From the NCBI GenBank assembly GCA_021786105.1, contig JAJYNW010000011.1, forward strand, positions 1-11,606: a DNA stretch of 11,606 bases, read 5' to 3'. Below are positions 1-11,606 of this stretch, piece by piece; positions within the stretch are counted from its first letter, which is position 1; every line of letters starts with the position of its first letter. The notes beneath the pieces were generated by a model that worked only from the letters and a program-made list of their open reading frames with translations, did not search any database and had not been told where the DNA came from. The position numbers were made by a program, and so were the translations under genes. The stretch is from a bacterium (GTDB taxonomy: Bacteria; Patescibacteriota; Microgenomatia; Daviesbacterales; UBA10151).

Positions 1-139
1 CAATAATATTTTCTCTACAGTCTCGGACTATCTTCAAAAATTCTTCTAAATTTTCCTAGAGACAGATCAAAATCCTACCCTTTAAAAGAAAATTGTCCCA
101 TTTATTTCAAATCTGCAGGTGGGTCAGTAAAATTCTCCG

Positions 140-169
140 TTGACGCCTGCATAAAATTTTCTGTACAAT
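140..169 (+). promoter_or_regulatory. Putative sigma70 promoter of the atp operon (leaderless type)
   Basis: TTGACG at 140-145, 18-nt spacer, TACAAT at 164-169. The in-frame ATG at 177 lies 7 nt downstream and has no SD. Confidence 0.6.
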
Positions 170-176
170 GAACAAA

Positions 177-899
177 ATGGAAAATACGATTGTTTTAAAG
201 CCCGAGATTTTGGGATACTTCCACAACTTCCCCATTGCCAATACTTTGCTGGTTAGCTGGATTGTCATGGTTGTTTTAATTATTGTTTCTTTTCTGGCTA
301 CCAGAAAAGTGCAAATGGTGCCCAATGGCTTACAGAATTTATTTGAAATCATCGTTGATTTTGGTTATACCACTGTGGAAGATCTGGCAGGCAGCAGCAA
401 AGCTAAAGTTTTCTTCCCAATTGTGATGACTTTTTTCCTGTTTATTTTATTTTCCAACTGGATTGGTCTTTTGCCGGGTTTTGCCACCATTAAGTTTCAT
501 GGAGAGCCGCTCCTCCGTTCCATGAATTCTGATTTAAATATGACTTTGGCCTTGGCTTTGGTTTCTGCTTTTTTGACCCACGCCTTTGCTATCCGCTATC
601 TAGGTATTGCCGATTATTTAAAAAGATGGTTTACTTTAAATCCAATATTTCTTTTTGTGGGATTGCTGGAATTGGTAGGAGAAGTGACAAAAGTGGTCTC
701 GCTATCCTTCCGGCTTTTTGGTAATATATTTGCCGGGGAAGTGGTTTTGGCAACGGTTTCAACAATCTTTGCCTTTATAGCACCACTCCCTTTTTATTTT
801 TTGGAGATTATTGTAGGATTTGTACAGGCTGCAGTTTTTATGATGTTAACGCTCGTGTTTATGACGTTATTGTCAGAAAAACATGCTGCTGAGCATTAA
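177..899 (+). CDS. atpB: F0F1 ATP synthase subunit a
   Basis: Hydrophobic protein with NWIGLLPG, SLSFRLFGNIFAGE (essential Arg) and VQAAVF motifs. The ORF track starts at 168, but that ATG overlaps the -10 box, so ATG 177 is preferred. Confidence 0.97.
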   Translation: MENTIVLKPEILGYFHNFPIANTLLVSWIVMVVLIIVSFLATRKVQMVPNGLQNLFEIIVDFGYTTVEDLAGSSKAKVFFPIVMTFFLFILFSNWIGLLPGFATIKFHGEPLLRSMNSDLNMTLALALVSAFLTHAFAIRYLGIADYLKRWFTLNPIFLFVGLLELVGEVTKVVSLSFRLFGNIFAGEVVLATVSTIFAFIAPLPFYFLEIIVGFVQAAVFMMLTLVFMTLLSEKHAAEH

Positions 900-917
900 A
901 AAAAGAAAGGAGTAAAA

Positions 918-1121
918 ATGGAAAACTTGCCATCTGCTTTAGCAATTGCAATAGGCGCAGTAGGTCCGGCTATCGGAATCGGCCTTATTGGTATGAAGGC
1001 TATGGAATCAATCGGGAGAAATCCTGATGCCCAGTCGAAGATTTTACCGGCGATGCTTTTAGGTATGGCTTTTGCTGAAGCTATTGCTATTTATGCTTTG
1101 GTGATAGCTTTCATTAAGTAA
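918..1121 (+). CDS. atpE: F0F1 ATP synthase subunit c (H+-type signature)
   Basis: 67 aa helical hairpin with a Gly-rich first helix, RNP loop and carboxylate in FAEAIAIY. Strong SD AAAGGAG at 906-912. Confidence 0.97.
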   Translation: MENLPSALAIAIGAVGPAIGIGLIGMKAMESIGRNPDAQSKILPAMLLGMAFAEAIAIYALVIAFIK

Positions 1122-1272
1122 GACGCAGCTCGTCTGGCCGCAAAGCACCGCTCGCACGTCCAAGTCGCTCGCTTAAGGTTTGTTTCGCGCCCAGTACGGA
1201 TTCGGTACACGGACAAGGTGGTGTGTTCAACTGCACCATATGCTTTGACTGGCTCAGACTTCGCTGCTTTTT
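1121..1272 (+). other. GC-rich multibranch structured intergenic element (cis-RNA or palindromic insertion, family unknown)
   Basis: Nested complementary segments GCAGC/GCTGC, GTCTG/CAGAC, GCC/GGC, CAAAGCA/TGCTTTG and GTCC/GGAC, inner hairpins, and a downstream T5 tract. Confidence 0.6.
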
Positions 1273-1284
1273 GCTGATATCAAT

Positions 1285-1779
1285 ATGGAAATTTTGAACC
1301 AATTCGGAATTAATCCATTACTTTTGGCCGCGCAAGTGGTTAATTTTGCCATTCTTCTTTTTATCTTGCGGAGGTTTTTATATAAACCGATCTTGAAAGT
1401 TTTGGAAGAAAGAAAACAAAAGATTGCAGATAGCTTAAAAAATGCGGAAGAGATTGAAAGAAGATTAAATGAACTTAGCGAGAAAGAAACGGAAGCACTT
1501 ATAAAAGCTGGAAAAGAAGGCCAAAAGATTATTCAGCAGGCCGGTGAGGAATACAAACAAACAGTAGAAGAGGCCAAAAAGGAGTATGAGAGGATTATCA
1601 ATAAGGCAGTTGAAGATGCCAAGAAATTAACAGAACTGGAGAAAGTTAGGTTGGAGCAGCATGTCAAGGAGAATTTGGGAGATATTGTGGCGATGGCGCT
1701 CGAGAAAGTGACCGGTAAAACTTTAACCGGAAAGAAAGAAAAGGAGATAATCGAGAAAGAGATTAAGAATTTATCATGA
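1285..1779 (+). CDS. atpF: F0F1 ATP synthase subunit b
   Basis: N-terminal TM segment (QVVNFAILLFILRRFLYKPILKVLEERKQKI) followed by a charged coiled coil; expected operon position. Confidence 0.95.
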   Translation: MEILNQFGINPLLLAAQVVNFAILLFILRRFLYKPILKVLEERKQKIADSLKNAEEIERRLNELSEKETEALIKAGKEGQKIIQQAGEEYKQTVEEAKKEYERIINKAVEDAKKLTELEKVRLEQHVKENLGDIVAMALEKVTGKTLTGKKEKEIIEKEIKNLS

Positions 1780-2168
1780 CAAAAAGACAATTACAAAAAA
1801 TCGTGAGAGAACTGGTAAATGTTAGTTTTAAAGATGACAGAATGGTGGAAGTTCAGGTGTTAAGATCAATTAAGACTTTAAAATCTCTCCCCAGATCAGA
1901 AGCAATCCAGGCGTTATCAGAATACCTGAAGGGATTAAAGAGAATAGAGAGAGAACATACACTTTATATTGAAGCAGTAATGCCGCTTTCCCCTATCCAA
2001 GTTAAGAAAATTAAGCAAAAAATTGAGAGAAAAGCCACCATTACTAAAGTAGTGGTAAATATCAATCCGGAAATTCTGGGTGGAATTAAACTGCGGATTG
2101 GAGATGAAATATGGGACGAATCAATTTCTGGTAAAATTAACCAGGTGAAGGAGGCAATCAGTGGCTGA
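1776..2168 (+). CDS. atpH: F0F1 ATP synthase subunit delta (shortened)
   Basis: C-terminal delta/OSCP motif [30 protein letters not shown] overlap with atpF. Only 130 aa. Confidence 0.9.
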
Positions 2169-3672
2169 TTTAATTGCGGAAATAGAAAGTCAAATTAAAG
2201 GGTTGAAACTTAAAGCCCAGAGAGAAAATGTGGGGGTTGTTACTGAAATCGGCGACGGCGTGGCCAGGATTGAAGGTCTGTCCGATGTTAAATATTCAGA
2301 GCTTTTGGATTTTGGTAAAGGTGTAACTGGTTTGGCTTTGAATTTGGAACAATACAATGTCGGAGCGGTGATTTTTGGTGATTTCACTAAGATTAAAGAA
2401 GGTGATCAAGTTAAGACTACCGGGCAGATTTTGCAAGTGCCGGCAGGAGAAGCTTTGATTGGCCGGGTAGTTGACGCTTTAGGTAACCCGATTGACGGCA
2501 AAGGCGCCATTAAGACCAAAGACCGCTATCCGGTGGAAAAAATTGCCCCCGGAGTGATTACCAGACAAAAAGTCAATACGCCTTTGCAAACTGGAATTAA
2601 GGCCATTGACAGCATGATCCCAATTGGTCGGGGCCAGCGGGAGTTAATTATTGGTGATAGGAGCACCGGTAAAACTACTATTGCTATTGATACCATTATT
2701 AACCAAAAAGACGTCATTTGTATTTATGTGGCCATTGGTCAAAAAACTTCCAAGGTAGCTCAATTAGTGGCCAAGCTGGAAGAGATCGGCGCCATGGATC
2801 ATACTATTGTGGTGTCAGCGACTGCTTCTGAGTCAGCTACTATGCAGTACATTGCTCCATACGCCGGTTGCGCCATGGGTGAATATTTCATGGATCAAGG
2901 CAAAGACGCTTTAATCATCTACGATGATTTATCAAAACATGCCCAAAGTTATAGACAGGTATCGCTTCTTTTGAGACGTCCATCCGGACGTGAAGCTTAT
3001 CCGGGAGATGTGTTTTACCTGCATTCCCGGTTGCTTGAGCGGGCTGCTAAATTAAATAAGGATTACGGTGGCGGGTCACTGACCGCTCTCCCGATTATTG
3101 AAACCCAGGCCGGTGATGTGTCTGCCTATATTCCCACTAACGTCATTTCTATCACTGATGGACAAATTTATCTGGAATCAGATTTGTTCTTTGCCGGAAT
3201 TAGACCGGCGGTTAATGTGGGTTTGTCAGTGTCCCGGGTGGGCGGTGACGCTCAGACTAAAGCCATGAAGTCGGTGGCCGGTCCGCTCCGGCTGGATCTG
3301 GCTCAATTTAGAGCTTTGCAGGCTTTTGCTCAATTCTCCTCTGACTTAGATCCAGCTACCAAGGCCCAAATCGAAAGAGGGAAAAGAGTGACGGAAATCT
3401 TAAAGCAGCCCCCCTACTCTCCGGTTTCTGTTGAAGAGCAAGTGGTAATTTTGTGGGCAGTGACCCACGGGTATTTGGATGAAATAGAAGTAGAAAGGGT
3501 GCGTGATTTTGAACAAAAATACATTGCTCACCTTAAACTGCGGGAGAAGAAACTGCTGGCTGAGATAGCAGAGAAAAAGGCGCTGGATGAAAAAATGACC
3601 AAAGATCTGGAAAAGGTGACAAAAGAGTTTGTGGGAATATTTGGAAAGTCGGTGAAAGGAGCTAAAAAATAG
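2161..3672 (+). CDS. atpA: F1 ATP synthase subunit alpha
   Basis: [17 protein letters not shown] Walker [20 protein letters not shown] and [13 protein letters not shown] motifs. GTG start with SD AAGGAGG at 2148-2154. Confidence 0.99.
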
Positions 3673-3749
3673 AGTCCAGTTGCTAGAATCTAGAGTCTAG
3701 TTCTGTATTGCAGAATTTTTAGACTCTCGACTCTTGACTCTAGTCACTA
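3670..3749. repeat. Inverted arrays of degenerate heptamer repeats around a small hairpin
   Basis: Left arm TAGAGTC CAGTTGC TAGAATC TAGAGTC TAG; centre TTCTG-TATTG-CAGAA; right arm TAGACTC TCGACTC TTGACTC TAGTCAC TA. Confidence 0.75.
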
Positions 3750-3753
3750 ACGA

Positions 3754-4635
3754 ATGGCTAATACCAGAGAATTAAGACGCAGAATAAGATCAGTTAAAAA
3801 TACCGCTCAAATCACCAAAGCTATGCAAATGGTGTCTGCCACCAAGATGAGAAGAGCGCAAAATCAGGCTTTAAACGGCCGCCCGTATAGTTTTAATTTA
3901 AGTTATGCCCTTAAAAGGCTTTTGCCTTTGGTTGATACGGAGTCTCATCCTTTGTTAACAAGACATGATTCTAAAACCCAAGGCATTATTTTGTTATCAA
4001 CCGATAAAAGTTTGTGTGGGGCTTTGAATACTAATTTATTCCGGACACTGCTGGCTTCTAACCTATCCGAGGCAGTTTTTTATACCGTGGGCAGAAAAGG
4101 CCGCGAGTTTGTGATCAGAACAGGTAATAAGCTAGTAGCTGATTTTGAAAATTCCGATACAGTGGTTTTTCGGCAAGCTGCGCAGCTTGCTAAACTGGTG
4201 ATAGAAGCTTTTTTAAGCGGAGAAATTGGCGAGGCTTATATAGCTTTCCCCCGTTTTGTGTCCACTTTGCGGCAGGAAGCGATGAAGGTTAAGCTGTTAC
4301 CGATAGAATATTCGGAATTGGAAGCATTAATTGCTGCTCAGTCTGAAGGAAAATCTAAAGAGGGTGATTTGGCAAAAAGTGAGTTTCTTTTTGAGCCGGA
4401 TCCCAAAAAACTTTTGGATTTTATCTTAAACCACTATATTGAAATTAAAATTTACCAATCCTTGTTGGAAACCAAGGCTTCGGAACATTCAGCTCGGATG
4501 ATTGCCATGCAAAATGCCACTGATAATGCTTTGGAGCTTGTAGATGATCTTAATCTTGCCTATAATAAGACCCGTCAAGATTCAATTACCAAGGAGCTTT
4601 TGGAAATAACAACAGCCTCTTTGGCAATGCAGTGA
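3754..4635 (+). CDS. atpG: F1 ATP synthase subunit gamma
   Basis: IRSVKNTAQITKAMQMVSATKM, DKSLCGALN and SEHSARMIAMQNATDNA...RQDSITKELLEI motifs. Confidence 0.99.
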   Translation: MANTRELRRRIRSVKNTAQITKAMQMVSATKMRRAQNQALNGRPYSFNLSYALKRLLPLVDTESHPLLTRHDSKTQGIILLSTDKSLCGALNTNLFRTLLASNLSEAVFYTVGRKGREFVIRTGNKLVADFENSDTVVFRQAAQLAKLVIEAFLSGEIGEAYIAFPRFVSTLRQEAMKVKLLPIEYSELEALIAAQSEGKSKEGDLAKSEFLFEPDPKKLLDFILNHYIEIKIYQSLLETKASEHSARMIAMQNATDNALELVDDLNLAYNKTRQDSITKELLEITTASLAMQ

Positions 4636-4642
4636 CGCTTAG

Positions 4643-6090
<1,448 letters not shown>

Positions 6091-6259
6091 ATATCCTCAA
6101 AATTCAAGGAGGCTTGAGAAACTATTCCGGGAGCTTCGATAACATTTTATCCAACCTTAATTAGATCGGAAAGAAAGCCAGCACTAGTAGACCATTTAAA
6201 AAGAAAGAAAATATATTGAGAATGAAACAAAGTTTCGCGTAACGAATGCAAGTATGAAT

Positions 6260-6625
6260 TTAGGAAATTGGTTCAAAAGTACCATCGAGGTGAAGATAAT
6301 AAGTTTCCACTTCTAATTCAGGATATTGAGCTTTGATTTTAGCAGCAGCGTTTTTTAAATCTTCTGCATGCTTTTCCACAGTTCCCGCTTCCCCATATGC
6401 TCCACAATCTTCGTGGTTTATTAACACGGCTTTTTTAATATGATGCAGTCTTTTTGATATCCCAACTTGTTTTAAAATATAATCCAGATCAAACACGCCT
6501 CCGGCACTAGCTACCCTATCAAAAGACCGAGGGGGAAATTTTTCCGTGATCCACTTATTGATATATTCCTGAAATCGGAAATCGATACAGGTAACAATAA
6601 CGGCTTCGCAATTATGATCGGACAT
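6260..6625 (-). CDS. Minimal beta-class carbonic anhydrase-like metalloprotein
   Basis: Zn-ligand motifs C-I-D-F-R (CxDxR) and H-E-D-C-G (HxxC) with an intervening AGG; 121 aa. Confidence 0.8.
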   Translation of the reverse strand: MSDHNCEAVIVTCIDFRFQEYINKWITEKFPPRSFDRVASAGGVFDLDYILKQVGISKRLHHIKKAVLINHEDCGAYGEAGTVEKHAEDLKNAAAKIKAQYPELEVETYYLHLDGTFEPIS

Positions 6626-6632
6626 GGAGAAA

Positions 6633-6638
6633 ATTTTA
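6633..6638 (-). promoter_or_regulatory. Putative -10 box (TAAAAT) for the leaderless beta-CA-like gene
   Basis: Minus-strand TAAAAT ends 7 nt before the ATG at 6625; no SD. Confidence 0.45.
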
Positions 6639-6645
6639 CACTATT

Positions 6646-6674
6646 TTGCTCTTCCTGAACAGATTTGTTATACT
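6646..6674 (+). promoter_or_regulatory. Putative sigma70 promoter with extended -10 for the zeta-CA-like gene
   Basis: TTGCTC at 6646-6651, 17-nt spacer, TG-n-TATACT at 6666-6674. Confidence 0.65.
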
Positions 6675-6686
6675 ATCAGATAACGG

Positions 6687-6714
6687 ATTCGACCCACTTT
6701 GGGTCGGATTTTTT
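6687..6714 (+). terminator. Terminator-like hairpin plus T-tract in the 5' leader
   Basis: CGACCCA-CTT-TGGGTCG stem (6690-6706), extendable by ATT/GAT, followed by TTTTTT at 6709-6714. Confidence 0.5.
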
Positions 6715-6720
6715 AAAGTT

Positions 6721-7365
6721 ATGGCAACAGAATTGAAGACACATCCGCAGTATAATTCTACAGAAGTAGAAAGATTTTTTGTAGGTAGAGGATGGAAAGT
6801 AGAGTTTGTTAGAGTCGGTAATGAAGATTTGGTTCCAGCAGAAGAAGGTGCCGCAGTGGAATGTATTGATGGCCGGTTTGGAAAGAGAAAAGAGATAAAA
6901 AAGCATGGCCCGAAACTTCCGGGCGCTTCTCTTGCAATAGCGGCTTCGAAAACAGGCGGTAATACAATAGGATTTAATGCAGCAGCCTCAGAAATTGCCA
7001 GACTGGGTTATCGGGCTGGTACCCACGTACATTGCGGATTTCTCCATTTATGGCAGAATGGAGAATTAGTGGCAGTAAAGCACAAACTAGAGCTGCCTAA
7101 TATACCAGATCAGGCGAATTGGATGGTTCTCAAGCAAAAACAATGGGGAGGTAAACACTTTCATATATCTGATGAACACGAAGAAGAGGCTTTAACCTTT
7201 AATCCGTTTCTTGGGTTGACAAATAAGGCAAGGAAAGATAGGTTTGGTTACGACCACTGGTTAATGCAAATTTTAGGGATCCACAGAAGAAGCGCAATGC
7301 ATTTAGTTGCAGAAACGGTTGAAAGAATATCTTCTCACAGGAAAGTTGAAATTCTGACTAAGTAG
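6721..7365 (+). CDS. Zeta-class (cadmium, CDCA1-like) carbonic anhydrase homologue, single domain
   Basis: 214 aa from ATG 6721 (the TTG at 6646 coincides with the -35 box). Motifs GRGWxxE, CIDGR, GPKLPG, H..CGFLHLWxxG, HxE, DRFxxDxW and AETVE are colinear with the diatom CDCA1 repeat as I recall it (GRGWDAE, CVDGR, GPKMPGG, CGFFKLWVTG, HTE, QRFIVDGW, AATVE). Confidence 0.82.
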   Translation: MATELKTHPQYNSTEVERFFVGRGWKVEFVRVGNEDLVPAEEGAAVECIDGRFGKRKEIKKHGPKLPGASLAIAASKTGGNTIGFNAAASEIARLGYRAGTHVHCGFLHLWQNGELVAVKHKLELPNIPDQANWMVLKQKQWGGKHFHISDEHEEEALTFNPFLGLTNKARKDRFGYDHWLMQILGIHRRSAMHLVAETVERISSHRKVEILTK

Positions 7366-7371
7366 TATAAT
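7366..7371 (+). promoter_or_regulatory. Consensus -10 box (TATAAT) directly before atpC
   Basis: Perfect TATAAT 7 nt upstream of ATG 7379. No SD and no well-spaced -35. Confidence 0.55.
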
Positions 7372-7378
7372 ATTAAAT

Positions 7379-7789
7379 ATGGCTCAGCTGCATTTAAAAA
7401 TTGTTACTCCGGAAAAACTGCTAATTGATGAGGAAGTTTCACAGGTGAATGTTTCTACCGAAGAGGGGGAAATTGGCATACTTCCCCACCATGCTAATTT
7501 AATGGCTAAACTTACCCCCGGTGAATTAATTATTAAAAAGAACGGAAAGGTTGAATCATTGGCTATCGGGGACGGGTTTTTACAGGTGGCGGATGATGTT
7601 TTGACAGTGATGACGGATTTGGCAACTTATGCGGTTGATATTGACGAAAGAGCGGTTGAGGAGGCCAAAAAACGAGCTGAGCAGGCTTTAACCCAAACTT
7701 TGTCTGACGAAGAATATGCGGATACTTTGGCCAACTTGGAGAAATCCCTGGCCCAACTTCGGGTGAAAAGACGCCATAGAGTGAGGTAG
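7379..7789 (+). CDS. atpC: F1 ATP synthase subunit epsilon
   Basis: LKIVTPE and GEIGILPHHA motifs, GFLQV beta-sandwich and C-terminal helical hairpin (EAKKRAEQAL...LAQLRV). Confidence 0.97.
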   Translation: MAQLHLKIVTPEKLLIDEEVSQVNVSTEEGEIGILPHHANLMAKLTPGELIIKKNGKVESLAIGDGFLQVADDVLTVMTDLATYAVDIDERAVEEAKKRAEQALTQTLSDEEYADTLANLEKSLAQLRVKRRHRVR

Positions 7790-7790
7790 A

Positions 7791-7819
7791 TTGGTAATTA
7801 ATCACTTCTGTTATACAAT
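7791..7819 (+). promoter_or_regulatory. Putative sigma70 promoter of the glycosyltransferase cluster
   Basis: TTGGTA at 7791-7796, 17-nt spacer, TACAAT at 7814-7819; ATG 8 nt downstream. Confidence 0.55.
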
Positions 7820-7827
7820 ATTTAGAC

Positions 7828-8751
7828 ATGGCCAGTAGCGAAAATCCCGATCTTTCAATTATTATCCTTAATTACAATGTTAAGGAGCTGTTATTAAACT
7901 GTTTAGAATCTACTTTCAAGAACAAAACCAGCTCTGACCAGTGGCAAGTGATTGTGGTGGATAACGCCTCTTCTGACGGGTCAGTTGAAGCTGTCAGGGA
8001 AAAATATCCGCAAGTTGAGCTGGTGGAAAGTAAAAAGAATTTGGGGTTCGCCGCCGGTAATAACATGGGAGTGTTATTGGCTAAGGCCCCTGTTATCCTC
8101 TTTCTAAATCCGGATACGGTGGTAGTCGGTCAAGCTATCCAAAAAACTTTGGCAGTTTTATTATCTAATCCTGATTTTGGGGTGGTTACTTGTAAGGTCG
8201 AGCTGCCGGATGGCCGGATGGATTATTCTTGTCATCGCGGCTTCCCTACTCCCTGGAATTCATTGGCCTACTTTAGCGGTTTTGCCAAAATGTTTCCCAA
8301 ATTAGCCTTGTTTTCTGGGTATACCGCCAGTTTCTTGGATATCTCAAAAGCTCACGAAGTAGATTGCATCAGCGGAACTTTTTTGATGGTTAGAAAGATT
8401 GCCGGGGAGCAAATTGGTTTTTGGGATAAGGATTATTTTTTTAACGGCGAGGATATTGAATTTTGTTATTCTTTAAAACAAAAAGGCTGGAAAATTTATT
8501 ATTATCCGGAGGAAAAGATTATTCACTACAAAGGTTCTTCTTCAGGCCTTTGGCAAACTGGTGCCGTTAAGGTGGAAAGAGGGACAAAACTGACAGCTGC
8601 CACTCATGCTGCTTCAGCTATGCGGATTTTTTATAAAAAACATTATTATAAAAACTATCCTCCTCTACTGCGGGATTTTGTCTTGGGGGGAATAAAAATG
8701 CTGGAGCATTACCGAAAATTTAAGATCATCACCGGATTGAAATATGAATAA
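7828..8751 (+). CDS. Family 2 glycosyltransferase (WbbL/rhamnosyltransferase-like)
   Basis: SIIILNYN, VVDNASSDGS, NLGFAAGNN, LNPD, EDIEFC and IIHYKG motifs. Confidence 0.93.
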   Translation: MASSENPDLSIIILNYNVKELLLNCLESTFKNKTSSDQWQVIVVDNASSDGSVEAVREKYPQVELVESKKNLGFAAGNNMGVLLAKAPVILFLNPDTVVVGQAIQKTLAVLLSNPDFGVVTCKVELPDGRMDYSCHRGFPTPWNSLAYFSGFAKMFPKLALFSGYTASFLDISKAHEVDCISGTFLMVRKIAGEQIGFWDKDYFFNGEDIEFCYSLKQKGWKIYYYPEEKIIHYKGSSSGLWQTGAVKVERGTKLTAATHAASAMRIFYKKHYYKNYPPLLRDFVLGGIKMLEHYRKFKIITGLKYE

Positions 8752-9661
8752 TTTAGATTTAACAGTAGTCATTTTAAGCTATAACACCAAAGATGTAACC
8801 GGTCGGTGTTTGGATAAGCTGAAAATTTCCAAGGAGTATTGCGAAAAAAAATTCAAAAACAAAGTGCGGGTAATTGTAGTAGACAATGGGTCGTCTGACG
8901 GATCAGTTGGCATGATTAAAACCGAACATCCTTGGGTTAAGCTGATTGCCCTGGCAAAAAATTCCGGTTTTTCCGGCGGCAATAATTTGGCAATGAAAGA
9001 AGTTAAAACCCCTTTCATACTCCTCCTTAATTCTGATGTGTATTTGGAAGAGGAAAGTTTGTATAAGGCTTTAGCCTATTTCCGGGTGAATTTAAATTGT
9101 GATGTGTTGGGAGCCAGGTTAAATTACGCCAATGGTTCTTTACAACCCAGCGCCGGCAATTTACCAAATCCTTTGAATATTATTTTTTGGATTTTAGGTT
9201 TGAGTTTGCTTCCGGGAATTAGTCAACTCGTTCCCCCATTTCACCCCAAGGATAAAAAATATTTTTCCAAGGCCCATCAAGTTGATTGGATTATGGGGGC
9301 TTTTTTTATGCTTAAAGAGGAAGTTTACAAAAGAACCGGTGGGTTTGATGAAAAACTGTTTATGCATATGGAAGAGGTGGAATGGTGCAAAAGAATCAGG
9401 CGACGTGAGTATAAAATTTGGTATGTTCCCCAAGTGGAGGTTACCCATCTGCATGGTGCTTCCACCAATTTTGATTTAAGTCTCAGTTTCCTAAATGAGC
9501 TAAAAGGTATTAAATATTATTTACAAAAACATTATCGTTTTTTCTATCCTCTGCTGAAGCTAATACTGAGCTTTGGTTTGATAATGAGAGTAATCGCTTT
9601 TTCTCTTTTAGGAAAAACTAAAAGAGCCAGGGTTTATGTAAATGGATTAAAGGTAATATAG
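8744..9661 (+). CDS. Family 2 glycosyltransferase (WbbL-like)
   Basis: VVILSYN, VVDNGSSDGS, GFSGGNN, LNSD, GFDEKLFMHMEEVEWC and HLHGAS motifs; 8-nt overlap with the upstream GT. Confidence 0.93.
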   Translation: MNNLDLTVVILSYNTKDVTGRCLDKLKISKEYCEKKFKNKVRVIVVDNGSSDGSVGMIKTEHPWVKLIALAKNSGFSGGNNLAMKEVKTPFILLLNSDVYLEEESLYKALAYFRVNLNCDVLGARLNYANGSLQPSAGNLPNPLNIIFWILGLSLLPGISQLVPPFHPKDKKYFSKAHQVDWIMGAFFMLKEEVYKRTGGFDEKLFMHMEEVEWCKRIRRREYKIWYVPQVEVTHLHGASTNFDLSLSFLNELKGIKYYLQKHYRFFYPLLKLILSFGLIMRVIAFSLLGKTKRARVYVNGLKVI

Positions 9662-9662
9662 A

Positions 9663-9702
9663 TGTCATCCTTCACCCCGATTAATCGGGGTTCAGAATGA
9701 CA
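9663..9702. repeat. GTCAT...ATGAC-bounded palindromic (REP-like) element
   Basis: TGTCAT (9663-9668) and ATGACA (9697-9702) enclose the perfect 18-bp palindrome ACCCCGATTAATCGGGGT (9674-9691). Confidence 0.7.
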
Positions 9703-9711
9703 GTAAAAAAT

Positions 9712-11496
9712 ATGGAAAAAATTGCAGTAATTACAGTTAATTACAATGGTAAAGAAGATACTTTGGAGTTTTTGGAATCTTTAAAAAAACTGGAAACTAA
9801 AAACTGTAAGGTGAGAACTATTGTCGTGGATAATGCTTCCAATGATGGCAGTGTTTCCGCTATCCATAAAGCTTTTCCTAAGGTGGATGTTTTACAAGCC
9901 GGAGCCAATTTGGGTTTTGCGGGAGGTTATAATAAAGGTTTGGAATACGCCCAAATCTGGGGAGCGGATTATTTTTTGCTGATTAATAATGATTGTTTGA
10001 TTGGTGATGCTGATTTGTTGACTGAATTAGTAAAGACTTTGAAGTCTGATCCGGAAATTGGTTTAGTTTCCCCCAAGATTTATTTTGCCAAAGGATTTGA
10101 GTTTCACAAAGACAAATATAAAGAACAAGATTTGGGTAAGGTTATTTGGTATGCCGGCGGCAAATTTGACTGGGATAATATTGGCAGTTTGCACCGCGGC
10201 ATTGATGAAGTGGACAGTGGTCAATATGACGAGGTGGAAGAAGCCGAGATTTTTTCCGGGGCGTGTGTTTTGATTAAGAAAGAGGTTTTAGAAAAAGTAG
10301 GACTTTTAGATGAAAAATACTTCCTGTATTTTGAGGACAGTGATTTGGCCAAAAGAGCCAAAATGGCCGGATTTAAGATTTACTATAATGGCAAAACCTC
10401 TGTTTATCACAAAGTTTCCCGATCCACCGGCTTAGGTTCGAAGATTACTGATTATTATCATGCCAGAAACAGGTTAATCTTTGGTCTGCAGTATGGCAGA
10501 TTCAGAACTAAGTTTGCCTTGCTCCGGGAGGCGGTAAAATTGTTTATCTTTGGTAGACCAGCTCAACGCCTGGGGGTTTTGGATTATTATTTGGGAATAA
10601 TTGGCGGCAAAACAGATTTCATGGAGCTTTCAAATAATATTGAATACCCGCTTAAATTATCAATCGGTATCGTCAACTACAATACTGCTGATTTAACCAA
10701 AAAACTTCTGCAAAGTATTTTTAAGAAAGATTCTGGTTATGACGCTGAAAAAATGGAGGTCATAGTTTTGGATAATGGTCTACTGGATTCCTGCAAGGAA
10801 GAAATTAAAGAATTTTTGCCTAAGGTTAAATATTTGCAAAATAGCGAAAATGAGGGTTTTTCCAAAGGTTATAACAAAACCATTAAATTTTCCCTTGGTG
10901 AGTATTATTTAATGCTTAATTCGGATATAGAAGTTTTGGAAAGGGCGCTTTCAGAATTAGTTAGGGTTGAGGACGAATTTAAAGGTGAGGTGGCTTTAGG
11001 CGGAAAATTAGTTTTTCCCGATCTGAGCAATCAGGATTCGGCATTTTATTTGCCGACCATCACCGGTGCTTTGAAAGAATACTTCCTGGCTCAGCCAGGG
11101 TCTTACTTTATGTATCAGCCTTCGGGTGAAAAACCGGTTAAGGTGGAAGGAGTGGCAATGGCTTGTTTGTTGATCCCGAAAAAGATTATTAAAAAAGTTG
11201 GACTTTTGGATGAAGGGACATTTATTTTCTTTGAGGATATTGAATATGCCAGAAGGCTTAAAGAGCATAGTATTCCTGCTTATTTTGTACCTAAGGCCAG
11301 GTTTATCCACTATCACGGCGGCTCCACTAAAAGAATCGGTCAGGAAAAAGCTACTGAGCATTTAGTGAAGGCTGCCAAGCATTATCATGGCATGTTTTAT
11401 TACACTTTACTGACTTTTGTATTGCGCTTAGGACAAAAATTCGGCCGGGTGGAAACTCCGGTAACTAAGTGGAAAACTACCGCAATGTCCCCGTAA
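9712..11496 (+). CDS. Tandem two-domain family 2 glycosyltransferase
   Basis: Domain 1: VITVNYN, VVDNASNDGS, INND, FLYFEDSDL. Domain 2 from ~10651: SIGIVNYN, VLDNG, LNSD, FIFFEDIEY, HYHGGS. ATG 9697 lies inside the palindrome, so 9712 is preferred. Confidence 0.92.
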   Translation: MEKIAVITVNYNGKEDTLEFLESLKKLETKNCKVRTIVVDNASNDGSVSAIHKAFPKVDVLQAGANLGFAGGYNKGLEYAQIWGADYFLLINNDCLIGDADLLTELVKTLKSDPEIGLVSPKIYFAKGFEFHKDKYKEQDLGKVIWYAGGKFDWDNIGSLHRGIDEVDSGQYDEVEEAEIFSGACVLIKKEVLEKVGLLDEKYFLYFEDSDLAKRAKMAGFKIYYNGKTSVYHKVSRSTGLGSKITDYYHARNRLIFGLQYGRFRTKFALLREAVKLFIFGRPAQRLGVLDYYLGIIGGKTDFMELSNNIEYPLKLSIGIVNYNTADLTKKLLQSIFKKDSGYDAEKMEVIVLDNGLLDSCKEEIKEFLPKVKYLQNSENEGFSKGYNKTIKFSLGEYYLMLNSDIEVLERALSELVRVEDEFKGEVALGGKLVFPDLSNQDSAFYLPTITGALKEYFLAQPGSYFMYQPSGEKPVKVEGVAMACLLIPKKIIKKVGLLDEGTFIFFEDIEYARRLKEHSIPAYFVPKARFIHYHGGSTKRIGQEKATEHLVKAAKHYHGMFYYTLLTFVLRLGQKFGRVETPVTKWKTTAMSP

Positions 11497-11606
11497 ATAT
11501 CCGACACTAACTCCTCTCTAAGGGTGGTCTCATGCCTTTGTTAATATGTGGCCTGTGATAATGATATCTGTCTAAGAACTGGTTAACAACTAGGGTAAGT
11601 TGAGGT

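What the first reader, a model, noticed from the sequence alone, without database searches (positions are those of the whole stretch)
6088..7380. Two-class carbonic anhydrase cassette (beta-like plus zeta/cadmium-like) embedded in the ATP synthase operon between atpD and atpC
Seen: the normally adjacent atpD and atpC are separated by ~1.29 kb carrying two divergent genes, each with CxDxR and HxxC metal-ligand motifs. Established: CO2 hydration releases H+ and HCO3-, and CA-like domains are coupled to membrane bioenergetics in DabAB pumps and cyanobacterial NDH-1 CUP complexes. Inference: the c subunit here is H+-type and the host is probably a CPR bacterium, a group that generally lacks respiratory chains. 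The pair could form an undescribed CO2/proton-handling module tied to F0F1 (cytoplasmic pH buffering, proton supply to an ATP-hydrolysing pump, or bicarbonate supply). Two enzyme classes might cover different metal availability (Zn vs Cd/other). The zeta-like gene is co-oriented with atpC and ends 13 nt before it, so they could be co-transcribed.
Basis: partly seen in the sequence, partly recalled or inferred. Interest (0 to 1): 0.9.

Follow-up and report, generated by a model that had tools for sequence, protein, structure and literature searches.

The report
Carbonic anhydrase genes in ATPase operon
Two genes for carbonic-anhydrase-like proteins sit inside the ATP synthase operon of a tiny, respiration-less bacterium, and the smaller one accompanies ATP synthase genes across much of that bacterial group, which hints at an undescribed link between CO2 chemistry and the cell's proton pump.

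Summary
Between atpD (ends 6090) and atpC (starts 7379) lie two real genes. One is a 121-aa minimal beta-carbonic-anhydrase-like protein (Pfam PF20393, minus strand, 6260-6625). The other is a 214-aa single-domain zeta/CDCA-like protein (PF18484, plus strand, 6721-7365, ending 13 nt before atpC). Both keep the CxDxR and H..C metal-site motifs, and both give confident models that match solved beta-CA and diatom CDCA1 structures. Contigs from other runs span both junctions. Homologue names point to Candidatus Daviesbacteria (Patescibacteria/CPR).

The main result goes beyond the window. Of 57 other phylum genomes with a PF20393 gene, 41 have it within about 1.6 kb of F-type atp genes, at several operon positions. 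Two more have it directly after A/V-type ATPase genes. Among 80 loci of the widespread subtype in other phyla, only 2 are ATPase-linked. I found no paper describing this.

The CDCA-like gene is a recent add-on, found in 5 of 18 genus genomes. The likely role, inferred only, is CO2/HCO3-/H+ interconversion serving an ATP-driven proton pump. Enzyme activity, metal preference and physical binding remain untested.

The parts
168..4635 (+). Upstream F-type ATP synthase genes: atpB 168-899, atpE 918-1121, atpF 1285-1779, atpH 1776-2168, atpA 2161-3672, atpG 3754-4635.
   Evidence: ORF list. These translations found atp genes in relatives by tblastn. The subunit names are my reading of the sequences and their order. 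Only atpD and atpC were run against Pfam.
4723..6090 (+). atpD, the F1 beta subunit.
   Evidence: Pfam PF00006 at E 2.5e-75, plus PF02874 and PF22919.
6091..6259 (.). 169-nt spacer between the convergent atpD and Pro_CA_2 genes, with no terminator-like site.
   Evidence: The terminator scan lists nothing here. The RNA fold is no better than shuffles, z +0.45. In sister species this spacer holds other genes: glyoxalase-like and CrtO-like ORFs.
6260..6625 (-). Gene for a 121-aa minimal beta-carbonic-anhydrase-like protein (Pfam PF20393 Pro_CA_2), antisense to the atp genes.
   Evidence: Pfam E 1.2e-16. C13, D15, R17, G42, H61, H71 and C74 are invariant in 45 sequences. The AF2 model has pLDDT 96.4. 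Foldseek matches beta-CAs 5ztp, 1g5c and 1ylk at E about 1e-6, TMq 0.69-0.76. A profile search against PDB hits beta-CAs at E 2.9e-5.
6626..6720 (.). Divergent intergenic region, conserved across species, with a promoter-like TTG-17-TGtTATACT on the plus strand (about 6646-6674).
   Evidence: The alignment with two species has 84% mean column identity and these blocks are invariant. The promoter reading is mine. The consensus scanner did not list it.
6685..6714 (+). Conserved stem-loop followed by a U run, 7 nt before the CDCA-like start codon. It could be a 5'-UTR element or an attenuator/terminator.
   Evidence: The fold of 6626-6725 has z -2.93, and 2 of 200 shuffles fold as well. The stem and T run are conserved in G015 and G001. 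Its function is not known.
6721..7365 (+). Gene for a 214-aa single-domain zeta-class (CDCA-like) carbonic-anhydrase-fold protein.
   Evidence: Pfam PF18484 at E 6.3e-10. phmmer against PDB finds CDCA1 repeats at E 8.4e-11 to 5.7e-7. The AF2 model has pLDDT 97.5. Foldseek matches 3bob and 3uk8 at TM 0.84, rmsd 2.4-2.9 Å. C48, D50, H102, C105 and H153 are invariant in 66 sequences.
7379..7789 (+). atpC, the F1 epsilon subunit with both domains.
   Evidence: Pfam PF02823 at E 5.9e-26 and PF00401 at E 3.3e-8.

Best explanation
The atpD-atpC gap of this Candidatus Daviesbacteria genome holds two genes for cytoplasmic, metal-dependent proteins of the carbonic-anhydrase fold.

The small one (PF20393, a stripped-down beta-CA fold with the Cys/His/Cys ligands and the Asp-Arg dyad) is an old accessory gene of rotary-ATPase operons in Patescibacteria. 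In different lineages it sits after atpC, before atpB, between atpA and atpG, after the A/V-type D subunit, or, as in this family, antisense between atpD and atpC.

The larger one (a single CDCA/zeta-CA domain) is a recent insertion, within this genus, into the slot between the small gene and atpC. It is probably transcribed with atpC.

Inferred mechanism: these cells show no respiratory chain, so the F1Fo complex probably runs as an ATP-driven proton pump. The CA-like enzymes would speed CO2 + H2O <-> HCO3- + H+ at the cytoplasmic face. That would supply and buffer the protons being pumped and produce bicarbonate, an anion known to activate ATP hydrolysis by F-ATPases. The opposite direction is not excluded: CA acting as a proton sink for an ATP synthase driven by an outside-acid gradient.

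Shown: gene identity, fold, conserved metal-site residues and the gene linkage. Inferred: CO2 hydratase activity, cytoplasmic location, direction of the ATPase and the coupling itself.
For: Identity and fold.

Conserved catalytic motifs:
- CxDxR plus HxxC occur in 57 of 58 Patescibacteria PF20393 ORFs and in 79 of 80 ORFs from other phyla.
- The invariant columns are listed.

Linkage within the family:
- All 18 same-family loci have the gene between or beside atpD and atpC, always on the opposite strand.

Linkage across the phylum:
- Of 400 other genomes, 57 hold a PF20393 gene over the cut-off, at 58 places.
- 41 of the 58 places lie within about 1.6 kb of F-type atp genes (22 of 29, 19 of 29).
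- 2 of the 58 lie directly after A/V-type B and D subunit genes.
- These cover about 25 GTDB families. Chance expectation for a roughly 10-15 kb target in a roughly 1 Mb genome is 1-1.5% (my arithmetic).

Control in other phyla:
- 2 of 80 loci of the widespread subtype have ATPase genes within up to 6 kb. These are a Saccharibacteria genome and an Aenigmatarchaeota genome, where the gene follows A-type A, B and D by 18 nt.

Independent origins:
- The tree splits into two deep clades (SH-aLRT 97). ATPase-linked CPR genes occur in both, and well-supported branches force at least 4 changes of the linked state.

Co-occurrence:
- The epsilon subunit was found in 229 of 400 other phylum genomes. By my reading, it is in 53 of the 61 genomes with a PF20393 match at E <= 0.001.

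Repeated pairing:
- Second, tandem PF20393 paralogues that keep both motifs follow atpC in 4 genomes.
- CDCA-like genes follow atpC in 2 other families.

Physiology:
- The own genome shows no PF00484 or PF00194 carbonic anhydrase.
- It shows no COX1, cytochrome bd or NuoLMN/Mrp family.
Against: - No member of PF20393 has a measured activity that I know of. The classical beta-CA model PF00484 scores below its cut-off (14.3 against 25.7 bits).
- 15 of 58 places are not ATPase-linked. By my reading, about 176 phylum genomes have an epsilon subunit but no PF20393 match, so the gene is not a general requirement of the enzyme.
- In this family the gene is antisense to the operon, so it cannot be on the same mRNA. 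This argues against strict co-expression.
- The CDCA-like gene is absent from 13 of 18 genus genomes searched.
- The genome encodes a carbamoyl-phosphate-synthase-like protein, which uses bicarbonate. The ordinary housekeeping role of a CA is therefore available.
- Related genomes are not independent samples.
- No expression data could be obtained.
Confidence: 0.55

Rival explanations
1. Ordinary housekeeping carbonic anhydrases. They would supply bicarbonate to the few carboxylating enzymes left in a reduced genome, such as carbamoyl-phosphate synthase. On this view they sit at atp operons only because a strongly and constitutively expressed operon is a convenient place for a small gene.
For: A CarB-like ORF of 1132 aa with two CPSase_L_D2 domains is present. 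No other CA family was found in the genome, so these would be its only CAs. The gene sits mostly at operon ends: after atpC or before atpB.
Against: In other phyla, homologues of the same family are not at ATPase operons (2 of 80), although those organisms also need bicarbonate. Linkage arose in two deep clades and with both F-type and A/V-type operons. In this family the gene is antisense, so it gains no expression from the operon.
Confidence: 0.22
2. The proteins have the CA fold but are not CO2 hydratases. They could be hydrolases of another small molecule (COS or CS2, as in CS2 hydrolase). They could also be metal-binding regulators, assembly factors or inhibitors of the rotary ATPase, analogous in role to AtpI, the zeta subunit or IF1.
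For: CS2 hydrolase (3ten) is among the fold and profile matches. The family carries extra invariant residues (H61, G42, D36) that are not part of the classical motif as I recall it. The protein is much shorter than solved beta-CAs: 121 aa against 155-222 aa for the targets. The window's CDCA-like subgroup has lost the loop between the His and Cys ligands. The source habitat labels are metal-rich: mine tailings and mine drainage metagenomes.
Against: The complete catalytic set of beta-CAs (Cys, Asp, Arg, His, Cys) is kept almost without exception. This is what purifying selection on catalysis would give. The CDCA-like model superposes on active CDCA1 repeats at 2.4 Å.
Confidence: 0.18
3. Assembly artefact or recent mobile/foreign insertion with no relation to the ATPase.
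For: The atpD-atpC interval is variable in this genus and has accepted unrelated genes: glyoxalase-like and CrtO-like ORFs, a 458-aa ORF and others.
Against: Contigs of other runs bridge both junctions with no differences. GC content is like that of the flanks. The small gene is at this place in all 18 family loci. I noticed no transposase or integrase among the ORFs listed in the loci I read, but I ran no search for them.
Confidence: 0.03

Closest known systems
Beta-class carbonic anhydrases of the small 'Cab' type (Methanobacterium Cab 1g5c, M. tuberculosis Rv1284 1ylk, S. mutans 3las)
   Same: Same fold: Foldseek E about 1e-6, TMq 0.69-0.76. The profile match is at E 2.9e-5. The CxDxR and HxxC zinc-site and dyad motifs are the same.
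   Different: It is about 40-50 residues shorter and falls below Pfam's PF00484 threshold. It is filed in a separate, uncharacterised Pfam family, PF20393. It has extra invariant residues H61 and G42. In Patescibacteria it is embedded in ATPase operons, which I did not find described for beta-CAs.
Zeta-class cadmium carbonic anhydrase CDCA1 of the diatom Thalassiosira weissflogii (3bob, 3boh, 3uk8)
   Same: Fold match at TM 0.84, rmsd 2.4-2.9 Å, 24-25% identity. It shares the CxDGR motif, the GPK.PG stretch and the His and Cys ligands.
   Different: It has a single domain rather than three tandem repeats, and it is bacterial and cytoplasmic rather than from a diatom (the repeat count and the diatom location are recalled). 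The window's subgroup has a 7-residue gap in the alignment to 3uk8 that brings His and Cys to beta-CA-like H-x-x-C spacing. The family is rare: 80 clusters at E <= 0.001 among 1.84 billion representatives.
Energy-coupled CA-like modules: DabAB CO2 pumps and cyanobacterial NDH-1 CupA/CupB (recalled, not tested here)
   Same: The idea is shared: a CA-fold protein works beside an ion-translocating membrane complex, and its gene lies next to that complex's genes.
   Different: Those partners are Mrp/complex-I-type antiporter subunits serving carbon concentration for autotrophy. Here the partner is a rotary ATPase in a non-autotrophic genome with no RuBisCO and no PF00361 subunit.
Carbonic anhydrase II working with V-ATPase or other acid-base transporters in animal epithelia and osteoclasts ('transport metabolon'; recalled)
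   Same: The proposed physiology is shared: the CA supplies protons and removes bicarbonate for an ATP-driven proton pump.
   Different: That system uses an alpha-class enzyme in eukaryotic cells with no operon link. It is analogous, not homologous.
Known accessory genes of atp operons (atpI, and regulators such as the alphaproteobacterial zeta subunit; recalled)
   Same: A small non-subunit gene kept at the edge of the operon.
   Different: Those proteins are membrane chaperones or helical inhibitors and have no metal-enzyme fold.

Membership tests
Pfam PF20393 Pro_CA_2 (putative carbonic anhydrase) | Score over the family's curated cut-off along the whole model | tested here: met
   61.4 bits against a cut-off of 30; residues 6-120 match model positions 4-124 of 125. 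The search on the genome gives the same result.
Beta-class carbonic anhydrase | Match to the classical family model PF00484 over its cut-off | tested here: not met
   14.3 bits against a cut-off of 25.7, E 0.052. Homology shows only at profile level: E 2.9e-5 to solved beta-CAs.
Beta-class carbonic anhydrase | Beta-CA fold | tested here: met
   The AF2 model has pLDDT 96.4. All matches listed (56 at E <= 0.001) are beta-CAs or CS2 hydrolase, with TMq up to 0.76.
Beta-class carbonic anhydrase | Zinc ligands Cys, His, Cys and the Asp-Arg dyad (CxDxR ... HxxC) | tested here: met
   C13, D15, R17, H71 and C74 are invariant in 45 sequences. The motifs are present in 57 of 58 and 79 of 80 ORFs. That these are the defining residues is recalled knowledge.
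Beta-class carbonic anhydrase | Dimeric assembly with the active site at the interface | not tested
Beta-class carbonic anhydrase | CO2 hydration activity | not testable with these tools
   Needs the purified protein or a complementation test.
Zeta-class (CDCA) carbonic anhydrase, Pfam PF18484 | Score over the curated cut-off | tested here: met
   39.4 bits against a cut-off of 29.2; model positions 2-183 of 184 are matched.
Zeta-class (CDCA) carbonic anhydrase, Pfam PF18484 | CDCA fold | tested here: met
   Foldseek finds 3bob, 3uk8, 7bez, 3boh and 3boj at E 3.5e-14 to 1.4e-12, TM 0.83-0.86. No other fold scores below E = 1.
Zeta-class (CDCA) carbonic anhydrase, Pfam PF18484 | Metal ligands Cys, His, Cys with the CDCA spacing (His ... 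about 9 residues ... Cys) | tested here: inconclusive
   The residues are present and invariant (C48, H102, C105). In the window's subgroup the His-Cys loop is shortened to H-x-x-C, whereas most relatives keep HGD...GCGF. Which CDCA residues bind the metal is recalled knowledge.
Zeta-class (CDCA) carbonic anhydrase, Pfam PF18484 | Use of Cd or Zn and CO2 hydration activity | not testable with these tools
   Needs metal analysis and enzyme kinetics.
Subunit or accessory factor of the F1Fo ATP synthase | Conserved gene linkage with atp genes | tested here: met
   18 of 18 family loci; 41 of 58 phylum places with F-type genes and 2 of 58 with A/V-type genes; 2 of 80 in the control set.
Subunit or accessory factor of the F1Fo ATP synthase | Physical association with the complex | tested here: inconclusive
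   The only attempt, with the epsilon subunit, gave no verdict. See Tried and rejected.

The most novel reading that the evidence does not exclude
Carbonic-anhydrase-fold proteins are working partners of rotary ATPases in ultra-small, respiration-less bacteria, and in at least one DPANN archaeon. They would bind or act right beside the enzyme, often as pairs (beta+beta or beta+zeta). Together they would form a CO2/bicarbonate-coupled proton-handling module that sets the direction and rate of the ATPase and stands in for a respiratory chain in pH and membrane-potential homeostasis.
Probability: 0.15. Interest if true: 0.85.

Novelty: new variant of a known kind. Interest (0 to 1): 0.7.

Why it matters
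How Patescibacteria energise their membrane without a respiratory chain is an open question. So is whether their F-type ATPase makes ATP or burns it. A conserved carbonic-anhydrase-like gene in their ATPase operons gives a concrete, testable handle on that question. It points to CO2/bicarbonate chemistry as part of their bioenergetics or pH control.

The finding also gives a first functional context to an uncharacterised Pfam family of very small beta-CA-like proteins. In addition, it documents a rare bacterial single-domain relative of the diatom cadmium carbonic anhydrase, here in a genome recovered from runs labelled mine tailings and mine drainage.

If the proteins are active, they would be among the smallest carbonic anhydrases known. 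This size comparison rests on my recall.

Tried and rejected
Complex prediction of the epsilon subunit (alignment A4) with the small CA-like protein (alignment A2) scored 0.00 in both runs. The verdict was 'no answer', so this says nothing for or against binding. No other subunit and no homodimer could be tried, because the cap is 1 job.

Expression: no listed holder of the stretch is an RNA run. The one metatranscriptome contig set from the same study laid nothing on the stretch. This is no evidence either way, so co-transcription and antisense transcription remain open.

Terminator between atpD and the small gene: none found by the scan or the fold.

I tested whether the other genes that fill the same slot in sister species are CA-like:
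- The 358-aa ORF of G006 has CSDAR and HFDC motifs. It gives only a sub-threshold PF00484 hit (E 0.025) and a 32-column profile match (probability 61%).
- The 508-aa ORF of G005 shares only a 15-column CxDGR stretch with the CDCA-like profile (probability 9%) and has no Pfam family.
- I do not count either as CA-like.

A profile-profile comparison of the two window families was weak (probability 39%).

DPANN generality: in 150 further genomes of the Aenigmatarchaeota genome's phylum, 2 had a PF20393 gene and neither was ATPase-linked within 1.5 kb. The archaeal case is therefore a single instance.

Literature: six searches found no paper that describes carbonic anhydrase genes in atp operons of Patescibacteria or DPANN, and none that mentions PF20393 or PF18484. 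I saw only the listings and abstract starts.

The Atlas look-up returned only PF20393 clusters, with Chloroflexota as the commonest known taxon. The apparent restriction of tree clade I to Patescibacteria may therefore reflect how I sampled: the other-phyla loci were found with a pattern of the other subtype.

Four PF20393 matches under Pfam's cut-off (G245, G255, G383, G115) were not fetched or counted. By coordinates, the G255 match lies about 200 nt from its epsilon gene.

Rows dropped from the tree: L104, and about half of the other 79 loci (every second one was kept, plus L176 and L164). L164 was labelled 'other phyla' although its title says Patescibacteria group.
Full report
WHAT IS IN THE WINDOW

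The window carries an F-type ATP synthase operon in the usual order: atpB, E, F, H, A, G, D (168-6090), then atpC (7379-7789), followed by three glycosyltransferase-like ORFs. The 1288 nt between atpD and atpC hold two ORFs.

The first ORF is on the minus strand at 6260-6625 and encodes 121 aa. Pfam places it in PF20393 'Pro_CA_2, putative carbonic anhydrase' (E 1.2e-16, 61.4 bits, cut-off 30). The classical beta-CA model PF00484 stays below its cut-off.

The second ORF is on the plus strand. The ORF finder starts it at a TTG at 6646. Its homologues are 212-233 aa long, which fits the ATG at 6721 and gives 214 aa. It ends at 7365, 13 nt before atpC. It matches PF18484 'cadmium carbonic anhydrase repeat' along the whole model (E 6.3e-10). 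It also matches the three solved repeats of the diatom enzyme CDCA1 (E 8.4e-11 to 5.7e-7). NCBIfam has no model for either protein.

IS IT REAL DNA OF ONE GENOME?

Five DNA runs from two studies hold half or more of the stretch's sampled words. Their records are labelled mine tailings and mine drainage metagenomes. Contigs of one run cover 5935-8100 and contigs of another cover 5400-7553, both without a difference. A third run bridges each junction in separate pieces. GC content does not change across the insert.

WHAT THE TWO PROTEINS ARE

AlphaFold2 models built on alignments of relatives are very confident: pLDDT 96.4 for the small protein and 97.5 for the larger one.

The small protein's best fold matches are all beta-class carbonic anhydrases of the short 'Cab' type, plus the related CS2 hydrolase (E about 1e-6, TMq up to 0.76). 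A profile of 45 family members finds solved beta-CAs at E 2.9e-5. In that alignment C13, D15, R17, H71 and C74 are invariant. As I recall, these are the zinc ligands and the Asp-Arg dyad of beta-CAs. G42 and H61 are invariant too.

The larger protein superposes on CDCA1 repeats at TM 0.84 and 2.4-2.9 Å, and no other fold comes close. A full HMMER pass over 1.84 billion representative proteins found only 80 related clusters at E <= 0.001, so the family is rare. In 66 of them C48, D50, H102, C105 and H153 are invariant.

The window's closest subgroup has a shorter loop between the His and the second Cys. This gives H-x-x-C, as in beta-CAs, where most relatives keep the CDCA-like HGD...GCGF.

Neither window protein has an N-terminal hydrophobic segment by eye, so I take both to be cytoplasmic. 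This is an inference.

THE ORGANISM

Sources name close homologues of the small protein 'Candidatus Daviesbacteria' or 'Microgenomates group'. They name one homologue of the larger protein 'cadmium-containing carbonic anhydrase [Patescibacteria group bacterium]'. The genome is 1.04 Mb and 92% complete.

Searches of the genome found:
- no PF00484 or alpha-CA;
- no haem-copper oxidase, no cytochrome bd and no NuoL/M/N-Mrp type subunit;
- no RuBisCO;
- one carbamoyl-phosphate-synthase-like ORF.

LINKAGE TO THE ATP OPERON IN THE FAMILY

With the small protein as query, 18 of 24 other genomes of the same GTDB family had a match (15 of 18 in the same genus). Only 1 of 16 genomes from other families of the class did.

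In all 18 family loci the gene lies between atpD and atpC, on the strand opposite to them. This comes, and for the two loci that needed longer flanks.

In about ten of these loci, plus the further family genome G236, the start of the small gene and the start of atpC are only about 16-73 nt apart. The ancestral state of the family is thus atpD, then the small gene antisense, then atpC.

The CDCA-like gene was found in 5 of 18 genus genomes. Two are at 64% identity, two at 34-36%, and one is a 110-aa remnant. It always lies in the slot between the small gene and atpC. In two other species the same slot holds unrelated ORFs of 358 and 508 aa. The space between atpD and the small gene has also taken up other genes. 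The CDCA-like gene is therefore a recent, dispensable addition to a variable spot.

LINKAGE ACROSS THE PHYLUM

This is the main result. In 400 other Patescibacteria genomes, PF20393 was found in 61, and in 57 of them over the cut-off, at 58 places.

I compared the window's atp proteins with DNA around all 58 places. The flanks were 1.5 kb for the 29 best places, extended to about 4 kb for the five negatives among them, and 4 kb for the other 29.
- F-type atp genes lie within about 1.6 kb at 41 of the 58 places (22 of 29, 19 of 29).
- Two more places, both in one family, follow the B and D subunit genes of an A/V-type ATPase by 38 nt.
- The remaining 15 places have no ATPase gene in the flank. 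For several of them the epsilon gene is on another contig.

The position differs between lineages:
- after atpC on the same strand, which is the commonest;
- before atpB on the same strand;
- divergent from atpB;
- convergent with atpC;
- between atpA and atpG;
- antisense between atpD and atpC.

About 25 GTDB families are involved. A random gene would fall this close to a roughly 7-kb operon in a 1-Mb genome about 1-1.5% of the time (my arithmetic).

The CxDxR and HxxC motifs are present in 57 of the 58 ORFs.

The epsilon subunit family was found in 229 of the 400 genomes. By my comparison of the two tables, it is in 53 of the 61 genomes with a PF20393 match.

CONTROL OUTSIDE THE PHYLUM

A scan of one genome per species of bacteria and archaea, using a pattern from the widespread 'CxDGR' subtype, gave 568 confirmed relatives. 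The best 80 loci came from many phyla, among them Zixibacteria, Thermoplasmatota, Chloroflexota, Bacillota and Bathyarchaeia, each with up to 6 kb of flank.

Only 2 of the 80 have ATPase genes in the flank. One is the Saccharibacteria genome from which the query came. The other is a Candidatus Aenigmatarchaeota (DPANN) genome, where the gene follows the A-type A, B and D subunit genes by 18 nt. In 150 further genomes of that archaeal phylum, 2 had the gene and neither was linked. The archaeal case therefore stands alone.

TREE

A maximum-likelihood tree was built from 101 sequences: the window, the 58 phylum ORFs and 42 from the other-phyla set. It uses 144 columns, a quick search and SH-aLRT support only. 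It splits into two clades, each with support 97.
- Clade I has 46 rows, all Patescibacteria and including the window. 34 are F-linked, 2 are A/V-linked and 10 are unlinked.
- Clade II has 55 rows. It holds the 41 unlinked sequences labelled as other phyla (one of them, L164, titled Patescibacteria group), with F-linked Patescibacteria genes at several places and the DPANN gene among them.

Well-supported branches force at least 4 changes of the F-linked state. Linkage therefore arose or was kept more than once. The alignment is short and many forks are unresolved. The other-phyla sample was drawn with a clade-II pattern, so the restriction of clade I to Patescibacteria is not established.

PAIRS RECUR

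In four genomes of two families a second PF20393 paralogue with both motifs lies in tandem after atpC. In two further families a longer CDCA-like ORF (346 and 314 aa) lies after atpC. One is 113 nt away. The other is 524 nt away, behind a minus-strand ORF. Two CA-fold genes beside atp genes, as in this window, is thus a repeated theme, although the second member differs.

LOCAL REGULATION

I found no terminator-like structure between atpD and the small gene.

The 95-nt region between the two divergent CA-like genes is more conserved across three species (84% column identity) than the adjacent protein (62-64% identity). It contains an invariant TGTTATACT preceded by TTG at the right distance. 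It also contains an invariant stem-loop with a T run at 6685-6714, 7 nt before the start codon. I read this as a promoter and a leader element for a CDCA-like/atpC transcript.

Where the small gene and atpC are 16-73 nt apart, atpC must be transcribed from within or through the small gene. atp transcription and expression of the small gene may therefore interfere with each other. This is an inference.

HOW IT MOST LIKELY WORKS

The following are shown: two CA-fold proteins with intact metal-site residues, and a strong, repeated, lineage-specific linkage of the small one to rotary-ATPase genes.

The following is inferred. The genome shows no respiratory chain, so the ATPase probably hydrolyses ATP to pump protons, as is commonly assumed for this phylum (recalled). 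A cytoplasmic carbonic anhydrase would keep CO2, bicarbonate and protons in fast equilibrium. This would supply and buffer the protons taken up by the pump. It would also make bicarbonate. [quoted passage not shown]

The reverse direction is equally compatible with the sequence data: bicarbonate dehydration as a sink for protons entering through an ATP synthase in an acid habitat.

The housekeeping role, bicarbonate for carbamoyl-phosphate synthase, remains possible. So does a non-CA role, as a regulator or an enzyme with another substrate.

COMPARISON WITH WHAT IS KNOWN

The proteins are members of known fold families: beta-CA-like PF20393 and zeta-CA PF18484. Energy-coupled CA-like modules (DabAB, NDH-1 Cup proteins) and CA-assisted proton pumping in animal cells are known (recalled).

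A CA-fold gene as a conserved companion of rotary-ATPase operons in Patescibacteria did not turn up in six full-text searches. I saw only listings, and supplements are closed.

I therefore rate it a new variant of a known kind: known enzymes in a new and conserved genomic and probably functional context.

LIMITS

- There are no activity, metal, binding or expression data.
- The one complex prediction gave no verdict.
- Relatives are not independent.
- Flank sizes differed between the two halves of the survey.
- Subunit names other than atpD and atpC are my reading.

Noticed in passing
window 6626-6720 (stem-loop 6685-6714): The intergenic region between the two CA-like genes is more conserved across three species than the neighbouring coding sequence. 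It holds an invariant TTG-17-TGtTATACT and a stem-loop with a T run 7 nt before the start codon. It could be a promoter plus a leader/attenuator for the CDCA-like/atpC transcript.
   Followed up: partly
window 6454-6483 (+): There is a near-consensus sigma-70-like site (TTGATA-18-TATAAT, 11 of 12 matches) inside the small gene, on the strand of the atp genes. It is a possible internal promoter for the downstream genes. The number of such sites in the region is not above that of shuffles.
   Followed up: no
L007 1952-3028 (+) and L184 5198-6724 (+): In two sister species the slot between the small CA-like gene and atpC holds other ORFs of 358 and 508 aa. They carry a CxDxR motif (CSDAR with HFDC; CVDGR) but have no significant family match.
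   Followed up: partly
L185 (G020) 3257-9550; L007 607-1473; L184 4179-4703: The atpD-atpC interval is an insertion hot spot in this family. It has grown to about 4.4 kb with several unrelated ORFs in one genus. Elsewhere it holds glyoxalase-like and CrtO-like genes.
   Followed up: partly
L066 3947-4893; L044 908-1896; L041 870-1902; L042 816-1902: Two tandem PF20393 paralogues, both with CxDxR and HxxC motifs, lie after atpC in four genomes of two families.
   Followed up: partly
L176 237-6384 (+): A Candidatus Aenigmatarchaeota (DPANN) genome has a PF20393 gene 18 nt after the A-type ATPase A, B and D subunit genes. This mirrors the arrangement after A/V-type genes in one Patescibacteria family (L047, L050). 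Two other genomes of that phylum have the gene unlinked.
   Followed up: yes
L032/L103 (G354): 575-1081 (-), 1099-2043 (+), 2119-2856 (+) in L032: In this locus the CDCA-like ORF after atpC is flanked by ORFs that I read as an MscL-like channel and an aquaporin-like protein. I did not run them against Pfam.
   Followed up: no
L072 3521-4003 (-), L079 3857-4393 (+): Two PF20393 ORFs that are not ATPase-linked (family f127) have hydrophobic N-terminal extensions that look like signal peptides or membrane anchors. They may be exported forms.
   Followed up: no
window 4700-7800: All runs that hold most of the stretch are labelled mine tailings or mine drainage metagenomes. These are metal-rich habitats, which is worth noting next to a cadmium-CA-like gene, but it is no evidence of metal use.
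   Followed up: no
window 7828-11496: Three consecutive glycosyltransferase-like ORFs follow atpC. The first also follows atpC in most genus relatives.
   Followed up: no

Follow-up and report, generated by a model that had tools for sequence, protein, structure and literature searches.

Why should the atp operon of a bacterium with a genome of about 1 Mb carry a carbonic anhydrase (CA) whose metal site resembles one class of the enzyme and whose overall fold resembles another? The question arises from a stretch of 11,606 nucleotides of patescibacterial DNA, here called the window, in which two CA genes lie between the ATP synthase genes atpD and atpC. The features on which the answer depends are the following.

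168-4635: atpB to atpG, taken from the list of open reading frames.
4723..6090, plus strand: atpD (F1 beta; PF00006, 253 bits), the last atp gene before both CA genes.
6260..6625, minus strand: minimal beta-class CA, Pro_CA_2 (PF20393), 121 aa, with CxDxR and HEDC motifs, divergent from the CDCA gene; from Pfam and a structural model.
6666..6674, plus strand: promoter-like TGTTATACT, an extended -10, between the two divergent CA genes, from direct reading of the sequence.
6690..6714, plus strand: hairpin CGACCCA-CTT-TGGGTCG with a G+C-rich stem of 7 bp, then GA, then six T residues, also from direct reading.
6721..7365, plus strand: single-repeat CDCA (zeta-class CA) gene, translated as a protein of 214 aa (P0001).
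6862..6876, plus strand: CIDGR, comprising Cys48 (first metal ligand), Ile49 (pocket) and the dyad Asp50/Arg52, from conservation and alignment to the third repeat of CDCA1 (CDCA1-R3).
7024..7035, plus strand: H102-V-H-C105, the second and third metal ligands in H-x2-C spacing, from conservation, an alignment gap against CDCA1 and the model.
7177..7203, plus strand: H153-E-E155...N161, a family-invariant motif within a 'His/Glu patch', from conservation and the CDCA1 counterpart gsHeEk..yiN.
7379..7789, plus strand: atpC (F1 epsilon; PF02823, 90.7 bits; PF00401, 34 bits), which begins 13 nt past the CDCA stop codon.

The gene at 6721..7365 is confirmed to encode a stand-alone, single-repeat bacterial member of the CDCA (zeta-CA) family. 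First, P0001 passes the Pfam CDCA profile (PF18484) with an E-value of 4.8e-10 and a score of 39.8 bits (cut-off 29.2), in a match that spans profile positions 2-183 of 184. Second, phmmer aligned its residues 14-212 colinearly with the repeats of CDCA1 in the PDB (E 6.8e-11, 1.3e-8 and 4.4e-7), and our family profile A2 matched the same repeats with E-values of 3.7e-54 to 1.9e-52. Third, an AlphaFold (AF2) model of P0001 (pLDDT 97.4, pTM 0.92) contains the two-lobe CDCA fold; in a VIA-align comparison with 48,161 chains it superposed on the CDCA1 chain 3uk8_A with Z 26.6 and an rmsd of 2.0 Å over 200 residues, and its Foldseek matches at E<=1e-3 were CDCA1 chains only (6/6; TM 0.83-0.86, rmsd 2.4-2.9 Å). 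The preliminary description of this locus, which had read the gene as one stand-alone repeat colinear with CDCA1, is thus upheld by profile (E ~1e-54) and structure (Z 26.6) alike, and the positions that it gave are exact: CIDGR (6862-6876) is residues 48-52, and THVHCGF (from 7021) begins at residue 101.

The repeats R1-R3 of CDCA1 from Thalassiosira weissflogii (3bob, 3boh, 3uk8, 7bez) have the same fold as P0001 at about 24-26% identity, and share with it the Cys-His-Cys triad, the Asp/Arg dyad, the Gly after the second Cys, the CO2 pocket and the H-x-E...N motif. In contrast, CDCA1 is a cambialistic diatom protein, which hydrates CO2 with Cd or with Zn, and has three tandem repeats with H-x9-C spacing, whereas P0001 is one repeat with H-x2-C spacing, encoded in the atp operon of a non-photosynthetic bacterium. 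It is a 214-aa frame flanked by other genes, and close homologues have 212-233 aa; a longer frame from a TTG at 6646 is unsupported, because the starts of 12 homologues coincide with the ATG at 6721. An NCBIfam search returned no family for P0001 or for the neighbouring beta-CA, and one close patescibacterial relative of P0001 already bears the NCBI name 'cadmium-containing carbonic anhydrase'. Feature matches in the ESM Atlas, all below 0.9 and hence leads only, include clusters of bacterial 'putative cadmium-containing carbonic anhydrase', CsoSCA and LCIB. The Atlas's own model of P0001 is poor (pLDDT 0.31). At E<=1e-3, 1.84 billion proteins yielded 80 representatives of the CDCA family, which also includes longer forms, of about 315-362 aa, that are extended at the N terminus, as well as two-repeat forms; a metagenome profile scan with the smaller alignment A4 found two short contigs, and a scan of genome contigs two loci.

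Conservation of the catalytic residues is nearly complete. Among 84 aligned family members, C48, D50, H102 and C105 each occur in 83 and R52 in 82; over a set of 80 sequences, C48, D50, H102, C105 and H153 are invariant and R52 is kept in more than 90%. Residues were mapped to CDCA1-R3 through the phmmer alignment (chain index +411), which was verified on all three ligands. In the residue names of PMC8217695, the ligands Cys473/His525/Cys535 correspond to C48/H102/C105, Cys473/Val474/Asp475 align with C48/I49/D50, R52 matches the Arg of the R3 dyad, and Gly536 becomes G106; the CO2 pocket Val474/Phe537/Phe603/Thr627/Leu631 becomes I49/F107/F175/T199/I203, with three residues identical and two conservatively replaced. 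It had been suggested that an extra His next to the ligand Cys and a His/Glu-rich patch (KHFHISDEHEEE, residues 145-156) might add metal binding or proton shuttling. The first of these, H104, is His in just 10 of 27 sequences with the x2 spacing. As for the patch, H153 (83/84) and E155 (75/84) are family-wide, as is N161 (80/84), and the same residues occur in CDCA1; the patch is therefore an ordinary family feature and not an addition.

The loop between the second and third ligands is where P0001 departs from its diatom relatives. A HMMER alignment opens a gap of seven residues in P0001 between H102 and C105, opposite H-GDHSSDMLG-C of CDCA1 in all three repeats, so that the contrast of H-x2-C with H-x9-C is shown by the alignment itself. 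In the model, strand 100-102 passes directly into helix 106-112, and the H-x9-C loop is absent. The beta-CA spacing that had been reported for this protein is thus real, and it is one state among many. Among 71 family representatives taken at 50% identity, the spacing is x2 in 14, x3 in 3, x5 in 1, x6 in 5, x7 in 1, x8 in 16, x9 in 23 and x11-14 in 7, with no such pair in 1; it therefore ranges from 2 to 14, and the x8-x9 loops form the majority. Even syntenic copies within the host's order differ (x2, x5, x6, x8 and x9). P0001 belongs to an x2 subclade of prokaryotic CDCA-like proteins (PF18484), most others of which are x8-x9. The x2 form is therefore frequent without being the norm, and our literature searches on bacterial zeta-CA and PF18484 found no published account of the loops of prokaryotic CDCA proteins, so that the preliminary description is not refuted on the ground that it had named, an HxxC spacing already described as normal for prokaryotic homologues. 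One paper, PMC9812998, was matched by a locus tag alone. The H-x2-C spacing is not unique to P0001 within the family, and the genomic context is more unusual than the loop.

How general is this context? In 96 genomes of the host's order, CDCA is present in 13 and Pro_CA_2 in 55: 45 have Pro_CA_2 but no CDCA, 10 have both genes, and three (G012, G013 and G038) have CDCA but no Pro_CA_2. CDCA adjoins atpC in 11 of the 13 CDCA-bearing genomes, and of 30 Pro_CA_2 loci in the order, 25 have atpC beside the gene. Among 28 Pro_CA_2 loci in other families of the phylum, the gene lies downstream of atpD-atpC in 14. A CDCA-like gene follows atpC in locus L047 and lies near it in L048. Across Patescibacteria, then, a CA of one type or the other repeatedly sits next to atpC, and we found no description of a linkage between CA and atp genes in the literature searched. 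The host genome (92% complete) contains no match to PF00484, PF00194 or RuBisCO. The neighbour of P0001 scores 61.4 bits against PF20393 (cut-off 30), 27 orthologues all share its residues C13, D15, R17, H71 and C74, and its model has a pLDDT of 93.9; among those listed of its 95 Foldseek matches at E<=1e-3, all are beta-CAs or COS/CS2 hydrolases of the beta-CA fold.

The leader of the CDCA gene carries candidate signals of its own. Leaders of both x2-type and x6-type loci preserve the promoter-like TGTTATACT, and reading of the sequence suggests that it may act as a promoter; a consensus scan did not call it. Between it and the gene, the hairpin and T-run, the latter of which stops 6 nt before the start codon, are found at the same place in the window and in loci L002, L003, L005, L006, L007, L009, L011, L013, L046 and L051, with stems that differ between loci through changes on both sides; the L013 row of alignment A5 was set aside. 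A consensus terminator scan did not call this hairpin, probably as a result of pairing that can continue from the stem into the T-run, and an Rfam search over the whole window gave 0 matches. A promoter-like TTGAAA/TATAAT was found at the 3' end of the CDCA gene by both scan and direct reading, so that atpC need not be co-transcribed with CDCA. No RNA runs containing the stretch were listed.

The coexistence of two CA genes raises the possibility that the zeta-CA is a redundant accessory in the course of being lost: the minimal beta-CA would suffice, selection on the zeta-CA would be relaxed, and loss of the loop would be a symptom of drift. The predominance of genomes with Pro_CA_2 alone fits this reading, as does the very labile loop length. 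Furthermore, CDCA diverges faster than its flanks (63% identity to the nearest congeners, compared with 85-89% for atpC and 78-86% for Pro_CA_2), and one congener (G089, locus L015) retains it only as a 110-aa remnant. Together with the patchy distribution (13/96), these observations indicate that selection on the gene may be weak or conditional. However, the frame is intact in the host genome, all the catalytic and pocket residues are kept and are invariant over 80 diverged sequences, the x2 clade persists over at least 19 diverged rows, and three genomes carry CDCA without Pro_CA_2. We therefore regard loss by redundancy as unlikely.

A second possibility, put forward in the preliminary description, is that the protein is an evolutionary intermediate; an ancestral beta-CA spacing would then have been kept from before the insertion of the zeta loop and would mark the transition from beta to zeta. 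The arrangement CxDxR...HxxC, present in P0001 as C48-I-D-G-R52 and H102-V-H-C105, is indeed the signature of beta-CAs, and the adjacent gene encodes a true beta-CA that has these motifs too. When the 48,161 chains are ranked by structural match, the two that come next after CDCA1 are both beta-CAs: 1ddz_B, with Z 5.4 and an rmsd of 4.1 Å over 160 residues, a score below the tool's reliable level, and 8thm_A, with Z 3.3; Foldseek listed no beta-CA at E<=1e-3. Against this, the fold is fully zeta (Z 26.6 versus 5.4), and P0001 has no Pro_CA (PF00484) match in Pfam at E<=0.1. Beta-CAs (PF00484, including the tandem pseudo-dimer 1ddz of Porphyridium purpureum) and P0001 have the same ligand set, CxDxR plus HxxC, without a significant sequence or profile match and with a weak structural one; the metal site is beta-like and the family is not. 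PMC4413181 describes a single zeta repeat as mimicking a beta-CA dimer. Likewise, hhalign between the CDCA family and that of the neighbouring mini beta-CA aligned the CxDxR motif only, with a probability of 1.9%. A common origin of the two adjacent CA genes, which we had also considered, was rejected as not detectable on this alignment.

The family tree bears on the same point. P0001 falls in a clade of 19 rows that are all x2 (SH-aLRT 96), and other x2 forms are sisters of x8 forms or are nested within an x6 clade, in a tree that is unrooted (midpoint root only) and in which most of the relevant forks have SH-aLRT <95. Because the tree is unrooted, topology alone leaves the polarity of the loop unfixed, which leaves some room for an ancestral short form. 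An AU test nevertheless rejected the grouping of the full set of 31 x2-3 rows as one clade (delta lnL 219.5, p 3e-6), for a group that was defined after the tree had been inspected and with a rejection that may owe much to the long-branched, distant P0065, P0067 and P0069. The long loops carry a common motif, HG[AD]xH..GC, across the deep lineages and in diatom CDCA1, which implies that they were inherited once; the scattered short loops and the rejection of a single origin suggest that the short loop most likely arose by repeated deletion. Since x2 is one of many spacings in the family and sits in a clade together with x5-x8 forms, and since a single short-loop origin is rejected, an intermediate between beta and zeta is quite improbable. 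On these comparisons, the short loop is most likely a derived state of the prokaryotic family that arose repeatedly by deletion.

We favour, with reasonable but far from complete confidence, the reading that P0001 is an active cytoplasmic zinc zeta-CA with a rigid beta-like metal site and a derived short loop, tied to the F-type ATPase. In the mechanism that we propose, a divalent metal, most likely Zn2+, would be bound by Cys48, His102 and Cys105 together with a water molecule, and the Asp50-Arg52 dyad and the backbone of Gly106 would orient the metal-bound hydroxide. CO2 would be held in a hydrophobic pocket formed by Ile49 and Phe107 of lobe 1 and Phe175, Thr199 and Ile203 of lobe 2, where attack by the hydroxide would yield bicarbonate. 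With the 9-residue loop of the CDCA1 type deleted, the His and the second Cys would lie, as they do in beta-CAs, on a tight turn between strand and helix. PMC4413181 reports that metal-free CDCA1-R1 rearranges in 'region 107-115'; judging from a 210-residue repeat period deduced from the R3 numbering, this region would be the His-Cys loop that P0001 lacks. Because that region is mobile when metal-free, a loop-less enzyme is predicted to be more rigid, to hold its metal more firmly and to be less prone to Zn/Cd exchange. Altered metal exchange had been the other option raised in the preliminary description.

The same fold might instead serve another main substrate, so that P0001 would be a CS2/COS hydrolase or another small-molecule hydratase and not a physiological CA. 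According to PMC8217695, the CDCA1 repeats hydrolyse not CO2 alone but CS2 too, and the beta-CA fold includes COS and CS2 hydrolases, two of which (3vqj and 3ten) are among the structural matches of the neighbouring beta-CA. However, P0001 retains the CO2-pocket residues of CDCA1 or has conservative substitutions there, the window holds no pointer to sulfur metabolism, and the recurrent partner is an ATP synthase, which is linked more directly to H+ and HCO3-. We therefore give this alternative little weight.

What, then, might a zinc zeta-CA do beside atpC? Gene order suggests a link between the CA and the ATPase. We propose that Patescibacteria have a CA slot next to atpC, filled by a minimal beta-CA, a zeta-CA or both, and that the likeliest role of its occupant would be fast interconversion of CO2, HCO3- and H+ for the F-type ATPase, that is, proton supply and cytoplasmic buffering during pumping or admission of protons. 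In animal cells that secrete acid, cytosolic CA II supplies V-type or P-type proton pumps with H+ from CO2 hydration; this is a functional analogy to the CA of the atp operon, between unrelated proteins, the animal ones being eukaryotic and without genetic linkage. Bicarbonate may also affect F1-ATPase; among the papers listed by our literature search on this point, none contained 'bicarbonate'. More tentatively, we suggest as a possibility short of an even chance that the CA is a genetically integrated accessory of the patescibacterial F-type ATPase, which in these fermentative, tiny-genome bacteria would feed or buffer the protons of a mostly pumping enzyme or set a local level of bicarbonate that regulates ATP hydrolysis, the loop-less zeta form being a streamlined, zinc-locked version selected for this job. 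On this reading the zeta enzyme may also pass between relatives as a cassette, since a single genus has, in this one slot, two types with no more than 31% identity. That the CA is instead a physical subunit, docked on F1 epsilon or elsewhere on the ATP synthase as a CO2- or bicarbonate-dependent regulator, is very unlikely: the 13-nt spacer to atpC, the adjacency kept in 11 of 13 genomes and the second arrangement in L047 would agree with it, but two unrelated folds, zeta and minimal beta, fill the slot interchangeably, and this is more readily explained by a common product than by a common docking surface.

Zeta-class CAs are still listed as diatom enzymes in reviews, as in Table 1 of PMC7215798. 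The present analysis reveals a small prokaryotic family of them (80 clusters in 1.84 billion proteins), within which the metal-site loop that is thought to permit swapping of Cd and Zn ranges from 14 residues to 2. The family is therefore a natural deletion series in which the function of the loop could be tested, and in the x2 forms a zeta active site would have converged back on the exact ligand spacing of the beta-CAs. Finally, the recurrent pairing of atpC with an adjacent CA gene, whether beta or zeta, in Patescibacteria provides a concrete and testable lead, which bears on the management of protons and CO2 around the ATP synthase in these reduced, host-dependent bacteria.

What kind of carbonic anhydrase (CA) is P0001, the 214-aa protein encoded at 6721-7365 (+)? 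The Pfam profile of the zeta-class CDCA family (PF18484) matched it over 182 of 184 positions (E 4.8e-10; 39.8 bits, cut-off 29.2). When P0001 was compared with all PDB sequences by phmmer, the three repeats (R1-R3) of CDCA1, the enzyme of the diatom Thalassiosira weissflogii, were matched at E 6.8e-11, 1.3e-8 and 4.4e-7, and nothing outside these repeats scored better than E 0.017. With a profile built from 80 members of the family (A2), these repeats were reached at E values between 3.7e-54 and 1.9e-52. The AlphaFold2 model built on the A2 alignment (mean pLDDT 97.4, pTM 0.92) gave six Foldseek matches at E<=1e-3, all of them CDCA1 chains (TM 0.83-0.86, rmsd 2.4-2.9 A), and VIA-align, run over 48,161 representative chains, superposed it on 3uk8_A with Z 26.6 and an rmsd of 2.0 A over 200 residues. 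The model thus predicts a full zeta-class fold, and the homology to CDCA1 proposed in the preliminary description is borne out by both alignment and superposition. Few such proteins are known: a search of 1.84 billion representatives gave 80 clusters at E<=1e-3. Because NCBI names one close relative a 'cadmium-containing carbonic anhydrase', the homology is already known to databases; a 2020 review (PMC7215798, Table 1) restricts zeta-CA to diatoms, and in the literature searched a Tara Oceans paper was the sole one found to mention PF18484.

The active site appears to be complete. In A2, C48, D50, H102, C105 and H153 are invariant, and R52, G63, G68, E155, N161, T167, F175 and D178 are more than 90% conserved. 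A CS2-hydrolase paper (PMC8217695) names for R3 of CDCA1 the metal ligands Cys473, His525 and Cys535, the water-binding residues Asp475 and Gly536, and a CO2 pocket of Val474, Phe537, Phe603, Thr627 and Leu631. In the HMMER alignment, where an offset of +411 from the chain index gives all three ligand numbers, these residues correspond in P0001 to C48, H102 and C105, to D50 and G106, and to I49, F107, F175, T199 and I203, respectively. P0001 therefore has each catalytic feature named there for CDCA1. The sequence had also been credited with a His/Glu-rich patch as an added feature; this patch holds H153 (83/84 sequences) and E155 (75/84), which are family-wide and occur in CDCA1 too, and is therefore an ordinary family feature. 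Nor is the supposed extra histidine, H104, characteristic of the x2 sequences, only 10 of 27 of which have His there.

In the HMMER alignment, P0001 departs from CDCA1 by a gap of seven residues between H102 and C105, facing H-GDHSSDMLG-C in the diatom enzyme; in the model, helix 106-112 starts directly after strand 100-102. The number of residues between the His and the second Cys (xN) varies widely among family representatives, as listed below.

His-Cys spacing in 71 representatives of 150-260 aa
x2: 14
x3: 3
x5: 1
x6: 5
x7: 1
x8: 16
x9: 23
x11: 3
x12-14: 4
ligand missing: 1

Because x2 occurs in 14 of these 71 and in 13/13 close homologues of P0001, H-x2-C is a common minority state, neither unique to this protein nor the norm of prokaryotic CDCA homologues.

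How might the short loop have arisen? In a quick IQ-TREE phylogeny (92 rows, loop columns removed, 12 of 93 collected proteins excluded for lengths outside 180-260 aa), P0001 groups with x2 forms exclusively, in a clade of 19 rows (SH-aLRT 96). With midpoint rooting only, that clade is nested in one of 47-54 rows mixing x2, x5-6 and x7-8 forms, and every other deep lineage is filled by x9 forms. Other x2/x3 forms are scattered: P0022/P0023 and P0020/P0024 are sisters of x8 forms (support 81 and 85), P0026 falls inside the x6 clade (support 94), and P0065, P0067 and P0069 lie among x9 lineages. The AU test rejects the best tree uniting all 31 x2-3 rows (delta lnL 219.5, p 3e-6), for a group that was named after the tree had been seen and in which these last three, distant rows are long-branched. 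Independently of the root, the long loops of all deep lineages and of diatom CDCA1 have HG[AD]xH..GC in common and were therefore inherited; deleting a loop repeatedly is far easier than inserting the same motif repeatedly. We consider that H-x2-C is probably a derived trimming that converged on the beta-CA spacing, rather than a spacing left over from the passage between the beta and zeta classes. After CDCA1, the next structural matches of the model were beta-CAs, namely the tandem pseudo-dimer 1ddz_B (Z 5.4 over 160 residues) and 8thm_A (Z 3.3); such weak matches fit the view stated in PMC4413181, in which a single zeta repeat imitates a dimer of beta-CA, and do not make P0001 an intermediate. 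The earlier proposal of a beta/zeta intermediate is thus not supported, in view of the full zeta fold, the low beta-CA scores, the scattered x2 forms and the inherited long loop.

An altered metal site is nevertheless plausible. According to PMC4413181, the main differences between metal-free and metal-bound CDCA1-R1 concern both Cys ligands and a 'region 107-115', a rearrangement that this review takes as the reason for easy metal exchange. Numbering R1 one repeat period (2 x 210 residues) lower than R3 would make Cys53, His105 and Cys115 the ligands of R1, and region 107-115 would then be the loop absent from P0001. The loop-less site is predicted to be more rigid and beta-like, holding Zn and exchanging metal poorly.

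The window is one entire 11.6-kb contig of a 1.04-Mb genome (26 contigs, 92% complete) and carries an F-type ATP synthase operon with two genes inserted between atpD and atpC.

Features of the window
168-4635, atpB to atpG of the F-type ATP synthase operon
4723-6090, atpD, followed by the two inserted genes
6260-6625 (-), Pro_CA_2 gene, 121 aa (PF20393, 61.4 bits), antisense, wedged between atpD and atpC
6666-6674, promoter-like TGTTATACT between the two divergent start codons, conserved across loci
6690-6714, 7-bp hairpin with T-run, 3' of TGTTATACT, its end 6 nt upstream of the CDCA ATG
6721-7365 (+), CDCA gene (PF18484)
7379-7789, atpC, after the two inserted CA genes
7828-11496, three consecutive family-2 glycosyltransferase genes downstream of atpC

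On translation, CIDGR (residues 48-52, 6862-6876) and THVHCGF (from residue 101, 7021) lie exactly where they had been read. Since 12 homologues start at the position of ATG 6721, we place the CDCA start codon there and not at the upstream TTG 6646; by inspection, no signal-peptide-like N-terminus was seen in P0001. Two GT2 domains occur in the last glycosyltransferase (599 aa), and the gene of the first is also kept after atpC in the related loci L003, L010 and L015. Of the words sampled from 6100-7900, 80-100% are contained in each of five DNA runs (X1-X5) of two studies, whose labels give mine tailings or mine drainage as the metagenome; three of them are possibly the source of the window, and these metal-rich habitats are no independent evidence on the enzyme's metal.

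The divergent neighbour is a minimal beta-CA. Its C13, D15, R17, H71 and C74 do not vary among 27 Pro_CA_2 orthologues, and the model (pLDDT 93.9) gave 95 Foldseek matches at E<=1e-3, every one of those listed being a beta-CA or a COS/CS2 hydrolase of beta-CA fold. Between the two neighbouring families, profile comparison recovered only the CxDxR motif, at a probability of 1.9%, and detected no further relation. Canonical beta-CA, alpha-CA and RuBisCO were without a match in this genome at its 92% completeness.

Is this arrangement peculiar to the window? Among the 96 genomes of the order, all of one family, PF18484 was found in 13 (12 above cut-off) and PF20393 in 55; ten genomes have both, three CDCA alone (G012, G013, G038), 45 Pro_CA_2 alone and 38 neither. 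First, in 11 of the 13 CDCA loci atpC is the immediate neighbour of CDCA and has the same orientation, the remaining two being L014, where it lies 823 nt away, and L008, where atpC is absent from the stretch examined; L002/L012 and L003/L010 encode identical CDCA proteins, and each pair was counted once. Second, atpC lies on the divergent side in 25 of 30 Pro_CA_2 loci of the order, usually within 20-150 nt. Third, when 401 genomes were sampled evenly across the phylum, few proved to carry PF18484 (six genomes, three above cut-off, that of the window included), and PF20393 occurred in 62; outside the window's family, 14 of 28 Pro_CA_2 loci have atpD-atpC-Pro_CA_2 in line on one strand, and one of the five other CDCA-like matches (L047; 362 aa, 29.7 bits) directly follows atpC. 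The slot beside atpC is therefore occupied by two unrelated CA classes in many lineages. No published description of this linkage was found in the literature searched on zeta-CA/Patescibacteria, CA/atp operon, PF20393 or CA/CPR/ATP synthase.

Some loci differ in detail. L048 (578-2853) belongs to another family; there, MscL and MIP aquaporin genes flank a CDCA-like gene (315 aa; 23.3 bits, below cut-off), which is about 0.5 kb from atpC. The Pro_CA_2-atpC gaps of L016 and L024 (about 0.55 and 1.2 kb), in genomes without a PF18484 match, might contain a decayed or very divergent gene. In L065, L068 and L079, loci of the phylum sample, the gene found about 1 kb away from Pro_CA_2 shares only 34-50% identity with atpD and may belong to a different ATPase type.

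The CDCA gene itself is changeable. Its identity to the nearest congeners is only 63%, against 85-89% for atpC and 78-86% for Pro_CA_2. Within one genus, the same slot holds an x2 type (G000, G078, G091; the window, L010, L012) or an x6 type with HSADHGGC (G079, G088; L005, L007), about 31% identical to each other. Across these loci the flanks are retained (atpC 85-89%, Pro_CA_2 76-86%), as is the leader, in almost the same sequence. In G089 (L015:1525-1767), a mere 110-aa remnant of an x6-type CDCA lies between Pro_CA_2 and atpC, which looks like loss in progress. Taken together, the divergence, the two types and the remnant point to weak or shifting selection and suggest cassette-like replacement and repeated loss or, for the two types, the sorting of old paralogues. 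The same three observations are the main argument for the rival view of CDCA as a redundant accessory.

Promoter-like TGTTATACT followed by a hairpin and T-run is found in the leaders of L002, L003, L005-L007, L009, L011, L013, L046 and L051. Ending a few bases short of the CDCA start codon, it recurs among loci of the x2, x6, x8 and x9 types, and L046 shows it for a different family as well; between loci, both strands of the stem have changed. Its sequence resembles that of a terminator or attenuator, set in a leader that is very short, and Rfam gave no match to it. At 7346-7378, partly inside the CDCA 3' end, TTGAAA, about 15 nt and TATAAT end 6 nt before the atpC ATG, so atpC may have its own promoter, with a very short or absent leader.

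What could a CA do beside the ATP synthase? P0001 most likely works in the cytoplasm as an active carbonic anhydrase with Zn. A link with the ATP synthase, to which gene order points, would more likely run through the reaction than through docking, since CAs of both classes serve in the slot; CO2 + H2O <-> HCO3- + H+ would tie the two enzymes together. In one form, the CA would supply or buffer protons for a proton-pumping ATPase in a fermentative cell, much as CA II partners proton pumps in acid-secreting animal cells. In another, it would control local bicarbonate around the ATPase, bicarbonate being an anion that activates F1 hydrolysis (our literature search gave no confirmation of this). 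P0001 is a variant of a known enzyme class, and the CA slot in the atp operon of Patescibacteria is a more novel lead than the enzyme itself.
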